Shown here in pieces: positions 1 through 50,709 of a DNA stretch of 50,709 nucleotides (within the stretch, counting starts at the first letter, position 1; every line of letters starts with the position of its first letter). The notes below the pieces were generated by a model that saw nothing but the letters and a program-made list of their open reading frames with translations, was not told the DNA's origin and searched no databases. The translations under genes were made by a program, and so were the position numbers. The stretch is taken from IMG/VR virus record IMGVR_UViG_3300034100_000034, positions 1-50,709 of that record. One strand, given 5' to 3'. The DNA comes from a virus. Taxonomy: Duplodnaviria > Caudoviricetes.

Positions 1-106
1 AGCACCAGTTTTCATTTTGCGCATGATTCTCTGCAGCTTCTTTTGAGCATTTCCGCCGCCGCCTTTGGTATATTGATTGATGCCTGTTGGGTTGTTGTTC
101 ATGATT
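1..106. repeat. 106-bp direct repeat of 49614..49719 (contains 5' part of small basic ORF MNNNPTGINQYTKGGGG)
   Basis: Sequence identical to 49614..49719 by direct comparison; ATG at 102 on minus strand. Confidence 0.95.
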
Positions 107-465
107 TACGTCCTCAAGTGAATATCGTACAACACTCGCGTTCCAGCCGGGTTGACTTCGCCAATTGAGGCGATGACGTACTCGACGCCACCGATGATGA
201 AATGATCCTGTGCGTTGATTGCTGCCGTCGGGTCGAGCAACAGGCGCTTGTCGCCGCCCTGAATCAGCGTGCCGCGCTCCAGCGTCTGGCCGGCGCCGAA
301 GTCCAGTAACGCGCCCTTGCGCGTCGTGTCGGCGGTCGTGGGCGTAGTGGTGCCGGTGGCTGGGTCATACGTGCCCGGCGTGTAGCTTCGGCGCGTGACG
401 CTCTGCCCGAATTCGGTCAGGAGCTCCAGCGCGGTCGCAGCAGTGTCGGCGTAGGCGAAGGTCAT
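106..465 (-). CDS. Head closure / head-tail joining protein, copy A
   Basis: 119 aa, YDPATG and IQGGDKRLLL motifs; follows adaptor gene; close paralog at 49115..49474. Confidence 0.75.
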   Translation of the reverse strand: MTFAYADTAATALELLTEFGQSVTRRSYTPGTYDPATGTTTPTTADTTRKGALLDFGAGQTLERGTLIQGGDKRLLLDPTAAINAQDHFIIGGVEYVIASIGEVNPAGTRVLYDIHLRT

Positions 466-971
466 GTCCTCACCAATGAAATTTGCGAGCTGCCCAGCTT
501 CAGCAACGGCCGCAGCAGCGCGTCAACCGCCGCGTACCGCACAGCCGCCGAGCTGCCGGCTTCATAGGTTGTGCTGATGGGGCCGACGGTGACGCTGGCT
601 TTGCGCTGGGTTTGGTCCGCCAGCAGGTCCCCGGCCACAGCCTTCAGCGCCAGCGCGGCGCAAGCGTTTTGAACTTCCTGCGGCACGACGTTGGTGGCGT
701 AATACTGGGCGTAGGCGATGTCTTTGCGCGGCACCAGCCGCCGTGGCCAGTCCAGCGCTTGCTCTGCCGTCATACGCTCCCCGGCCCAGCGCATCCGGTA
801 AGCGCCCGTCATGTACTCCGTGGCGCGCCGCGCCGCCTCTTCCATTTGCGGCGTCGTCAGCGCGGCCCACGCGGCATTGCCGCGTGCGGAGTGGTAGGTG
901 GAGATTGCGGCCGTTGACGCGTAGCTTTCCGCAGTCGTCAGGCCGGTTCCGTCTTCAACGATCAGGGCCAT
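462..971 (-). CDS. Head-tail adaptor (DnaT-like phage family), copy A
   Basis: MALIVEDGTG...SYAS, QALDWPR, VGPISTTY motifs; downstream of capsid. Confidence 0.8.
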   Translation of the reverse strand: MALIVEDGTGLTTAESYASTAAISTYHSARGNAAWAALTTPQMEEAARRATEYMTGAYRMRWAGERMTAEQALDWPRRLVPRKDIAYAQYYATNVVPQEVQNACAALALKAVAGDLLADQTQRKASVTVGPISTTYEAGSSAAVRYAAVDALLRPLLKLGSSQISLVRT

Positions 972-1026
972 GACTTACGCTGCGTCGAGCAATGCGCGCA
1001 GATCCGCTTTCTTTGCGTCTCCGGGG
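900..1026. repeat. 127-bp exact repeat of the contig end 50583..50709
   Basis: Direct comparison; 127 nt is a common assembler k-mer length. Confidence 0.95.
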
Positions 1027-1208
1027 ATCGCGACTCCCTTGGCGGTGAGCGCCTCTTTCAACTCCGCAACCGTCAGACCTTCTGAATTCAGTGCCTCATC
1101 AGCGTCGAAACGCTCGTGGACAGCCGGATCGAAATCGGCCTCGTTGATGACAAAGAAACCTTGTTCGTTGTCGAACTTGACCTTGACAGTTGGACAGGAA
1201 TTGCTCAT
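975..1208 (-). CDS. Small HeH/SAP-like domain protein
   Basis: C-terminal LTVAELKEALTAKGV...AKKADLRALL; GGAGG RBS; after capsid. Confidence 0.75.
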   Translation of the reverse strand: MSNSCPTVKVKFDNEQGFFVINEADFDPAVHERFDADEALNSEGLTVAELKEALTAKGVAIPGDAKKADLRALLDAA

Positions 1209-1221
1209 GTGACCTCCAAAG

Positions 1222-1254
1222 AATGAAAACTGCGCAGAACAGTCTGCGCAGCTT
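1222..1254 (-). terminator. Probable intrinsic terminator after capsid gene
   Basis: CTGCGCAG-N6-CTGCGCAG stem followed by TTTTC on minus strand. Confidence 0.55.
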
Positions 1255-1269
1255 TAGCCCATCAACCGA

Positions 1270-2409
1270 TCAACCCAGCAGGACGGCCGAGTGCTCAGGC
1301 TTCATGTTGGCCACGCCCCAAGCGAGACCGATGAAGTACCCGCCCATGCGGAAACCAGGGTAGTACGCCAGCTCAAAGCTGAGACCCGACCGGGGATCGG
1401 TCAGCACGGTGCGGTCGCTCGCCAGGTCACCATCTTTCGGCAGCGCAGGCAGCCGAGTGGCCAGCGCCATCGAGTTGCGCGAGAACGCCATGCTGCGGAC
1501 GGAGGTGCCGCCGACGGTCATCGCGACGGCAGAGGCGGGGATTGCCTGGCGCAGACCGGGCGCAGCAATCACGATGGTGCCCGGAGCAGCGACGCCGGTG
1601 ACGACCATGTACTTGTTGGTGTCGCCGGCAAACGTCACAAAATCCCCGGCCAGCACCGTGCCCGAGCCCGTGATGATGGCGATTGACGTTGCGCCGACCG
1701 CGAAGCCTGCGGTCGAGGTGGTGTAGGCGGCGCCGGTGCCCTTGGTGAAGCTCGCGACCTGTGCAGACTCACGGATACCGAAGTTGTGAATGTCCAGCAG
1801 CAAGCCCTGGCGCAACATGGTGGTGTCGGCGGCTTCGTTCGCTTTGGTCAGCTGAGTCAGCGCGCGCATACGGGCGCCGGCCGTGGTGTCGATGACCACT
1901 TGCCGGTCAGAAGGCGGAGCGCCGTTGTCGTCCAGAATCTTGCGCAGCTGGGCGATGTCGGACAGGTCCGAGGCGAAAGGCGCAGTGCCGGCGGTGCCGT
2001 AGGCGCGCGAAGCGTAGATGTGCAGCGCGGCGGCATCTGCTTCGACCTCGTTCACGAGCACGCGAATGGCCTGCGCAATCTGGTCCTGCTGCACGGAGAG
2101 ATAACCCGGACCGGTGTCGGCGGACTTCTGGTCCTCGCCGGACCACTCGAATGCGGCGAACTTCGACTTGGTGATCGACAGCGTGCGATTGCCGATGGTC
2201 TGTGCGGCGGGCGTGGGCACTGTCATCGCGGGCGTGATGCTCGCCGTGGTGTTTGCGGGGGCGACAAACGAGCGAATCGTCTGGTTCAACGCGGCTCGGT
2301 CTGCGGTCATGTCGCGCTGCATTGCCGGGATGAACCCGACCAACTCGCGGGAAACAACGTCCAGCGCAGCATAGGCGTCAGGCAGGAGGGAGGTGAGGGT
2401 GGTAGCCAT
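1270..2409 (-). CDS. Major capsid protein (P22 coat-like family)
   Basis: 379 aa, ALDVVSRELVGFIP start and WGVANMKPEHSAVLLG end; follows scaffold. Confidence 0.9.
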   Translation of the reverse strand: MATTLTSLLPDAYAALDVVSRELVGFIPAMQRDMTADRAALNQTIRSFVAPANTTASITPAMTVPTPAAQTIGNRTLSITKSKFAAFEWSGEDQKSADTGPGYLSVQQDQIAQAIRVLVNEVEADAAALHIYASRAYGTAGTAPFASDLSDIAQLRKILDDNGAPPSDRQVVIDTTAGARMRALTQLTKANEAADTTMLRQGLLLDIHNFGIRESAQVASFTKGTGAAYTTSTAGFAVGATSIAIITGSGTVLAGDFVTFAGDTNKYMVVTGVAAPGTIVIAAPGLRQAIPASAVAMTVGGTSVRSMAFSRNSMALATRLPALPKDGDLASDRTVLTDPRSGLSFELAYYPGFRMGGYFIGLAWGVANMKPEHSAVLLG

Positions 2410-2526
2410 GATGCAATGTCCTTGCGAAAAAGATGGTCAAACGATTGTTTAGTCCATCCCGGACATTGCTGTTGGGCACCCGGCCCAGTTGAACCCGACC
2501 AGCATCACGCCGGTCGGGTTTCCGCC

Positions 2527-2555
2527 ATTATGACGCCATTCTGTGTGCGAAGCAA
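2527..2555 (-). promoter_or_regulatory. Sigma70-like promoter for capsid gene
   Basis: TTGCTT-N17-CATAAT on minus strand. Confidence 0.6.
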
Positions 2556-2574
2556 ATTTATTTTGTCCGCGCGC

Positions 2575-3360
2575 TCAGTCCACGATGTTGTGGGACTTGG
2601 CGACCGAAGCCTTCTCCCGCGCCGGCAACGCCTCGAACGCCGCGCGGGTGATGGTCTTGCCGCCCGCGCCCGCGCCGCCAGACCCGCCCGCGCCGCCGCC
2701 GGAAGCGCCAGCCGGGAACCAATGCGGCGCCGCCTCCTTCATCGTCTCCAGCCATTCGGCCGGGGTGAAGGGCGTCTTGCCGTCCTTGCCCAGCACCGCG
2801 TGGCCGTCGGCGCCCAACTGCACGGCGTCGCCCTTGGAGTCCAGGGAGAACAGCGCACGGGCGCGCAGCAGCGCATCGTCCACGGCGAACGCATGGATGC
2901 CTGCTTTTGCGGCTGCGGCGCGGATGTGGTTGTCGAGAACGCGTCCTTTGAAGGTGTTGGCCACCTCAGTAGCTTCTTTTTCGCGCGCGACCGCTGCGTC
3001 AATGAGCTTTTGCTGGGCGGCGTCGCGCTTTGACATGCGTTTCGAGATCACTTCGTCAACTTTGCCCGCCGCGATCAGCGCGGCCTCTTCCTCGTTGTCG
3101 AACTTGCTGAGCAACGCACGGGTCTTTGCCGGGTCGATGCCCTCGAAATCCTTCAGCGCATCGGCCACAGCCTGCGCACTGGCGGCCTTGGCGGCCTTGA
3201 CGGCGTCGCGCTCTTTGCTGAGGGCGGTCTTGAGGCCGGAAACGTCTTCGATCTCGACTTTGCTTGGGTCGAGCTTAAATTTTGTTCCGTCCTGCACATA
3301 CCAGGCGCGCTGCGCTTCGGGGATGGTGTCGAGGGTGTCTGCTGCTAGGGCGATTGCCAT
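2575..3360 (-). CDS. Capsid scaffolding protein
   Basis: DVSGLKTALSKER coiled coil, APHWFP plus Gly-rich tail; AAGGA RBS before ATG 3360. Confidence 0.8.
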   Translation of the reverse strand: MAIALAADTLDTIPEAQRAWYVQDGTKFKLDPSKVEIEDVSGLKTALSKERDAVKAAKAASAQAVADALKDFEGIDPAKTRALLSKFDNEEEAALIAAGKVDEVISKRMSKRDAAQQKLIDAAVAREKEATEVANTFKGRVLDNHIRAAAAKAGIHAFAVDDALLRARALFSLDSKGDAVQLGADGHAVLGKDGKTPFTPAEWLETMKEAAPHWFPAGASGGGAGGSGGAGAGGKTITRAAFEALPAREKASVAKSHNIVD

Positions 3361-3590
3361 GATTTTTGGTCCTTGCTCTTCACCGGCAATCCCTGCCGGC
3401 ACGGGTTTGGCCGCGTCCTGCGACCGAAATCGTTACCCCATCATCAGGCGGTCTTGACGCCTTGCGGCGCTGATGGGTTGTCCTTCGCACCTTGTCCTGA
3501 TCGCGCCGCTGGTGCAGTGGCGAGAGGTCCGCCCGGCATTTACCCGTGCCGGGTCCCGATTCAGGTTCTCGGGGTGTCTCGGGTGTGTGT

Positions 3591-4580
3591 TCATTTGTGC
3601 CGCGCTCGCAGCTGGTCCAGCGTCAGCGGGCGCCCTGCGCCAGAGGTCAGGTCTGTGAGCGTGATTTTACCGTCGCGCCACATCTGCGCACGCCCCGGCC
3701 CCAGCACCTCGTCCTGAAACGCCTTACCCTGCCGGTCCAGAAAATCGCTGAACGTGGTCTTGCTGCTCACCTGCCCCTCCGACGACGCGCGGGTGCCGGG
3801 GGCCAGGTCGGACAGCGCGGTCTCGGGCACCAGCACGCAGCGGTCGTTGAAGTGCAGGGGAGGATTCAGAAACGCCTCAGCGCCCGCAATCGGGGTGCCG
3901 TCCACCCGCCATTTCATCCCGTCGCGCGCGCCGCATCGGGCGCAGGTGTGCGCGTCAAGCGTGGCCATCCAGCGCAGCGCGGTGATCACGTCCGAGTTGG
4001 CCCGGAACGTGGCCAGCCGCGCGTCATTGGCCACCGTCTGTACCGACGTCTGCACCAGCGCGGCGGCGTTGCGGCGGGTGACGTCGAGTTCGGCGCGCAC
4101 GCGGCGGATGATTTGTTGATTGGTCTCGGCGGCGACCAGTCCCTGGCGCACGGCGGTGGAGAATCGGAAGGCGACATCTGCTGCTTGCCGCGCCCACCAC
4201 GCTTTCTGCGTAGCGCCCATGACGATGGCGTCGCCGGCCAGCGTCCGCATAGCGTCGAAGGCAGGCAATGCTGGCGCGACACCCTCACCCAGCCCAACAC
4301 TCAGAGAGCGCGCTGCGCTGGTGGCGGCAACTTGGCCTAGTTCGGTGGTGGTGTCGATGGCGGTGCGGGCGATATCGTCATAATGCCGCCGGATCAGCGC
4401 GGCGATTTCAGCCATTTGCTGCGAGATGCGCGCTTGGCTCCAGTCGGTGACGCCGGCCGCAACTTGCGCGATCAGCTCCGCCTCCATCCGCTTCAGCAGC
4501 GCCACGATCCGCGCCCGTTCGTGAGCGTCAAAGCGCGCCAGGTCCAGCATCCACAGCAGGGATTTATCGGTTGAGGGCAT
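3591..4580 (-). CDS. Head morphogenesis protein (SPP1 gp7 / Mu gpF family)
   Basis: WMATLDAHTCARCGARDG and PPLHFNDRC motifs. Confidence 0.9.
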   Translation of the reverse strand: MPSTDKSLLWMLDLARFDAHERARIVALLKRMEAELIAQVAAGVTDWSQARISQQMAEIAALIRRHYDDIARTAIDTTTELGQVAATSAARSLSVGLGEGVAPALPAFDAMRTLAGDAIVMGATQKAWWARQAADVAFRFSTAVRQGLVAAETNQQIIRRVRAELDVTRRNAAALVQTSVQTVANDARLATFRANSDVITALRWMATLDAHTCARCGARDGMKWRVDGTPIAGAEAFLNPPLHFNDRCVLVPETALSDLAPGTRASSEGQVSSKTTFSDFLDRQGKAFQDEVLGPGRAQMWRDGKITLTDLTSGAGRPLTLDQLRARHK

Positions 4581-4865
4581 TCACTTCTTCGCGCGCTTTT
4601 GTGGCCACGGGCGCAGCTGGATCTTCTTGACTGGCAGGTTCTCTCCGGCCGCGAAACAGTCCTTGATGAACTTGCGCTCCAAAAAGTTCGGCGCCCCAAA
4701 CGTCACCACCATCTCCTCGCGTGTGTGGCGCGTCTGCGGCCTGTGACGCCAAGTGGCGCGCACCACCAGCCGGGAACCGAGGTACTTGATGGCGGTCTTG
4801 GCGTCGCTCGCCAACAGCGCACCAATAACGGCAGCGAAGGTTGTCTTTCCGATCATGAGTTTCAT
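4581..4865 (-). CDS. Hypothetical basic protein
   Basis: AAAGGAG RBS before MKLMIGK; 94 aa. Confidence 0.65.
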   Translation of the reverse strand: MKLMIGKTTFAAVIGALLASDAKTAIKYLGSRLVVRATWRHRPQTRHTREEMVVTFGAPNFLERKFIKDCFAAGENLPVKKIQLRPWPQKRAKK

Positions 4866-4893
4866 GGCGACAGCTCCTTTGGTTGAAATTCGA

Positions 4894-5154
4894 TCATGCC
4901 ACCCCCGCGCGCGTCTTGTAAGCGCTGGCGAGCTGCGCGTTGATGGCGTGGAAAATGGGCGCAGCCTCTGCGTACTCCATCCCCAGCAGCTCATCGCTAG
5001 TAACGCGCCGCCCGTCCAGCGTCACCGCGCGCTCCGCCAACGCGACAACAAACAGAAACCCCGTGTATTGGGAGGCGATGCAGATGTCGGCCACGGTGAT
5101 CACTTCCACGCGCGCGAACGCTCCGCTGGGCAGGACGCATTCGGTTGGGGCCAT
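4894..5154 (-). CDS. Hypothetical protein
   Basis: 86 aa ORF abutting portal stop codon. Confidence 0.6.
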   Translation of the reverse strand: MAPTECVLPSGAFARVEVITVADICIASQYTGFLFVVALAERAVTLDGRRVTSDELLGMEYAEAAPIFHAINAQLASAYKTRAGVA

Positions 5155-6549
5155 TCAAGCGCCGATCATGTCGATTGGCCCAGCCGACCCGATGCGCTCC
5201 TGCTCCTGTTCGAAGGTCAGATCGCTGTTGATCACCTCGCCCTGCTTCAGATTGTCGAACAGCGTCTCCTGACTGATTGCGCCCGACTGCCATGCCGCGA
5301 CGAGCGCCGCCATCGCCTGCGGAGTCATGTCCTGCGGCAAGAAGTCCCGGCTCAGCTCGTACCGCACCGGCCCGGCCGCGCCGGCCCACTCCGCCAACCA
5401 CCCCAGCGCCCGCGTCAAGCCCTGCGACACCGTTTGTGCCATGCTGGCCAGTACGGCCTCTTCGCCTGCCTGGCGCCGGGCTACAGTCTCAGCGGCTTCG
5501 GCATTGCCACCGGTCTTGCCGCCCTCAAGCATCCGAGCTCCAAGAACAGCCATCTCGCGCTTCTTGTCTTCCAGGTTGGTGCGCAGCGCAGAGAACTCGC
5601 TTTCGACCTCGACGTAGTAGGCCTTGGCGTTGGGGTTGCCCAATGCGTTGGCCGTGGAGCCTCCGATGCTGATGCTGTTGTCGCTGTCCTCCATGCCAGA
5701 GACGAACATGGTGGGCAGGCCGGAGAAGAAGCACCCACGCTCGTAGCTGGTGGCTTGGCGGTAGTGGTGGAAGTTGGTGGTGACCAAGTCCATCAGCGGT
5801 GGCACGTCCACGTCCGGCCCAACGCAGTCCACGCCAATGAACACAAACGGGATGAACGTCATTGGCGCGCCGCCCATCGTCGGCATCACCGTCTCCACCA
5901 GCACCTCATCGCCCTTTTCGTCAATGCGGTACAAGCGCTGGCGATACTTGCCGTCCAGCAGGTCCAGCACCCGGTAGCGCTTCTCGCTCTTGGTGGCGAA
6001 CTCGTCCTCCGTGTCCAGCGCCGCCTCCTCAATCAGCCGCACCTGCGTCAACACCGTCAAACCATTCACCCGTGCCGTGTGCCAGTTGTACACGGAGTCC
6101 GCTTCGTACACACTGATCAGCGGGCGCAACTTCATCGTCAACGCGTCCGCGCGGGTGAGACCGAGGGGTGCGGCGGGGTAGTCCACCAACAGCCCCACGC
6201 GCCCGAGCGTCAACGCCTCCTCCACCACCTCCTGCGCCAGCCCGTTCATCGTCGTGCCTGCGCCGTCCACGTCCTCCATCAGCGGCCCCAGCGCAGCGGG
6301 CGCCTCCAACGTGGGGGGCTTGCGGAACAACATCCCACGCAACCCAACGATGGTACGCCACGTGGCGTTGAACCATGGCGTCATCAGCAGCCGCGCCTTG
6401 TACGCTACGTCGTCCTCGCCCGACAGCCGGGGCAGGTACGTTTCGCGCTCGGCATGCACGGCGTGTTCGCCTTCGGCAGCAGCGGTGCACATGGCCCAAA
6501 GGGGCTTGGCGTCAACAAACGCCTTGTGCTCGGTGCGGAGCTCGCTCAT
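5155..6549 (-). CDS. Portal protein (DUF4055-type)
   Basis: 464 aa, YLPRLSGE, DVDGAG, GRVGLLVDYP, PPLMDL, WQSGAISQETL; follows TerL. Confidence 0.9.
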   Translation of the reverse strand: MSELRTEHKAFVDAKPLWAMCTAAAEGEHAVHAERETYLPRLSGEDDVAYKARLLMTPWFNATWRTIVGLRGMLFRKPPTLEAPAALGPLMEDVDGAGTTMNGLAQEVVEEALTLGRVGLLVDYPAAPLGLTRADALTMKLRPLISVYEADSVYNWHTARVNGLTVLTQVRLIEEAALDTEDEFATKSEKRYRVLDLLDGKYRQRLYRIDEKGDEVLVETVMPTMGGAPMTFIPFVFIGVDCVGPDVDVPPLMDLVTTNFHHYRQATSYERGCFFSGLPTMFVSGMEDSDNSISIGGSTANALGNPNAKAYYVEVESEFSALRTNLEDKKREMAVLGARMLEGGKTGGNAEAAETVARRQAGEEAVLASMAQTVSQGLTRALGWLAEWAGAAGPVRYELSRDFLPQDMTPQAMAALVAAWQSGAISQETLFDNLKQGEVINSDLTFEQEQERIGSAGPIDMIGA

Positions 6550-7871
6550 AGGCCACCCCTAATTGGTATTTGTCGCGTGTCGCGACCGTAAATCGGGAAT
6601 TCATAATCGATGAAGTACCGCACCGCCGTCCCGACGTGTTGGTACTCGCTGTCCTCTTCCAGAAAGGTGCTGCCTTTTTTCAGCTGTCCCGTGGCCAGCG
6701 CCTTGTGCACGTAGGGCGCAGTGTTGGGGTTCACAAACAGCGCGCGGTCCCCGGCGGCGTTGGCGATTTTGGCGCGCACGGCGTTCTGGCCATCCTTGAT
6801 GCTGCGGGTGGAGGGGCGCACCTTGCGGGTGTAGGTCCAGTTGTGGTCGCGCAGTATCGTCTCAATCTCGATGTAGTCGCTGGACTGTCCGTGCTTCTCA
6901 CCGGCCTTGCCAGACGGATCGCCGTACACGACCACGTGGCGGTTCTGGTGCTCCTTGTACCGCTCCACAAACTCCAGCGCCGACTGGCGCGCCACGGCGC
7001 TGGTGAGGATGATCTCTTCCAAGAACAAAATCTCCTCCCCGCGCATCACACCCACAAAGCTGCTCAGCGGAGAGAAGTTGAAGTCGTGGCCCCACAACAG
7101 TTGTTCGTGCGGCTCGATGCGCGCTGCCGTGTGGTTGGCTTGGCTGTAGTCTTCGTAGATGCGGCCGCTGGCGGTCTCGAATGACGCTTCATATTCCTGG
7201 CGGAACTGCTTAAGCGACATACGCTTCTTGGCCGCCTCAATCACGTCCGGGGGCAGGATGTCGGCGCTCTTCCACGTGTACAGCGCCCAGTCCGGATCGC
7301 CCGATGTGCGGGCGTACTCCGCCATGTCAAAGTAGTGGTTCATGCCATCAGGCACCCCCAGCAGCCAACACCACGCACGCTTGTTGGGGTTGCGGGGGTC
7401 AAAGGTGTCGAGCGCGGGGCTGATGTTCTCGGGCCAAGCGTTTTCTTTCACGTCCGCAATCTCGTCCACCACGCCGCCGTCCCAGAACACACCCTCCATC
7501 CGCTGGGGCTGGTCCAGCCCAATGAGGCTGATGCTGCTGCGGTTTGGCAGGCGGATGATCAGGTCCGACTCGCTGGGGGCTGTGGGCATGATGCTGGTGA
7601 AGCTCAACCGTTTCATGTCTTGCCAATAAATCCGTTTCACCTGATCACGGGTGGGCGCCGCGATGAAGTAGTCGCCCGGGGTGCGCAGCGCTTCGCGCGC
7701 GACGTAGCGCTTGGCGCGCTCGGTCTTGCCGCTGCGACGGCCGGCGGGGATGACTTTGAAGCGTGCCGTTTCCGTCACCAGCCGCGTCTGCACCGGGTGC
7801 GCAATGAGCGGGTACCACCGGGCGAGGTCGGTCTCGTACGTGGCGGGGGCTAGACGCTCCTCGACCATCAT
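6546..7871 (-). CDS. terL: Terminase large subunit
   Basis: Walker A AGRRSGKT, Walker B VVDE, nuclease GHDFNFSP and YGDPSG; ATGA overlap with terS stop. Confidence 0.92.
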   Translation of the reverse strand: MMVEERLAPATYETDLARWYPLIAHPVQTRLVTETARFKVIPAGRRSGKTERAKRYVAREALRTPGDYFIAAPTRDQVKRIYWQDMKRLSFTSIMPTAPSESDLIIRLPNRSSISLIGLDQPQRMEGVFWDGGVVDEIADVKENAWPENISPALDTFDPRNPNKRAWCWLLGVPDGMNHYFDMAEYARTSGDPDWALYTWKSADILPPDVIEAAKKRMSLKQFRQEYEASFETASGRIYEDYSQANHTAARIEPHEQLLWGHDFNFSPLSSFVGVMRGEEILFLEEIILTSAVARQSALEFVERYKEHQNRHVVVYGDPSGKAGEKHGQSSDYIEIETILRDHNWTYTRKVRPSTRSIKDGQNAVRAKIANAAGDRALFVNPNTAPYVHKALATGQLKKGSTFLEEDSEYQHVGTAVRYFIDYEFPIYGRDTRQIPIRGGL

Positions 7872-8470
7872 ACCGGCAACCTGTCCGCGATGCCGCGCAG
7901 CTGCGCGGCGAGGTCCTGCATGTCGCCCCCGGCATTCGGGGCGCGGTCGCCGTAGATCTTTGGCAAACACTTCGACAGGAGCCATTTCCGAGAGTCGATC
8001 TGCAAGCGCGCACGCGCCGCCATGTCGCCGTAAACAACTTCCACGCCGCCGTCCGCCTTCTCCGTGATCGTCGTTCCGATGCGACAATCGTCGGACAGGT
8101 CTATGATTTGGTCAGCCATCTTTTCATAGCCAGCCAACCTGGCTTCCGCGTATTGCTTTTTTCTGTCGGGAGTCTCTTTCGCCCACTTCAGAAATTCGCA
8201 CGAGCTGGGCGCACCCTCCACAGCAGCCAGCGATTTGTTCAGCGTCTTGCCACCCTCCAGCTCCGCAATCACCAACGACCACAACGCCGACTGCTCGTCC
8301 GGGGAATAGCGCCTGCCTTTCGGCGAGACGGGCCGCTCGACGTGTTGGATGGCCTTTAGCGCTGCGAGCGCTGATTTTGATGGGGGGTTGCCGCCCGAGG
8401 ACGCGCGGGCCGCGCCCGTGGGCTTCTTGGCTTTCTTGGCTTTCTGCGGGGGAGACTTGTTTGTTGGCAT
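7868..8470 (-). CDS. terS: Terminase small subunit
   Basis: YAEARL...ADQIIDLSD...RARLQIDSRKWLLSK..PKIYGD motif. Confidence 0.88.
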   Translation of the reverse strand: MPTNKSPPQKAKKAKKPTGAARASSGGNPPSKSALAALKAIQHVERPVSPKGRRYSPDEQSALWSLVIAELEGGKTLNKSLAAVEGAPSSCEFLKWAKETPDRKKQYAEARLAGYEKMADQIIDLSDDCRIGTTITEKADGGVEVVYGDMAARARLQIDSRKWLLSKCLPKIYGDRAPNAGGDMQDLAAQLRGIADRLPV

Positions 8471-8496
8471 CAGAAACCCAATTTACACACCACGGC

Positions 8497-8525
8497 ATTA
8501 TGCCTGATTTCCTGCCGCGCATCAA
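8497..8525 (-). promoter_or_regulatory. Sigma70-like promoter for packaging operon
   Basis: TTGATG-N17-CATAAT on minus strand, 27 nt before terS start. Confidence 0.6.
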
Positions 8526-8639
8526 AACGCAGCATAAATTCCATTCTACCGGGGGGTCCACTGGCGAGGAAATCGACTTTTCCGCAGCCGCGCCGCGCTG
8601 GCGTTGAGTTCTCTGCCAAGAATCAAGGCCCGGCGCAGC

Positions 8640-9005
8640 CGCGTCTCGGGTTCGGGCTTGGACGCCGCGCGGGCGTTGAGTTCCTGCAGACGGAAAACCC
8701 GAGAACCCGAGAAACCCGAGATGCCCTATTCTTTGGTTTTACATAATATAAATCAATTTCCCTTAAATCAATTAACTTGTATAGACCGGAGGTGTAACTC
8801 GGGTTCTCGGGTTTCTCGGGTTTTTGGATTTTAAAATCACGGCGCGGCGCGGCGAAAACGCACAGGCCCGAGATTCGACTGCGCGGCACCGTGATTCCAA
8901 CATCCGCGCCCAACGCCCGCGCGGCTCGCCGGCCAGGCCCCAAATTTCACCAAAAACCCGAGATTTCGCAATCTCGGGTTTTCCGGCCCGAGAAACCCGA
9001 GATTT
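8640..9005. repeat. Putative replication origin: ~12 CCCGAGA iterons in both orientations around an AT-rich core
   Basis: CCCGAGA at 8698, 8706, 8715, 8867, 8957, 8987, 8996; (T)CTCGGG at 8644, 8798, 8805, 8814, 8972; AT-rich 8727-8783. Confidence 0.75.
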
Positions 9006-9027
9006 AGATCCACTGCACACGCGGCGC

Positions 9028-10524
9028 TCAGAATTGATTTTTGACGACTTTGAGATGGCTGGGGACGGCCGCAGCTTTATTTTCGGCGATCTTTTTTCCC
9101 CGTTCGCCCAAAAATAAATTCGTTTCCGCGCGGTTTGACCCAAAATCCGCCTTGGCAAACGCCAGCCTCGACCGGAAAACCACCCCGCTCGCCGAGAATT
9201 GCCAGCGGTCAGCCCCACCCGGCGGCTTCACAGCCAGGTAGCCCTCCTGCTGCATGCGGTGCGACAAGCGGCGCGGAGACTTGATCAGCGCGGCGATCTC
9301 GTCCTTGGCGTCAAAGGTGTCCGCCAGCAGCTCTGTGGCGAAGAAGGCGCGGGGCTTCTCCAGCCGCTCCAGCGCCGCCGTGACCGCATCGTCGGGGGTG
9401 TCCCAGCTGTTGGTCACCGCCTCCCACCCCTGGGTCTTGGCCACCTGCGCCTTGGGGTTGAACGCGCTCAGGTCCCGCGCCCGCAACCACGCCCCCACCG
9501 CCGCCGCCCCGCCCGCCTCCATCCACCCGAACAGTCGCAGGAAGTACTCCGGGTCCCCGGCCGTCTCGTGCCACTTTTGGGGCAACGTCGAGTGCATCAC
9601 AAACATCCGCCGGTCCTCGGGCGGTATGTACATTGCCATCCAGTCATTGGTCGTCACAAACACCCGCATGACGTTGACCACGTAGCGCAGCTTCTCAAAC
9701 TTCTGATTCAGCGGCAGCACATCCGGCGGCGCCACAATCATCGGCTTCAGCACGTTGTACATCGACGACGCGTGAAACTCGTCCTTGGTGGGGCGCACCT
9801 CATCCACCACCAACATCAACGTCTGCACCCATGGCTTGTAGTCGCTGAACAGCTGGTCCGGGTCAATGCCCTTGCAATTCCACGTGCCCACGGCGGCGCG
9901 CACCGGCCAAAGGGCGGCGTCCTTGCCGATGCCCTGGGTGCCGGAGAGGACGATGGCGGCGTTGCATTTTTCGCCGGGCCGCTGCACCATGTGCGCGCAG
10001 TAGTCGAAGAAAAAGTTGTGCTCCGCCGGGTCCGGCCACAGCTTCTGCACGTGCGCGGTCCACACCTCCGCGCTACCTGCCGGCGCGGCCGAGACGGGCG
10101 GGGGGACGTATTGGTTGTACGACCGCCGGCCCGGCGCGGGGTAGAAGCCCTCGCCGTTGATGAAGTAGTCGTGAATGATTTGGGGTCGGCCGGGCCACCA
10201 CGTGCTCCCCTCCACAAATGCGTCATTTTCCACGCGCATGATGTCCTGCGACGGACGGACCAACCGCTCCTTGCGGCCCTTGGGCCGGCCCTTGGCGCCC
10301 GGCAGGGGCTCGGGGGCTTCCTCGATTTCCACGCGCCAGAGCTCCTTGGGGATGCTGGCGTCGACGGACTTCTCGGTGTGCAGGGTGCCGTCGCACAGGT
10401 CCCAAAACGCCTCTTGCGCCTTGTCATACACGTAGTCCTCGGGACGCGCCAGCCGGCGCTGGCCGGCGAGTTGCGCGCGCAGGGCGGCTTCGCGCTCGGC
10501 GGCGCGTTGTTCTGGGGTGGTCAT
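9028..10524 (-). CDS. SF3-like replicative helicase (DUF5906 / NrS-1-type)
   Basis: Walker A GTQGIGKD, Walker B LVVDE, FVTTN, DRRMFV. Confidence 0.88.
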   Translation of the reverse strand: MTTPEQRAAEREAALRAQLAGQRRLARPEDYVYDKAQEAFWDLCDGTLHTEKSVDASIPKELWRVEIEEAPEPLPGAKGRPKGRKERLVRPSQDIMRVENDAFVEGSTWWPGRPQIIHDYFINGEGFYPAPGRRSYNQYVPPPVSAAPAGSAEVWTAHVQKLWPDPAEHNFFFDYCAHMVQRPGEKCNAAIVLSGTQGIGKDAALWPVRAAVGTWNCKGIDPDQLFSDYKPWVQTLMLVVDEVRPTKDEFHASSMYNVLKPMIVAPPDVLPLNQKFEKLRYVVNVMRVFVTTNDWMAMYIPPEDRRMFVMHSTLPQKWHETAGDPEYFLRLFGWMEAGGAAAVGAWLRARDLSAFNPKAQVAKTQGWEAVTNSWDTPDDAVTAALERLEKPRAFFATELLADTFDAKDEIAALIKSPRRLSHRMQQEGYLAVKPPGGADRWQFSASGVVFRSRLAFAKADFGSNRAETNLFLGERGKKIAENKAAAVPSHLKVVKNQF

Positions 10525-11621
10525 GGTTTTGTTGCCTCTATGAAGATTTGTGCTGCTTGCGCGTTGATCGCGTTTCCGTAGGCGCGCAAGCGTCCCACTC
10601 GGGCGGGAGCCCCATGAGCCAGCGGGAGTGTGCCGGGTTCAACTGGCCGCCACTTTCCATCCCGGCACAAGAGCCAGTCAGCATCTCGCCAGTGGCCGTT
10701 AGTCGGGCCGGTTGATCGTGAGGCTTGCAGGGTTCCATCGCTTTGCGCCACTGTCCGCTGATCTGGTTGTGCGCTGCAGGATTCACGCTGCCCACCATCG
10801 GTGTCGGCCATCCCGCTAGCGCTGTCACATCCTTCAACGTAACCTGCACCTTTCGCCCATCCAGCGTGCGACCTGTTGCCGTCGTGCCCTCTGGCGGCAC
10901 TTGTCCACCCGAGGGAAGCGTCGGTGTCGGCCATCCCGCTAAAGTTGCGTCCTTCGGAAGATCCTTGCCCTGGCAGTTCTCCGTATATGTCCCGCCGCAC
11001 TTCGGGTCTGTCGCACGCGGAGATGCCCACCCCGCCAGGTGCACCGCGTGCGCAAGTTTGTCCGTCCTGCCGCTGCTCACGACCGATGGCGCAGCTCCGT
11101 CCTTGTGGTCGCGCTGATTTGGCGTTGCCAACCCAATACAATCGGTCCCTGATGTGCGGCGCACCGACGCCCGCAGACGGAAACGGGATCGCCCCAAAGG
11201 CGTAACCCAAGGCTTCCATGTCAGTTTGTACAAGGTCGATCCAAGCAGTTGCGTCGCTGCTCGCAACCTGCTCTCCATAGACGACTGGAGGGTTGCACTG
11301 GCCGATAAGATGGAACCATGCGGGCCATAGATGCCGCTCGTCAGCAAACCCATCGCCTTTGCCTGCCGCGCTGAAAGGTTGGCAGGGGCAAGAGCCTGTC
11401 CAAACTCTTTGATCGTCTCGCCATCCGGCCCGCCGCAAAGCAAGCGACCAGACCCCGACCCCGGCGAAGAAGTGACATTGTGTGAATCCGGCAAGGTCGC
11501 CAGGGGTGATGTCTTCGATTGATCGTTCATCAACAATTCCGGGCGCAACGTGGCCCGCCTCGATTAAGTTTCTGAGCCACTGCGCGGCGTGCTTGTCGTG
11601 CTCGTTGTAGTAAGCGGTCAT
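10521..11621 (-). CDS. DNA cytosine-5 methyltransferase, catalytic (alpha-like) polypeptide
   Basis: FFAGVG, catalytic [21 protein letters not shown]-terminal YGNAI; ATG 11621 overlaps upstream stop. Confidence 0.9.
10538..11548 (-). CDS. Overlapping alternative-frame MTase beta-like polypeptide (motif IX plus repeated WPTP modules); start uncertain
   Basis: 336-codon open frame within the MTase; [17 protein letters not shown] resembles motif IX, which the main frame lacks. Confidence 0.7.
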
Positions 11622-11914
11622 TTCTTCACCTGACACAACACGACCCGCGGTGTGTTTTTGTACTGATCAAAATTGACGCACGGAACCACCTTGAACAGCG
11701 GCAACGCGCAGTAGGCTTCTTTTCCTTGCCACGTCACCGCGTAGTGATCGCACGCGCGGCAGTCGCGCCCTGGGCCTCTCACGTCTTTGCAGATCGCGCT
11801 GGCCGTGGCCATGGTGACGTTGAGTTCGTAGGCAATCTCTTTCAGCCGCCGCGTTGGGCGTGACGCGCGCGCCCATGCGATTTCGCTCGGCGTCAGTTGG
11901 GATGGCGTTTTCAC
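11618..11914 (-). CDS. HTH / Cys-rich hypothetical protein
   Basis: GTGA overlap with primase stop; RLKEIAYELNVTMATASAIC HTH-like; CxxC. Confidence 0.6.
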   Translation of the reverse strand: MKTPSQLTPSEIAWARASRPTRRLKEIAYELNVTMATASAICKDVRGPGRDCRACDHYAVTWQGKEAYCALPLFKVVPCVNFDQYKNTPRVVLCQVKK

Positions 11915-12843
11915 GCAGCGGCCCGGTTGATGGCGTCCAGCTCGTCGCTGCTCTGCTCGGCGATCCACTCCGTCAACTCCCGCCAGCCCTTGCCCGCGCA
12001 GTGGCCGTGGTGACACCGGAAGGCGCCGTAAAAATCGTTCTCGTCGCTGGGCTCGCGGATGGCGGCGCCGTTGTCGGCGCGGGCGGTGTGGTCGTCGCGG
12101 AACGGACACTCAATCTCCGTCCACCCGCTCAGGTCCGGCTCCCCGCGCTTCAGCATCCCCCGCTGCTCCATCCACCCGTACACCGTCAGGAAGGCCCGGT
12201 TCCGCTCAATGGCCACCTCGCTGCGCAGCTTGGCGCGGGGGGCGCGCCGGCCGTTGATTTCCAGCCCGAACCCCGCCAACAGCTCCTCGACCGTGAAGCG
12301 CCGCGCATTCAGCTCCTGCAACTCCACGCGGAAGCGCCCGCCGTAGGCTGCTTTGCCGTTGATGAATCCGGGGATGCGGCCCACGCGCGAGATGCCCGCC
12401 ATGCCCGGGTCCGCGCCCAGGAGGCGCCCGCTGATGAATGCGCGGATCACCCCGTCGAACCTCGCCGCGTCCCGCTCGGGAGGCCCCAGGAAGTACCACC
12501 ACTGCTCGTTGCCCGGCGACGTCAGCACTCGGGCGCTGGGCCGCATGGCGCTCACGGCGGCAGGGTCCACCTTGGTGCCCACATCGTCCACCATCAACGC
12601 CCGTCCCGCAGCAAAGGTTTCCGCCCGCCGCCGGAAGGACCCGTCCGCCGCGCGCCCGAAGGACCCCACCGTCACGTAAGCGTTAGCCCCCGGCCCCAAC
12701 CCCACCTTCATCCCCGGGCGCCACGGCCGGGGGCGCCACGCGTCGGGCGCCGCCGCGTTAGGGTCCCCGGCGAATCCACAAACGATCAGCCTTTCCTCCT
12801 CGGGCATGTCCGCGCCTAGGGCACACAAGAATTCGTCCGTCAT
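11911..12843 (-). CDS. RepB-like (AEP) DNA primase with C-terminal Zn finger
   Basis: MVDDVGTK, TSPGNEQWWY, GRIPGFINGK, CPFRDDH...CHHGHC. Confidence 0.85.
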   Translation of the reverse strand: MTDEFLCALGADMPEEERLIVCGFAGDPNAAAPDAWRPRPWRPGMKVGLGPGANAYVTVGSFGRAADGSFRRRAETFAAGRALMVDDVGTKVDPAAVSAMRPSARVLTSPGNEQWWYFLGPPERDAARFDGVIRAFISGRLLGADPGMAGISRVGRIPGFINGKAAYGGRFRVELQELNARRFTVEELLAGFGLEINGRRAPRAKLRSEVAIERNRAFLTVYGWMEQRGMLKRGEPDLSGWTEIECPFRDDHTARADNGAAIREPSDENDFYGAFRCHHGHCAGKGWRELTEWIAEQSSDELDAINRAAA

Positions 12844-12844
12844 T

Positions 12845-13000
12845 TATTCACTTTCTAGCTTGGGGAACGGTAATTCTCGGGCTTCTCGGGTTGGGCCCAG
12901 AAAAATATTTTTGCTTTTTTGGCGCGCAACATGCTTTTTCGGGGCATAATTCCTTCATCCACCCGAAATCCTCAGGTGGCCAACCAGAAAGTAGAGCTCA
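12845..13000. promoter_or_regulatory. Divergent control region with two TCTCGGG iteron copies
   Basis: Strand switch; AT-rich 12899-12920; TCTCGGG at 12875 and 12884; CATAAT at 12945. Confidence 0.6.
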
Positions 13001-13002
13001 AA

Positions 13003-13227
13003 ATGATCACCAGCATACAAGACAACGTCGCCGCGCTCAGCGCAGCGCTGGCTCGCGTGAAAGACCACCCGATGTGCGCCAAGTTCTCGGAAACCGAAGG
13101 CCATTTCCTGATTCTTTTCCCGCCCGGTTTTCGGCTCGACGGCGTGCGCGTCGCTAAGGCCATGGGCAAGGCATTGGCGTTGGATGCTGCGCTGGCGAAG
13201 ATGGAACTTTATTGGAAGCTCGCATAG
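13003..13227 (+). CDS. Hypothetical early protein
   Basis: 74 aa, AGAAAG before ATG. Confidence 0.65.
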   Translation: MITSIQDNVAALSAALARVKDHPMCAKFSETEGHFLILFPPGFRLDGVRVAKAMGKALALDAALAKMELYWKLA

Positions 13228-13276
13228 CGCAGCCGTTTGATCTCCCCCAACCCACCCACAGAAAGGAGACTTCATC

Positions 13277-13558
13277 ATGATCAGCTTCTCCGTCACCAAA
13301 GCCGACTCGCTCAAAATCGAAGCCATCGTCAAGCGCGCAGCAGCTTTGTCGCGCTCGATTGATCGTATGAGTCTGGACATGGACCTGACCGCCTGCCACG
13401 CCAACGGCACCCCGCTCAACCTCGACGCGCTGCTCGCGGCTGACGACTTCAACTTCGCGCACGACGTGCTCGGCATCCAGCGCCACATGGACCGGGACGA
13501 CGCGTCCCCGACAGCCGGCCGGTGCCTGAATTGTTTTGTCCCCCGCTTCGCCCTTTGA
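13277..13558 (+). CDS. DUF6874-like phage protein
   Basis: MDLTACHANGTPLNLDALLAADDFNFAHDVLGI...CFVPRFA. Confidence 0.7.
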   Translation: MISFSVTKADSLKIEAIVKRAAALSRSIDRMSLDMDLTACHANGTPLNLDALLAADDFNFAHDVLGIQRHMDRDDASPTAGRCLNCFVPRFAL

Positions 13559-13592
13559 TCTCCCCCAATCCACCCCGAAAGGAACTTTCATC

Positions 13593-14015
13593 ATGACCGC
13601 TTCAATCAACACCGCCACCGCCACCGCCGCCGAGCTGCTGGCTTTCTACAACGCCCACAGCGGCGCGCCCGCTGTGAAGCGCTTCAGCGACCGCGCAGCC
13701 GGCGCGCGGCGCGTAGACGCCCTGCTGCAAGCCCAGAAACCGGCCAAGGCGCCCACCGCGCCCAGCGCCCCTAAGGTTGCCCGCCCCCCGGCCGACCGTT
13801 CGGCGGCCATCGCCAAAAGCTGGCAGGACCCCGCCACCGCCGCCGCGCGCGCAACCCGGTCGCACGTCGTCGTGGGCGGGGTGGAGTACACCTCCACGCA
13901 CCAAGCTTTCTTGGCGCTGGGCCTGCCCGCCAACAAGTGCATCGCCTTCCGGGGCAAGCTCAAGGCGGCCGGCAAGCTGGCCTTCGACGGGCATATGTTC
14001 AAGGTGGTCGAATGA
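13593..14015 (+). CDS. Hypothetical Ala/Lys-rich protein (possibly DNA-binding)
   Basis: AAAGGA RBS; YN..VKRFSDR motif. Confidence 0.7.
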   Translation: MTASINTATATAAELLAFYNAHSGAPAVKRFSDRAAGARRVDALLQAQKPAKAPTAPSAPKVARPPADRSAAIAKSWQDPATAAARATRSHVVVGGVEYTSTHQAFLALGLPANKCIAFRGKLKAAGKLAFDGHMFKVVE

Positions 14016-14818
14016 ACTTCAACGACACCCAGCAGCCCGACACCCTGCCTGGGCCGTACTACGTCTCAGCCATCGACGACACACGCAACACACACCTGAT
14101 GGCCGGGCCGTACGCGCTGCACGCCGCCGCGCTGGCGGACGTGGACAAGGCGCGCGACATCGCCGTCAAGCACGACCCGCGCGCTTGGTGGATGGCGTGG
14201 GGCACCGTGCGCATCGAGGGCAGCACGCGCATCGGACAGCTCAACAAATTTGGCCTCCTCAACTCAGAAAGTGCAGTCATGAAAACAACTCTCAATAAAA
14301 TCCGCGCCCACCATCCCTGTGAGTCAGGATGGCGCAAACTGTTAAAGCATCTTGACAAGACTGAGCCCGACGATGCGCCAGTCTCGATTATCACAATCTT
14401 GGACTCCAATGGTCTGGATGACGCCCTATGGTGCCTGCGGGCTGTCGAAGGCCATGACCGAGAAATAAGATTGTATGCAGTCTGGTGCGCCCGCCAAGTA
14501 CAGCACCTGATGAAAGATAAGCGCAGCCTTGACGCCTTGGACGTGGCAGAACAGTTTGCAAGCGGATTGGCAACACGCGATCAATTAGAACGTGCGTTGG
14601 CTGCTGCGCGGGCTGCTGCGTGGGATGCTGCGCGGGATGCTGCGTGGGCTGCTGCGCGGGCTGCTGCGCGCGATGCTGCGCGGGATGCTGCGTGGGCTGC
14701 TGCGTGGGATGCTGCGCGGGATGCTGCGCGGGATGCTGCGTGGGCTGCTGCGTGGGATGCTGCGCGGGATGCTGCGTGGGCTGCGCAAGAAAAAGAACTT
14801 AGGAGAATTTGCTCATGA
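14012..14818 (+). CDS. Hypothetical protein with (D/A)AA(W/R) repeats; second RBS-supported start at 14279
   Basis: One open frame; AGAAAG before MKTTLNKIRAHHPC. Confidence 0.7.
   Translation: MNFNDTQQPDTLPGPYYVSAIDDTRNTHLMAGPYALHAAALADVDKARDIAVKHDPRAWWMAWGTVRIEGSTRIGQLNKFGLLNSESAVMKTTLNKIRAHHPCESGWRKLLKHLDKTEPDDAPVSIITILDSNGLDDALWCLRAVEGHDREIRLYAVWCARQVQHLMKDKRSLDALDVAEQFASGLATRDQLERALAAARAAAWDAARDAAWAAARAAARDAARDAAWAAAWDAARDAARDAAWAAAWDAARDAAWAAQEKELRRICS
14600..14779 (+). repeat. 15 tandem copies of a 12-bp unit G(C/A)TGCTGCG(C/T)GG
   Basis: Read directly; encodes AAAR/AAAW/DAAR/DAAW. Confidence 0.95.
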
Positions 14819-16014
14819 TCGAATTCCACAACTCAGGCGAGATCGACCTCCGCTCGATCTCGACCTTCGGCGTCAGCGTCAAGGAGGGCGACAGCCCCAT
14901 CGGGTTCTTCGGCACGGGGCTGAAGTACGCCATTGCGGTGCTGCTGCGCACCGGGCATGAGGTGACGATCTACTCCGGGCTGACGGTGGTGCAGTTTGGG
15001 CTGTCCACCGAGGAGGTCCGGGGACAAGACTTCCAATTCGTCACGATGCAAGTGGGCGAAGGCGCAGCGACCCCCATCGGCTTCACCACGCAGCTGGGCA
15101 AGCAATGGGAGGTGTGGATGGCGTACCGGGAGCTCGTCTGCAACGCCAAGGACGAGCGCGGCTCCGCGTGCCACGTCACCCGCGCGCCCGCGCCCGCGCC
15201 CGGCACCACCAAGATCATCGTCCGTGGGGAGGCGTTCGCTGCGGTGTTCGACCGGAGTTACCTTTACCTGCTGGAGGACGAGCCCAGTTTCACCGTGGGC
15301 GAGACCGAGGTGCGCGCCCGCCCAGGCGCCGACTTCTTCTATCGCGGCGTCCGCGTCCACCAGTTCAGCAGCCCCGGATTGTACACCTATAATGCTAAGG
15401 CCAAGATCGAGCTGACCGAAGATCGTACCGTCAAAAATCAATGGGAGATTTACCTCGCCATCATGACCGCCATCATGCGCTCGGGCGACGCGCGCTTCAT
15501 TCGGGACTGCGTCCTGGCCGATGAGAGTACCATCGAGGGCGGGCTCGATTACCACGGCTGGGGCGTGGCGCCCGGCGCGACCTTCCTGAGCGTGGTGGGC
15601 GATTGTGTCGGTGACCGCGCGACCAAAGTCAACGCCTCTGCGCTGAAGGTGTGGAAGAGCGCCACCAAGCAGGTGTTCACCCCGCGTGAAATATTGCTCA
15701 CCAAGGTGCAGCTCGTGAGCCTGAACCGGGCGCTGGATTTTTGTGGGCGCATCGGCTTCACCATTCGTGACGCCTACCCCATCAAGATCGTCGAGAGCCT
15801 GGGAGAGGGGTGCTTGGGGCTGGCGCAGGACCAGACCATCTTCATCGCCGAGCGCGTCTTCCACCTTGGCGGCACAAAGCAGCTGGCCTCCACGCTGATC
15901 GAGGAATACCTGCACCTGCGCCATGGGTGGAAGGACTTGACACGGGAGCTGCAGAGCTTTCTGTTCGAAAAGCTAGTCAGCATTGGCGAGGAATTAACTG
16001 GAGAACCATTATGA
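14815..16014 (+). CDS. GHKL-like ATPase with C-terminal zincin-like motif
   Basis: IGFFGTGLK, RELVCNAKDE, LIEEYLHL; AGGAG RBS. Confidence 0.65.
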   Translation: MIEFHNSGEIDLRSISTFGVSVKEGDSPIGFFGTGLKYAIAVLLRTGHEVTIYSGLTVVQFGLSTEEVRGQDFQFVTMQVGEGAATPIGFTTQLGKQWEVWMAYRELVCNAKDERGSACHVTRAPAPAPGTTKIIVRGEAFAAVFDRSYLYLLEDEPSFTVGETEVRARPGADFFYRGVRVHQFSSPGLYTYNAKAKIELTEDRTVKNQWEIYLAIMTAIMRSGDARFIRDCVLADESTIEGGLDYHGWGVAPGATFLSVVGDCVGDRATKVNASALKVWKSATKQVFTPREILLTKVQLVSLNRALDFCGRIGFTIRDAYPIKIVESLGEGCLGLAQDQTIFIAERVFHLGGTKQLASTLIEEYLHLRHGWKDLTRELQSFLFEKLVSIGEELTGEPL

Positions 16015-16352
16015 AAAAAGTCTTCCGCCCCCTGCCCCTCACCGAGCCGCGCTGCCACCCCATGCACGCCGACTTTCACTGTAAGGCGTGCCGCCGTTGG
16101 GCCGACCACCCGGACCAGACCTGGTCCACGCGCACCCCGGCGTTGAGTTGCGGCGGGTCCTGCGACGAGGCTTGTGCCTGCGTGCCCGATCGCGCGTTCA
16201 CCGTCGCGGACAATATCGCCGCCATCCTCGCCGACGGGCGCATCGGGATTGCCCGGCGCATCGCCGACGAGGAGTCCGTCACCATCGCCAAAGATGGCAC
16301 GACGGCGCAGTATTATTTCAGCGACGGTTCAGCTTTCACATTCACGGAGTAA
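16011..16352 (+). CDS. Cys-rich hypothetical protein
   Basis: ATGA overlap, GGAG RBS. Confidence 0.6.
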   Translation: MKKVFRPLPLTEPRCHPMHADFHCKACRRWADHPDQTWSTRTPALSCGGSCDEACACVPDRAFTVADNIAAILADGRIGIARRIADEESVTIAKDGTTAQYYFSDGSAFTFTE

Positions 16353-16359
16353 CCCCATC

Positions 16360-16869
16360 ATGCCACACACACAATGGTCCGAGTCCGCCCCCCACCCCAC
16401 GCTGCTGGTCGTCATTCGGTCTCAAAAAGAGATCGCCGACGCGACGACCGAAGTCCTGCTCAACACGATTGTCGCCCTCACCGGCACACGCCCCACGCCC
16501 GATGCGTCGCGCGCGGTGATTGAGCGCCGCGCCGCACACGCTATCATGTTGGCCGAAGAAGAGCGCAACCACCGGGGCGTGCTCAAGGGCGCGCCGCCGC
16601 CCGACATATCGTTCCCCGGACTGGTGAAGCAGCTGTGCGCTTGCACCGCCGCGCCGCACACCGCAGGCGCCCCCGCCCTGCGCGCCACGGGCACGGGCAC
16701 CAGCCGCGTACAGGCGCATTCGGCCCGCGCAGCGGTGCTGGCCTGGATCACCGCGCAGCCACACGCCACCGCCACGCAGGCGCAGGTGGACGCGCAGTTT
16801 GGGGTGCCGTGCCGAGGGCACACACAGAAACTCCTCTCCACCCTTCACCTGGAGCGCGTGACGCTATGA
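16360..16869 (+). CDS. Hypothetical protein
   Basis: GGAG RBS; stop overlaps next start. Confidence 0.55.
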   Translation: MPHTQWSESAPHPTLLVVIRSQKEIADATTEVLLNTIVALTGTRPTPDASRAVIERRAAHAIMLAEEERNHRGVLKGAPPPDISFPGLVKQLCACTAAPHTAGAPALRATGTGTSRVQAHSARAAVLAWITAQPHATATQAQVDAQFGVPCRGHTQKLLSTLHLERVTL

Positions 16870-17786
16870 CCACCACGCAACCCATCATCGTCGGCGCCGG
16901 GCTGGCTGGGCTTTTGGCGGCGCACGCGTGGCCGCAGCTGCAGGTGCTGGAGGCTGCCACGCAGCCGGCCGAAGTGCACAAGGCCGTGCTACGCTTCCGC
17001 ACCGAGGACGTCAGCAAGCTCACCGGCATCCCCTTCCGCCGCGTGCGCGTGCACAAGGGCATCTGGGCGCAGCAGCGCTTGCATCAACAGACCACCATCC
17101 GCCTGGCCAACCAGTACGCGCAGAAAGTGCTGGGGCGGCTGGCCGGCGAGCGCAGCATATGGAATCTGGACGCGGTGGATCGCTTCATTGCGCCGGAGGA
17201 CTTCTACTGGCAGTTGTTGGAGGCGGTGCGCGCCCGCATCACGTGGGCCGCGCCCGTGGACTTCAGCTCCATGGGCGGCGCCCTCATCAGCACCGCACCC
17301 CTGCCCGTGACGCTGCGGCAGCTGGGCCTCGCCTCGACAGACGCCTTCCACAAAGCCCCCATCACCGTCGTGCGTTGCCGGGTGCCCCGTGCCGACGTGT
17401 TCCAGACGGTGTATTTCCCCGAGCCCGACCACCCCATGTACCGCGCCAGCATCACCGGCGACCTGCTCACGCTGGAGGCGACCGGCGCCGGACCCGCCGC
17501 CAAGGACTGGTTGCCTCGGGCGCTGGTGCTGGTGGAGCGGGCGTTTGCTGTGAGCGACGTGGAGGTGCTGGGCACGGTGGAGCAGCGGTACGGGAAGATC
17601 GCGCCCGTTGCGGACGCAGAGCGCAAGCGGCTGTTGTTCGAGCTCACCCATCAGCACCAAGTTTATTCGTTGGGTCGATTCGCCACGTGGCGCAACATCC
17701 TGCTGGACGACGTGGTGCAGGACATCGCAGTGATCAAGCGCCTGATGCGCAGCAGCGCGTACGAAGTGCGTCGCAGCGCGACCTGA
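16866..17786 (+). CDS. FAD/NAD(P)-dependent oxidoreductase
   Basis: IIVGAGLAGLLAA Rossmann motif; C-terminal YSLGRFATW as in UDP-galactopyranose mutase / amine oxidase folds. Confidence 0.8.
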   Translation: MTTTQPIIVGAGLAGLLAAHAWPQLQVLEAATQPAEVHKAVLRFRTEDVSKLTGIPFRRVRVHKGIWAQQRLHQQTTIRLANQYAQKVLGRLAGERSIWNLDAVDRFIAPEDFYWQLLEAVRARITWAAPVDFSSMGGALISTAPLPVTLRQLGLASTDAFHKAPITVVRCRVPRADVFQTVYFPEPDHPMYRASITGDLLTLEATGAGPAAKDWLPRALVLVERAFAVSDVEVLGTVEQRYGKIAPVADAERKRLLFELTHQHQVYSLGRFATWRNILLDDVVQDIAVIKRLMRSSAYEVRRSAT

Positions 17787-17824
17787 GCGATAATTCTTTT
17801 CGTAACTCCAGAAAGTAGATCCAC

Positions 17825-18538
17825 ATGAAAGTGTCTTTGATTAGCTACACGCCCAACGCTGCGTCGTTGCTCCTGTTCACCAAGTCCACCCGCTTGACGC
17901 TGTCGCCAAATCTGATGTCCGAGATCAATGGCTGGCCTGAAGAGAAGAAGGCGCAAGAATTGGCATACGCCGCGAAGACAATCAAGTCTAGCTGGGAGTT
18001 CGTTGACCTAACATTCTTGATTGAAGGCGTCAGTCGCGCAACAGCTCAACAGATCACCCGCACCCGCAACGCCAGCTACGCGATGCAGTCGCAACGCGTG
18101 ACGGACGTGCGCGCGATGGGCGTGCACAAGCCGAAAATCGCCAGCGTGACGTTGCAGGAGAATTACGACGCGGCTGTTGCGTCCTCGCTTGACCACTACG
18201 CTAAGTTGGTTGACATCGGGATGCCGCTGGAAGATGCACGCGGTGTGTTGCCGATGAACACGACGTGCAACTTGGTCGCCAAGTACAATTTGCGCGCATT
18301 CACGGACCTTGCCAAAGCGCGCGCCTCTTTGCGCACTCAAGGCGAATACTCAGACATCGTTCACGAGATGCGCGCCTTGGTTTTGCGAACTTGGCCTTGG
18401 ACAACGCCGTTCTTCGCAAGCGAACACGACTTGGCCATCGGCATGCTGGAGTCTGTCGCGAAAGAAATCGGCATCACCACAGGCAAGGGGCCTGGCTGGG
18501 AGATAGCCAAGGCCGTTGACTTACTCAGAAAGGCTTGA
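17825..18538 (+). CDS. thyX: Flavin-dependent thymidylate synthase-like protein (variant motif)
   Basis: SSWEF, TFLIEGVSRA, RTR-X7-S (canonical RHR-X7-S), EDARGVLP, NLRAF. Confidence 0.85.
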   Translation: MKVSLISYTPNAASLLLFTKSTRLTLSPNLMSEINGWPEEKKAQELAYAAKTIKSSWEFVDLTFLIEGVSRATAQQITRTRNASYAMQSQRVTDVRAMGVHKPKIASVTLQENYDAAVASSLDHYAKLVDIGMPLEDARGVLPMNTTCNLVAKYNLRAFTDLAKARASLRTQGEYSDIVHEMRALVLRTWPWTTPFFASEHDLAIGMLESVAKEIGITTGKGPGWEIAKAVDLLRKA

Positions 18539-18541
18539 GTC

Positions 18542-18949
18542 GTGGGCACGCTTTATAAGCTTGATTTTGAAGACGGTAAGTCGTACGTCGGAATCACGAC
18601 GAAAACGATCGCACACAGATTCAACGCGCACGCTTGCAACGCCAGAACTGGCCGCCGAGCGCGACTTTATGCTGCTTGGCGGAAGCACGGAGAGCCGCGC
18701 CTGACGGTGCTAGCTGTGCTCGAAGACCGCGAGTTGGCGTCCACCGAGATCCGGGCCATCGCGGCCTATGGAACGTTGGCGCCAAACGGCTACAACATGA
18801 CGCCAGAAATCGCAAAGCTGGTCATGCGAGGGTTGGTGTGTGGTCGGTACGAATACGAGGTGCGCGCAATGGCCAACTCGGCCACGCACAATACAGTTAC
18901 GAGGTCGCTGCGTCAGGGCCAGCGCAAGCAGCCGCCGCCGCCCGGTTAA
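18542..18949 (+). CDS. GIY-YIG homing endonuclease, apparently truncated or fused
   Basis: GTLY...YVG, RFNAH, E..AI, NGYNMT; no obvious DNA-binding tail. Confidence 0.75.
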   Translation: MGTLYKLDFEDGKSYVGITTKTIAHRFNAHACNARTGRRARLYAAWRKHGEPRLTVLAVLEDRELASTEIRAIAAYGTLAPNGYNMTPEIAKLVMRGLVCGRYEYEVRAMANSATHNTVTRSLRQGQRKQPPPPG

Positions 18950-18998
18950 AGGCGACCGCAGCGACCTCACCCTAACGCAACTTCGCAAAGGACCCAAA

Positions 18999-19838
18999 AT
19001 GAAATACGTCATCTTCGACCTCGACAACTGTCTCGCCCACGACGCCCACCGCATCCCGCTGATCGACTGGACGCAGACCAACCCCGACCTGCGCTACGCC
19101 GCGTATCACGCCGCATGCGGCGACGACGAGGTGGGCAACTACAGCGTCTACGCGGACAACATTCGCAAATTCACCCCCATATTCCTGACGGCGCGACCGG
19201 CTTCGGTGTTGGACGAGACACGCTGCTGGATGGAGAACAATCTTGGCGCCACCAGAGAAACTATCCTCCTCATGCGCCCCCTGGGCGACCGCCGGCACTC
19301 CGTGGACCTGAAGCGGGATCAACTCGCGTGGCTCGCGCGCTACGACATCTTCCTCAAGGACATCGTCTGCGCCTACGACGACCGGCTGGACGTGGTGGAG
19401 ATGTACCGCGCGGCCGGCATCACTGCTCACGCGCTGAAGCTGCACGACGTGTGCGCCTACACGCCGCCGGCCAATACCCGCGTCGCCACTCTGGAGGAAA
19501 TGGAGGCGCTGGACGCGCTTGTGCAAGGGCAGACCGCGCGGCGCCTGCGCGCCCCGGACCTGCTCGCGGCGGGGGCAGAGACCTTCCGCGCGCGCAACGC
19601 GGTGTATGGCGACAACTACCTGCAGTTCGGCGCGCTGATGCTGGCGCTGTTCCCCAAGGGCCTGCACATCACCACCGAAGCCGAATTCACCCGGCTGGGG
19701 CTGTTGGTGCAGTGCGCCGGCAAGCTGTCCCGCTACGCCAATAACCCGCAGGGCCATCAGGATTCGGCGCATGACCTGATGGTTTATGCTGCAATGCTGG
19801 AAGAAGTCACCTCAACCTCAACGAAAGACAAATCATGA
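18999..19838 (+). CDS. HAD (PNKP-type) phosphatase fused to an all-alpha NTP-pyrophosphohydrolase-like / nucleotide-modification-associated domain
   Basis: IFDLDNCL, FLTARP, LLMRP, AYDDR; C-terminal RNAVYGD...KLSRY...DSAHDLMVYAAML. Confidence 0.78.
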   Translation: MKYVIFDLDNCLAHDAHRIPLIDWTQTNPDLRYAAYHAACGDDEVGNYSVYADNIRKFTPIFLTARPASVLDETRCWMENNLGATRETILLMRPLGDRRHSVDLKRDQLAWLARYDIFLKDIVCAYDDRLDVVEMYRAAGITAHALKLHDVCAYTPPANTRVATLEEMEALDALVQGQTARRLRAPDLLAAGAETFRARNAVYGDNYLQFGALMLALFPKGLHITTEAEFTRLGLLVQCAGKLSRYANNPQGHQDSAHDLMVYAAMLEEVTSTSTKDKS

Positions 19839-20338
19839 ACATCGAACAAATTTTCCGTCTCGGCATGAAGCGTGAGCTGGGCGTGCTTGTTGATCCATTG
19901 CCAGGCTTGCCCGTGTTGAACTTGGGCGCAGGCAACTCGCACATCCCCGGCACAACCTCGTTGGACTTCCCGACGTGGGACGCATCTCGCATGCCAATTC
20001 CGCACGCCGACAGCAGCGTCGGCGGCATCTATGCATTTCACTTTCTGGAGCATTTGACAGGCGCACAAGCAATCGCTTTGCTGATGGAAGCCCAACGCGT
20101 CCTGGCGGTTGGAGCACCAATGACCATTGTTGTGCCGCACAGGTTGGGTGCAATCGCATTTCAGGACCTTGACCACAAGAGCTTCTGGACTGAGGAAAGC
20201 TGGAAGACTCTGTTTACGAATCCACACTACGACAAGAACCGCGAGCTGCCGTGGAAATTCGACATCAAATTCAACGCCATCATCGGCATCGTCGAGCGCA
20301 ACTTGGCGCTGATGACGCAGTTGGTGAGGACAGAGTGA
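19835..20338 (+). CDS. Class I SAM-dependent small-molecule methyltransferase
   Basis: VLNLGAG, HFLEHL, RVLAVGA..IVVP, DLDH. Confidence 0.8.
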   Translation: MNIEQIFRLGMKRELGVLVDPLPGLPVLNLGAGNSHIPGTTSLDFPTWDASRMPIPHADSSVGGIYAFHFLEHLTGAQAIALLMEAQRVLAVGAPMTIVVPHRLGAIAFQDLDHKSFWTEESWKTLFTNPHYDKNRELPWKFDIKFNAIIGIVERNLALMTQLVRTE

Positions 20339-20874
20339 TCCTGCTCTTCGACACCGAGACCACGGGGCTCACGCTGCACCCGGACGCCGAAGTGCGCAAG
20401 CAACCCCGTTGCATCGAGTTCGGAGGCGTGCTGATGAACCGGCACACGGGTGCCGTGGAGGAAGAGATCAGCATCCTGATCAACCCCGGCGTTCCGCTGG
20501 AGCCGGTCATCACCAAGATCACCGGACTCACGGACGCCGACCTGAAGGACGCGCCCAGCTTCGCGGAAGCGCTGCCGCAGCTGCGCCGGGTGTTCGGGGC
20601 GGCGCGATGCGTGATGGCGCACAACCTGCCTTTTGACAAGGCGATAATTCGCGGAGAGCTGGCGCGGCTGGACTGCCTGAACTTCCCGTGGCCTGCGCAG
20701 GGCATCTGCACCGTGGGGCTGTACAAAGACGCATGGGGCCGCAACCCCAAGCTCACGGAGCTGTACGAGCACGTGATGGGCGCGCCGCTGGCGCAAACGC
20801 ACCGCGCGCTGGACGATGTCCGGGCGATGGTGGAGATTGTTCAAAAAGAAGAGCTTTGGAGGTTGGCGTCATGA
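20335..20874 (+). CDS. dnaQ: DEDDh 3'-5' exonuclease (Pol III epsilon-like)
   Basis: FDTETTG, AHNLPFD, HRALDDV. Confidence 0.9.
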   Translation: MILLFDTETTGLTLHPDAEVRKQPRCIEFGGVLMNRHTGAVEEEISILINPGVPLEPVITKITGLTDADLKDAPSFAEALPQLRRVFGAARCVMAHNLPFDKAIIRGELARLDCLNFPWPAQGICTVGLYKDAWGRNPKLTELYEHVMGAPLAQTHRALDDVRAMVEIVQKEELWRLAS

Positions 20875-21068
20875 ACGTCAAGCTGCCCCTGCCCGCCATG
20901 CCGGACCCCTCCGGCCCCAACCCGCAGAAAGTGCGCTTCTTCACCGAGGTTGCGGCGGCGTATGAGGTATTGGCGCTGTTCTACGCGCTCACCCCCGAGG
21001 AGCAGGCCGAGTTCAACGCCATGGTGCGCGAGTTCGCTGCTGCCGTTGGCAACCGGAGGCCGAGATGA
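20871..21068 (+). CDS. Hypothetical protein
   Basis: ATGA overlaps at both ends; GGAGG RBS. Confidence 0.6.
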   Translation: MNVKLPLPAMPDPSGPNPQKVRFFTEVAAAYEVLALFYALTPEEQAEFNAMVREFAAAVGNRRPR

Positions 21069-23848
21069 CCGCCCTCCCGCAACTGCGCGTACGGACCGAA
21101 TACAGCTTCCGGCAGGGCTTCGGCCCCGTGCCGCTCGTCGTGGGCGCCCTGGCCCGTCTAGGCTGTGCCGCGGGCGGAATTACGGACGGCGGGACGTGGG
21201 GACACGCGGTTTGGGCCAAGGAGTGCAAAAAAGCGGGGATAAAACCCCTTTTTGGCCGGGAATTGGTGGTGCCGCGGCCGGGCGGGATGAAACCCGTGGC
21301 GTGGGCGCTGGCCGAGGACACGCGCGCCTTTTACCGCTTCAGCACCGCCGCGCAGGCGCCGGGCGCCGACCCCGAGGCGCTGTTCCGGGCGGGGGCGGGG
21401 CTGATTCGGTTTGCGGGCGCTGCGCTGACGGACCCGGACACCTTTGACTACATCGACCTCAACCCCGCCAGCCCACTGCAGCAGCAAAAAGCGTTGGCCC
21501 TCCACGCGCGCACCGGCAAGCCACTGGTCGTCACCAGCGACAACGCCTACCCGCGCGCCGAGGACTACGCCGCGTTCATGGCCATTGCCCGGTCGGAGCG
21601 CGCCACGCAGCAACACCTGTTGTCGGACGAGGAGTTGCGCGCTGCGCTCCCCTGCTTGTCGGACGCGCAATGGCGGCGCGCCGTCGCCAATGTGCACGAA
21701 GTGGCCGAGCGCGCAGCCGGAGCGCTGCAGCAGGCCCAGATCATCAACTTCCCCGGCGATCTGCGCGCGCTAACCGAGGCGGGCAAGCAGGAGCGCATTG
21801 CGCTGGGGCACATTGCGGAGTGGACCCCCGCGCATGAAGCGCGGATGCAGCGGGAGCTGGCCATGATTGCGCAGAAGGCGTACGAGAGCTACTTCCTGGT
21901 GGTGGCGGACCTGATTCGGTGGGCCAAGACCCGGATGTTGGTGGGGCCGGGCCGGGGTTCGTCGGCGGGGTCGCTGGTGTGCTACTGCTTGCGCATCACG
22001 GAGATCGACCCGCTGAAGCATGACTTGCTGTTCGAGCGCTTCATCGACGTCACCCGCAACGACCTGCCCGACATCGACATCGACTTCTCGGACGTCCGCC
22101 GCGAGCAGGTGTTCACCTACTTGGCCGACAAATACGGCCGCAACAACGTCGCCCGCATCGGCAGCATCAACACGCTGCGCGCCCGGTCGGTGTTGGCGCG
22201 GGTGACGGAGCGGTTGGCCATTCCTGAGCGGGAAAAATTTGACGTGCTGAATGTGCTTATTGACTACTCCTCGGGCGACAGTCGGTACGGCCATGCGCTG
22301 GAGGACACAATGACGCAGACAGAGCCGGGCAAGCGCTTCCTGGCGGCGCACCCGGAAGCAGCCGTCATGTTCCAGCTGGAAAATCACGCATCCCACACCG
22401 GGGTGCACGCGGCGGGGGTGATTGTGTGCAACGAGCCCATCAGCGACTTCTGCACCGTGGGCGCCGACGGCGTGGCGCAAATCGACAAGCCCTACGTGGA
22501 GGCTGTGGCGCTGCTGAAGATTGACGCGCTGGGGCTGCGGACGCTGGGGGTGATTGAGGACGCAGGGGTGGTCACGGCGGACGAGCTGTACGCGCTGAAG
22601 CTAGACGACCCCAAGGTCTTCGCCCTGCTCAACGCCGGGCGCTACGCCGGTGTGTTCCAGTTCGAGGGGCAGGCCATGCAGCGCGTGGCTGCGGAGGTGG
22701 ACATAAAGTCGTTCCGCGAAATTGACCACATCACCGCCCTGGCCCGGCCTGGGCCGCTGGGGGGCGGCGCCAGCCAGCACTACATCGCCCGCGCCGCCGG
22801 GCGCGAGCCCGTCACGTACCGGCATCCGTCGATGGCGGCGTACCTGAGCGCGACGATGGGGGTGGTGTTGTACCAAGAGCAGGTCATGCGCATCTCCTTC
22901 GAGATTGGACGCTTCAGCTGGGAGGTGGTCAGCGAAATCCGCAAAGCGATGAGCGGGCGCAAGGGCAAAGAGTACTTCGACCGGCGCGGCGAAGAGTTCA
23001 TCACGGGCGCAGCAAGCATTGGGGTTCAGAAAAAGGATGCCGAGGAAATTTGGCACGAGATTTGCACCTTTGGCGCCTGGGGTATGAATGCAAGTCACAC
23101 AGTTTCCTATGGCGTCATCAGCTACTGGTGCGCATGGATGAAAGTGTACCACGGGCTGGCCTATGCGGCTGCGTGTCTGCGCAACGCCAAGGACGACGAA
23201 CAGGCCACAGAGTTGCTCCGGGACATGCGCGCGGAGGGCGTGGAGTACTGTGCGTTTGACCCGGCGCGCAGCGTGGTGGACTGGGCCGTGGTGGACGGGG
23301 CGCTGGTTGGCGGGTTCAAGAACCTGGTGGGCTACGGCCCTTCCAAATCCCTCAAGGCCATCACCCAGCGCGCAGCGGGCAAGTTGGACCTGGAGAAGTT
23401 GCGCGGGGTGGAGGTGCGCTTTGCGGAGCTGTATCCGCTCAGCACGTCGTACGCTGACCTTTACGCCAACCCCGAAGCCTACGGGTGCCGCGTCGGCAGC
23501 GCGGTGCGGCGGCTGGACGCGCTGCCGGAGGACGGTGGGGAGGTGCTGACGATAGCGAAGGTGGTGCGCAAAGAGTTGCGCGACGAAAACGAAACGGTGC
23601 GCGTCGCGCGGCGCGACGGCCGGCGGCTGGACGGGCAGACGTTGTTCCTGGATGTGTTCGTTTCAGACGACACCGGCACCCCCATCACGTTGCGCTTCGA
23701 CCGTTTTCAGTTCGAGCGCACGGGCCGGGCGGCGGCGGAGTTGCTGCAGCCGGGGGATGCGGTGTTGGTGCGGGGGAAGAAAATTCCGAACTTCGCCATG
23801 ATCAAGGTGGCCAAGATTCGGGTGCTCAACCGGGAGGTCGCTTTGTGA
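21065..23848 (+). CDS. dnaE: DNA polymerase III alpha subunit (family C)
   Basis: GPGRGSSAGSLV, LLFERF, PDIDID, HAAGV, LKIDALGL, GVFQFE, YQEQVM, NASH. Confidence 0.97.
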   Translation: MTALPQLRVRTEYSFRQGFGPVPLVVGALARLGCAAGGITDGGTWGHAVWAKECKKAGIKPLFGRELVVPRPGGMKPVAWALAEDTRAFYRFSTAAQAPGADPEALFRAGAGLIRFAGAALTDPDTFDYIDLNPASPLQQQKALALHARTGKPLVVTSDNAYPRAEDYAAFMAIARSERATQQHLLSDEELRAALPCLSDAQWRRAVANVHEVAERAAGALQQAQIINFPGDLRALTEAGKQERIALGHIAEWTPAHEARMQRELAMIAQKAYESYFLVVADLIRWAKTRMLVGPGRGSSAGSLVCYCLRITEIDPLKHDLLFERFIDVTRNDLPDIDIDFSDVRREQVFTYLADKYGRNNVARIGSINTLRARSVLARVTERLAIPEREKFDVLNVLIDYSSGDSRYGHALEDTMTQTEPGKRFLAAHPEAAVMFQLENHASHTGVHAAGVIVCNEPISDFCTVGADGVAQIDKPYVEAVALLKIDALGLRTLGVIEDAGVVTADELYALKLDDPKVFALLNAGRYAGVFQFEGQAMQRVAAEVDIKSFREIDHITALARPGPLGGGASQHYIARAAGREPVTYRHPSMAAYLSATMGVVLYQEQVMRISFEIGRFSWEVVSEIRKAMSGRKGKEYFDRRGEEFITGAASIGVQKKDAEEIWHEICTFGAWGMNASHTVSYGVISYWCAWMKVYHGLAYAAACLRNAKDDEQATELLRDMRAEGVEYCAFDPARSVVDWAVVDGALVGGFKNLVGYGPSKSLKAITQRAAGKLDLEKLRGVEVRFAELYPLSTSYADLYANPEAYGCRVGSAVRRLDALPEDGGEVLTIAKVVRKELRDENETVRVARRDGRRLDGQTLFLDVFVSDDTGTPITLRFDRFQFERTGRAAAELLQPGDAVLVRGKKIPNFAMIKVAKIRVLNREVAL

Positions 23849-24585
23849 AACTTATGCACGGCGATTGCCTTGATGTGATGCGCGAGATGGACGATGGCTG
23901 CATCGACCTGACCGTTACTAGCCCTCCGTACGACAATTTGCGCACGTACAATGGCTTCACCTTCGATTTTGAACCGATTGCGCGTGAACTGTACCGCGTC
24001 ACCAAACCAGGCGGCGTCGTGGTCTGGGTGGTGGGCGACGCCACCATCAAAGGCAGCGAAACCGGCACCAGTTTCAGGCAAGCGCTTTACTTCAAGGAGT
24101 GCGGATTCAATTTGCACGATACGATGATTTATCAGCGCAAAACGAAGCCGATGACGCACAACAGGTACGAGAGCGAATTTGAGTTCATGTTTGTTTTTTC
24201 AAAAAGAAAACCAAAAACTTGGAATGCTCAACTTAGAGACGCAATGCAACCAGGAATACTCAGGCCATATGTAGGGAACAGAAAAGGAGATGTCTTGGAC
24301 AAGCGCGGAACCAATAAGCCGACAGCGAGCAAAATTTTGAGAGGAAATGTATGGAAATATCCTGTTGGCGGGCACGTCATAAACCATCCAGCTGTCTTTC
24401 CAGAAGCCCTTGCGCGCGATCACATTTTGAGCTGGTCGAACGAAGGCGACACTGTGCTGGACCCATTCTTGGGCAGCGGCACAACAGGCAAGATGGCTGT
24501 GATGCTGAAGCGCGATTTCATCGGTATCGAGATTAGCGCCGAATATCTTGAAATCGCAAAAGCGCGCATCGAGGAGGCCGCATGA
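23845..24585 (+). CDS. DNA N4-cytosine/N6-adenine methyltransferase (beta class)
   Basis: TSPPY before HPAVFP and VLDPFLGSGTT; AT-richer central segment. Confidence 0.92.
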   Translation: MKLMHGDCLDVMREMDDGCIDLTVTSPPYDNLRTYNGFTFDFEPIARELYRVTKPGGVVVWVVGDATIKGSETGTSFRQALYFKECGFNLHDTMIYQRKTKPMTHNRYESEFEFMFVFSKRKPKTWNAQLRDAMQPGILRPYVGNRKGDVLDKRGTNKPTASKILRGNVWKYPVGGHVINHPAVFPEALARDHILSWSNEGDTVLDPFLGSGTTGKMAVMLKRDFIGIEISAEYLEIAKARIEEAA

Positions 24586-25001
24586 GGACCACAGAACAGC
24601 GCCTTTGGGATCGCATGCGCAGCAACATCGACGCGCGTGCAGTGCGCTTGCAGCGCGTTGAGAACATCGCCAGCGTGGGCGACCCCGACGGCCATGCGCT
24701 GTGCGCGGGGCGCGTGACGATGTGGGAGTTGAAGGCTGTGCGCGCCGCGCCGGTGCGTCCGGAGACGCCGGTGCTGGGGGCGGCGAGCGGGCTTAGCGTG
24801 GAGCAGCGCAATTGGCACTTGAGCTGGTGCCGGCACGGTGGGCGCTCGGTGATCATTGTGGGCGTTGGGTCCAACCGCCTGTTCGTCGTACCGGGGCGGC
24901 TGGCCGATGAGCTCAACAGCATGTCGCTGGCGGAGCTGGGGCGCGCGTCTTTGGCGGGGAGCTGGAAAGAGGTTGCCGCATATTTTGGAGCTGTCGAATG
25001 A
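24582..25001 (+). CDS. VRR-NUC / Holliday-junction-resolvase-like PD-(D/E)XK nuclease
   Basis: RVEN...GDPD...WELK...Q..W. Confidence 0.75.
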   Translation: MRTTEQRLWDRMRSNIDARAVRLQRVENIASVGDPDGHALCAGRVTMWELKAVRAAPVRPETPVLGAASGLSVEQRNWHLSWCRHGGRSVIIVGVGSNRLFVVPGRLADELNSMSLAELGRASLAGSWKEVAAYFGAVE

Positions 25002-26494
25002 AAACGCAAGGCATGAAACACCAGCTTGAAGCGCTGCGCGAGATGAGCGGGCGGGAGGCGTTCGCACTGTTCATGGAGCAGGGCACGGGGAAGACGTGGT
25101 GCGTGCTGGCGGACGCAGAGCGGTTGTACGCTGCAGGGCGGATCGACGGGCTGTTGGTGGTTGCGCCCAAGGGCGTGCACACCAACTGGGTGCGTCGCGA
25201 AATTCCCGCTCACATGGAAGGCAACATCATCGCGCGCGCTTGGCGCTCGGGCGGGGGGAAGCGCGAAATGGCGCACGTGGAACAGGTGATGCGCGCGCGC
25301 GATGAGGGCGACGCGGTGCCGCTGAGGATTTTGGCGATGAACATCGACGCGCTGTGCACCAATGCGGGCTTCGACTACGCGCGCCGGTTTCTGTTGGCGA
25401 CGCGCGCGATGTTGGCGCTGGACGAGAGCAGCCGCATCAAGAATCCTGCCGCGCTGCGCACGCAACGGCTCATGCGGCTGCGCAAGGCGGCGGCGTACGT
25501 GCGCATCGCCACCGGCACCCCCATCACCAACGCGCCCGTGGACGTGTTTGCGCAGTTTGAATTTATGGAGAGCGGGCTGTTGGGCACCACCAGCTACCGC
25601 GCCTTTGTGGCAGAGTACGCCGAGCTGCTCCCGGCGACGCACCCGCTGATGGCCGCGCTGGCCAAGCGCAACCCCAAGGCAGCGTTCGCGCAGATGGTGG
25701 CCAAGAACACGGACGGCTCCCCCCGCTGGCGCAACCTGGACAAGCTGCAGCGGTTGCTGGCGCCGCATTCGTTCCGGGTGCTGAAGCGGGACTGTCTGGA
25801 CCTGCCCGAGAAAATCTATCAACAAACCTACTTCGACCTCTCCCCGGCGCAGCGCGCGGCGTACCGGCTGATGGACAAGGAGTGTCGCGTGATCCTGGAA
25901 GACGGAGAGATCGGCGTCGTGGCCAAGTTGTCCGCCATCATGAAGCTGCAACAAATCACCAGCGGCTTCATGATGAAGCCGGAGCGCGGAGGGCTGATGT
26001 ATGTGTCGGAGGAAAATCCCCGGCTGGACGCGCTGCTGGAGTTGGCAGCCGACATCCCGTGCAAGTTCATCGTCTGGGCCCGGTTCCGCGAAGAGCTGCG
26101 CGCCGTGGCGGAGGCGCTACAAAAAGCCGGACGCCGCGTGGTGCAGTACCACGGCGACGTGAGCGCTAAGGACCGCGAAGCTGCTGTGGACGACTTCCAG
26201 AATGGCGACGCCGACGTGTTTGTGGGCCAGCCGCAGAGCGGCGGCATTGGGCTGACGCTGACGACGGCGGAAACCGTGGTCTATTACTCCAACGACTACA
26301 ACTCCGAGACCCGCAAACAAAGCGAAGACCGCTGCCACCGCATCGGCACGCGCAACCCGGTCACCTACATCGACATCACAGCCTCCGACACCATCGACGA
26401 GGCCATTGTCCGCGCCCTGCAGCGCAAAGCCGACCTGGCCGCACTCATCCTGGGCGACGAAATGCTCCGGGCGCCGGATGGGGGCGATAATTGA
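24998..26494 (+). CDS. SNF2-family helicase
   Basis: EQGTGKT, DESSRIKN, TGTP, QSEDRCHRIG. Confidence 0.93.
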   Translation: MKTQGMKHQLEALREMSGREAFALFMEQGTGKTWCVLADAERLYAAGRIDGLLVVAPKGVHTNWVRREIPAHMEGNIIARAWRSGGGKREMAHVEQVMRARDEGDAVPLRILAMNIDALCTNAGFDYARRFLLATRAMLALDESSRIKNPAALRTQRLMRLRKAAAYVRIATGTPITNAPVDVFAQFEFMESGLLGTTSYRAFVAEYAELLPATHPLMAALAKRNPKAAFAQMVAKNTDGSPRWRNLDKLQRLLAPHSFRVLKRDCLDLPEKIYQQTYFDLSPAQRAAYRLMDKECRVILEDGEIGVVAKLSAIMKLQQITSGFMMKPERGGLMYVSEENPRLDALLELAADIPCKFIVWARFREELRAVAEALQKAGRRVVQYHGDVSAKDREAAVDDFQNGDADVFVGQPQSGGIGLTLTTAETVVYYSNDYNSETRKQSEDRCHRIGTRNPVTYIDITASDTIDEAIVRALQRKADLAALILGDEMLRAPDGGDN

Positions 26495-26521
26495 GCCCAG
26501 AACTAAAGAACGGATACTGAA

Positions 26522-26857
26522 ATGTCGCGAGTTTTCGCACCCCAATTGCCCAGTCGCTTTGACGCCACCACACGGCTGTGGATACCGACCATGAACATGC
26601 ACGCCGCCGAGCGGTTCGGCGAGCTCATTGTGCTGCTCCCCCCAAACGCCAACCGCCTGCACACCGCCCCGCTGCTGGAGGCGCTCAAGGAGCGTATGGC
26701 CGACTTCACCGCCGAGGACTGGCTGGTGGCTATCGGTGACCCCTCCCTGATTGCCGCCGCCGCGTGCCTTGCAGCGCGCAAAACCGGCGGGCTGCTGCGG
26801 CTGCTGAAGTGGGATCGCATGACCTCAGACTACTTGCCAACGGAGATGAAATTATGA
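26522..26857 (+). CDS. Hypothetical protein
   Basis: 111 aa, DWLVAIGDP, LLKWDR; operonic. Confidence 0.7.
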   Translation: MSRVFAPQLPSRFDATTRLWIPTMNMHAAERFGELIVLLPPNANRLHTAPLLEALKERMADFTAEDWLVAIGDPSLIAAAACLAARKTGGLLRLLKWDRMTSDYLPTEMKL

Positions 26858-27372
26858 GCGACGCACTTGTCCGAATCACCACCATGGCCGCACTGCTGGT
26901 CGGCGCCATCGAGCGCGTCGCCAAGGCCGACGCAGAGCTGAAGGCGGCCAAGGAGACGCAAAGGCGCTTGGAGCAGGATGACTTGCCGGAGCTGATGCGG
27001 GAGTTGACGCTGACCGAGATCAAGCTCGCCGACGGCTCCGCCGTCACGGTGGTGAACGAGGTGGACTGCTCCATCACCGAGGAGCGCCGCCCGGCGGCGC
27101 ACGCGTGGCTGGAGGAGCACGGGTTCGGGGGGCTGATCAAGACCGCCGTGACCGTGGACTTTGCGCGCGACGAGCGCGAAGCAGCTGCGCAGTGCGCGGT
27201 GCAGATCGAGGAGACGCTGGGGCGCCCGGCGCAGGTGGGCGAGCGGGTTCACCCAGCCACCCTCAAAGCCTTCGTGAAAGAGCAGCTCGCGGCGGGTGCA
27301 GGCGTGCCGTTCGACCTGTTCGGGGTGCGACCCTACGCTAAGGCCAAAATAACAGCTCCAAGGGCCAAATAA
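26854..27372 (+). CDS. Conserved phage replication-region protein
   Basis: LPELM..., AWLEEHGFGGLIK, VHPATLKAFVKE. Confidence 0.75.
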   Translation: MSDALVRITTMAALLVGAIERVAKADAELKAAKETQRRLEQDDLPELMRELTLTEIKLADGSAVTVVNEVDCSITEERRPAAHAWLEEHGFGGLIKTAVTVDFARDEREAAAQCAVQIEETLGRPAQVGERVHPATLKAFVKEQLAAGAGVPFDLFGVRPYAKAKITAPRAK

Positions 27373-27427
27373 ACGGGTCGCCGCCCGCCGCCTATATCAA
27401 GTGCGGGCAAATCGGAGAAAAACCATC

Positions 27428-28273
27428 ATGGCTACAGCCAACAAACCAACTGAGAAAGTGAATCTCCCCGCAGAAGTGCCGCGCGCCGCGCTGGCGACGC
27501 TGGCCGAGGACGCCTTTGCGGCCGATGCGGGCGCAGGCATGGAGGGCGCCACCAGCGAGTCCTTCGCCATCCCGTTCCTGGGCGTGCTGCAGAAAGGGTC
27601 GCCGCAGGTGGACGAGGCCGACGGCGCATTCGTCGAGGGGGCCAAAGCCGGGCTGTTCTTCGAGAACGTCACGGGCCGGCTCTACGACGGCAAGACCGGA
27701 GTGCTGCTGGTGCCTTGCGCTTACCGGCGCACCTTTTTGCGCTGGGGCGCGCGCGGCGAGCCCGGCGCAGGGTTCAAGGGCGAGATTGCGCCCGAGGAAG
27801 TGGCGCAGATGCGCGCAGAAGGGAAGATCGTGGACCTGGACGGCAGGCTGTTTGTGCCGCTGCCGGACGGCACGGTGAATGACAAAAAGTGCGATAGCGT
27901 CCGCGACACCCGCAACCACTACGTGCTGCTCATCGACGAGCAGACCGGTGCCTGGACCCAGGCGTTGGTCTCGTTGGTTTCGACGCAGATCAAGAAGTCC
28001 AAGATGCTGATGAGCGCGCTGGCCTCCGTGAAGTTGGTGGGCGCGGCCGGGACCTACACCCCGCCCACGTTCGCCAACCTGGTGCGCTGCCACTCCGTGC
28101 CCGAGTCCAATGACAAGGGCACTTGGCACGGGGTGAAGTTCGAGCTGGCCGGCCGAGTGGACCGGACCGAAGTGTACGCGGCCGCAAAGGCTTTCCACGC
28201 CTCCGTGGCCAAGGGCGTCGTCGAGGCCAAGTACGAAGACGCGCCGAGCGCACCCGCAGACGACCGGTTCTGA
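27428..28273 (+). CDS. Probable single-stranded DNA-binding protein
   Basis: AIPFLGVLQKGSPQV, STQIKKSK, NDKGTW, acidic C-terminus ending in F. Confidence 0.65.
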   Translation: MATANKPTEKVNLPAEVPRAALATLAEDAFAADAGAGMEGATSESFAIPFLGVLQKGSPQVDEADGAFVEGAKAGLFFENVTGRLYDGKTGVLLVPCAYRRTFLRWGARGEPGAGFKGEIAPEEVAQMRAEGKIVDLDGRLFVPLPDGTVNDKKCDSVRDTRNHYVLLIDEQTGAWTQALVSLVSTQIKKSKMLMSALASVKLVGAAGTYTPPTFANLVRCHSVPESNDKGTWHGVKFELAGRVDRTEVYAAAKAFHASVAKGVVEAKYEDAPSAPADDRF

Positions 28274-28281
28274 CCGAGAAC

Positions 28282-28315
28282 AAGGGCTGCGCAAAGCTGC
28301 TGCGCAGCCCTTTAT
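28282..28315 (+). terminator. Probable intrinsic terminator
   Basis: AAGGGCTGCGCA...TGCGCAGCCCTT stem then T/A-rich tail. Confidence 0.6.
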
Positions 28316-28345
28316 AGCGAAGATACTTTAGAAAGGACACCAAAA

Positions 28346-28534
28346 ATGAACCAATCACCCGCCAATCCCAAGGCGATGTTGCTCTCGGACAGCGTCTGCC
28401 TTGAAGCAGCGCCGGCCCGGCCGCGACAAGACAACGCCTTCCTGCGCCCCGTCTACGTCCCGGTCCGCAACGCCCCCGCCCGCCCCGGCGCGGAGGACGC
28501 GCTGCGCATCCCAAGTCGAGGGGTGGCCGCATGA
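28346..28534 (+). CDS. Hypothetical protein
   Basis: AAAGGA RBS; RPGAEDALRIPSRG. Confidence 0.6.
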   Translation: MNQSPANPKAMLLSDSVCLEAAPARPRQDNAFLRPVYVPVRNAPARPGAEDALRIPSRGVAA

Positions 28535-28623
28535 GCATTGGAGCTTACACACTAATGCTAATTGTTGCCGTGTCTTTCTTAATCGGCTGGTGGGCTCGCT
28601 GCGCCCCGTCCTGCATGATTTAA
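28531..28623 (+). CDS. 30-aa membrane peptide
   Basis: MSIGAYTLMLIVAVSFLIGWWARCAPSCMI; ATGA overlap. Confidence 0.45.
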   Translation: MSIGAYTLMLIVAVSFLIGWWARCAPSCMI

Positions 28624-28651
28624 GGAGCCGACTTTTAAAGAGAGGTAGAGG

Positions 28652-28888
28652 ATGGGGATCAGCAAACTTGGAGTGGCCGCCAGGGCCGCCTACTACGCAG
28701 AGCGGCGAGAGCACGTCAACCAGTGGGATTCGGTAGCGGGCGCGGTTGTTGCGGCAGACCGCGAGAGAATTGCCGAGGCTGCCCGACTTGTTATCCGTGA
28801 CTACCAGGCCAGCGATGATGAGGATTTGGATGAACTTGTGCAGCGCGCTGTGCGCGATCTGTGCCGACGGCTGGACGTCGAACTGTGA
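28652..28888 (+). CDS. Hypothetical protein
   Basis: GAGG RBS; stops just before attC-like site 1. Confidence 0.6.
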   Translation: MGISKLGVAARAAYYAERREHVNQWDSVAGAVVAADRERIAEAARLVIRDYQASDDEDLDELVQRAVRDLCRRLDVEL

Positions 28889-28889
28889 C

Positions 28890-28954
28890 GCCGAACGCTG
28901 AATGAAGGGGCCGCGCGAAAAGCCGCGCGGCCCCGCTTACATGCCGGGTTGGGC
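28890..28954 (-). mobile_element. attC: attC-type site 1
   Basis: Minus: GCCCAAC ccggc ATGTAAGC ... CCTTCAT tcagc GTTCGGC with GC-rich central stem. Confidence 0.8.
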
Positions 28955-28974
28955 GGCATTTTTTGGAGAAGGCG

Positions 28975-29376
28975 ATGGAACACGGATATTACTGGCTGCA
29001 CCTGAAAGACCAAGAACCGGAGGTTGTTGAGATTGACGGCAACTCGATGCATCGATGTGGCAGTGACGTGGGCTGCTATCTTGAGGACGGGAAATGGCAC
29101 GAAGGACTTTTTGCCGAAACTATGGATGTAGTTTCTATCATCGGGCCGCTGACGCCTACCGATGGCAGGATGTTTGTCACTGAGTATCTGCGCCTTGGCG
29201 ATGACGGGCCGGAGATTGTCCGGCACGCATTGGCTGAATGGCCGGAGTGGGCGGAGGCATTGCGCGAGATGATGACGCCCAACGCAGAAATAGCCGGCTC
29301 CGCGCTTGCCCAGCCTGGGAGACCCGACATGAACCAGCAATCCGAACTCAGCCGGGACGTGTTCGATCCGGGTTGA
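28975..29376 (+). CDS. Hypothetical cassette-like gene
   Basis: GGAG RBS; GYYW..PEVV; C-terminus reads through attC site 2. Confidence 0.65.
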   Translation: MEHGYYWLHLKDQEPEVVEIDGNSMHRCGSDVGCYLEDGKWHEGLFAETMDVVSIIGPLTPTDGRMFVTEYLRLGDDGPEIVRHALAEWPEWAEALREMMTPNAEIAGSALAQPGRPDMNQQSELSRDVFDPG

Positions 29377-29390
29377 GCGTAGGGTTGTGC
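29277..29390 (-). mobile_element. attC: attC-type site 2
   Basis: Minus: GCACAAC cctac GCTCAACC ... GGCTATT tctgc GTTGGGC. Confidence 0.7.
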
Positions 29391-29410
29391 GGCATTTTTG
29401 GGATAAAGCG

Positions 29411-29578
29411 ATGAAAGCACGATTTGAAGCGGCACTGTTGCGACTGGCTGCGTGGGTACTGGATCGCAATGTAAAACGGTCAATGGTCGTTTCACGCCGC
29501 GACAATAACTGGCTGTTTGAGGCGGAACGCGAATTGAGCGCCATCGCAGGCAGGATTGAAGCCGGGTATGACGCATAA
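29411..29578 (+). CDS. Hypothetical cassette-like gene
   Basis: Stop TAA lies in the GCATAAC box of attC site 3. Confidence 0.6.
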   Translation: MKARFEAALLRLAAWVLDRNVKRSMVVSRRDNNWLFEAERELSAIAGRIEAGYDA

Positions 29579-29660
29579 CGTCTTGTTGAACGGGGCGCCG
29601 TGACAAGACACCCGGAGCGCGCTGCTGCCGTAGCGCCCCCGTTCGAACAAGGGGTTAGCC
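29573..29660 (-). mobile_element. attC: attC-type site 3
   Basis: Minus: GGCTAAC ccctt GTTCGAAC ... GTTCAAC aagac GTTATGC; extra C in L''. Confidence 0.88.
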
Positions 29661-29697
29661 GGCCCCCACGAAAACCGGCACAACCTTGGAGCGCAAC

Positions 29698-29943
29698 ATG
29701 CGTGCAATGAGTGAAGCGATTGAAGGCGCCCGGGACTTCCGGGGGATGATGGACAAGATCGAGGCCGACACGGCGAGGCAGGCGAACATGCTGCGGATGC
29801 AGGCGGCCATGCAGGGCGACACGCCCGACGAGCGACGCTACAGCGTGCTGCCCGACCGCCAGCCGGGCGAGAACCGCGCTGCGCACCGTGCCCGCCTGAA
29901 GCGCGAGCGCCGCGAAGCCAAGACCGGCAAGGTGACGGCATGA
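29698..29943 (+). CDS. Hypothetical protein
   Basis: GGAG RBS; basic C-terminus. Confidence 0.6.
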   Translation: MRAMSEAIEGARDFRGMMDKIEADTARQANMLRMQAAMQGDTPDERRYSVLPDRQPGENRAAHRARLKRERREAKTGKVTA

Positions 29944-30200
29944 CGCCCAGCGCCCGCCTGAGCGTGGACCTGCAGGACATTGCCGCGCGCCTGCACACGA
30001 TGCTGGAACAGTCGGCCGGCGAGCCCTGCGCGTTTGTGCTGGTGTGCCAGGCTGACGGCGTGGCGCAGTACGTGAGCAATGCCGACCGCAAGGACGGGCG
30101 CAAGCTGATCGAAAGCCTGTTGGCACGCTGGAAGGCTGGGCGCGCGGACATCCCCGCACACTACAACCCGGACCTTCGACCGCCACAGGCGGGGAGCTGA
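29940..30200 (+). CDS. Hypothetical protein
   Basis: FVLV...QYVSNADR; ATGA overlap. Confidence 0.7.
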   Translation: MTPSARLSVDLQDIAARLHTMLEQSAGEPCAFVLVCQADGVAQYVSNADRKDGRKLIESLLARWKAGRADIPAHYNPDLRPPQAGS

Positions 30201-30248
30201 GAAGCTACAGCCGCTTGTGTACACCGATCAATCAACTGGAGAGAAGAA

Positions 30249-30437
30249 ATGAACGAAGCCATGAAGATTTACCCGCAATGCGGATTGTCCGAATCTCACT
30301 TCGGAAACCGCGACAACGCGCGCAATGCCAGCGCAACCAAGAACGGTCCTGGTCGTCATCATGTAAACGGTGATGGCCCACCACCTACGGCAGCCGATGC
30401 CATCACCACCATGAAATCTGAACTGGAGAAATCATGA
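30249..30437 (+). CDS. Hypothetical protein
   Basis: GGAG RBS; ends LEKS. Confidence 0.55.
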   Translation: MNEAMKIYPQCGLSESHFGNRDNARNASATKNGPGRHHVNGDGPPPTAADAITTMKSELEKS

Positions 30438-30598
30438 AACGAGCACTACAAACTACTGGACTGACAATTATGATTGCAGTTGCTGTGGCAGCGGTCCAGC
30501 ACGCAGCTTGGAGCAGCGACTACAAGATAGGGGCCACGCTAGCCGTCCTTTTGTTTGGCGCGTTTTTTGTGTTCCTCTCTAGCCTGGAGAAATCATGA
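30434..30598 (+). CDS. 54-aa two-TM membrane protein
   Basis: MKRALQTTGLTIMIAVAVAAV...ATLAVLLFGAFFVFLSSLEKS; ATGA overlaps. Confidence 0.6.
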   Translation: MKRALQTTGLTIMIAVAVAAVQHAAWSSDYKIGATLAVLLFGAFFVFLSSLEKS

Positions 30599-30792
30599 AA
30601 TACATCATCACTCAAGAGCAGGTTGAAAGTCTCGGACTTGATACCGTAGCATTGCTTGCAGAACTCAAACCCATTGAGCCGCTGACCCAGGATAAGATTC
30701 TCGACATGGCTGAGGGGTGCACGTTGCAGTTCCATGATTTACTGGCCTTTGGAAGATCAGTCGAAGCCGCCATCATTGGAGAGAAATCATGA
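30595..30792 (+). CDS. Hypothetical protein
   Basis: PLTQDKI...FGRSVEAA; ends GEKS. Confidence 0.65.
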   Translation: MKYIITQEQVESLGLDTVALLAELKPIEPLTQDKILDMAEGCTLQFHDLLAFGRSVEAAIIGEKS

Positions 30793-31433
30793 GCACACCT
30801 GATCTGCTGGCGCTGCCAGATAGTTTTGCAGACAAGAGTTCAGCTACTCCGCTGGAAAAAGCATTCCGGTTCCTCAATGCTCTGAGAACCCCAGATGCCA
30901 AATATTTCTTTGGTGACGGCTATCCTAAAAACGATGCTATAAAAAAAGATGCCAACGCTACTTCCGCTGTCATCGCCGCACTGGAAGCCGCCAAAGCGCA
31001 GCCAGTGGAGCCGCAAGATGGATCACTTCCGGCTGGATTTCACCCTGATTTGAACTGTTCCAAAGAATGGGACATGCCCATAATCATGACCACTCCAGAC
31101 GCTATTGAAGAACTGATAAAAAAGACTATGGCAGCGCAGCCAGTAGTGCCGCAGGGATGGAAGATGGTCCCGATTGAGCCGACGAAGGCTATGTTGAAAG
31201 CGCCACCTAATGCATGGGAGGCAGATGCAAAGATTACCTATAAAGCCATGCTCGCCGCCTCTCCCGCGCCCCTTGTGGTGCCGGTAGAGTTTCCGATAGC
31301 GGCCTGGGGAAGGTCATTTGTGAGTACGGGCGAAATCGGAGATTGTATCTCTCCAACAGAACATGAACGTCTTGAGGGAGACTACACCATTGCATTGGTG
31401 CGCCTCAGCGATGCACAAGGAGTGAAGAAATGA
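30789..31433 (+). CDS. Mosaic Ead/Eaa-like hypothetical protein
   Basis: VPQGWKMVPIEPTKAM...YKAMLAASP motif. Confidence 0.65.
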   Translation: MSTPDLLALPDSFADKSSATPLEKAFRFLNALRTPDAKYFFGDGYPKNDAIKKDANATSAVIAALEAAKAQPVEPQDGSLPAGFHPDLNCSKEWDMPIIMTTPDAIEELIKKTMAAQPVVPQGWKMVPIEPTKAMLKAPPNAWEADAKITYKAMLAASPAPLVVPVEFPIAAWGRSFVSTGEIGDCISPTEHERLEGDYTIALVRLSDAQGVKK

Positions 31434-31708
31434 CCGAACAAGACAAGGCCGTGGCGCTGGCTGAGAAGCACGGCGTTTTTGCTGACACCGCATTTCTCTG
31501 GAAAGCAGAACTCGCCACCATGCTTGCCGACTACAAACAGCAAGTCACCGAAGCCATACAGAAAGACTGCCGGACGTGCGTGAATCTTGGCTGGTGTAAC
31601 ACCTGTGGGCCGATGCCGCCGAATTCTGATCTGGCGACAACGCGAATCTGCACCAAACACAACCAATGGACTCCGATGGAGTTCAAACAACTGACAAGGA
31701 GCGAGTGA
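31430..31708 (+). CDS. Cys-rich hypothetical protein
   Basis: AGGAG RBS; CxxC. Confidence 0.6.
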   Translation: MTEQDKAVALAEKHGVFADTAFLWKAELATMLADYKQQVTEAIQKDCRTCVNLGWCNTCGPMPPNSDLATTRICTKHNQWTPMEFKQLTRSE

Positions 31709-32023
31709 ATGACCTACTCACCCGTTGCAGAGTGGGCTGACAAGCGCCCCCGTCTGCGCTGGATGGCTGTGTCCTGTGTATTGGCTGTCATCGTTATTGG
31801 CGCATATGGACTTGTCGGAGCACTCGACGAAATCCAGGAGCGAAAGGACGCGGAAGCCAATCTCACGCAGGCCGAGCGAGATTCGCAAGAACAGCGGCGC
31901 AAGCTCCAGGCGGTGCAGGACATGAGCGTTGGTGAAAACGGCGAGTGCAAATGGGCTGACAAAACGACCATCAAATGCGTCAATAAAAAGGGGCGCGAGG
32001 TTTTCAGAAAGGAAGTGCTATGA
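31709..32023 (+). CDS. Membrane-anchored hypothetical protein
   Basis: One TM segment then coiled coil. Confidence 0.6.
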   Translation: MTYSPVAEWADKRPRLRWMAVSCVLAVIVIGAYGLVGALDEIQERKDAEANLTQAERDSQEQRRKLQAVQDMSVGENGECKWADKTTIKCVNKKGREVFRKEVL

Positions 32024-32063
32024 AATTAGGAAACGTCGCACGGCAGGCTACGGCAGAAAATAG

Positions 32064-32318
32064 GTGGGCACAATGACTACTTGGTACAAAGCTGGTTTTG
32101 GAAAAATAGAAGAAGTTGAAGTAGAGCGAGAAACAGAGCTGTTTGTCGTCTTCAAAAACGGGAGAAGGTCAGCCAAGAATTCTGATTGGGTCTGGTATGC
32201 CCAGGATCGCGAACAAGCTAAACAGGTGATGATTGCAAACTACCAGCGTCAACTTGATTTGGCAAAACATGATGTCATCGTGAATGAAAAGAGGCTTGAA
32301 GAAGCCAGGAGCGCATAG
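32064..32318 (+). CDS. Hypothetical protein
   Basis: IEEVEVERETE..V...RRSAK motif. Confidence 0.65.
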   Translation: MGTMTTWYKAGFGKIEEVEVERETELFVVFKNGRRSAKNSDWVWYAQDREQAKQVMIANYQRQLDLAKHDVIVNEKRLEEARSA

Positions 32319-32380
32319 GAGAACATATGGGACATGCATCGTGCCTCAGGGCATGGCGGTGGCAGAGGTGCAGGCGTGAT

Positions 32381-32434
32381 TTGTAACGCGCCGCTGATCG
32401 GACCGAAGGGTCCGCATCGGGCGGATGGTTATCG
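32381..32434 (-). mobile_element. attC: attC-type site 4 (short)
   Basis: Minus: CGATAAC catcc GCCCGATG cggacccttcggtcc GATCAGC ggcgc GTTACAA. Confidence 0.7.
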
Positions 32435-32455
32435 GGCAGATTTAACAGGAGAGAA

Positions 32456-32689
32456 ATGATGACACCAGCGCAAATCAAAGCCAAGGTCGGGCAGACAGTC
32501 ACAGAAGCCGAGATGGCCGACATGCTGAAAACCAACCCAATCGGGACGGCTGACGGAGACATGCGTGTGCGCAGTGGCGTGCTTGAGTTTTCGTTCGGTC
32601 CGGGTGGCGTCAAGCTGATAGCCGCCGAGGTACGCAAACCGCTGCCAGATAACGCAAAATTAAGCTGGCGCGAAGCGATCCGCTCTTGA
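32456..32689 (+). CDS. Hypothetical cassette-like gene
   Basis: AGGAG RBS; C-terminus PDNAKLSWREAIRS is encoded by attC site 5. Confidence 0.65.
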   Translation: MMTPAQIKAKVGQTVTEAEMADMLKTNPIGTADGDMRVRSGVLEFSFGPGGVKLIAAEVRKPLPDNAKLSWREAIRS

Positions 32690-32703
32690 ATGATGGGTTA
32701 TGC
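32647..32703 (-). mobile_element. attC: attC-type site 5 (57 bp)
   Basis: Minus: GCATAAC ccatc ATTCAAGA gcggatcgcttcgcgcca GCTTAAT tttgc GTTATCT. Confidence 0.88.
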
Positions 32704-32730
32704 CGGTGACGGCCTAAGCAAAGGGAAAAG

Positions 32731-32967
32731 ATGGTATACGAAAAAATGGAGCAAGGCAGCGGAAGCCCGAAGTTTTGCTGGCACTGCGGAAAGCAACTGC
32801 GACGCGCACCGGGTAAAGGAATGGGGTTGTTCTACTTTCGCACGCTGGTCGATCCGCTGGGTGCAGAGCATCGTGTACATGGAGACTGCGCACAGAGTGC
32901 CATAGGCGATAGCGTGAGGCTGAAGGTGCCCAGCCCAAAAATCAGCAGCGGCACGTCCGCTGCATGA
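32731..32967 (+). CDS. Zn-ribbon hypothetical cassette-like gene
   Basis: CWHC...HGDC. Confidence 0.6.
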   Translation: MVYEKMEQGSGSPKFCWHCGKQLRRAPGKGMGLFYFRTLVDPLGAEHRVHGDCAQSAIGDSVRLKVPSPKISSGTSAA

Positions 32968-32977
32968 GACGTTAGAA
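32928..32977 (-). mobile_element. Degenerate attC-type site 6
   Basis: Minus: TTCTAAC gtctc ATGCAGCG gacgtgccgctgctgat ttttgg GCTGGGC. Confidence 0.5.
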
Positions 32978-32986
32978 AGGAGAATC

Positions 32987-33058
32987 ATGATTGAATTTCA
33001 AGACTTCCCAAAACTTCCCATGGCGCGGCTTGCCTTTGCTGGTTTGGGCGCGAAGTGA
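32987..33058 (+). pseudogene. Short remnant ORF, possibly the N-terminus of a phage RNA ligase
   Basis: AAAGGAG RBS; MIEFQDFPK(LP)MARL then runs into a half attC. Confidence 0.4.
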
Positions 33059-33083
33059 TCCGCTCTCGAATGAAAGGTTTGGT
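33046..33083 (-). mobile_element. Half attC site 7 (partial copy of site 5)
   Basis: GGCGCGAAGTGATCCGCTCTCGAATGAAAGGTT versus GGCGCGAAGCGATCCGCTCTTGAATGATGGGTT. Confidence 0.7.
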
Positions 33084-33117
33084 GACTGTTGAACGAAGCA
33101 ACGAAAGGATGAGCGCG

Positions 33118-33348
33118 ATGGACGACAAAGAAGCGAAGCAACTTGCAGAAATTGCTGCGACTTGCGTGTTTGCCTGCTTAGACGGACGGGCAACAGTAAC
33201 AATCTCGACGCGCGGGAAGAGGCCATTGGGGTTTCCGCGCGGCGAACTGTTAAGCGTTGGAACCGACGGCTCGAACAACTATGCCTTCCATCCAGTAAAG
33301 GTGCTGGCGTGGCTTCATGCCCGCACGAGCAAGACGCTCAACGCTTGA
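33118..33348 (+). CDS. Hypothetical cassette-like gene
   Basis: AAAGGA RBS; GFPRGELL; ends inside attC site 8. Confidence 0.65.
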   Translation: MDDKEAKQLAEIAATCVFACLDGRATVTISTRGKRPLGFPRGELLSVGTDGSNNYAFHPVKVLAWLHARTSKTLNA

Positions 33349-33430
33349 GCTAAGCGGGCGCTGCCCGCAAGGAGATTCGATGACTACAGAAGCCGGCCGG
33401 CAGCGCCCCGACTTGAGCGACGGGTTAGGC
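33336..33430 (-). mobile_element. attC: attC-type site 8
   Basis: Minus: GCCTAAC ccgtc GCTCAAGT ... GCTTAGC tcaagc GTTGAGC. Confidence 0.9.
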
Positions 33431-33748
33431 GCTGGTTCCGACCTCTACCTCCGCGCGCTGGCGTTCAATGACGACGACCCCGAGCGCAAGGCGCTGATGG
33501 CGAAGGTGTGGTGCGGTACGCCGTGGATGGTGGATGCCTACACCGGCTCGCACGACTCGGCCCGCAGGCACGAACTGATGGAGTGGTGCCGCGAACAGTT
33601 CGGGCCGGAAGCGTGGCCGATACACGGGCACGCCGGGCAATGGCACTCAGGCGGCGCGACCGTAGACGGCTGGACGTGGATGGGGTTCGCAACCGAAGAC
33701 CAGATGCATCGATTCGTGGAACGCTGGCCGGCGCCTAACGCAGGATAG
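33380..33748 (+). CDS. Trp-rich hypothetical cassette-like gene; RBS and ATG lie inside attC site 8
   Basis: AAGGAG-attcg-ATG in hairpin loop; WCREQFG...F.TE....F..RW; ends PNAG. Confidence 0.7.
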   Translation: MTTEAGRQRPDLSDGLGAGSDLYLRALAFNDDDPERKALMAKVWCGTPWMVDAYTGSHDSARRHELMEWCREQFGPEAWPIHGHAGQWHSGGATVDGWTWMGFATEDQMHRFVERWPAPNAG

Positions 33749-33790
33749 ACCGCGAAATATCCTGTCCGGAATATCAGACGGAATAACACC
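33733..33790 (-). mobile_element. Terminal core site GTTAGGC without a partner box (attI-like or decayed attC)
   Basis: Minus: ...GGTCTAT cctgc GTTAGGC; upstream short repeats GTTATTCCG/GATATTCCG/GATATTTCG. Confidence 0.45.
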
Positions 33791-33890
33791 ATGAACTGCT
33801 CAGAACACAAGCACCGCACGTGCCCCGGAACACACTGCCAATCCGGGTGCCACTTCAACGAGGCAGATACCCAACCGCCGTATGAGGAGC

Positions 33891-34127
33891 ATGACAATGA
33901 ACAATCTTTCTCTGATCGACTTGGCCATGGAAGTGGCCGCATGGACTCTATTGTCCGTCCTACTGCTGGTCTTGCTGTACCTGCTGGTCCGAGAGGCTCT
34001 GTTTCATTTTGGGCTTTCGGACGCGGCAAGAAAGACGTTTGATGCAGAGCAAGCAAGGATCGACGTCGAGAAGATGCTTAGGGACGCTGGAGAAGTCGGA
34101 GACTGGCGCCGGAATGGGGGTGCGTGA
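33891..34127 (+). CDS. Membrane protein
   Basis: GAGGAG RBS; strong TM segment. Confidence 0.55.
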   Translation: MTMNNLSLIDLAMEVAAWTLLSVLLLVLLYLLVREALFHFGLSDAARKTFDAEQARIDVEKMLRDAGEVGDWRRNGGA

Positions 34128-34645
34128 TGTTGTCCTGCGAATTTGATGGAGATGGCGGGGACGTTGCGTGGTGGTATGACTCCGCCGGCAAGATCGGACC
34201 CCTGACAACAAAACGCACGCGCAAATGCTGCTCATGTAGGGGCCGCATTGCAGTTGGCGACGACTGCATGAAGTTCCGACGGTGGCGCACTCCGAATGAG
34301 GATAGCGTCGCGTATCGCATCCATGGCGAGGAAGAGAGTCTTGCGGCATGGTATCTGTGCGACCGCTGCGCCGGCCTATATGAGTCACTGAGTAGCCTTG
34401 GATTTTGCAACCTGCTAGGGCAGGATTTGCGCGATGTGTGCCGCGAGTATGCACAAATGCAGCGCGATGCCGGAGTGTTTCGCGGGCAGATGGTGTTCAA
34501 CGCGGCACCTGCACAAGTCACTTTCGGTAGCATCCATCCAGTCGATTCGCTGAAGCAATTCATTCCCGACATGAACCCTGAAGCCGAAAACAAGCGCGAT
34601 CTTGAGCAGCCCGTCTATCACCCGGAGGAAGGGACTGACAAATGA
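34124..34645 (+). CDS. Cys-rich (Zn-binding) hypothetical protein
   Basis: CCSC and CDRC motifs. Confidence 0.7.
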   Translation: MMLSCEFDGDGGDVAWWYDSAGKIGPLTTKRTRKCCSCRGRIAVGDDCMKFRRWRTPNEDSVAYRIHGEEESLAAWYLCDRCAGLYESLSSLGFCNLLGQDLRDVCREYAQMQRDAGVFRGQMVFNAAPAQVTFGSIHPVDSLKQFIPDMNPEAENKRDLEQPVYHPEEGTDK

Positions 34646-35133
34646 AACATCTTCTGATTGCTCTGATTTGGTTTCCCGTTGCGGTGTTCGCAAACTGTCT
34701 GCGTGTCGATGTGTTGCCTGTTGAAGTTGTTGAAGACACATCGCGCTCGCATGCTGAAATATCAAGAATGACAGACGGTGTTGGGACATTTGGCGCTGTC
34801 ATCACATCGAGCATCGTGACGTTTGAATGGTGCGTGCTTACGGTCGGATACCGTCCGATGATGATGTTTATCGCTCGCGAACTGCTGGCTGATCGTTGCG
34901 CGCTCAGACACGTTCGAGGCCATGAGATGCGCCACGTCGAAATATACCGAGAAGGCTTGGTCGGAATTGAAGACAGAATCGTTCTGCGTGTTACCAATGG
35001 TGAAACTCCTATCGAAGCCGCAAATGCGGAGATTGCGGCGATTCGCGCCCGTCAAGAGGCGCATGACAGCCCGGAAGAATACGCGCTGAACAGATTCAAG
35101 TGCAACGGCCGCATATTGGCTGCGGTCAAATGA
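34642..35133 (+). CDS. Secreted zinc-peptidase-like protein (DUF922-like)
   Basis: Signal peptide; HEMRH (HEXXH). Confidence 0.6.
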   Translation: MKHLLIALIWFPVAVFANCLRVDVLPVEVVEDTSRSHAEISRMTDGVGTFGAVITSSIVTFEWCVLTVGYRPMMMFIARELLADRCALRHVRGHEMRHVEIYREGLVGIEDRIVLRVTNGETPIEAANAEIAAIRARQEAHDSPEEYALNRFKCNGRILAAVK

Positions 35134-35144
35134 TCAGCACCAGG

Positions 35145-35345
35145 CTACCAACTGAACCCGAATAGACCAACGATTGCGTGCCACGCGCGCATCACAGTGA
35201 AATAGGCGTCCTTGCGCTCTTTGTCGATCTCTGCCTGGATTGCCCGGTGGCCCCCACCAATCGAGAAATTTGCCTGCTGAGGCGCCGCGCAGGACGCCGT
35301 CAGGATCGCGGCAAGAATGATAGTGATGATGTTCTTACGCACCAT
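35145..35345 (-). CDS. Small lipoprotein (spanin candidate)
   Basis: Lipobox LTASC after hydrophobic leader; end of lysis cassette. Confidence 0.55.
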   Translation of the reverse strand: MVRKNIITIILAAILTASCAAPQQANFSIGGGHRAIQAEIDKERKDAYFTVMRAWHAIVGLFGFSW

Positions 35346-35592
35346 TTTCCCAGCACCGTTTGGCGTCTTCGCCGGCCTTCTTCGCCAATGCACGGACGGC
35401 CGCTTCGACTCCGGCTTGATACGCCCGTTGCATTTCTTCTTCGTATTTCTCTTTCGTGAGGAGAGCGCACCCGCCTTGGGAGTCGCATGCCGCGCGCACT
35501 TCATCGCTGAGAGAGATTCCTGATTCTTGCGCCTGGGCGGCTGCAAGAAATGACAATGTCACCATGCCCACAAGTTTCGCCGCTATTTGCAT
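35335..35592 (-). CDS. Signal-peptide/TM protein (lysis-associated?)
   Basis: N-terminal hydrophobic segment, helical C-terminus; GGAG RBS. Confidence 0.55.
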   Translation of the reverse strand: MQIAAKLVGMVTLSFLAAAQAQESGISLSDEVRAACDSQGGCALLTKEKYEEEMQRAYQAGVEAAVRALAKKAGEDAKRCWENGA

Positions 35593-35594
35593 GA

Positions 35595-35945
35595 TCAATC
35601 TCCAAAGTGGTCGCCGTTGGGCGAGATGAAATTGAGAAGACTTGCCAGCCTGCGAGCCACATCGCCGCGCCACCCACGATCAAGGCGCATGCCGGCGATT
35701 TGGCGGCTGACAAACACCTCGCGCCGGCGTGGCTTGCGCCACATCAAAAGGGGGAAAATGGTGTGAGCAACGATCAGATTCATCGGGTGGAACAGAATCC
35801 CTGCCGCCCAGCATGCGTTCCAGAATCCGCCCCGTTCATGCTGGATGTAGACGGTGTAGAGACAGAGCAAAACCGCCGGGAGACCAACGCTCGCGGCCGC
35901 CATCGCTGCTATTGCGTGAGCTACCACCAAGAAAATGTCCAGCAT
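35595..35945 (-). CDS. Membrane protein
   Basis: Two hydrophobic segments; follows endolysin. Confidence 0.6.
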   Translation of the reverse strand: MLDIFLVVAHAIAAMAAASVGLPAVLLCLYTVYIQHERGGFWNACWAAGILFHPMNLIVAHTIFPLLMWRKPRRREVFVSRQIAGMRLDRGWRGDVARRLASLLNFISPNGDHFGD

Positions 35946-35959
35946 GGCAATCCCCACAG

Positions 35960-36409
35960 TTAAATCAAAGCAATTTCCACCTCTCGCCGAATTGTAAGCC
36001 CGCGCAAGACAATTCCGCCGACCTTGTTCCACTTGCGCAGCTCGCCCGGCACGTCGGCCCAGCGCCCGGCGTTGATGCGGCGTCGCAAGGTGCTTGCCGC
36101 CAGCCGCCCGGACCCAAGGTTGAACGCGAAGTCGATGATCGCCGCCAGTCGCCCGGCTGGCTCATGCGCCAGCGCGGGGCACAGCCGCAAGACGGCCGGC
36201 AGGTAGACTGCGCTGATATGCCACAGCAGCAAGGCTTCGGCGCGGGCCTTGGAGATCGCCGGATCGCGTAGGGCTACCCTCGTACCGTCTTCGTAGAAAG
36301 TCGCCCCGTAGCCGATTGTAGGAACCCCGGCAGGGCATAAATAGGGGCGCAGGTACAGCCCCTCAAAGCGCCGGCACAGCGCAGCGGCTATTTCGGCCCC
36401 AGTGGTCAT
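35960..36409 (-). CDS. Endolysin (GH24 lysozyme)
   Basis: FEGL...YLCPAGVPTIGYG, FAFNLG, GLTIRR..E. Confidence 0.95.
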   Translation of the reverse strand: MTTGAEIAAALCRRFEGLYLRPYLCPAGVPTIGYGATFYEDGTRVALRDPAISKARAEALLLWHISAVYLPAVLRLCPALAHEPAGRLAAIIDFAFNLGSGRLAASTLRRRINAGRWADVPGELRKWNKVGGIVLRGLTIRREVEIALI

Positions 36410-36918
36410 TTTCCGCGCTTCTGCAAATCACGCGCAGCGATGAAGATGCCGATGGCGCCGCAAGCCACATTGAGGGTGATGTCGCTCAAGACGAATGCCG
36501 ATCCGAAGAGTCTGGCACCCTCCTGGATCGTCAACATCACCACACCCCATGTGGCGATGGCCGGGCGCATGATGGCGTTCCAGCCGTCGATCCAGGCAAC
36601 GCCGACGCGCACGGTGGTAGCCTTGATCGCCTCCAGCCAGCCGCCGGCCTCGATCTGCCCGACTGCGGCCTCACGCTGGGCCTCAATGACCTTGACGCCA
36701 AGATCCGCCTGTAATCGCTGGGCGGCCAGGTTGCGCTCGTGCTGCGCAGCGTCGAGCTTGCCCTGCAACTCCATGCGCTCGATCTCTTGTGCGTGGTCCT
36801 GCTTCTTTGTCCACCATGACGATAGCTCGCCCCAGATCAACCGGAAAGCGCCGCCCCCGAAGAACGCGGCGACGGGACCACCGACGAGCGCCGAAAGAAA
36901 TGTGAGAATTTCAGCCAT
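36406..36918 (-). CDS. Holin-like membrane protein
   Basis: N- and C-terminal TM segments, WNAIMRP, basic C-terminus; directly before endolysin. Confidence 0.6.
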   Translation of the reverse strand: MAEILTFLSALVGGPVAAFFGGGAFRLIWGELSSWWTKKQDHAQEIERMELQGKLDAAQHERNLAAQRLQADLGVKVIEAQREAAVGQIEAGGWLEAIKATTVRVGVAWIDGWNAIMRPAIATWGVVMLTIQEGARLFGSAFVLSDITLNVACGAIGIFIAARDLQKRGK

Positions 36919-36921
36919 GAT

Positions 36922-37284
36922 TCACCTCAGAACAGTATGCGCGAGCGCCGCGCCCATCATTGCCAAGCCGCCGAGCACGCCAGCGACAACCCATCCGCGT
37001 GATTCGACCAGGCCTGGAATCTTCGTCTCGATGGACACGAGGCGTTTGTCCAGTTTCTCTGGTACGGCGATTTGGAGTTGCTTGATTTGCTCGGCATGCA
37101 CCTGCATCGTCTGAGCGCCGTCTGACAACCGCGTATTGATTGCCATCTGCCGCTCTTCGATGCGGACCAGGCTTTGCAGCGCCTCGCCGATCTCATCGAG
37201 CTTCTTTTCCATTCGGAGCGTCGAGCCCTCGAAGCTGCGTGATTGCTGTTCAAGGATGATCAGTCTGTTTTCGAGTTCGGACAT
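36922..37284 (-). CDS. Coiled-coil protein with C-terminal TM (holin/antiholin-like)
   Basis: LVRIEERQ; WVVAGVLGGLAMMG. Confidence 0.6.
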   Translation of the reverse strand: MSELENRLIILEQQSRSFEGSTLRMEKKLDEIGEALQSLVRIEERQMAINTRLSDGAQTMQVHAEQIKQLQIAVPEKLDKRLVSIETKIPGLVESRGWVVAGVLGGLAMMGAALAHTVLR

Positions 37285-37298
37285 GGTTTTGACCCTTG

Positions 37299-37805
37299 TT
37301 ATGTTGGACGTGCGGGGGGTAGGGGAATTGTAGCCATGAATGCGGCGGCGTCCGCCGGAGCAGCTTGCGTGCCGGCCAGCACGGCGGCCAGCGTAGTGCC
37401 GGCGTAAAGCCACACCGCATCACGCCAGGCGATAAGCGCCAGCGCCTCAGCCTTGAAACGCGGAACCGTACTTGCGGCGTAACTTGCCGCCGTGAAGACG
37501 CTGTCGTAGCCCCACGCCTGCGCATGCGCGTCAAGCGCCTGTTGCGTGGCCACCTCGCAGGCACGTTGCAGCGCGCTGGCCAGGGCTTGCGCTGAGGGCG
37601 CCTGCTGCACCCACGCGGCGCTGGCGAAGTCCCAAATCCAATCACCGCGGGTTGGCGGGGCGGGTGCGCGGGCATACTCGGTGCCAGCGGCCACATAGCT
37701 GAGCCACTTGCCGGCCACGTCCACGCCGCTGACCAGATTGGCCTCATTGCTCTCTACCTGCGACACCTCGCCGGTGCCGGCGGTGTGGACGCTGATCAGG
37801 CTCAT
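37299..37805 (-). CDS. Tail fibre assembly / chaperone-like protein
   Basis: WIWDFASAAW; LDAHAQAWGYDS...AASYA...AEALALIAWRDAVW. Confidence 0.6.
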   Translation of the reverse strand: MSLISVHTAGTGEVSQVESNEANLVSGVDVAGKWLSYVAAGTEYARAPAPPTRGDWIWDFASAAWVQQAPSAQALASALQRACEVATQQALDAHAQAWGYDSVFTAASYAASTVPRFKAEALALIAWRDAVWLYAGTTLAAVLAGTQAAPADAAAFMATIPLPPARPT

Positions 37806-37990
37806 GGCTTCTGCGCCGCATTGATTGCCGCGTCGATCTTGTCTTGTAGCGCTTTGTCGGCAGCGGCTCGGTCTTGCTCTGTACACGTTTGCTCGATGGC
37901 GTTGAGCAGCGGGCGCACGGTGCCGGCCGGTTGTTGGTTGAGTGTATGCACGATGGCTTGCACAAGTTCTTGGGTAAGTGTGTAGGTCAT
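37802..37990 (-). CDS. Small tail-region protein
   Basis: AAGGA RBS; 62 aa. Confidence 0.6.
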   Translation of the reverse strand: MTYTLTQELVQAIVHTLNQQPAGTVRPLLNAIEQTCTEQDRAAADKALQDKIDAAINAAQKP

Positions 37991-38002
37991 GATTTTGGTT
38001 CC

Positions 38003-38434
38003 TTATGGTCCTGATACAACAGATGACATCGAGAACGACCCGCTGGTAAGCAATTGCGTGCCTCCAGCGTCCGCATAGATCGAAATCGTCCCGGTGTTTG
38101 AAGACGATCCGACAGTCAAGCGTGACAGTGCAATTTGCCGGTTTGCGCCGAGCGAATATACAGTGCCAGACACAAGGCCGGCATCCCATGCCACACCCGT
38201 GCTCAATGTGAATTTCACGTAATACGACGATCCCGGCGATCCACCCGAAGGGTTGAACCATTTTGCGCTTGTCGGAGAACCGCCTACATTGTAAGAAATT
38301 GTGCCATCCGCGTTGACAGAGATGTACGCTATCGCGTCACCTGGGTCATCAACTGCATCAGATGCGCCAATACTTGGCAGCGGGTTCACAACCCCGCCGC
38401 CCATCGCCGCCAGAACGCCAGTGAAACCGCTCAT
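38003..38434 (-). CDS. Tail-associated protein
   Basis: G/S/T-rich beta protein following the fibre gene. Confidence 0.6.
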   Translation of the reverse strand: MSGFTGVLAAMGGGVVNPLPSIGASDAVDDPGDAIAYISVNADGTISYNVGGSPTSAKWFNPSGGSPGSSYYVKFTLSTGVAWDAGLVSGTVYSLGANRQIALSRLTVGSSSNTGTISIYADAGGTQLLTSGSFSMSSVVSGP

Positions 38435-39705
38435 GTTAGCCCCGTGCCGTTGATGTAAGCGGAAGTGCCGGAGGCGAAAACGACAGACGCGATGCCGTAT
38501 GCCCCGAGCGTTCTGTTGCCGGTCAGCCCAGTGCCGATTTGCCTGAGAGTGGTGACCGTTGCTGTAATCGTGATCGCGCCCGCCGTGGTGTTGATGATGG
38601 TCACCACATCATTGGCAGCCATCGTAGCGTCCGGTACTGTCACGCCCGCCGTAGCGTAGACACACTTGCCGCGATCAGACGCCGCGAATGCCCCGGTGGT
38701 CACGGATGCGGGTGGCAGGCCTTTGTAGCCAAGCTCGTAGGTCCCGTCGGTTGCTCCAGCCTGGACATTTGTCGCAGTCGCCGCGTTGCCAGTTGTGTTC
38801 TGATTCCACGTTGGCACCGTCCCCGTGAGGCCAGAGTAAGCGACATTTGTCGCAGTCGCCGCGTTGCCAGTGAAACCTCCCGTCGCACTCAGCGTCCCGG
38901 TGACGGCTAGGCCGGCTGAGGAGATGGTGGCTACGTCAGCGCCAGAAGCCCCTAGCCTCAAATGGCCGTCATTGCCAGCACCACCTCGGTAAAAATCCAC
39001 ATAGCTATTTCGATTGACACTCCAATTAAGTTCAAGCCCATACATCCTGGTGCTTAAGACGGTACCGTCCCCGGAGGTAGCGCGAAGCGAAAAACCGTTG
39101 CCCGCACCTGTCAGATTAGATTGGATTGAGTTGATGCCCGCCCCACTCGCACTCAGCGTCCCGGTGACGGCTAGGCCGGCGGGGGAGAGGTACATCCGGT
39201 CGGTAAAGGTGATCGTGGTGTTTATGGCGCCGGAGGGGGCTGTCGCCCAAGAGTGACTGCCATCGGTGTTGACGGTGTATAGCCCAGCCTCATCAGTGCT
39301 TTTATACCTCCATACACCTGCTGCGGATTCGTACGCATTGAAGTTGATGAACGCCCGTCCCGCGGAATCCATACCTGTTGCAGTGAACGTGAAATCCAGG
39401 GCTTTTGCCGCAGAGGCCCAAACGGGAGCTGTGCCACCGAGTGAGATTCCACCCGTCGCACTCAAATTCCCAGCGCCATCCATCAACCAGCCGTTGAACT
39501 TGCGATTCGCCCACGCCGTTCCGCTCCACTCCTGGAACGCCGTGGTCGTTGCCTCGAATCGTTTTGCGTAGGTCGGCGGCGTGCCTGTGATCGTCGTCTG
39601 CACGCTGTCGAGCATGAGGGCTTGTGCCGTGATGTTATCGCGCACATACGCGAGCACCGCGCTCTCGGTGTCGGTCGCGATTGGATGCGTGAAATCTATT
39701 GCCAT
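38431..39705 (-). CDS. Tail fibre / receptor-binding protein
   Basis: G/A/T-rich; repeated AGLAVTGTLSA and TGNAATATNV. Confidence 0.8.
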   Translation of the reverse strand: MAIDFTHPIATDTESAVLAYVRDNITAQALMLDSVQTTITGTPPTYAKRFEATTTAFQEWSGTAWANRKFNGWLMDGAGNLSATGGISLGGTAPVWASAAKALDFTFTATGMDSAGRAFINFNAYESAAGVWRYKSTDEAGLYTVNTDGSHSWATAPSGAINTTITFTDRMYLSPAGLAVTGTLSASGAGINSIQSNLTGAGNGFSLRATSGDGTVLSTRMYGLELNWSVNRNSYVDFYRGGAGNDGHLRLGASGADVATISSAGLAVTGTLSATGGFTGNAATATNVAYSGLTGTVPTWNQNTTGNAATATNVQAGATDGTYELGYKGLPPASVTTGAFAASDRGKCVYATAGVTVPDATMAANDVVTIINTTAGAITITATVTTLRQIGTGLTGNRTLGAYGIASVVFASGTSAYINGTGLT

Positions 39706-39706
39706 A

Positions 39707-42700
39707 TCAATTCCCCTTGACGGTCCACGAAAACGGGACACTCGCCACGTTTACGCCGCTGGTGTTGACGAACGCCACCTTGAATGTCGTTGGGTTTGCC
39801 CCGCCCGCATAGACGATCAAAGGTATCAGAGCCGTGGTGCTGTTTGATTGTACAGATGGGCAGTCGGCATACAAGAACGGGTACGAAAACGTGACCGTGG
39901 TCCAGTACGCAGAGACGCCGCTTTCTGTGGTAAGAGATGCACTGGTGGTTGCTGATCCGCCGTCGGTCCTTGTCTTCGTGGCGAGTTTGATGTTCACGCC
40001 GTAGATGGCCAACAGGTTGACGCCCGCAGTGCAAGAGAAATCGTTGTGCCACCTGACGTACCGGAAATTCTGCGGGATCAATTCGCTTGTTGATCCAGCA
40101 GTCAATACCGTCCAAGCGTCGCCGAGGTTGAGCTTCCAACTCATGGTGACGCTCTGCGATACGGACCCCGCAAGAGCAGCGGCATTGACGGTCGAACTCA
40201 CGATCGTGCTCGGGATCGTCGTGCCGTAATCGATCACAATTTCCCCCGACCCTGACGCCAGACCGGGCTGAGCGTAGATCGGATACCCGGCGTCGATCTT
40301 GGCTTGCGGCGTCGCCCAGCCCGCGCCGCTGTAATGCTGCGTGAAAGTCTTCGTGGTGTTGTGCGGGCCGAGGTGGGTTCCAGACGGCAATGCATCAAAA
40401 TTGACCCAGGTGATCGACGACAGCGGGACGTCGTAATTGTTGCGCAAGATGTAGTCTGGCGGTTGGTTCAGCGTGATCTGCAACTGCGCCGGGGTGCTTG
40501 TGTTCCCGGCGGTATCAATCGCCGCACACCAGTACGTGTACACCCCTCCCGCCTGCTCCATCGTGCTGGCGAACGTGCTGTTTCCGTTCGATCCTACAAC
40601 CGTTCCTCCGGCCCACGTCGCGCCCTTGCGCACCTCGTATTTTTCGATGGGTAACTGCCCGGTGCCAATGCTGTTTGCGGTCCAGTAGAGCAGCGCCGTG
40701 TGATCGACCACATCAGCTCGCAGCCCCGTGACTGTGTTCGGATAGTTGACGTTCGACGCCAAGCCGCCGGCGGTTCCGACATTGGTCGCGATGTCAATGC
40801 CGTTTACCCAGTACGTGCGCGCTCCAAAGTAGTCCACCTTGCGCCGCAAGAACGTCGCCTTCGTCGTTCCAACAGACACACCAGCAGCCCAACTCGCGCC
40901 GTAGCGCACGTCGTACCAGTCGATGGCAAACCCGCTCGCCGGCTCGGTCCAGGTGATGATCTCATCAGGCCCGCTCAGAGTCCACGAAACTGATGGGGCG
41001 GATGGTGGTGCAATAGTCACCGTCACGCTGGCCGCGTTGACGCTGTAGTTCTGCTGGGGCTTGTTCGTGTCGATTGCTTTGATGCGCACAACGATCCCGG
41101 TCGTGCTTTGTGCCTTCCAGAAATATTCCGTTGCAGGCTCGGCAACAAACGCTAGAAACGCTGCTGTGGTCCAATCTGACCCACCAGTCCGCAGCTCATA
41201 TCCCAGCAGGTCGATATCTGGCACAGCGGACCAGCGTAGTCTCGTGCCAAGTTTCTCTATTGTCGAGGTGATGCTTGCCACATCGGAGGGCGGTGCTGTT
41301 TTCCCGACCACCGTGTATGTCGTGATCGGCCCGAATGCACTCTCGATAGAGAAGTACACGTTGATCGCCTGAACACGAAAATCGTATTTGTTCGGGGCTA
41401 GGTCCATGATGTAGCGGTATAGCTCGCCGGTGGCTGGCAGCGTCTCCCATGTGGTGGCGCTGTAGAGCTTATATTGCACTACGTACCCAGTGACGCGCAC
41501 GCTGGGATTTTCTGACCACGCGACCTTGACCCTCACCATCGATCCGGCGATGCCTGGCACCTTGACGATGTCCTCGGTGATCGTCGGCGCTCCAGGGGCG
41601 GTGATCGCAAACGGATTTGGCAGATTGCTGCCTGGCGATTCAGTGAGCGTGACGGCATCGGCCAGGTCCCAGATCGACGCGGCGTCTTCTTTCAGCGTGA
41701 GGCTCACCGTGGCCGTTGCTCCGTAGCTCTTGCCGACAATGCGGAACACCTTCGCTGTGTAGCCAAAGAACGCCGTGTTCAGGTACACCCGGTCGCCAAT
41801 GTTTCGGTCCCACGCCTTGGCGCTGAAAACACCTTTCACCGTGATCGAATTGCGGTTGTCTTCAACAAAGATTCGCGCCAAGTTGTGGCATCGTTGAGTC
41901 GTGTCAGTGAAAGGGAACTCCATCGACGCGAACAGGTCCCGACCGTCTGCGGCCAGATAGGTTGCGTTCTGGTACGGCTTGATGTCTGTTGGGACGTAGT
42001 TGTTTTCCGGGCCGATGAACCGGGCCGTTACGCCATTGAAGATGTCCGAGTCAGACAGCCCCGGCGTGACGGAAACCTCCCCAACGATGTCGGATTGCTC
42101 AAGCGTGAACGTCGGCGCAACGTACTTGCCGGCCCACATTTGGAGGGTGGTTTGATTGAGACCACCGGCCATTGCTTGGGTAAGTTGATCGAGCGTTTTC
42201 TCTTGGTCTTTGTCGCTCGATACTGTGCCGTTGCATGTGTACCGCGCTTGCATCGTCCCGCTGATCAACACCAATTCGTCGCATGCATTCGCCGCCGTGA
42301 TCACGTCTGCCGTTGGAATGTCGGCCAGTGGAATTCCGCAGATTGGCGAGCGCAGATAATCGTAGGTGGCCAGCGCCGGGTTTGCGCTCCATACGGTCAG
42401 CCCCGTGCGCGGGTCGAGCAGCTTCTTGCCTTTCACAAGCACTTCCACCGCAGGGATGCCGCCCATGAATTCCTGCCGGTTGAGATTGAGCCGGATGTAG
42501 GTGTACGTGTACCCGCTGAGCTTGCTGGTCGAAAACCACTTGCTCGGAACCTCGGCCATCAGTGTCGCGTCTGCCGGTTCTCCAGGTGTGCCGAGATGCT
42601 TTTTGACGCGCACGAATGCGACGGTCTTGGTCCACTGGTAGCGCGCGAAATAGTGATACCGGCCGTCTTGCGCATCGGTGAGCACCACGGTGTTGCCGGA

Positions 42701-43369
42701 CATGGTGAACGCGACAGGAACTTGCTCCATCGGGTTGCCTTCTCCACCACCAGACACCGGCCGCTCGTAGTAGGCCGAAATCGTTCCAGGGTTGTACGTC
42801 TGAGTCAGCGTTTTGTTCGAGGTGATGACGTCGGTTTGATCCTCTGTGGTGACCTCAACATAGTCGCCGGCGGCTGTCGGGAACCCGTTGGCGTCCAACG
42901 GCCCAAGCGCTTTGCCAGCGATGTATACCTCCTCGATGCTCTGACATTCGTGCGCGGCATGGATGCAGATCAGGTGCTGATATTCGTCTCTCGCTCCGCT
43001 CTGTAGCATCGCCACGATGGCGCTCCCGACGCGCGCCTGACCGTAGACATAGACATGTGGTGCATCGGTCGATATGGCGGTGACGGTGCGATCTTGAAGA
43101 CTTGCGTTGTAGGAGTCGATCTGGCGCTGACGCGCATCGTCTGCTTGGCGCTTGAGCTGATCCGACTTATAGGCACCGTAGGCCATGAGACCGATGTTGA
43201 TGGCTATAGCTGTTCCGGTTAAGACTCCAGCACCAACGCCAGCAAAAACCATGCCGACAGGCCCGAGAGCGACAAATACCGCAGCGACGAACAGCACCTC
43301 TCCCAACCCCAAAGCCCAGGCGCTGGACGGGATCAAAAGCAAGAGCAGAACCAGAACGGCTTTCATCAT
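39707..43369 (-). CDS. Tail tip / central fibre (lambda J-like) with FN3 repeats
   Basis: ~1220 aa, YVYGQARVG, VKGKKLLDPRTG, WSANPAL..YDYL, YDFRVQAIN. Confidence 0.88.
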   Translation of the reverse strand: MMKAVLVLLLLLIPSSAWALGLGEVLFVAAVFVALGPVGMVFAGVGAGVLTGTAIAINIGLMAYGAYKSDQLKRQADDARQRQIDSYNASLQDRTVTAISTDAPHVYVYGQARVGSAIVAMLQSGARDEYQHLICIHAAHECQSIEEVYIAGKALGPLDANGFPTAAGDYVEVTTEDQTDVITSNKTLTQTYNPGTISAYYERPVSGGGEGNPMEQVPVAFTMSGNTVVLTDAQDGRYHYFARYQWTKTVAFVRVKKHLGTPGEPADATLMAEVPSKWFSTSKLSGYTYTYIRLNLNRQEFMGGIPAVEVLVKGKKLLDPRTGLTVWSANPALATYDYLRSPICGIPLADIPTADVITAANACDELVLISGTMQARYTCNGTVSSDKDQEKTLDQLTQAMAGGLNQTTLQMWAGKYVAPTFTLEQSDIVGEVSVTPGLSDSDIFNGVTARFIGPENNYVPTDIKPYQNATYLAADGRDLFASMEFPFTDTTQRCHNLARIFVEDNRNSITVKGVFSAKAWDRNIGDRVYLNTAFFGYTAKVFRIVGKSYGATATVSLTLKEDAASIWDLADAVTLTESPGSNLPNPFAITAPGAPTITEDIVKVPGIAGSMVRVKVAWSENPSVRVTGYVVQYKLYSATTWETLPATGELYRYIMDLAPNKYDFRVQAINVYFSIESAFGPITTYTVVGKTAPPSDVASITSTIEKLGTRLRWSAVPDIDLLGYELRTGGSDWTTAAFLAFVAEPATEYFWKAQSTTGIVVRIKAIDTNKPQQNYSVNAASVTVTIAPPSAPSVSWTLSGPDEIITWTEPASGFAIDWYDVRYGASWAAGVSVGTTKATFLRRKVDYFGARTYWVNGIDIATNVGTAGGLASNVNYPNTVTGLRADVVDHTALLYWTANSIGTGQLPIEKYEVRKGATWAGGTVVGSNGNSTFASTMEQAGGVYTYWCAAIDTAGNTSTPAQLQITLNQPPDYILRNNYDVPLSSITWVNFDALPSGTHLGPHNTTKTFTQHYSGAGWATPQAKIDAGYPIYAQPGLASGSGEIVIDYGTTIPSTIVSSTVNAAALAGSVSQSVTMSWKLNLGDAWTVLTAGSTSELIPQNFRYVRWHNDFSCTAGVNLLAIYGVNIKLATKTRTDGGSATTSASLTTESGVSAYWTTVTFSYPFLYADCPSVQSNSTTALIPLIVYAGGANPTTFKVAFVNTSGVNVASVPFSWTVKGN

Positions 43370-43947
43370 CGGGCCTGAAATTTTTTGCTCAGCCACCGCT
43401 GAGGCTTTCCGATCAAATCCACAAGATAGTCAAACCCGGTTTCGAGCGGATATGTGCGCTTGTGCTGCTCTGCGTTGACCCTCAACACCGGGCGGCGCTT
43501 GAGCGCGTAGGCCCTGGACTCGCACTTCAGAACAATCGTCCCGCCCCCGTCAGCCGCGACGTTCACCGCGTTCGTGTCCATGATCCCGGCCCAGCACAAG
43601 ACCGGGGTTCCGACCAACATGAAAGATTCGTCGAGCGGGCAGATGTACATCTTCATCACGCGGCCGCGGTACTCAGTAACGGGGCCAACAGCAAGCGCAA
43701 GCCAGGCCGGCTGCGCGGCGGCAATGATCAGGTCGATGGAGCTTGGTACACCACCAGCATCTTGCGACACGTTGCCGAAGCTGAGCACCTGCCCAAGCCC
43801 GGACCAATCGAAGCCGCCCCAGGTGAACTTCTGGTTCGACGAATTGATGCGCTGCGTTCCTGTTGAGAGTTGCAACTCGAAGAAGAACACAACCCGAGTG
43901 ACGGGCTTTTCGAACTCGGCTTGTTGTGGCGATGTGAGGGAGGTCAT
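43366..43947 (-). CDS. Tail hub / minor tail protein (L-like)
   Basis: TWGGFDWSGLG, CWAGIMD, EQHKRTYPLETGFDY. Confidence 0.75.
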   Translation of the reverse strand: MTSLTSPQQAEFEKPVTRVVFFFELQLSTGTQRINSSNQKFTWGGFDWSGLGQVLSFGNVSQDAGGVPSSIDLIIAAAQPAWLALAVGPVTEYRGRVMKMYICPLDESFMLVGTPVLCWAGIMDTNAVNVAADGGGTIVLKCESRAYALKRRPVLRVNAEQHKRTYPLETGFDYLVDLIGKPQRWLSKKFQAR

Positions 43948-44558
43948 GGCCGCCAGTCTTCAATGAAAGACATTCCGAATCCGCTCACGATCATCGCTGA
44001 GTAGTCCCATGACACGCCGCTTGACGTGCGGCGAAACAGGGCCTTCGGCTTGTCCCAAGTGACAATCGCGCCCCCGGTGAATGCGTTGCGCAAGGACGGT
44101 TTGACAGAGGCTGTGATCACGCCGGACCCGTTCGCCGTTGCATCGGCCGTGACCATCACTACCTGCTGCGTCAGTCCAGACCCAAGGCCCAGTAGGTCGC
44201 CTTGCTTGAGAGTCGTCGAGGCCTGCCCAGCGCCGCCGGTGATCACAAGTGATGATGCCCCCTGCGCGGCAGAGCTGCTGAGCGTGAGCGTCCCGCGCAT
44301 CGTGCCAATCGGGGCCGGGCGCATCTTGTCCCACAGTTCGAATTGATTGACCTGACCGTCCAACAGCATCGCTGTCGCCTTCCACTCGCTCGCCTGCTGG
44401 TCGTTCATCGGGCCGACAGCGATATCGACAACCCACAGAGGAGCAGCTACCTCTGTTGTCTGAGCGCCGAATATCGACCGGCTCGACACATCATTGCGCT
44501 GCTGCCCCCATGACATGGAGGTGATCTTCAGCGTGTCGGTGAGGGTGATGACTGACAT
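43944..44558 (-). CDS. Distal tail protein
   Basis: Follows TMP; LDGQVNQFELWD..RPAP. Confidence 0.7.
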   Translation of the reverse strand: MSVITLTDTLKITSMSWGQQRNDVSSRSIFGAQTTEVAAPLWVVDIAVGPMNDQQASEWKATAMLLDGQVNQFELWDKMRPAPIGTMRGTLTLSSSAAQGASSLVITGGAGQASTTLKQGDLLGLGSGLTQQVVMVTADATANGSGVITASVKPSLRNAFTGGAIVTWDKPKALFRRTSSGVSWDYSAMIVSGFGMSFIEDWRP

Positions 44559-46393
44559 CAGATTTTCCTCTGCCGACTGAGTTGATTCACAAGCTGCGCG
44601 TTTCCGTTTTGAACGGCCTGACTAATGATCTTCATCACGTCGCCGCGATCCGTGCGGCTGTCCACGTTGATGGTCGGCGAATAGTTGACCACCAGCCCGC
44701 CGACAGATTGGCCTTTTGCGTGGTCTGTCACAGTCTCTTGCGGGTGCATCATGGCGACGAAGCCACCTTTGCCGTCAAGGCCGCCAGAGCGAGAGCCTGA
44801 GCCGGTGTAGCCGCCGCCATCGAAGTTCATGCCGAGGTCTTGATTCCCGAATGCAGCACCTGAGCCAAATCCACCGCCACCACCACCAGCAGGCGCAGAG
44901 CTGCCACCAAGGCCAGACAAGAAATTCCCAAGCCCACCGGCCCCGTTGACCTGCGCCTCGATGTTGACGATCCACTTTTTCACAGTCATCTGATACAGTA
45001 TTTCGATCAGCACGTTTTCCACCGTGTCGGCGAGTTTCTTGAAGACGTTGTCGCCGCCTTTGTAGATGTTGACGAAGGTGTCGTGGGCTGTTTTCTCGAC
45101 AGCCACCCATACCCCATGCTGGGCCTTCTTGGCCTCTTCTGCACTCCTGATCTGCGCTTTTGCGATGGCCGTCTGCGCTTCGTCCTGCGCGCGGATTTCT
45201 TCTTCCAGCCCAGCGAGGAACCCCCTGCGATCTTCAAGGCGGAGTTTTTCCAGATGAGCGAACCAATCGTCCCTCATTTTGTTCTTCGCGGCCTGCTCAT
45301 CCTCTGCCGCCTTGAGGTTGAATTCCGCTGCTTCGACTATTCCTTTGCTGTCTTCCTTGCGCAGCTTCTCCAGGTCCTTTGCTGCCTGTTCGTCTAGCTT
45401 CTTTTTCTTCTCAGCGGCATCCTTGTCGGCCATGTACTTTGCATCAGCAGCTTGCTGTGCTTGTTGTCTCTCCATGCCAAGCGACGCGACGCGTTTCTGC
45501 ATGCGCTCGGCTTCTGGATCAACCTCGCCGACGGCGCCTGATTTGACGCCAGCCGTTGTGTACCCGACAGTGAAAAAAGCCAATCTATCGAGCCAGTCGC
45601 CAGACTCGATCACGGTCTTCATGTCCTGCAAATAGCTGGACAAGGACGAATAGAAAGCGAGCGTCGGTTTCTGTACGGCGTCACTCTTTCCGATTGACTC
45701 GTAAAGCTCATCCCACGCCTTCGACAGATCGCTTGTGGCCTTGGTGAGGCCCGTATTCATTGCCTCTGCTGTGCCGCCGAGCTGTCCTTGCAATTCGCCA
45801 AGGATGATCTCTTGCGCCTTCGCAAGCTGATTCGTCTCCACGAAATTCTTGATCTGGTCCTTTTGCACTTCGCTGAATTGCACGCCAGCGCGCGACAGGG
45901 CTGTGATTCCGCGCACAGGATCATTCAGCGCCTTGCCGACCTGCAAAGATGCGCTGGTGAGGTCGCTGCCAAGCATTGCCGACATATCAGCCGCCAGCTT
46001 GATCCCTCGTTCGAAAGTCTCGCCCTGCACGTTGCGGAAAGTCAGTAGAACGGAGGAGGCATTGCGGATGGATTCGTCGTCGAACTTCGTGGACTTGGCC
46101 ATTGAATCGGCCATGTCGTCGAGTTGTGTTTTTGTCAGGCCGGCAGCGTAGCCCGTGGCGTTGAGCGCAGCGGTGAGTTTGGCGCTGGCCTGTTCGGCTT
46201 CCATGGCTGCATTCACGGATTGCCGCCACGTAGCAATCACGGCTGCACCGATCATCGCGCCGTAGGCTTTCCCAAGCAACGACGTTGCCTTTTCAGCCTT
46301 GCCCCCGGCCTCTGTCAGATCATCAAGCGCCGACTTGCCGTCCTTGACCTGACGGGAGTCAACGCCTAGGACTAGATTCGCCACGTCGATCAT
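44558..46393 (-). CDS. Tape measure protein
   Basis: 611 aa helical; QVGKALNDPVRG; FDGGGYTG...GGLDGKGGFVAMMHPQETV. Confidence 0.92.
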   Translation of the reverse strand: MIDVANLVLGVDSRQVKDGKSALDDLTEAGGKAEKATSLLGKAYGAMIGAAVIATWRQSVNAAMEAEQASAKLTAALNATGYAAGLTKTQLDDMADSMAKSTKFDDESIRNASSVLLTFRNVQGETFERGIKLAADMSAMLGSDLTSASLQVGKALNDPVRGITALSRAGVQFSEVQKDQIKNFVETNQLAKAQEIILGELQGQLGGTAEAMNTGLTKATSDLSKAWDELYESIGKSDAVQKPTLAFYSSLSSYLQDMKTVIESGDWLDRLAFFTVGYTTAGVKSGAVGEVDPEAERMQKRVASLGMERQQAQQAADAKYMADKDAAEKKKKLDEQAAKDLEKLRKEDSKGIVEAAEFNLKAAEDEQAAKNKMRDDWFAHLEKLRLEDRRGFLAGLEEEIRAQDEAQTAIAKAQIRSAEEAKKAQHGVWVAVEKTAHDTFVNIYKGGDNVFKKLADTVENVLIEILYQMTVKKWIVNIEAQVNGAGGLGNFLSGLGGSSAPAGGGGGGFGSGAAFGNQDLGMNFDGGGYTGSGSRSGGLDGKGGFVAMMHPQETVTDHAKGQSVGGLVVNYSPTINVDSRTDRGDVMKIISQAVQNGNAQLVNQLSRQRKI

Positions 46394-46700
46394 ACATCGC
46401 CCTGTCTATGGCCCGGATGGCTTGGAGTTCCCAAGGCTCCAGGCGGTTGCCTGTCATGTGCTGCCAGTCGAGGACGTCTCGATAGCGCAGCCGCTTATTT
46501 TCGTCTCTGAATTCCGAATGGAGTTCGAGGAACCAATCCCACACATGAGCGGCAAGTTCAGGGCAGTCTACGCGCTCATAAACCAGCTTCCCGGTCTGCC
46601 TCTCAAGGCTCTCGTAATGCACGCGTAGCGGTTGCCCATCGTCCTGCGGCTCGCTCAACTCAAATTCAGACCGGGCATAGGCGAGCAACTGCTCGGTCAG
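46359..46700 (-). CDS. Tail assembly chaperone, C-terminal part (gpT-like, -1 frameshift product)
   Basis: Open -1 frame relative to the upstream chaperone; HVWDWFLEL, PWELQAIRAID. Confidence 0.75.
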   Translation of the reverse strand: MTEQLLAYARSEFELSEPQDDGQPLRVHYESLERQTGKLVYERVDCPELAAHVWDWFLELHSEFRDENKRLRYRDVLDWQHMTGNRLEPWELQAIRAIDRAMYDRRGESSPRR

Positions 46701-47095
46701 GGTGCCAAAAAATTGGCAAGGTCTGCAATCCCTTCATCCACTTGCCGCCGAATCCACGGCAGCGCCGTGTAAATCTTGGTCGCGTTCGCCGGGGTGCAAT
46801 CGAGCCGCTCTTTGTTGTACTCGATCTGCTTTCCGCCAGCGTCGCGCCATGCCATCGTGCAGGCCACAAGCAAGGCCACGCCTTCGGAGTCGTTTTCCTC
46901 TGGCGTCATCTCGCCGCGGCGCTTCACGCGCTTCGTGATTGACTGCCGGACCTGGGCGCGGAATGCCGCCGAGTCCTTGCCCTTGACGGTGATGAAGATG
47001 CCCAGCGGCGCATCCGTGACAGGATGGCGCAATTCAATTTCCGCGCCCGCATCGCAAGCGGAGGCGGTGTCGAGTGAAGCGAGGTCGAGTGTCAT
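46697..47095 (-). CDS. Tail assembly chaperone (gpG-like)
   Basis: LRHPVT, GKDS; ends ANFLAP with T-TTT-TTG slippery site. Confidence 0.8.
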   Translation of the reverse strand: MTLDLASLDTASACDAGAEIELRHPVTDAPLGIFITVKGKDSAAFRAQVRQSITKRVKRRGEMTPEENDSEGVALLVACTMAWRDAGGKQIEYNKERLDCTPANATKIYTALPWIRRQVDEGIADLANFLAP

Positions 47096-48312
47096 GCCAG
47101 TGAGTCCTGAACGGTGATGATGGTCTGGTCATTGGCCAGGGCAGCGCCGCCGGCCGCGTTGAGCTGGGCGGTGAACGGGTAGGTGCGGATGATCGCTTTC
47201 TCGCCATCGTCCGGTGCGTCCCCGGTCAGCTTCACGGCGGACATGCTGAACGCGACGAAGTCCGAGGCGTTCGTGGTGTCGGCCGCCATGATGGCGACGA
47301 TGGATGTGAGAGTTTCGGCTTGGTACAGAGTCGAGAGGGTCGTGCTGTCGAACAGTGCCGTAAATTGGCCGCTGACCTTGATCCGGCCACGGCTCATGTC
47401 CGGGGGGTAGTTCGAGCCCACAATCGGGCCTTCGGCAGACAGCCCGCCGTCAATGCTGAAACTCAGGCCGGTCACGGTCAGGATTTCCGACCCATTGACT
47501 GCGAGGATACCCCGTACGCTTGTTAGAACAGGCACTACGGTGGCCGCCGTGGGGGTGGTGAGCACCTGGGCCGTCCCGAGCGTTCGCACGCCTAAGCCCT
47601 GGCCGGCGATCTTAATCGAGCAGTTGCCGCTGGCCGGCATTCCGATGTCGATCTTGCCAACTCGGATGTCGGGGAACAGTTCAGATTTGGTCAGGTCCGG
47701 ATTCCATTCTTCCAGTGTGAACAGGGTGTCCGTGTGCGCGATCAGCGGGACGAGGGCTTTCTTGCCAATCACCGTGAGGGTCGAGGCGGCAATCGGACCC
47801 TCGGCGATCAGGACGGAGTTGTTCAGCGTCAGCACGTTAAGCACGGTCGCAGAGACGCCGTAGACAAAGCAGTTGTTGTCCCGGTTCACGGCGTTGACGT
47901 ATGTGCCGGCGGTGATGCGCACCACGTCGCCAATCTTGATTCCGTCGGTCAGGAAAGAGCCTGAGGCGCGGGTTATGGTGTGAGTCGGCGCGGTCCCCGC
48001 AATGGTGAACGATGCCCCTGTGATGGCCGTAGTGGCTGTGAAAATCTTGCGGATCAGCGCCTGCATGAGCGTCGAGTACGTTCCAGGCGACAGCAGTCCG
48101 TCGAACTGCCAATCTGTCGAAGCCGACCCGAGGTTGACGCCGGCGGATTGCTGGTGCCCCACGATCTCGTTGTTTTCGTAGGTCGCGCGGACTTCCTTGG
48201 CCACCGAGGTGACGCGGCGCAGGACCTGGCCACCGGTGCCGGAAGCTGGAACGCCAAGGCCAGTTTGAGCCTTGATGACGGTGAGTTTGTTTACGCCTTG
48301 AGCTACGGTCAT
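47092..48312 (-). CDS. Major tail tube protein
   Basis: 406 aa; between tail terminator and chaperones. Confidence 0.82.
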   Translation of the reverse strand: MTVAQGVNKLTVIKAQTGLGVPASGTGGQVLRRVTSVAKEVRATYENNEIVGHQQSAGVNLGSASTDWQFDGLLSPGTYSTLMQALIRKIFTATTAITGASFTIAGTAPTHTITRASGSFLTDGIKIGDVVRITAGTYVNAVNRDNNCFVYGVSATVLNVLTLNNSVLIAEGPIAASTLTVIGKKALVPLIAHTDTLFTLEEWNPDLTKSELFPDIRVGKIDIGMPASGNCSIKIAGQGLGVRTLGTAQVLTTPTAATVVPVLTSVRGILAVNGSEILTVTGLSFSIDGGLSAEGPIVGSNYPPDMSRGRIKVSGQFTALFDSTTLSTLYQAETLTSIVAIMAADTTNASDFVAFSMSAVKLTGDAPDDGEKAIIRTYPFTAQLNAAGGAALANDQTIITVQDSLA

Positions 48313-48716
48313 GATGTGCCCCTTGAATAGAATCGAATCTTCACTGGAATGGCCCAGCGGTCGCCTTCAACCTGGCCCTGCCCGATCTCTGGAGTTCGTT
48401 GGATTGTAACGGTCGTTCCGCCTGATGTAAACGTCAAGCCACGGGCGAAAGTGGTGCGGATCAGGCCTGCGCGCGTGCGTGCGGTTGCGTCGCCGGCTTG
48501 CAGCGGGTAGCAGAGCGAAACCTGAAAAATCCCTTGATCGGTGTAGTTGGCACCAAACTCAGAATTGTCGGGCTCTGCGAACAGGATGAAAGCCCGCTGG
48601 TATGGCACGCTGGAAGCGGGAGGCGTAAATGCGACGTTTTCCCAAGCAGTGGCGAGCGCGGGCGACATGCCGTTTAGGGCAGTCTCAAGAGCTGCGCGGA
48701 TGTTAACCTGTGACAC
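48309..48716 (-). CDS. Tail terminator (DUF4128-like)
   Basis: AWENVAFTPP, GIFQVSLCYP, PVKIRF. Confidence 0.75.
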   Translation of the reverse strand: MSQVNIRAALETALNGMSPALATAWENVAFTPPASSVPYQRAFILFAEPDNSEFGANYTDQGIFQVSLCYPLQAGDATARTRAGLIRTTFARGLTFTSGGTTVTIQRTPEIGQGQVEGDRWAIPVKIRFYSRGTS

Positions 48717-49134
48717 GTTGGACAATCTGTTGGAATTCAATCGCGGTCAGGCCCACCATGCCGCTGGGGGCTTGTGTGGACCATCCGTCCTCAAGACGCT
48801 TGGCATAGGGCAGGTTGTTGTGGATGTAGTGCATGCCAGCTGCCGGGGACGTGTTCACGCCTGCCGTCAGCCGTGCCACTGAAACTGCGCCGCTCGGGTC
48901 GATGTCTGGCAGGTCGCCATTGGTGACGGCGCCGAAGCTGTACTGCCAGTTGGCGCGGAATCGCCCACCGACATAGCCCGCCGGGGGTGGGTTTTTCCAT
49001 AGGTTGCCGTCGCCCACAGGGCTTTTTTCCACGATCCGCCGACCAAGCTCCATCACGATCTCACGCACCGACGCCTCCAGCGTCCTGCTGGTGCGCTGGG
49101 AGAACTTTTCCAGGTCAACGGCGAAGGTGGACAT
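48703..49134 (-). CDS. Tail completion protein (HK97 gp10-like)
   Basis: SPVG, GRFRANW, NNLPYAKRLEDGWSTQAPSGMV. Confidence 0.85.
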   Translation of the reverse strand: MSTFAVDLEKFSQRTSRTLEASVREIVMELGRRIVEKSPVGDGNLWKNPPPAGYVGGRFRANWQYSFGAVTNGDLPDIDPSGAVSVARLTAGVNTSPAAGMHYIHNNLPYAKRLEDGWSTQAPSGMVGLTAIEFQQIVQRVTG

Positions 49135-49474
49135 CGTACAGCACTCGCGTTCCGGCCGGGTTGATCTCGCCCATCGAGACGATCACGTACTCAATCCCGC
49201 CGACAATGAAATGGTCCTGCGGGCTGATCGCGGCGACCGGGTCCAGCAACAGCCGCTTGTCCCCTCCCTGAATCAGGGTGCCACGCTCCAGCGTCTGGCC
49301 GGCGCCGAAGTCCAGCAGCGCACCCTTGCGCGTCGTATCGGCGGTCGTTGGCGTCGTGGTGCCCGTGGCCGGGTTGTAGATGACAGCCCCGTAGCTGCGC
49401 CGGGTGACCTCCTGCCCAAACTCGGTCAGGAGGTCGAGAGCGGCTGCGGCGGTGTTGGCGTAGGGGAAGGTCAT
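49115..49474 (-). CDS. Head closure protein, copy B
   Basis: Paralog of 106..465; overlaps the gp10-like start by 20 nt. Confidence 0.78.
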   Translation of the reverse strand: MTFPYANTAAAALDLLTEFGQEVTRRSYGAVIYNPATGTTTPTTADTTRKGALLDFGAGQTLERGTLIQGGDKRLLLDPVAAISPQDHFIVGGIEYVIVSMGEINPAGTRVLYDVHLRR

Positions 49475-49541
49475 GGTTTACTTGCGATGGAACGTTGATT
49501 TCGTCAACTTCAGGGTGGTCATCGACGATGATGGTCATTGG

Positions 49542-49715
49542 CTACTTCTTCTTCAGATGGTTGGTGTATCGAGTTAGCGCTGCGGCATACGCGCTAGCAT
49601 TGCGTTGTGGCGCAGCACCAGTTTTCATTTTGCGCATGATTCTCTGCAGCTTCTTTTGAGCATTTCCGCCGCCGCCTTTGGTATATTGATTGATGCCTGT
49701 TGGGTTGTTGTTCAT
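49542..49715 (-). CDS. 57-aa basic protein (NNPTGINQYT motif)
   Basis: GAGGA RBS; Lys/Arg-rich. Confidence 0.6.
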   Translation of the reverse strand: MNNNPTGINQYTKGGGGNAQKKLQRIMRKMKTGAAPQRNASAYAAALTRYTNHLKKK

Positions 49716-49717
49716 GA

Positions 49718-50512
49718 TTATGTCCTCACTAATTGAATTTGCGAGCTGCCGAGCTTGAGCAACGGGCGAAGCAGCGCGTCTATGGCTTTGTACTGTACGG
49801 TGGCGGTGCTGCCGGCTTCGTAGGTGGTGCTGATGGGGCCGACTGAGACGCTGGCCTTGCGCTGTGTCTGATCGGCCAATAGGTTGCCTGCCGCCGCGCG
49901 CAACGCCAATTCCGCGCAGGCGTTTTTTACCTCTTGCGGCACGACGTTGTTGGCGTAGTAGTTGGACAGCGCACTGTCCTTGCGCGGAACCATCTGCCGA
50001 GGCCAGTCGAGCGCCTGCGTCTCTGTCATACGCTCCCCAGCCCACCGCATCCGATAGGTCTCCGTCATGTAATCCGTGGCCCGGATGAGATGCCCATGTT
50101 TGGCTGTGTGACTGAGCGCCGTCCACGTTGTATTGCCGCGTCTTGCGTGGTACTGATCCGCCTCCTCATTGCTGCACAAGGAAACTGCCGTTGCCAGTCC
50201 TGCGCCAGTCTCAACGACGAACCATTCTTGCGGGACTGCTATCGTCGCAAGGCTGAACGCCTCGATAGATGGGCCGGTGTTGTTCGTGGCGATGACGCCA
50301 ACTTTCAGCGTGTGACTCCCATCATCCGTCGTGATGACGTATGTGGAACTTGTCGCTCCGGGGATGACAGCGGAATTGTCATTGACTCGATACCACTGGA
50401 AGGCATACGAGTCAACGCCGCCCGTCCACGTCCCGGTGCTTGCCGTCAGCGTTTCACCAACATCAACCGTGCCGGTTATGGCGGGGACTGCCGTGTTGAC
50501 AGGTTCAGCCAT
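49718..50512 (-). CDS. Head-tail adaptor copy B with N-terminal Ig-like domain
   Basis: PVNTAVPAITGT..VGETLTASTGTW...YAFQW...GATSSTY then DnaT-like domain. Confidence 0.8.
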   Translation of the reverse strand: MAEPVNTAVPAITGTVDVGETLTASTGTWTGGVDSYAFQWYRVNDNSAVIPGATSSTYVITTDDGSHTLKVGVIATNNTGPSIEAFSLATIAVPQEWFVVETGAGLATAVSLCSNEEADQYHARRGNTTWTALSHTAKHGHLIRATDYMTETYRMRWAGERMTETQALDWPRQMVPRKDSALSNYYANNVVPQEVKNACAELALRAAAGNLLADQTQRKASVSVGPISTTYEAGSTATVQYKAIDALLRPLLKLGSSQIQLVRT

Positions 50513-50654
50513 TTATTGTCTCTTCCATCTGCGCCGTCGTCAGCGCAGCCCACGCTGCGTTTCCGCGTGCTGGGTGGCAGGCGGAGATTGCGGCCGTTGA
50601 CGCGTAGCTTTCCGCAGTCGTCAGGCCGGTTCCGTCTTCAACGATCAGGGCCAT
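50505..50654 (-). pseudogene. Truncated 49-aa N-terminal fragment of adaptor copy A
   Basis: MALIVEDGTG...AALTTAQMEE, then diverges and stops across the Ig-adaptor start. Confidence 0.75.
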
Positions 50655-50709
50655 GACTTACGCTGCGTCGAGCAATGCGCGCAGATCCGCTTTCTTTGCG
50701 TCTCCGGGG

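Follow-up and report, generated by a model that had tools for sequence, protein, structure and literature searches.

A caudoviral locus read in two frames probably encodes a two-subunit DNA cytosine-5 methyltransferase with an M.EcoHK31I-like layout

The window, by which we mean the whole 50,709-nucleotide stretch of Caudoviricetes DNA analysed here, contains two genes, alpha (frame A) and beta (frame B), which lie on the same (-) strand and overlap by about 1 kb, with beta located inside the alpha gene in the +1 frame (Table 1). The locus belongs to a replication module and sits between primase-like genes; no restriction enzyme was recognised beside the methylase gene. For alpha, the ATG at 11621 is the likely start codon and overlaps an upstream stop codon as ATGA, while an in-frame GTG at 11636 would give an alternative gene of 371 codons (10521..11636, -). 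The TTG start of beta has a GAGG 9 nt upstream, and an alternative ATG at 11530 is present without a clear Shine-Dalgarno sequence. Among relatives, 41 of 57 have an ATG for beta 45 codons ahead of LSARQ, with a GGAG 8 nt upstream in 35 of these 41, made of the alpha E-R-S-I-E-D codons. This common ATG/GGAG start is absent from the window copy, which counts against the two-subunit reading set out below.

Table 1. Positions of the features of the alpha/beta locus in the window.
Feature	Coordinates	Strand	Details
Alpha gene, frame A	10521..11621	-	366 codons from ATG 11621, plus stop; putative catalytic subunit
Beta gene, frame B (+1)	10538..11548	-	336 codons from TTG 11548; stop 10538-10540
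Alpha catalytic core	11103..11621	-	P0001 residues 6-178; high-confidence fold
Motif X helix of alpha	10524..10586	-	pLDDT 86-92; constraint in frame A alone
Beta conserved N-part	11147..11377	-	P0002 residues 58-134, begins LSARQAK; overprints alpha motifs IV-VIII
Beta module array	10709..11137	-	P0002 residues 138-280; variable spacers; frame A reads disordered linker
Motif IX in beta	10595..10642	-	hhalign of beta profile to Papez gp46
Doubly constrained segment	10587..10736	-	entropy 0.16-0.54 at all three codon positions
21-nt direct repeat, copy 1	10921..10941		LAGWPTP codons of module 3
21-nt direct repeat, copy 2	10798..10818		LAGWPTP codons of module 4

C5 methyltransferases are marked by the catalytic motifs I (FxGxG), IV (PCQ, with the catalytic Cys), VI (ENV) and VIII (RxR). 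In alpha we identified FFAGVG (I), PCQPFS (IV), GEQV (VI, with Q for N), HIRDR (VIII) and YGNAI (X), and residues F57, A58, G59, G61, P84, C85, Q86, E122, Q123, V124, R163 and R165 are invariant in 52 aligned sequences. The protein matches Pfam PF00145 (44 bits, cut-off 22), over residues 79-176 only, and phrog_363 (E 2.5e-87). Its predicted fold aligns with M.HhaI (2uyc_A; VIA-align Z 12.0, rmsd 3.3, 157 aligned) and with 2uz4_A (Foldseek E 7.8e-08), and hhalign pairs alpha 78-172 with residues 65-158 of the single-chain enzyme Papez gp46 (E 2.5e-16). Alpha has the catalytic-domain fold, the PF00145 membership and the catalytic motifs of a C5 methyltransferase. The canonical I-to-X order with motifs IX and X on one chain was not found, IX being encoded by frame B and X by frame A.

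The AlphaFold2 model of alpha alone contains strands and helices within residues 8-172 of the core, with block-mean pLDDT mostly 76-96 and dips at residues 81-100 (46-59) and 151-160 (58). Residues 179-354 fall below pLDDT 50 nearly throughout, and the sequence of residues 179 to about 300 is unconstrained among relatives. Motif I is placed after a II/III-like segment, giving the permuted order II-III-I-IV: phmmer pairs alpha 46-71 with M.HhaI 7-32, and in VIA-align alpha residue 6 begins at M.HhaI residue 34. An hhalign comparison of motif order between the first 86 residues of alpha and Papez gp46 gave no informative alignment. The preliminary description of this DNA had listed the same five motifs in the main frame, EQV in place of ENV, a motif I behind the II/III-like segment and an unstructured middle, and all of these were recovered.

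Frame B had been described as a second frame of 336 codons carrying a motif IX-like segment and four modules, and it contains these elements as described. Its product matches phrog_1008 (E 6.9e-32) and phrog_31772 (E 6.5e-37), and at least 7918 of 8000 scored candidates were beta relatives. No match was found to Pfam, NCBIfam or PDB sequences, and an Atlas search returned unnamed viral clusters only. Motif IX was located by aligning the beta profile to residues 204-244 of Papez gp46 (EFYEWLMGLPRGW, then GNGVVP), with an hhalign E of 4e-4 at a probability of only 34%; a single-chain methylase of a Bacteroides phage gave no hhalign match. Predicted alone, beta folds poorly (mean pLDDT 56.5). We additionally identified 27 longer beta relatives, none with PF00145 on record, and a Pfam scan of seven of them found no PF00145, which is weak evidence against fused single-chain forms.

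Beta shows no constraint over roughly its first 50 residues. Behind its conserved N-part, beta carries four modules of W-P-T-P type (IGLATP, LAGWASP, LAGWPTP and LAGWPTP), with no detectable similarity to solved or single-chain target-recognition domains. Relatives contain one to five modules, and a given module type can be found at different positions in different loci. The conserved regions of beta are found with more modules in P0123, which also has both ends of beta, and in P0125, which runs about 180 residues beyond the motif IX region. A DNA repeat noted earlier at about 10800 and 10924 proved to be a perfect 21-nt pair within modules 3 and 4. Module anchors are only slightly more alike within genes than between genes (18.67 against 17.32 of 21 bases), and we do not claim a recent duplication. 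The repeat is weak evidence of such an event, since 9 of 691 anchor pairs from unrelated genes are identical over all 21 bases.

We investigated the conservation of both frames in 80 related viral loci, which share ancestry and are not independent trials. The +1 frame is open for 259-576 codons in all 80, with no stop interrupting it, the longest +2 stretch measuring 36-157 codons; frame A is open through the entire middle in 79, the exception being a single in-frame stop in the alpha linker of L028. Strict motif tests were passed by 74 of 81 sequences (the 80 loci and the window). Five of the seven failures are misses of the alpha search pattern, in loci where the frames are open, another (L029) has WLMALP where W[LM]xGxP was expected, and the seventh is L028 with its stop in alpha. 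The +1 frame is also kept in the enterobacterial phages SW3, epsilon15 and Erwinia 59, at about 50% identity, in the short forms K1H, HC6 and NINP13076, and in phages of 55-57% GC. In synonymous within-gene shuffles, the 341-codon +1 open stretch of the window was equalled in 1 of 200. In GC-rich genes this test has little power: for 36 of 59 genes the observed open length was matched by one or more of 200 shuffles. The shuffles contained about 5 stops in the +1 frame and about 15 in the +2 frame.

We then compared third-base entropy at four-fold codons of conserved alpha residues. It is 1.63 bits over alpha residues 9-84 (18 columns), where beta is unconstrained, 0.70 bits over residues 87-160 (17 columns), opposite the conserved N-part of beta, and 0.20 bits over residues 314-348 (12 columns), again opposite a conserved part of beta, and it returns to 1.35 bits over residues 354-362 (3 columns; range 1.27-1.35 in the motif X region). 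The contrast is significant (Mann-Whitney p = 2.7e-7), and the switch falls between alpha P84 and P87, where LSARQAK of beta starts. In the module array both frames vary and carry indels, and most sliding windows show their highest variability at the third codon position of beta. This pattern of sequence conservation indicates that both frames are under selection in the relatives. A chance open frame in a GC-rich gene is ruled out by the openness in 80 loci together with the four-fold-site entropy.

A model of the alpha and beta chains together scored 0.90, and none of three controls exceeded 0.00. Of 80 solved complexes, 58 attained such a score, as did 2 of 110 mismatched pairs; these counts hold only roughly because our own alignments were used for the prediction. 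The alpha+beta runs share at least 63% of their contacts, with partner pLDDT of at least 59, and the listed top contacts are not between residues encoded by the same nucleotides. The predicted interface takes in beta residues 49-121 and the products of both frames of the doubly constrained segment, with a contact between alpha 358-359 and beta 306-308, and alpha 307-360 is placed confidently only within the predicted complex. The prediction may only re-assemble a remembered single-chain fold, and would in that case show likeness and not binding.

We consider it highly probable that this DNA stretch, read in two frames, specifies both subunits of a DNA cytosine-5 methyltransferase laid out like M.EcoHK31I. 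A heterodimer from overlapping frames had been proposed in the preliminary description, and this part of it is borne out by the dual-frame conservation, the motif IX in beta and the predicted complex. Alpha would provide the SAM-binding and catalytic core (the II/III-like segment, I, IV with the catalytic Cys, VI and VIII) and the motif X helix. Beta, presumably translated from its own internal start, would pack on the alpha core through its conserved N-part, as modelled, and its W-P-T-P modules would form the probable DNA-recognition domain. Motif IX of beta would pack beside motif X of alpha and close the fold. Alpha residues 179 to about 300 would be a disordered passenger, their sequence set by the beta modules and merely kept stop-free. 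Both chains would be needed for activity, and the enzyme may protect phage DNA from host restriction.

M.EcoHK31I, the alpha/beta C5 methyltransferase of E. coli HK31 (YGGCCR) reported by Lee, Kam and Shaw in 1995, is described as having a beta chain encoded inside alpha in another frame and carrying motif IX, and an alpha chain carrying motifs I-VIII and X, with both chains required for activity and the first ~42 residues of beta dispensable in vitro (PMC2836561, PMC3404938). The phage locus resembles it in layout and motifs, with a nested beta ORF, motifs I-VIII and X on alpha and IX on beta, and the unconstrained first ~50 residues of the phage beta parallel the dispensable ones. In contrast to M.EcoHK31I, the phage beta, at 336 codons, approaches alpha (366 codons) in length and bears the recognition-like modules, and the phage copy stands as an orphan in a replication module, outside any restriction-modification pair. 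M.AquI is also described as an alpha/beta C5 methyltransferase, split inside the variable region, with motifs IX and X on the small subunit (PMC3404938). It shares with the phage locus the assembly of a C5 methyltransferase from two polypeptides. Its description makes no mention of overlapping frames, and it differs from the phage locus, where the genes overlap by about 1 kb and motif X stays on alpha.

The alternative that survives best, which we nevertheless consider improbable, is that alpha alone is a complete methyltransferase, and that beta, though a real protein, has an accessory role or one of its own, for instance in regulation or in modifying specificity, without being an obligatory subunit. 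A conserved alpha stretch just ahead of motif X could replace motif IX, and the M.EcoHK31I accounts place the predicted TRD of that enzyme in alpha (PMC2836561, PMC3404938). In the phage protein a TRD on alpha was not found: the variable region is disordered over residues 179-354 and unconstrained over about 179-300. The canonical motif IX lies in beta, and the confident placement of alpha 307-360 only in the complex argues further against an alpha that acts alone.

Less probable still is a single polypeptide made by two programmed frameshifts, from frame A to frame B after motif VIII and back to A between IX and X. Joined in this way the motifs would give the canonical series I-VIII, TRD, IX and X, as in single-chain Papez gp46 (EWLMGLPRGW, then GNGVVP), but beta is constrained far upstream of the required shift site, opposite alpha 87-160 and within the predicted interface, and frame A is open through its middle in nearly all loci, which the model does not require. 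No conserved slippery site is evident in the nucleotide-entropy profile, because the sequence just after motif VIII is not conserved, with about 1.6 bits at each of the three positions, and the GGAG-ATG beta start in most relatives also argues against a shift into frame B. Finally, that frame B is untranslated, its openness and conservation reflecting DNA or RNA constraints or GC-rich composition, is hardly credible: the +1 frame is intrinsically stop-poor in the shuffles, but it is also open in the phages of 55-57% GC given above, the third codon position of beta is the most variable in the module array, and frame B encodes a recognisable methyltransferase motif IX with a protein-like fit to alpha.

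Returning to the two-subunit enzyme, the preliminary description had further suggested exchangeable modules, for which the varying module number and the recurrence of module types at differing positions in different loci provide some support. It had also proposed a possibly multispecific, anti-restriction enzyme, which the phage methylase may be; the module sequences point to no particular specificity, and the contextual evidence consists solely of the position in the replication module, between primase-like genes, with no recognised restriction enzyme next to it. The multispecific methyltransferases of the Bacillus phages SPR, phi3T and rho11s are single chains, read in one frame, with tandem short recognition modules between VIII and IX. 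The present locus is likened to them by arrangement, as a phage-borne orphan with tandem short modules, and differs from these single-chain, one-frame enzymes in using two frames. In a bolder version, which we regard as rather unlikely, each W-P-T-P module would be an independent, swappable recognition unit that phages shuffle into multispecific methylases, the array being overprinted on the catalytic gene, where an alpha linker of arbitrary length is tolerated, and the motif I unit would have been swapped behind II-III.

The same alpha family includes N15 gene 58, the epsilon15 cytosine methylase, BcepC6B gp33 and K1H ORF28/29, and the beta frame is present in every annotated phage relative examined, although most of their records list a single gene. 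Both ORFs are annotated in K1H and K1ind3, as 'Mte8-like protein', a name that occurs as a bare label in PMC5582158, and phiBtTUL1a annotates frame B alone, as 'DNA repair protein'. We found no description of a nested frame in phage methylases in the open-access main texts searched. Standard annotation lists one gene or the wrong one, and the nested layout is usually missed. If the two-subunit reading is true, half of the enzyme is overlooked when methylomes are predicted or anti-restriction functions inventoried for phages such as N15 and epsilon15 and for many prophages. The two genes overlap on the same strand for about 1 kb, and this overlap, which is conserved across phages with many different hosts, ranks with the longest dual-coding regions known from DNA viruses. 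The locus is a natural system for the co-evolution of two proteins that share their nucleotides. Should the modules determine specificity, it would also offer a compact scaffold for altering methylation targets.

The sequence confirms the observation in the preliminary description of a cytosine methyltransferase written in two overlapping frames: both open reading frames, the C5-methyltransferase motifs, four recognition-like modules and the DNA repeat were found. The product of frame A, alpha, carries YYNEHD, FFAGVG, PCQPFS, GEQV and HIRDR in that order, followed by approximately 130 residues enriched for G, S, R, D and A and then a C-terminal stretch. The product of frame B, beta, consists of a variable leader, a conserved part, the modules IGLATP, LAGWASP, LAGWPTP and LAGWPTP, and a conserved end. 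The likely start of alpha is the ATG at 11621, which overlaps the stop of the upstream ORF as ATGA; at the other end, alpha's stop and the downstream gene's ATG share the same kind of overlap.

Features of the methylase locus and its neighbours
Feature	Position	Strand	Description
Primase-like gene	11911-12843		310-aa protein, phrog_4861 ("DNA primase" family)
Frame A (alpha)	10521-11636	minus	371 codons from GTG
Frame B (beta)	10538-11548	minus	336 codons from TTG; +1 shift; entirely within frame A
Perfect 21-nt repeat	10798-10818 and 10921-10941		Codes for LAGWPTP in the third and fourth modules
Primase-family gene	9028-10524		498-aa protein, matches the C-terminal half of phrog_1156 ("DNA primase" family)

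Variation across codon positions provides the decisive evidence for selection on frame B. We considered alpha columns with one four-fold degenerate residue in at least 90% of 57 sequences. Third-base entropy was 1.63 bits at alpha residues 9-84 (18 columns), 0.70 bits at residues 87-160 (17 columns), 0.20 bits at residues 314-348 (12 columns) and 1.35 bits at residues 354-362 (3 columns), a contrast with a Mann-Whitney p of 2.7e-7. The first switch, between alpha P84 and P87, coincides with the start of beta's LSARQAK, and the last, between G348 and G354, falls directly past its EWD; the first ~50 residues of beta are unconstrained. The module array showed indels and variation in both frames, with the third position of beta the most variable in most windows of the alignment. 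The loci used for the entropy and openness tests share ancestry and are not independent trials, and even so a pattern that tracks the conserved blocks of beta is hard to explain otherwise.

Each of the 80 viral loci retrieved with alpha (50-59% identity) has a +1 frame open for 259-576 codons, and the longest +2 open stretch in the same loci spanned 36-157 codons. Strict motif tests were passed by 74 of 81 sequences (the 80 loci and the window). Five failures were misses of the alpha search pattern, at loci whose frames are open; one locus (L029) has WLMALP in beta, and another (L028) has a single in-frame stop in the alpha linker and an intact beta. This stop lies at about 2061, within the disordered linker, with motif X of alpha continuing in frame beyond, and could reflect an error in sequencing, decay of the gene or an enzyme made in three pieces. 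Frame B is also kept in enterobacterial phages of 55-58% GC, and in the single-module short forms K1H, HC6 and NINP13076, with betas of 219-230 aa. Synonymous shuffling within genes is a weak control, since each gene keeps its set of codons: in 23 of 59 genes no shuffle attained the observed open length, and for the window 1 of 200 did.

Predicted alone, alpha folds confidently at residues 1-178 and 355-371, with 179-354 disordered, and its core resembles the solved C5 methylase M.HhaI (Foldseek E 7.8e-08; VIA-align Z 12.0, rmsd 3.3, 157 aligned). The VIA alignment pairs alpha residue 6 with M.HhaI residue 34 at its start, phmmer pairs alpha 46-71, which includes FFAGVG, with M.HhaI 7-32, and hhalign places alpha 78-172 onto residues 65-158 of gp46, the single-chain methylase of Mycobacterium phage Papez. 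These placements therefore put the motif I unit between the II/III-like segment and motif IV, as had been read from the sequence. At 11400-11621 (alpha 6-80), the YYNE(H/W)DK strand comes first, matching the M.HhaI motif II region, and the FFAGVG unit sits behind a III-like IEDITP segment, directly ahead of PCQ. We know of no earlier description of this permuted order.

Predicted without its partner, beta folds poorly, with a mean pLDDT of 56.5. The beta profile aligns with Papez methylase residues 204-244 (EFYEWLMGLPRGW; E 4e-4, probability 34%), which constitute motif IX and are followed by GNGVVP, motif X, thus assigning motif IX to beta and motif X to alpha. Across 74 sequences, each beta held one to five W-x-T/S-P modules (four in the window), and a 627-aa relative (P0123) keeps both ends of beta with several additional modules. 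From 48 of 57 beta sequences, we parsed 155 modules into 20 clusters, the largest probably over-merged by single linkage, and 29 singletons; the parsing pattern missed the window's LAGWASP. Recurring types occupy different positions in different loci, that of the window's third named module (the second parsed) being found in five loci at positions 1, 2 and 4, a distribution that fits module exchange. Each module might give a target specificity of its own. An ATG lies 45 codons ahead of LSARQ in 41 of 57 relatives, 35 of which have GGAG 8 nt upstream, both elements being written within alpha's conserved E-R-S-I-E-D codons. The window uses other codons there (GAA CGA TCA ... GAC ATC) and lacks this GGAG and ATG; its candidate starts are the TTG at 11548, which GAGG precedes by 9 nt, and an ATG at 11530.

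The predicted alpha and beta complex scored 0.90, against 0.00 for the best of three controls. Among solved complexes 58 of 80 attain this mark, as do 2 of 110 mismatched pairs; these counts hold only roughly here, where the input was our own alignments of 52 sequences per chain. Contact agreement between runs was at least 63% and partner pLDDT at least 59. The predicted interface covers alpha 16-29, 39-46, 60-65, 104-175 and 307-369, and beta 49-121, 129-168 and 270-319, with M306-L308 of beta's WLMGLP contacting alpha 358-359, directly past GNAI. Residues sharing nucleotides have numbers ~35 apart and the best listed contact pairs are 29, 50-69 or far more apart, so codon sharing does not account for these pairs. 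Structures of single-chain enzymes with this fold have already been solved, and the score therefore indicates likeness to the fold, not proof of binding. Selection on frame B, motif IX on beta and the complex prediction relative to its controls together support the heterodimer suggested previously, and the two chains very probably assemble as one methylase.

The methylase and a 163-codon ORF, for which we found no family matches, sit between the two primase-matching genes. ATGA overlaps at 11618-11621 and 10521-10524 tie alpha to this upstream ORF on one side and the primase/helicase-like gene downstream on the other, an arrangement that suggests translational coupling along a replication operon. 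No restriction enzyme was recognised among the neighbours in the window, pointing therefore to an orphan phage methylase, for which shielding of phage DNA from host restriction would be a reasonable role.

Alpha matched Pfam PF00145 over residues 79-176 only (44 bits, cut-off 22) and, along its whole length, phrog_363 (E 2.5e-87). No Pfam or NCBIfam model matched beta; its matches were phrog_1008 and phrog_31772, two families that carry the label DNA methyltransferase. By tblastn, alpha was identified in 417 phage-collection records (161 with at least 80% coverage) and beta in 237 (166 with at least 80% coverage); most of the 30 beta matches listed fall beneath features annotated as one methyltransferase gene. 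Matches in Mycobacterium, Paenibacillus and Gordonia phages were confined to the catalytic core of alpha, and these phages are absent from the organism names listed for beta. A large protein collection holds at least 7918 beta relatives (7918 of 8000 scored candidates). Longer relatives with helicase, polymerase or N6/N4-methylase domains may be gene-calling artefacts or read-throughs like that of one contig (L043), where frame B stays open for 576 codons (1562-3289) and continues into the next gene. Public records conflict on the locus, most calling frame A only; that of Burkholderia phage phiBtTUL1a (L003) calls frame B only, under the name "DNA repair protein", together with an ORF on the opposite strand, and those of phages K1H and K1ind3 (L085/L086) call both overlapping ORFs, as "Mte8-like protein".

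Our literature search found no paper on a nested-frame layout in phages. According to published descriptions, characterised C5 methylases are monomers in nearly all cases, and in M.EcoHK31I beta is encoded inside alpha in another frame, with motifs I-VIII plus X, together with a predicted TRD, on alpha and motif IX on beta (PMC2836561, PMC3404938). Compared with M.EcoHK31I, the enzyme of the window would work in the same way, but its beta has a different length and the recognition-like part is placed differently. The locus is a further member of a variant that is widespread but poorly annotated, its kind being known from a single enzyme.

What the first reader, a model, noticed from the sequence alone, without database searches (positions are those of the whole stretch)
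28890..33790. Integron-type attC cassette array in a phage with no integrase, with every site inverted relative to its genes
Seen: six complete hairpins (28890-28954, 29277-29390, 29573-29660, 32381-32434, 32647-32703, 33336-33430) and three partial or degenerate ones separate small accessory ORFs, mostly one gene per interval. Read on the minus strand, each has attC architecture: an R'' box ending AAC, a 5-nt spacer, an 8-nt L'' with an extra base, a variable stem, a 7-nt L', a 5-6-nt spacer and an R' box starting GTT. Sites 3, 5 and 8 fit best. All intervening ORFs are on the plus strand. Known: in ordinary integron cassettes the ORF runs in the same direction as its attC, and IntI (a tyrosine recombinase) recombines the folded bottom strand. 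I see no tyrosine recombinase in this near-complete genome. Inference: the phage may carry an antisense cassette system that shuffles or acquires accessory genes using a host IntI, or it is a phage-side reservoir or source of cassettes.
Basis: partly seen in the sequence, partly recalled or inferred. Interest (0 to 1): 0.93.

Follow-up and report, generated by a model that had tools for sequence, protein, structure and literature searches.

The report
Reversed integron cassette array in phage
A sediment phage keeps several small accessory genes as integron-type swappable cassettes built back to front, with the folding recombination site ahead of each gene, and it has no integrase of its own, which points to a phage-side version of the bacterial gene-swapping system.

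Summary
Five of the six "complete" hairpins (28890-28954, 29573-29660, 32381-32434, 32647-32703, 33336-33430) have full attC architecture. The + (coding) strand is the attC bottom strand. Site 2 (29277-29390) keeps only its R boxes.

They are genuine integron-type sites:
- A covariance model built only from phage sites finds class 1 attC sites on their bottom strand, and finds intI-adjacent arrays in bacteria.
- Across five phage arrays, each site's R'' box matches the R' box of the next site: 13 of 22 pairs are perfect, against 7% for unlinked pairs.
- One cassette is 100% identical in two metagenome contigs, with both breakpoints at R' boxes.

The window encodes no tyrosine, serine or Y1 recombinase. 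Bacterial arrays with the same attC type carry their genes on the top strand. Viral arrays, including viral contigs that encode IntI, carry them on the bottom strand.

So this is an integrase-less member (CALIN) of a phage family of reversed-polarity integron cassettes. Phage CALINs are in print (Qi et al. 2023). I did not find the reversed polarity in print. Earlier notes of this scan report the same layout on other DNA. Which recombinase acts, and whether the array is still active, is not shown.

The parts
28890..28954 (+). attC site 1. The + strand is the bottom strand. R' GCCGAAC, 5-nt spacers, bulged A, R'' GTTGGGC.
   Evidence: Rule-set hit with total stem 16. R1 scores 70 bits, but this site was in the training set. 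It is homologous to the attC in front of the same gene in L076/L077.
28975..29376 (+). Cassette 1 gene (133 aa, MEHGYYWL family). Its 3' end runs into the next R' box.
   Evidence: 4 homologues share the first ~60 residues. Loci L075-L083 carry it. Its own end GCCCAA+C matches R'' of site 1 in 7 of 7 positions.
29277..29390 (+). Site 2, a degenerate attC. R' GCCCAAC and R'' GTTGTGC are kept, but the L boxes do not pair.
   Evidence: It fails the rule set. R1 scores 31.2 bits but only 15.5 bits over 29339-29392 with filters off.
29411..29578 (+). Cassette 2 gene (55 aa). Its stop codon TAA lies inside the R' box of site 3.
   Evidence: phrog_23588, E 6.4e-13. Sequence read.
29573..29660 (+). 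attC site 3. R' GCATAAC, bulged G, R'' GTTAGCC.
   Evidence: Rule-set hit with total stem 14. R1 scores 25.9 bits, E 9e-4; this site was not in the training set.
29698..32379 (+). Multi-gene stretch with no site. It holds two GC3-rich ORFs (29698-30200), then a lower-GC block of eight ORFs with overlapping stops and starts (30249-32318), then a tiny ORF.
   Evidence: ORF list, GC by codon position, and repeats. R'' of site 3 does not match R' of site 4 (1 of 4 variable positions). This suggests a later insertion made by another route.
32381..32434 (+). attC site 4. R' TTGTAAC, one G-T pair in the L box on the + strand, R'' GTTATCG.
   Evidence: The rule set hits only the + strand with wobble allowed, total stem 12. 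R1 scores 33.3 bits, but this site was in the training set. The + strand folds at -27.4 kcal/mol and the - strand at -20.5.
32456..32689 (+). Cassette gene (77 aa). It ends inside site 5.
   Evidence: ORF list. No family hit.
32647..32703 (+). attC site 5. R' AGATAAC, bulged G, R'' GTTATGC. It has a short stem.
   Evidence: Rule-set hit with total stem 7. R1 scores 50.6 bits, but this site was in the training set.
32731..32967 (+). Cassette gene (78 aa).
   Evidence: ORF list. Only a weak Pfam zinc-finger match below the cut-off.
33046..33083 (+). Half-site: a copy of the 3' arm and R''-like box (GTTTGGT) of a site-5-type attC, with no 5' arm.
   Evidence: Read directly from the sequence. R1 does not hit it.
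33109..33348 (+). Cassette gene (79 aa). Its stop lies in the spacer of site 8.
   Evidence: ORF list. No family hit.
33336..33430 (+). attC site 8. R' GCTCAAC, bulged G, R'' GTTAGGC. Its loop holds AAGGAG and the ATG of the next gene.
   Evidence: Rule-set hit with total stem 17. R1 scores 42.9 and 28.7 bits; this site was not in the training set. A like site in L119 also has an ATG in its loop.
33380..33748 (+). Last cassette gene (122 aa). Its first ~17 codons are attC sequence.
   Evidence: The homologue in L018 is 82% identical over residues 19-119 and has its own start and no hairpin. Blastn also finds matches in two cultured phages.
33733..33739 (+). Lone R' box GCCTAAC that closes the array. 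It is the exact complement of R'' of site 8 and the only GCCTAAC on the + strand of the window.
   Evidence: Lone boxes also end the arrays of L077 and L105.

Best explanation
The stretch 28890-33739 is a genuine integron-type cassette array without an integrase (a CALIN) in the accessory end of the early operon of a virulent-looking siphovirus.

Its polarity is reversed. The strand that IntI folds and cuts (the attC bottom strand) is the coding strand. Each mobile unit is therefore C + spacer + hairpin + R'' box + short leader + gene + RYYYAA. The attC is the 5' leader of its gene, and in site 8 it supplies the ribosome site and start codon.

The array was built by site-specific exchange at the AA|C core of the R' boxes (shown by comparison). 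The enzyme is an integron integrase supplied in trans, by the host or by a co-resident phage integron of the same family (inferred). The folded substrate is the + strand exposed as single-stranded DNA during phage replication (inferred).

Parts of the array have since decayed (site 2, the half-site) or been interrupted by other recombination (the block 30249-32318).
For: Architecture and strand:
- Rules taken from canonical attC layout recover 7 of 7 class 1 sites and three co-oriented sites at the start of the TJE1 record.
- The same rules recover sites 1, 3, 4, 5 and 8 only with + as the bottom strand. They are enriched over shuffles: 3 against 0.04.

Selected structure:
- In 15 aligned phage sites, 80.4% of cells pair and 12 of 16 pairs show changes on both sides. 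0 of 500 shuffles reach this, and slid controls give at most 50%.

Family membership:
- Model R1 was built from phage sites only. It hits aadA2, aadA1, qacH, psp and cmlA1 attC sites at 53.7 to 29.7 bits on their bottom strand.
- It hits 70 of 151 genomes in the order of G005.
- It hits arrays beside intI in G040, G086 and G094 on the strand that is 'bottom' by integron geometry.
- 121 of 123 hits in IntI-bearing viral contigs lie on the intI strand.

Cassette signature:
- R''(k) matches R'(k+1) perfectly in 13 of 22 adjacent pairs in five phage arrays. The rate is 7.4% among 594 unlinked pairs, and 0 of 100,000 permutations reach 13.
- The class 1 control gives 4 of 5 in the canonical direction.
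- In the window, sites 1->2 and 8->9 are 7 of 7, and 4->5 is 6 of 7.

Mobility:
- L076 and L077 are identical for 269 nt from one R' box, through attC, leader and gene, to the next R' box. They are unrelated on both sides.
- The window's site 1 + gene is the homologous cassette in a third context.

Polarity:
- bs-strand ORFs have family hits or homologues. 0 of 10 antisense ORFs do.
- A coverage + Shine-Dalgarno classifier calls the bs strand in 20 of 24 intervals of integrase-less phage arrays and 56 of 72 of IntI-bearing viral contigs. It calls the top strand in 26 of 28 intervals of bacterial arrays.

No recombinase is found in the window.
Against: - No enzyme is shown. Nothing here proves that IntI cuts these sites or that any exchange still happens in this phage. 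Contigs of four other sediment runs show the same array with no joints, at depth 3-7.
- Site 2 is degenerate, one site is a half-site, and R'' of site 3 does not match R' of site 4, so part of the array may be inert.
- Three complete relatives (helicase 67-68% identical) have no such site. The array is therefore an acquisition, not a stable trait of the clade.
- R1 finds 0 of 3 of the TJE1 sites found by my rules and nothing on the IntI contig of the Rhodoferax MAG. It models one attC subfamily, not attC in general.
- IntegronFinder and HattCI could not be run.
- My rule set and my strand classifier are ad hoc, and simple ORF length cannot tell the strands apart in these GC-rich arrays.
- The R-box table includes some boxes that I placed by eye: site 2, L077 f, lone boxes, and three L082 sites.
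Confidence: 0.8

Rival explanations
1. The array is a fossil. It was assembled by IntI-type recombination in an ancestor, perhaps an IntI-bearing phage, and is now inert. The hairpins survive only as intercistronic RNA or DNA structures, and the phage no longer gains or loses cassettes.
For: - Site 2 has lost L-box pairing, 33046-33083 is a half-site, and R'' of site 3 does not match R' of site 4.
- Contigs from four other sediment runs show no alternative junctions.
- There is no integrase in the genome.
Against: - Five sites keep complete architecture with compensatory changes across the family.
- Sites 1->2 and 8->9 keep perfect chain complementarity.
- A 100% identical cassette sits in two different arrays elsewhere, which shows recent exchange in this cassette pool.
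- The read data were low-depth contigs, which cannot show rare events.
Confidence: 0.25
2. The sites are served by a different recombinase, not by an integron integrase. It could be a phage-type or Xer-like tyrosine recombinase carried by related phages, and the attC likeness would reflect a sister system.
For: - Earlier notes of this scan describe hairpin cassette arrays beside Xer-like recombinases in Bacteroidota phages (unchecked here).
- In L105 the array ends next to an excisionase-like gene and a tyrosine recombinase that scores only 31 bits against the IntI model, whose cut-off is 265.
Against: - The same model R1 hits class 1 attC sites and arrays directly beside bona fide intI genes (492 and 491 bits) in bacteria.
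- It also hits arrays upstream of IntI genes in viral contigs, which are 53-67% identical to the IntI query alignment. 38 of 80 loci have hits, and 121 of 123 hits are on the intI strand.
- The L105 gene looks like an ordinary lysogeny integrase with its excisionase.
Confidence: 0.08
3. The hairpins are purely RNA-level or transcription signals between early genes, such as RNase III-type processing sites, weak terminators or mRNA stabilisers. They resemble attC by chance or convergence.
For: - They lie between small genes of one operon and are on the transcribed strand.
- Site 4 folds better as the + strand.
- A small terminator-like hairpin with a T run follows site 1.
- attC sites are thought to contain weak terminators (Qi et al. 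2023, section 3.4).
Against: - Terminator-like sites are not enriched: 11 against 8.6 in shuffles. There is no Rfam match.
- RNA function does not explain the invariant AAC/GTT cores, the fixed bulge position, or the R''(k)-R'(k+1) chain complementarity.
- It also does not explain cassette swaps with both breakpoints at R' boxes, or the model's hits to intI-adjacent arrays.
- An added RNA role is not excluded.
Confidence: 0.04

Closest known systems
CALINs (clusters of attC sites lacking an integron integrase) in phage genomes: Qi, Rajabal, Ghaly, Tetu, Gillings 2023, Front Microbiol, PMC9892861 (abstract, sections 2.1 and 3.4, tables 1-2 and legends read; supplements closed)
   Same: Both are arrays of attC sites and small ORFs in phages that lack IntI, including virulent phages. 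DNA methyltransferases are among the cassettes in related arrays (L077, L170). Qi et al. showed that IntI1 recombines 5 of 6 tested phage attC sites.
   Different: - In TJE1 and PH101 the cassettes have the ordinary direction. My rules place three TJE1 sites on the ORF strand as top strand. Here, and in L076, L077, L082, L105 and L119, the coding strand is the bottom strand.
- The text I read does not mention reversed gene polarity. A search for orientation, opposite, antisense and reverse in that paper gave nothing on this.
Classical integrons: class 1 mobile integrons (here the estX-psp-aadA2-cmlA1-aadA1-qacH array of phage P1 record MH445380) and chromosomal integrons of Burkholderiales (G040, G086, G094)
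   Same: The site architecture is the same: R and L boxes, unpaired spacer, bulged base 3 bp into L''. The sequence is close to the aadA-type attC, which R1 scores at up to 53.7 bits. The chain complementarity of R boxes across cassette junctions is the same.
   Different: - There is no intI and no recognisable attI in the window.
- Genes lie on the bottom strand, not the top strand. Bacterial arrays give 26 of 28 intervals on the top strand.
- The attC precedes its gene and can hold its start codon.
- Expression must come from the phage early transcript, not from a Pc promoter (inference).
Cassette insertion at non-classical genomic sites (attG) by IntI: Loot et al., bioRxiv 10.1101/2022.09.11.507474 (abstract and outline seen)
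   Same: It offers a route by which a first cassette can enter a genome that has no attI. The lone R' box that ends the array (33733-33739) is the kind of junction such an entry would leave (inference).
   Different: attG events were described for bacterial genomes and isolated cassettes. Here there is a multi-cassette array in a phage. I did not test any attG property.
Orientation of attC bottom strands relative to replication: Loot et al. 2017, mBio, PMC5371416 (abstract and the section on orientation read)
   Same: That paper shows that bottom strands on the lagging-strand template fold and recombine more. It also shows that 25 of 30 sedentary chromosomal integrons keep them on the leading-strand template. 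Placing the bottom strand on the coding strand of a phage operon would put it on the lagging-strand template if replication runs with transcription (inference).
   Different: The direction of replication through this array is unknown. Nothing here tests it.

Membership tests
attC recombination site (integron cassette site) | Inverted core boxes: R'' RYYYAAC and R' GTTRRRY, with AAC/GTT conserved | tested here: met
   AAC and GTT are invariant in 15 of 15 aligned phage sites. All six window sites carry them. The four variable positions fit RYYY loosely, as they do in the class 1 controls.
attC recombination site (integron cassette site) | Unpaired central spacer of about 5 nt between the R and L boxes, and L boxes that pair with an extrahelical base on the bottom strand's L'' side | tested here: met
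   The rule set that demands this layout hits sites 1, 3, 4, 5 and 8 in one orientation only. The bulged base is G in 4 of 5 sites. The same rules hit 7 of 7 class 1 sites. Site 2 does not meet it.
attC recombination site (integron cassette site) | Structure conserved through compensatory change while sequence varies | tested here: met
   80.4% of cells pair, and 12 of 16 pairs show changes on both sides. 0 of 500 shuffles reach the observed values, and slid controls give at most 50.2%. The alignment is MAFFT's and the structure is mine.
attC recombination site (integron cassette site) | Recognised by a covariance model of attC sites (IntegronFinder attC model, HattCI) | not testable with these tools
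   Those models are not on hand and Rfam holds none. As a substitute I ran the reciprocal test: a model of the phage sites finds 5 of 7 class 1 attC sites at E < 1e-3 and finds intI-adjacent arrays. It misses all three TJE1 sites that my rules found.
attC recombination site (integron cassette site) | Recombined as a folded bottom strand by an integron integrase | not testable with these tools
   This needs the attC x attI assay. Indirect support comes from cassette junction signatures at the AA|C core.
Integron cassette array | Each cassette's R'' box is complementary to the R' half-box at its own other end (hybrid R' boxes at junctions) | tested here: met
   13 of 22 adjacent pairs are perfect, against 7.4% of unlinked pairs, with 0 of 100,000 permutations reaching 13. 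Same-site pairs give 2 of 22, and pairs in the wrong direction give 1 of 16. The class 1 control gives 4 of 5.
Integron cassette array | Cassette ORF on the attC top strand with the attC downstream of it (typical, not obligatory) | tested here: not met
   Genes are on the bottom strand. This is the variant feature.
Complete integron | intI (tyrosine recombinase with the IntI-specific domain) and attI beside the array | tested here: not met
   TIGR02249 and PF00589 give 0 matches in the complete record. No attI-like similarity was seen at 33733-33800 (a brief look).
CALIN (cluster of attC sites lacking an integrase) | Two or more attC sites close together with no integron integrase nearby | tested here: met
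   Five full sites plus remnants lie within 4.9 kb, and there is no integrase anywhere in the 50.7 kb.
Intrinsic terminators / RNase III processing hairpins | A G+C-rich stem followed by a T run, or long regular double-stranded RNA stems, with no conserved core boxes | tested here: not met
   Terminator-like sites number 11 against 8.6 in shuffles. Only one, after site 1, adjoins a site. Conserved cores and a fixed bulge are present instead.

The most novel reading that the evidence does not exclude
Phages keep their own pool of integron cassettes with reversed polarity. The attC is the portable 5' leader of each gene, sometimes carrying its ribosome site and start codon. The genes are read by the phage early transcript. 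Cassettes move between unrelated phages by IntI supplied by phage-borne integrons or by the host. Because the genes face the wrong way for a bacterial Pc promoter, this pool would be functionally separate from the bacterial one. In related arrays it carries DNA-modification and probably anti-defence genes. The window phage is an integrase-less user of that pool.
Probability: 0.6. Interest if true: 0.85.

Novelty: new variant of a known kind. Interest (0 to 1): 0.7.

Why it matters
Integrons are known as bacterial gene-capture devices, and phage CALINs were reported only recently and in small numbers. Here the evidence goes beyond site prediction. Junction signatures and an identical cassette in two arrays show that real cassette exchange shaped phage arrays.

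The gene polarity is the reverse of the bacterial rule. It is the same in integrase-less arrays and in viral contigs that encode IntI. If that holds, phages run a parallel integron economy for their accessory early genes. Related arrays hold DNA methyltransferases, a Mom-like modifier and a PAPS-reductase-like protein.

Three questions become testable:
- whether IntI acts on replicating phage DNA;
- which strand it uses;
- whether attC sites double as translation leaders.

It would also change how attC-based cassette surveys should read viral contigs, because ORFs would be called on the wrong strand if the bacterial polarity is assumed.

Tried and rejected
- Generic hairpin scans were useless in this GC-rich genome. 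AAC...GTT pairs with folding gave hundreds of hits and no contrast with shuffles, so I replaced them with the architecture rules.
- RNAalifold on the 15-site alignment predicted no pairs. I gave the structure by hand and tested it.
- Rfam gave nothing.
- The longest-ORF and ORF-coverage measures could not tell the strands apart in the phage arrays. I used homology and a coverage + Shine-Dalgarno rule instead.
- Host search with the major capsid protein in genome contigs gave 55 loci across many phyla, the best at 61% identity, which does not name a host. The hint towards Burkholderiales rests on R1 hits in 70 of 151 genomes and on one MAG bin. It is weak.
- The 16-nt leader motif in viral contigs gave 23 stretches. 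Only one (L105) had an array.
- A single IntI protein found no viral relative. An alignment of four did.
- A brief look for an attI-like match at the lone R' box found none.
- Sequencing runs: 9 sediment-metagenome runs hold the stretch, and no RNA holder is listed. Contigs of four runs laid on 27500-35500 showed the same sequence at depth about 3-7, no joints and no left-out letters. This says nothing about rare excision.
- BLAST against cultured phages found only short matches to single genes.
- Literature: I searched four times and found no description of reversed cassette polarity in phages. Qi et al. 2023 was read in part, and its supplements were closed.
- Structure prediction, complex prediction and the protein atlas were not used.

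Full report
**What the window is.** The window is a whole IMG/VR virus record of 50,709 bp, rated 100% complete by CheckV. It encodes a major head protein, portal, large terminase, tape measure and tail proteins on the - strand. A DNA polymerase, helicase and primase-like protein mark a long + strand early/replication operon. That operon ends at about 35.1 kb, facing a - strand module with an endolysin. The finding lies in the last 5 kb of the + operon. Relatives with a helicase 67-68% identical (L001-L004) are syntenic only up to window position 28283 and share nothing beyond it. The finding therefore sits in the hypervariable accessory end of the operon.

**Checking the observation.** All six listed hairpins fold. 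Generic hairpin scans were useless in this GC-rich DNA. I therefore wrote rules from the canonical attC layout and first tested them on genuine sites.
- I took the class 1 array estX-psp-aadA2-cmlA1-aadA1-qacH and a dfrA cassette from phage P1 record MH445380, which Qi et al. 2023 name.
- The rules are: box ending AAC, 5-6 nt spacer, 3 bp, one bulged base on one arm only, at least 3 more bp, 5-nt spacer, box starting GTT.
- They recover 7 of 7 genuine sites in the right orientation, with one extra weak hit in 30 kb.
- They recover three co-oriented sites next to orf1-orf3 of phage TJE1. Qi et al. report a CALIN of 3 attC sites in TJE1, but I did not see their coordinates.
- In the window the strict rules give no hit with + as top strand and four with - as top strand: sites 1, 3, 5 and 8.
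- Site 4 is added when one G-T pair is allowed on the folded + strand.
- With a total stem of at least 12 bp there are 3 hits, against a mean of 0.04 in 100 dinucleotide shuffles. Looser rules are not enriched.
- The bulge lies 3 bp into the L box on the 3' arm of the + strand, as in the bottom strand of aadA1. It is G in 4 of 5 sites.
- Site 2 keeps its R boxes but its L boxes do not pair.
- A half-site (33046-33083) and a lone R' box (33733-33739) complete the picture.
- No tyrosine, serine or Y1 recombinase is detectable.

**Are they attC sites or look-alikes?** Three independent lines say attC.

First, structure under selection. Homologues of the gene behind site 1 led to metagenome contigs with arrays of the same kind. 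Fifteen sites from the window, L076, L077, L082 and L105 align with invariant AAC/GTT. They show compensatory changes in the L box: 80.4% of cells pair, 12 of 16 pairs change on both sides, 0 of 500 shuffles reach this, and slid controls give at most 50%.

Second, a reciprocal model test. A covariance model (R1) built from these phage sites alone, in + strand orientation, gives the following.
- It hits the class 1 sites of aadA2, aadA1, qacH, psp and cmlA1 at 53.7 to 29.7 bits, and estX weakly, all on their bottom strand.
- It finds window sites 8, 3 and 2, which were not in the training set, and nothing else significant in the window except the reverse of palindromic site 1.
- It hits 70 of 151 genomes sampled from the order of a Rhodoferax MAG.
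- Where a bona fide intI (481-492 bits) lies beside the array (G040, G086, G094), the hits are on the strand that integron geometry defines as bottom.
- It misses all three TJE1 sites that my rules found, so it models a subfamily.

Third, the cassette signature. In an integron each R' box at a junction is a hybrid, so a cassette's R'' box matches the R' half-box at the cassette's own far end.
- The class 1 control shows this in 4 of 5 junctions.
- In five phage arrays, R''(k) matches R'(k+1) in all four variable positions in 13 of 22 junctions.
- The comparison values are 2 of 22 for the same site, 1 of 16 in the other direction and 7.4% of 594 unlinked pairs. 0 of 100,000 permutations reach 13.
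- In the window, sites 1->2 and 8->9 match 7 of 7. GCCTAAC at 33733 is the only copy on the + strand of the whole window.
- Some boxes in that table were placed by eye.

**Mobility.** L076 and L077 are identical for 269 nt, from the CTAAC of one R' box, through attC, leader and gene, to the next R' box plus two bases. They are unrelated on both sides. The window's site 1 plus gene 28975-29376 is the homologous cassette in a third context, with an aligned attC and a conserved R''-leader.

**Polarity.** R1's orientation equals the bottom strand of genuine cassettes and the coding strand here.
- + strand ORFs have homologues: phrog_23588 for 29411-29578, the MEHGYYWL family, and an 82% identical protein in L018.
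- In related arrays the bs-strand ORFs include an N6_N4 DNA methylase (E 8e-40), phrog_9799 and DUF551, and phrog_1008 and phrog_31522.
- None of 10 antisense ORFs has a Pfam or PHROG hit.
- GC by codon position fits coding on + and is flat for the 461-codon antisense frame.
- ORF length alone cannot separate the strands in these arrays.
- A rule using ORF coverage plus a Shine-Dalgarno motif calls the bs strand in 20 of 24 intervals of integrase-less phage arrays (2 top, 2 ties).
- The same rule calls the top strand in 15 of 16 and 11 of 12 intervals of bacterial arrays with the same attC type.
- Loci with fewer than three sites, intervals under 120 or over 1600 nt, and L151 (a copy of L148) were left out.

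**The wider family.** Earlier notes of this scan said that related phages carry their own IntI with genes running towards it. I tested this.
- An alignment of four IntI proteins finds 328 stretches in viral contigs that encode relatives. The best 80 are 53-67% identical.
- R1 hits 38 of these 80 loci. 121 of 123 hits are on the intI strand, and nearly all are upstream of intI.
- The classifier calls the bs strand in 56 of 72 intervals (7 top, 9 ties).
- In L170 the integron lies between a RecE-like exonuclease and a tail protein. Its cassette ORFs on the intI strand are DNA methyltransferases (E 6.5e-71), a Mom-like protein and a PAPS-reductase-like protein.
- L119, a contig binned with a Rhodoferax MAG that also has an IntI contig, carries four reversed sites. 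It also carries the same endolysin + phrog_6637 pair as the window, and RepA_C/ParA.
- The three complete close relatives of the window phage have no site.

The window array is thus an acquired, integrase-less member of this family.

**How it most likely works.**
- Shown by comparison: units of the form C-spacer-hairpin-R''-leader-gene-RYYYAA are exchanged at the AA|C core.
- Inferred: the enzyme is an IntI supplied in trans by the host or by a co-resident phage integron.
- Inferred: the + strand folds when single-stranded during phage replication. If forks move with transcription, the coding strand is the lagging-strand template, which is the recombinogenic arrangement described by Loot et al. 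2017.
- Inferred: the first entry left the lone R' box, perhaps through a non-classical site as in Loot et al. (abstract).
- Read from the sequence: because the attC precedes the gene, it serves as leader. R''-to-ATG distances are about 20-37 nt. Two leader types recur in front of unrelated genes in different phages. In site 8 and in a like site of L119 the loop holds the ribosome site and the ATG, while the L018 homologue of the site 8 gene has its own start and no hairpin.
- Signs of decay and interruption: the degenerate site 2, the half-site, the R'' of site 3 that does not match the R' of site 4, and the lower-GC eight-gene block 30249-32318.

**What is not shown.** No enzyme and no current activity are shown. 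Contigs from four other sediment runs carry the same array without joints, at low depth.

**Comparison with print.** Qi et al. 2023 (PMC9892861) found 17 CALINs and 3 complete integrons among 10,705 phage genomes. They showed IntI1-dependent recombination of five phage attC sites. They describe ordinary cassette direction in TJE1 and PH101 and 'divergent directions' in one phage. I found no description of reversed gene polarity in four literature searches. The verdict is a new variant of a known kind, and one that this scan has already met on other DNA.

Noticed in passing
window 8692-8826: A large imperfect inverted repeat made of CCCGAGAA-type repeats around an AT-rich core. It turned up in every hairpin scan and looks like an origin or a divergent control region.
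   Followed up: no
window 34124-34645: This 173-aa ORF lies just beyond the array's lone R' box. It has 42-43% identical homologues in IntI-bearing viral contigs. In L143 (5803-6114) the homologue lies between two R1 hits, so it is a cassette there. The window array may once have reached further right.
   Followed up: partly
window 30249-32318: A lower-GC block (0.52-0.54) of eight tightly packed ORFs. Three junctions repeat the same 12-nt stop/start overlap, GAGAAATCATGA. There is no attC site inside. It looks like a separate insertion within a cassette.
   Followed up: partly
window 28948-28975, 29384-29411, 29654-29698; L077 2975-3001 and 1618-1656; L119 5425-5377 (- strand): Two leader types directly after R'' recur in front of unrelated genes in different phages: GTTGGGCGGCATTTT..GGAG..ATG and GTTAGCCGGC..CCACGA..ACCGGC. 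They may be part of the mobile site rather than of the gene.
   Followed up: partly
L170 2503-6587 (viral contig with intI at 7001-7939): The cassette genes on the intI strand are two DNA methyltransferases, a Mom-like DNA modification protein and a PAPS-reductase-like protein. This is a set that suggests anti-restriction cargo.
   Followed up: partly
L120 (G004, Candidatus Competibacter denitrificans, C63 about 71000-73500): A chromosomal attC cluster of ordinary polarity is inserted between cobalamin-synthesis genes. One cassette ORF matches Pfam Tox-MPTase3. No IntI above the cut-off was found in that genome.
   Followed up: partly
L105 (viral contig), reverse strand 4529-4800: The array ends with a lone R' box directly before an excisionase-like ORF and a tyrosine recombinase that is not IntI (31 bits against a cut-off of 265).
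   Followed up: partly
window 31433-31470: Contigs of runs X5 and X7 match only this short stretch at the start of ORF 31430-31708 and then run on as unrelated sequence. It is a small segment shared with other genomes in the same sediments.
   Followed up: no
L133-L212, about 40-60 nt before the intI match: Many IntI-bearing viral contigs share a motif of the form AAAC GCGACA just upstream of the intI match, sometimes twice. It could be the attI core, or it could lie in the 5' end of intI.
   Followed up: no

What the first reader, a model, noticed from the sequence alone, without database searches (positions are those of the whole stretch)
33336..33748. attC hairpins double as coding sequence and translation-start signals
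Seen: the loop of site 8 contains AAGGAG and the ATG (33380) of the next gene, so its first ~17 codons are attC sequence. The loop of site 2 also holds GGAG..ATG. Upstream genes end in or read through the sites (PNAG*, LNA*, PDNAKLSWREAIRS*, TPNAEIAG..., TAA within GCATAAC). Inference: with the inverted layout each unit carries its attC at the 5' end and borrows its stop or C-terminal tail from the next unit. Rearrangement would then change protein C-termini and translational coupling.
Basis: partly seen in the sequence, partly recalled or inferred. Interest (0 to 1): 0.7.

Follow-up and report, generated by a model that had tools for sequence, protein, structure and literature searches.

The report
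Phage integron cassettes read backwards
A phage that has no integrase keeps several small genes as integron-type swappable cassettes built back to front, so the folded recombination site in front of a gene can also carry that gene's ribosome-binding site, start codon and first codons, and often supplies the end of the gene before it.

Summary
Confirmed. The window is a complete 50.7-kb phage record without a tyrosine recombinase. A covariance model built only from 33 attC sites lying beside intI1-type genes finds five hits in the window, all on the + strand (28890-33430; 20-49 bits). The next best hit scores 10.8 bits. Site 2 is marginal.

The + strand is the attC bottom strand and also the coding strand.

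The site at 33336-33430 holds AAGGAG and the ATG at 33380 in its terminal loop. The first 17 codons are attC sequence, and they are disordered in a fold model.

Five other arrays carry the same gene with the same upstream attC. All six sequences stay alike up to GCGCCTAAC, then diverge. Of 37 aligned homologues, 13 have an attC-encoded N-terminal extension plus a C-terminal "PN" and a tail; only one repeats the window's tail. Families D, F and I behave alike.

Two limits apply: only one gene here clearly starts inside a hairpin, and translational coupling is inferred.

Phage attC clusters are published (Qi et al. 2023). I did not find this reversed, coding layout in print. Earlier reports of this scan describe it on other phage DNA.

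The parts
33336..33430 (+). attC site 8, with the bottom strand on +. It has R' GCTCAAC, a 6-nt spacer, an L box, a stem, a 33-nt apical region, an L'' box with an extra-helical G, a 5-nt spacer and R'' GTTAGGC. It belongs to the cassette of the gene that follows.
   Evidence: The model R2 scores it 48.7 bits, E 2.7e-8, and 31.2 bits locally. It passes the strict rule with 8 of 8 R-box positions and 6 of 6 L pairs. A consensus fold over 5 arrays has 25 pairs, 4 of them compensatory.
33369..33374 (+). Shine-Dalgarno AAGGAG in the apical loop of site 8, 5 nt before the ATG.
   Evidence: Seen. A matching AAGGA plus GTG sits at the same place in L119, L121 and L122.
33380..33748 (+). Gene G, 122 aa, function unknown. 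Codons 1-17 are attC sequence. The last codons, N-A-G-stop, cross the cassette border.
   Evidence: There are 72 homologues, aligned. The only other in-frame starts are TTG 33413, which has no SD, and ATG 33497, which would remove 39 residues. The AlphaFold model has pLDDT 84, with residues 1-16 below 50.
33733..33739 (+). GCCTAAC, the R'-type box that ends cassette G. It is a half-site; no complete attC follows it.
   Evidence: Six sequences diverge right after this box. The model finds no hit here.
33109..33348 (+). Gene F, 79 aa. It ends LNA*, with its stop in the 5' spacer of site 8, 31 nt before the ATG of gene G.
   Evidence: There are 82 homologues. Of 22 aligned, 7 have xN at this column followed by unlike tails or a stop.
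32647..32703 (+). attC site 7, 57 nt.
   Evidence: R2 scores it 27.0 bits, E 2.9e-4. It is a strict-rule hit.
32456..32689 (+). Gene D, 77 aa. Its last 13 codons are read from site 7.
   Evidence: Its 5 homologues agree up to PLPD(N)A, then stop or diverge.
32381..32434 (+). attC site 6, 54 nt, the weakest of the five.
   Evidence: R2 scores it 20.4 bits, E 0.01. It has 5 of 6 L pairs, so it is not a strict-rule hit.
29573..29660 (+). attC site 3, 88 nt. The TAA of its GCATAAC is the stop of gene B.
   Evidence: R2 scores it 31.9 bits, E 2.1e-5. DNA folding gives z -3.9. It is a strict-rule hit.
29411..29578 (+). Gene B, 55 aa. Its stop codon lies inside the R' box, before the crossover point.
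   Evidence: It matches phrog_23588 over residues 2-53, E 6.4e-13.
29277..29390 (+). Site 2, a marginal or decayed attC lying wholly inside the reading frame of gene A.
   Evidence: R2 scores it 19.5 bits, E 0.19, and it was not listed with filters off. It fails the strict rule. Folding gives z +0.5.
28975..29376 (+). Gene A, 133 aa. It reads through site 2, giving a 32-residue tail after the AAC.
   Evidence: Seen. None of its 4 homologues shares the tail.
28890..28954 (+). attC site 1, 65 nt.
   Evidence: R2 scores it 31.2 bits, E 3e-5. It is a strict-rule hit. Folding gives z -4.4.
34127..34645 (+). Gene I. It is related to a cassette gene of a second phage. Similarity ends just before a lone R'-type box, GTTCAAC, at 34495-34501, and the frame then runs on for about 48 codons.
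   Evidence: tblastn gives 61% identity over residues 2-124 to L121 6004-6381, which lies between two attC sites there.

Best explanation
The hairpins are genuine integron-type attC recombination sites in an integrase-less cluster (a CALIN) inside a phage accessory region. They are reversed relative to classical cassettes: the strand that folds and is cut by an integron integrase (the bottom strand) is also the mRNA-like strand.

The crossover lies in the 5' box (RYYYAA|C). Each mobile unit is therefore the attC, then the gene, then RYYYAA. Three things follow.

(a) The attC is the 5' leader of its own gene. In long sites (86-120 nt) the variable terminal loop holds the Shine-Dalgarno sequence and the start codon. 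The 3' arm (L'' box, spacer, R'' box) is then translated as a 17-24-residue unstructured N-terminal extension that ends in L-G-x-G. This is the case for gene G at 33380.

(b) The gene ends in one of two ways. It may stop on the TAA inside its own RYYTAA, which makes it independent of its neighbour. Or it may read AAC as Asn and take its last residues and its stop from the next unit.

(c) Moving a cassette therefore changes the C-terminal tail of the gene upstream.

Shown here: the identity of the sites, the strand, the unit borders, the variable tails, and the conserved loop-borne start.

Inferred: that a host IntI still moves these units, and that the hairpin in the mRNA tunes or couples translation. 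For example, a ribosome ending gene F 31 nt upstream might open the stem.
For: Identity of the sites:
- Model R2 was built from 33 attC sites next to intI1-type genes. It gives 5 window hits at E <= 0.01, all on the + strand; the next hit has E 1.8. Site 8 scores 48.7 bits.
- The strict rule was validated on 80 intI loci: 110 hits on the bottom strand upstream of intI, against 4, 3 and 4 elsewhere.

Strand:
- R100 aadA1 served as the reference, with the rule taken from passages of PMC5027507.
- ORF strand is 39 of 40 on the top strand in real integrons and 23 of 24 on the bottom strand in the gene G arrays.

Unit borders:
- The upstream attC is conserved with gene G in 5 arrays.
- The sequences diverge right after the AAC in 6 arrays.

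Start codon:
- AAGGAG and ATG lie in the loop, and the alternative starts are poor.
- M-T-T-E is conserved while the following codons shift frame between arrays.
- 13 of 37 homologues have an extension of 17-24 residues ending in LG.G, and all 13 also have the C-terminal PN.
- Residues 1-16 have pLDDT below 50.

Generality, over 29 cassettes from 6 loci:
- The best start lies inside the attC in 12, 10 of them with an SD. All 12 are in sites of 86 nt or more.
- The stop is the TAA of the R box in 11, lies beyond the crossover in 13, and lies before the box in 5.

A second phage record (58 kb, CheckV completeness 76%) has 13 sites, all on one strand, and no PF00589 match.
Against: - No integrase is present in the phage and no recombination was observed. 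Several sites are decayed: site 2, the half-site at 33733, and the remnants near 33047 and 34495. One inter-site interval of 2.7 kb holds ten genes and no attC.
- In this window only gene G clearly starts inside a hairpin. A, B, C1 and D start 21-38 nt after their site.
- The site 2 loop ATG is not a gene start.
- DNA folding of site 8 alone is not significant, and its minimum-energy fold is not the attC fold.
- The codon-position GC test was indecisive for the window's own genes: 3 of 4 intervals were called '-'. Their strand therefore rests on homologues and on SD-plus-start pairs.
- For gene A, two homologues stop being similar near residue 60, not at A's own AAC.
- The training sites of R2 were picked with my own box rule.
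- There are no expression or protein data.
Confidence: 0.82

Rival explanations
1. Fossil array. The sites are attC by descent but are no longer recombined in this phage. The coding overlap would then be a passive result of genome compaction and has no role in translation.
For: The phage has no integrase. Site 2 is marginal, the site at 33733 is a half-site, and remnants lie at 33047-33079 and 34495. Ten genes sit without any attC between sites 3 and 6. Relatives of this phage lack the whole region.
Against: Five sites still score 20-49 bits, with intact boxes and bulges. The stem of the G-linked site keeps pairing through 4 compensatory changes. The same cassette sits next to different neighbours in 6 sequences, so it moved recently enough to keep about 78-88% identity. 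Qi et al. 2023 showed that IntI1 recombines 5 of 6 attC sites from virulent phages (section 3.4 read).
Confidence: 0.3
2. Ordinary cassette orientation. Each attC would belong to the gene before it, and the N-terminal extension of gene G would be an annotation artefact with the true start downstream.
For: Both strands of an attC read RYYYAAC...GTTRRRY, so gene-then-site looks classical at first sight. Free-standing homologues start at G-T-D-L-Y, for example L036.
Against: The model prefers the + strand by more than 20 bits, and no - strand hit at these sites appeared at E <= 10. The bulges lie on the 3' arm. Gene G keeps its upstream attC and swaps its downstream one. No usable start lies between 33383 and the conserved core.
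Confidence: 0.04
3. The hairpins are generic phage hairpins, such as terminators, RNA regulators or repeated palindromes, that resemble attC by chance.
For: They sit at gene junctions. A terminator-like stem with a T run overlaps the 3' end of site 1, at 28941-28959. The whole-window excess over shuffles is modest: 5 observed against a mean of 0.77 and a maximum of 4 in 200 shuffles.
Against: A model trained on real attC sites separates them cleanly from everything else in the window. The first 20 nt of site 8 nearly match the R100 aadA1 attC bottom strand. The other sites have no T runs, and terminator-like sites are no more frequent than in shuffles, 12 against 11.7. The sites also mark the borders of a mobile unit.
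Confidence: 0.04

Closest known systems
CALINs (clusters of attC sites lacking an integron integrase) in temperate and virulent phage genomes; Qi, Rajabal, Ghaly, Tetu and Gillings 2023, PMC9892861
   Same: Both are attC clusters of two or more sites in phage genomes without intI. Both lie among small accessory genes. The published sites are proven IntI1 substrates (section 3.4 read).
   Different: That paper calls the cassette direction in two phages 'most typical of bacterial arrays'. In the parts I read it says nothing about genes on the attC bottom strand, about starts inside attC, or about stops borrowed across the crossover.
ORF-11 and ORF-18 of attI1 in class 1 integrons (Hanau-Bercot et al.), as described in the review PMC8876359
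   Same: A short frame with its own SD and ATG lies inside a recombination site, spans the crossover, and takes its stop from the core site of whichever cassette is inserted. It aids translation of the next gene by coupling (passages).
   Different: That case concerns attI, not attC. It involves an 11-18-residue leader peptide, not the N-terminus of the cargo protein, and it lies on the classical strand.
attC stem-loops as translational barriers, relieved by short ORFs inside attC (Jacquier et al. 2009), as described in PMC8876359
   Same: attC hairpins in the mRNA affect ribosomes, and frames inside attC can couple translation (passages).
   Different: There the mRNA carries the top strand, the attC follows its gene, and the frames inside it are short helpers. 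Here the mRNA carries the bottom strand and the cargo gene itself starts in the loop.
Classical integron cassettes, for example aadA1 of In2 on plasmid R100, and intI1-like chromosomal integrons of Betaproteobacteria
   Same: The site architecture is the same and the box sequences are close. The ends of site 8 resemble attC sites in the Accumulibacter and Zoogloea loci L113 and L082.
   Different: In the classical case the gene is on the top strand and is followed by its own attC; 39 of 40 control cassettes are like this. Here the gene is on the bottom strand and is preceded by its own attC.
Toxin-antitoxin cassettes of sedentary chromosomal integrons
   Same: They are cassettes that do not rely on Pc. 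They carry their own promoter (PMC13108822, passage).
   Different: I recall, but did not check, that some TA cassettes are reverse-oriented; the passages I read do not say so. They are single exceptions inside classical arrays next to an integrase. Here whole arrays are reversed, and they lie in phages.

Membership tests
Integron attC recombination site | Inverse core boxes 5'-RYYYAAC ... GTTRRRY-3' at the two ends | tested here: met
   Agreement at the 8 degenerate positions is 8 for site 8, 7 for site 1, 6 for site 3 and 5 for site 7. Site 6 has TTGTAAC...GTTATCG.
Integron attC recombination site | L'/L'' boxes separated from the R boxes by unpaired spacers of 5-6 nt, with extra-helical bases on the arm opposite the AAC of the recombined strand | tested here: met
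   Sites 1, 3, 7 and 8 have 6 of 6 L pairs with one bulged base on the 3' arm. Site 6 has 5 of 6. The rule was validated on 80 intI loci, with 110 hits against 4, 3 and 4. Its wording comes from PMC5027507.
Integron attC recombination site | Match to a covariance model of known attC sites, the approach IntegronFinder uses | tested here: met
   My own model R2, built from 33 sites beside intI1-type genes, gives 5 hits of 20.4-48.7 bits, all on the + strand. The IntegronFinder model itself was not available.
Integron attC recombination site | Marks the border of a unit that is found next to different neighbours | tested here: met
   Cassette G keeps its upstream attC in 5 arrays. The sequences diverge after the AAC in 6.
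Integron attC recombination site | Bound and recombined by an integron integrase | not testable with these tools
   This needs a suicide-conjugation or excision assay.
[quoted passage not shown] | Two or more attC sites on one strand less than 4 kb apart, with no intI nearby | tested here: met
   The five sites span 28890-33430 and the largest gap is 2.7 kb. There is no PF00589 match in the whole record, whose completeness is 100%. The definition comes from passages of PMC4889954.
Complete integron | An intI gene with an adjacent attI and the Pc promoter | tested here: not met
   No tyrosine recombinase is present. attI and Pc were not examined.
Classical gene cassette (ORF on the attC top strand, followed by its own attC) | The ORF lies on the top strand and the attC is linked to the upstream gene | tested here: not met
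   The ORFs lie on the bottom strand. The attC is linked to the downstream gene.
Intrinsic transcription terminator | A GC-rich stem directly followed by a T run | tested here: not met
   Only the 3' end of site 1 was flagged, at 28941-28959. The region has 12 terminator-like sites against 11.7 in shuffles.

The most novel reading that the evidence does not exclude
Phages may keep their own pool of mirror-image integron cassettes. In these units the attC bottom strand is the mRNA strand and serves as a portable 5' leader, carrying the SD, the start codon and a disordered N-terminal tag. Host integron integrases would move the units between unrelated phages. Here the same units appear in a DnaE-type phage, in an ERF/Gp157 phage, and in a contig with ERF and NinB genes.

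The reversed polarity would keep the two pools functionally apart. A phage cassette that landed in a bacterial integron would be antisense to Pc. A bacterial cassette, for example a defence gene, that landed in a phage array would be antisense to phage transcription.

The fixed reading frame across the crossover (AAC always read as Asn, or TAA as the stop) would then be a design rule that lets any unit follow any other.
Probability: 0.35. Interest if true: 0.85.

Novelty: new variant of a known kind. Interest (0 to 1): 0.7.

Why it matters
Integron cassettes are usually described as promoterless genes followed by their recombination site and expressed from one bacterial promoter. The units described here use the same site type in reverse. 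The site comes before the gene, is transcribed as part of the mRNA and is partly translated. Recombination, translation initiation and protein termini are therefore tied to the same ~60-120 nucleotides.

This has several consequences:
- The question of how cassettes are built, and how they are read, becomes testable with a simple natural series. One gene exists with an attC (13 of 37 aligned homologues) and without one.
- It predicts that shuffling a phage array alters the C-terminal tails of the proteins.
- It suggests that phages exchange accessory genes through the hosts' integron machinery without sharing the bacterial cassette pool.
- It is a warning for annotation. Tools that expect the ORF on the top strand will misplace cassette borders and gene starts in such arrays.

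Tried and rejected
- A generic scan for AAC...GTT hairpins with constrained folding returned 40 candidates spread over the whole window. It was too unspecific, so I replaced it with the strict L-box rule.
- A first covariance model built from two window sites (R1) found only its own two members and was dropped.
- MAFFT alignments of the window's sites were not structure-consistent and were not used for modelling.
- The megablast search of the phage collection found nothing.
- The codon-position GC test could not settle the coding strand inside the window.
- Gene G has no Pfam or PHROG family. Its model has no significant fold match in the PDB (best E 0.14). In BFVD the best E is 0.009, and the matches listed are uncharacterised proteins, mostly of phages. 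Its function stays unknown.
- Gene G was not found in 5 integron-bearing genomes or in 400 sampled genomes of their class. This is a negative without a positive control, so it shows nothing.
- The two overlapping frames after site 7 (32690-32905 and 32731-32967) had no relatives in viral contigs. I therefore cannot say whether a gene starts inside site 7.
- The idea that the site 2 loop ATG starts a gene was rejected.
- None of the papers listed or read describes it.
Full report
CONTEXT. The window is a whole IMG/VR virus record of 50,709 bases. CheckV estimates it as 100% complete, and it has no match to the tyrosine recombinase family PF00589. The + strand carries a replication module: ThyX, DNA polymerase III alpha, an SNF2 helicase, and proteins like Pam3 gp33 and gp34. 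The - strand carries lysis and tail genes from about 35.3 kb onward, with the endolysin at 35960-36409. About twenty small + strand genes with no Pfam family lie in between, from about 28.3 to 35.9 kb. In several of the 34 related viral contigs, the gp34-like gene is followed almost directly by the endolysin gene. The small-gene region has next to no counterpart in them. It is therefore an accessory insertion at the meeting point of two convergent modules.

ARE THE HAIRPINS attC SITES? I used three lines of evidence.

First, I read the aadA1 attC of plasmid R100 as a reference. On the strand antisense to aadA1 it runs as follows: a box ending in AAC, a 6-nt spacer, a 6-nt L box, a stem-loop, an L box with one extra G, a 5-nt spacer, then GTTAGAC. 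Site 8 of the window (33336-33430) has the same plan on its + strand, and its first twenty letters are nearly the same.

Second, I turned this plan into a strict rule: AAC...GTT 35-135 nt apart, spacers of 5-6 nt, 6 of 6 Watson-Crick L pairs with one bulge on the 3' arm, and at least 5 of 8 R-box positions.
- On 80 loci holding intI1-type genes, the rule gave 110 hits on the bottom strand upstream of intI. It gave 4 on the other strand there, and 3 and 4 in the rest of each locus, from the intI match onward.
- In the window it gave 4 hits on the + strand (28890, 29573, 32647, 33336) and 1 on the - strand at 50209. In 200 shuffles the mean was 0.77 and the maximum 4.
- In 531,922 bases of related phage loci it gave 3 and 2 hits on the two strands.

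Third, I built a covariance model (R2) from 33 of the integron sites.
- With filters off it found five window hits, all on the + strand: 29573-29660 (31.9 bits), 28890-28954 (31.2), 33340-33426 (31.2), 32647-32703 (27.0) and 32381-32434 (20.4). The next hit scored 10.8 bits, E 1.8.
- With default filters over 582,631 bases, site 8 scored 48.7 bits and site 2 (29277-29390) scored 19.5 bits, E 0.19. The related phages gave one partial hit of 19.1 bits.
- Plain folding was less telling. Sites 1 and 3 fold better than shuffles (z -4.4 and -3.9). Site 8 does not (z -1.1 and -1.6), and site 2 scores z +0.5.

WHICH STRAND? Nivina et al. 2016 state that on the bottom strand the AAC lies in the R' box and the extra-helical bases lie on the opposite arm (passages). 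In the window the bulges are on the 3' arm of the + strand, and the model trained on bottom strands matches only the + strand. The genes are also on the + strand. This is shown by protein homologues of A, D, F, G and I and by the PHROG match of B. A codon-position GC test was indecisive for the window itself, with 3 of 4 intervals called '-'.

As a control, in real integrons 39 of 40 distinct cassettes had their ORF on the top strand.

THE FINDING ITSELF. AAGGAG (33369-33374) and the ATG at 33380 lie in the unpaired apical part of site 8. The 17 codons up to 33430 are the 3' arm of the site. The only other in-frame starts are TTG 33413, with no Shine-Dalgarno sequence, and ATG 33497, which would remove 39 residues including conserved ones.

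Gene G has 72 homologues. In an alignment of 37 of them:
- 13 have an N-terminal extension of 17-24 residues ending in L-G-x-G, which is the translation of the R'' box. All 13 also end with P-N plus a tail.
- Of the 24 without the extension, 4 have a P-N. One of those is in another register.
- The 17 tails after P-N are all different from each other. One of them, in P0001, a 99%-identical copy, equals the window's own tail.
- Free-standing homologues, such as the one between terminase and portal genes in L036, begin at G-T-D-L-Y and lack the P-N.

An AlphaFold model (pLDDT 84) leaves residues 1-16 below pLDDT 50.

UNIT BORDERS. A metagenome scan gave 45 loci with relatives of gene G. In six of them (L118-L122, L125), model R2 finds arrays of attC sites at E < 0.01. 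All are on the gene's strand; three of the same sites also score weakly (17-22 bits) on the other strand. The G gene starts inside one site and ends in the next.
- The attC upstream of gene G is homologous in the window and in L118, L119, L121 and L122. The alignment including short flanks has a mean column identity of 87%, with the SD and start in the loop. The consensus fold has 25 pairs, 4 of them kept by changes on both sides.
- Between the window and the others, a pair of single-base indels shifts the frame over the 3' arm, yet M-T-T-E and the L-G-A-G end are kept. This suggests selection on the structure and on an open frame, not on the peptide.
- Downstream, six sequences agree up to ...GCGCCTAAC (plus the consensus G), then diverge at once. 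The next site is 59, 86 or 87 nt long, or absent.
- The unit is therefore attC plus gene plus RYYYAA, as expected if the + strand is cut at AA|C.

OTHER FAMILIES.
- Gene D: its 5 homologues agree up to P-L-P-D-(N)-A, then stop or differ.
- Gene F: of 22 aligned homologues out of 82 found, 7 have x-N at the same column followed by unlike tails or a stop. One has an N-terminal extension containing A-G-L-G.
- Gene I: it is 61% identical over residues 2-124 to a cassette gene of L121. Similarity ends just before a lone GTTCAAC at 34495.
- Gene B: it stops on the TAA of GCATAAC and matches a PHROG almost to its end.
- Gene A: this case is less clear. Two short homologues end at a P-N of their own near residue 60. 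None shares A's 32-residue tail.

HOW GENERAL. I examined 29 cassettes: 11 from L163, 8 from L119, 3 from L122, 1 each from L118 and L125, and 5 from the window. One multi-gene interval was skipped.
- The best start lay inside the attC in 12 (10 with an SD 4-10 nt upstream), after it in 15 (mostly +19 to +41 nt), and was not found in 2. All 12 inside starts are in sites of 86-120 nt.
- The stop was the TAA of the R box in 11, lay beyond the crossover in 13, and lay before the box in 5.
- All 11 distinct read-through tails printed read AAC as Asn, as does gene G in the window.

L121 is part of a 58,089-base viral record that CheckV rates 76% complete. That record has 13 sites, all on one strand, and no PF00589 match. 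Phage genes flank these arrays: ERF and Gp157 in L121, ERF and NinB in L119.

MECHANISM. The following are shown: site identity, strand, unit borders, variable tails, and a conserved loop-borne SD and start. As RNA, the G-linked sites would form very stable hairpins (-42.6 and -44.5 kcal/mol, z -2.7 and -5.4) with the start region in the apical part. The stop of gene F lies 31 nt upstream of the gene G start, in the 5' spacer. It is a reasonable but untested inference that ribosomes finishing gene F open the stem. This is analogous to the relief of attC barriers by short frames and to ORF-11 of attI1 (review PMC8876359, passages). That a host integrase moves these units is also inferred. Qi et al. 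2023 showed that IntI1 recombines 5 of 6 attC sites from virulent phages.

COMPARISON AND NOVELTY. attC clusters in phages are published: 17 CALINs in Qi et al. 2023 (abstract, passages and all of section 3.4 read). I did not find the reversed layout with coding overlap in three full-text searches. I also did not find it in passages of Cury 2016, Nivina 2016, Richard 2024, the Darracq preprint, a 2026 cassette-recovery preprint or the Fonseca and Vicente review. Supplements were closed.

Earlier AI reports of this scan describe the same reversed design on other phage DNA. They agree with my reading, but they are not independent proof. I read them after my own analysis.

VERDICT. This is a new variant of a known kind. 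Interest 0.7.

Noticed in passing
window 28946-28980 and 29382-29416: A 35-nt direct repeat, 86% identical, starts in the R'' box region of site 1 and of site 2. It runs through a T run, a weak SD and the ATG of genes A and B, so the two genes share a leader. The first copy overlaps a terminator-like stem at 28941-28959.
   Followed up: partly
window 32667-32699 and 33047-33079; ORF 32987-33058: The 3' half of site 7 is repeated 380 nt downstream at 88% identity. Just before the second copy, a 23-codon frame with a strong SD (AGGAGA) ends in ...A-G-L-G-A-K-stop. It looks like the leader of a lost cassette gene.
   Followed up: partly
window 32327-32386: A 19-codon frame has AGGAG 5 nt upstream and starts 8 nt after the stop of the preceding gene. 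It ends exactly on the TAA of the R' box of site 6. It may be a leader or coupling peptide, or a remnant.
   Followed up: no
window 29661-32380: One inter-site interval of 2.7 kb holds ten tightly packed genes, several overlapping as ATGA. G+C drops from about 0.62 to 0.53 and no attC hit is found. It may be a multi-gene cassette or a separate insertion.
   Followed up: no
window 28273-35960 compared with L006, L007, L009, L011-L013: In related phages the gp34-like gene is followed within about 100-250 nt by the endolysin gene. The whole 7.7-kb small-gene region is specific to this phage among the 34 relatives fetched.
   Followed up: partly
arrays in L119, L121/L163, L122, L118, L125 and the window: Frames that reach the R' box either stop on its TAA or read AAC as Asn. 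No case of the third frame appeared among 24 frames reaching the box. Several of these belong to the same gene family, so the count is not independent.
   Followed up: partly
window 33739-33790 and L118 about 1320-1370: After the last AAC, both the window and L118 continue with a short, similar stretch of about 20 nt that is not an attC. I found no model hit and did not test it further.
   Followed up: partly
L171 3643-3702, L175 9409-9784, L178 5300-5406, L135/L136 4306-4375: Other viral or metagenome contigs with gene G relatives hold one or two strong attC hits. In L171 and L175 the hits are on the strand opposite the gene. Their contexts were not examined.
   Followed up: no
L036 3102-3436: A free-standing relative of gene G, without an attC, sits between the large terminase and head-tail/portal genes of another phage. 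This is an unusual place for an accessory gene.
   Followed up: no
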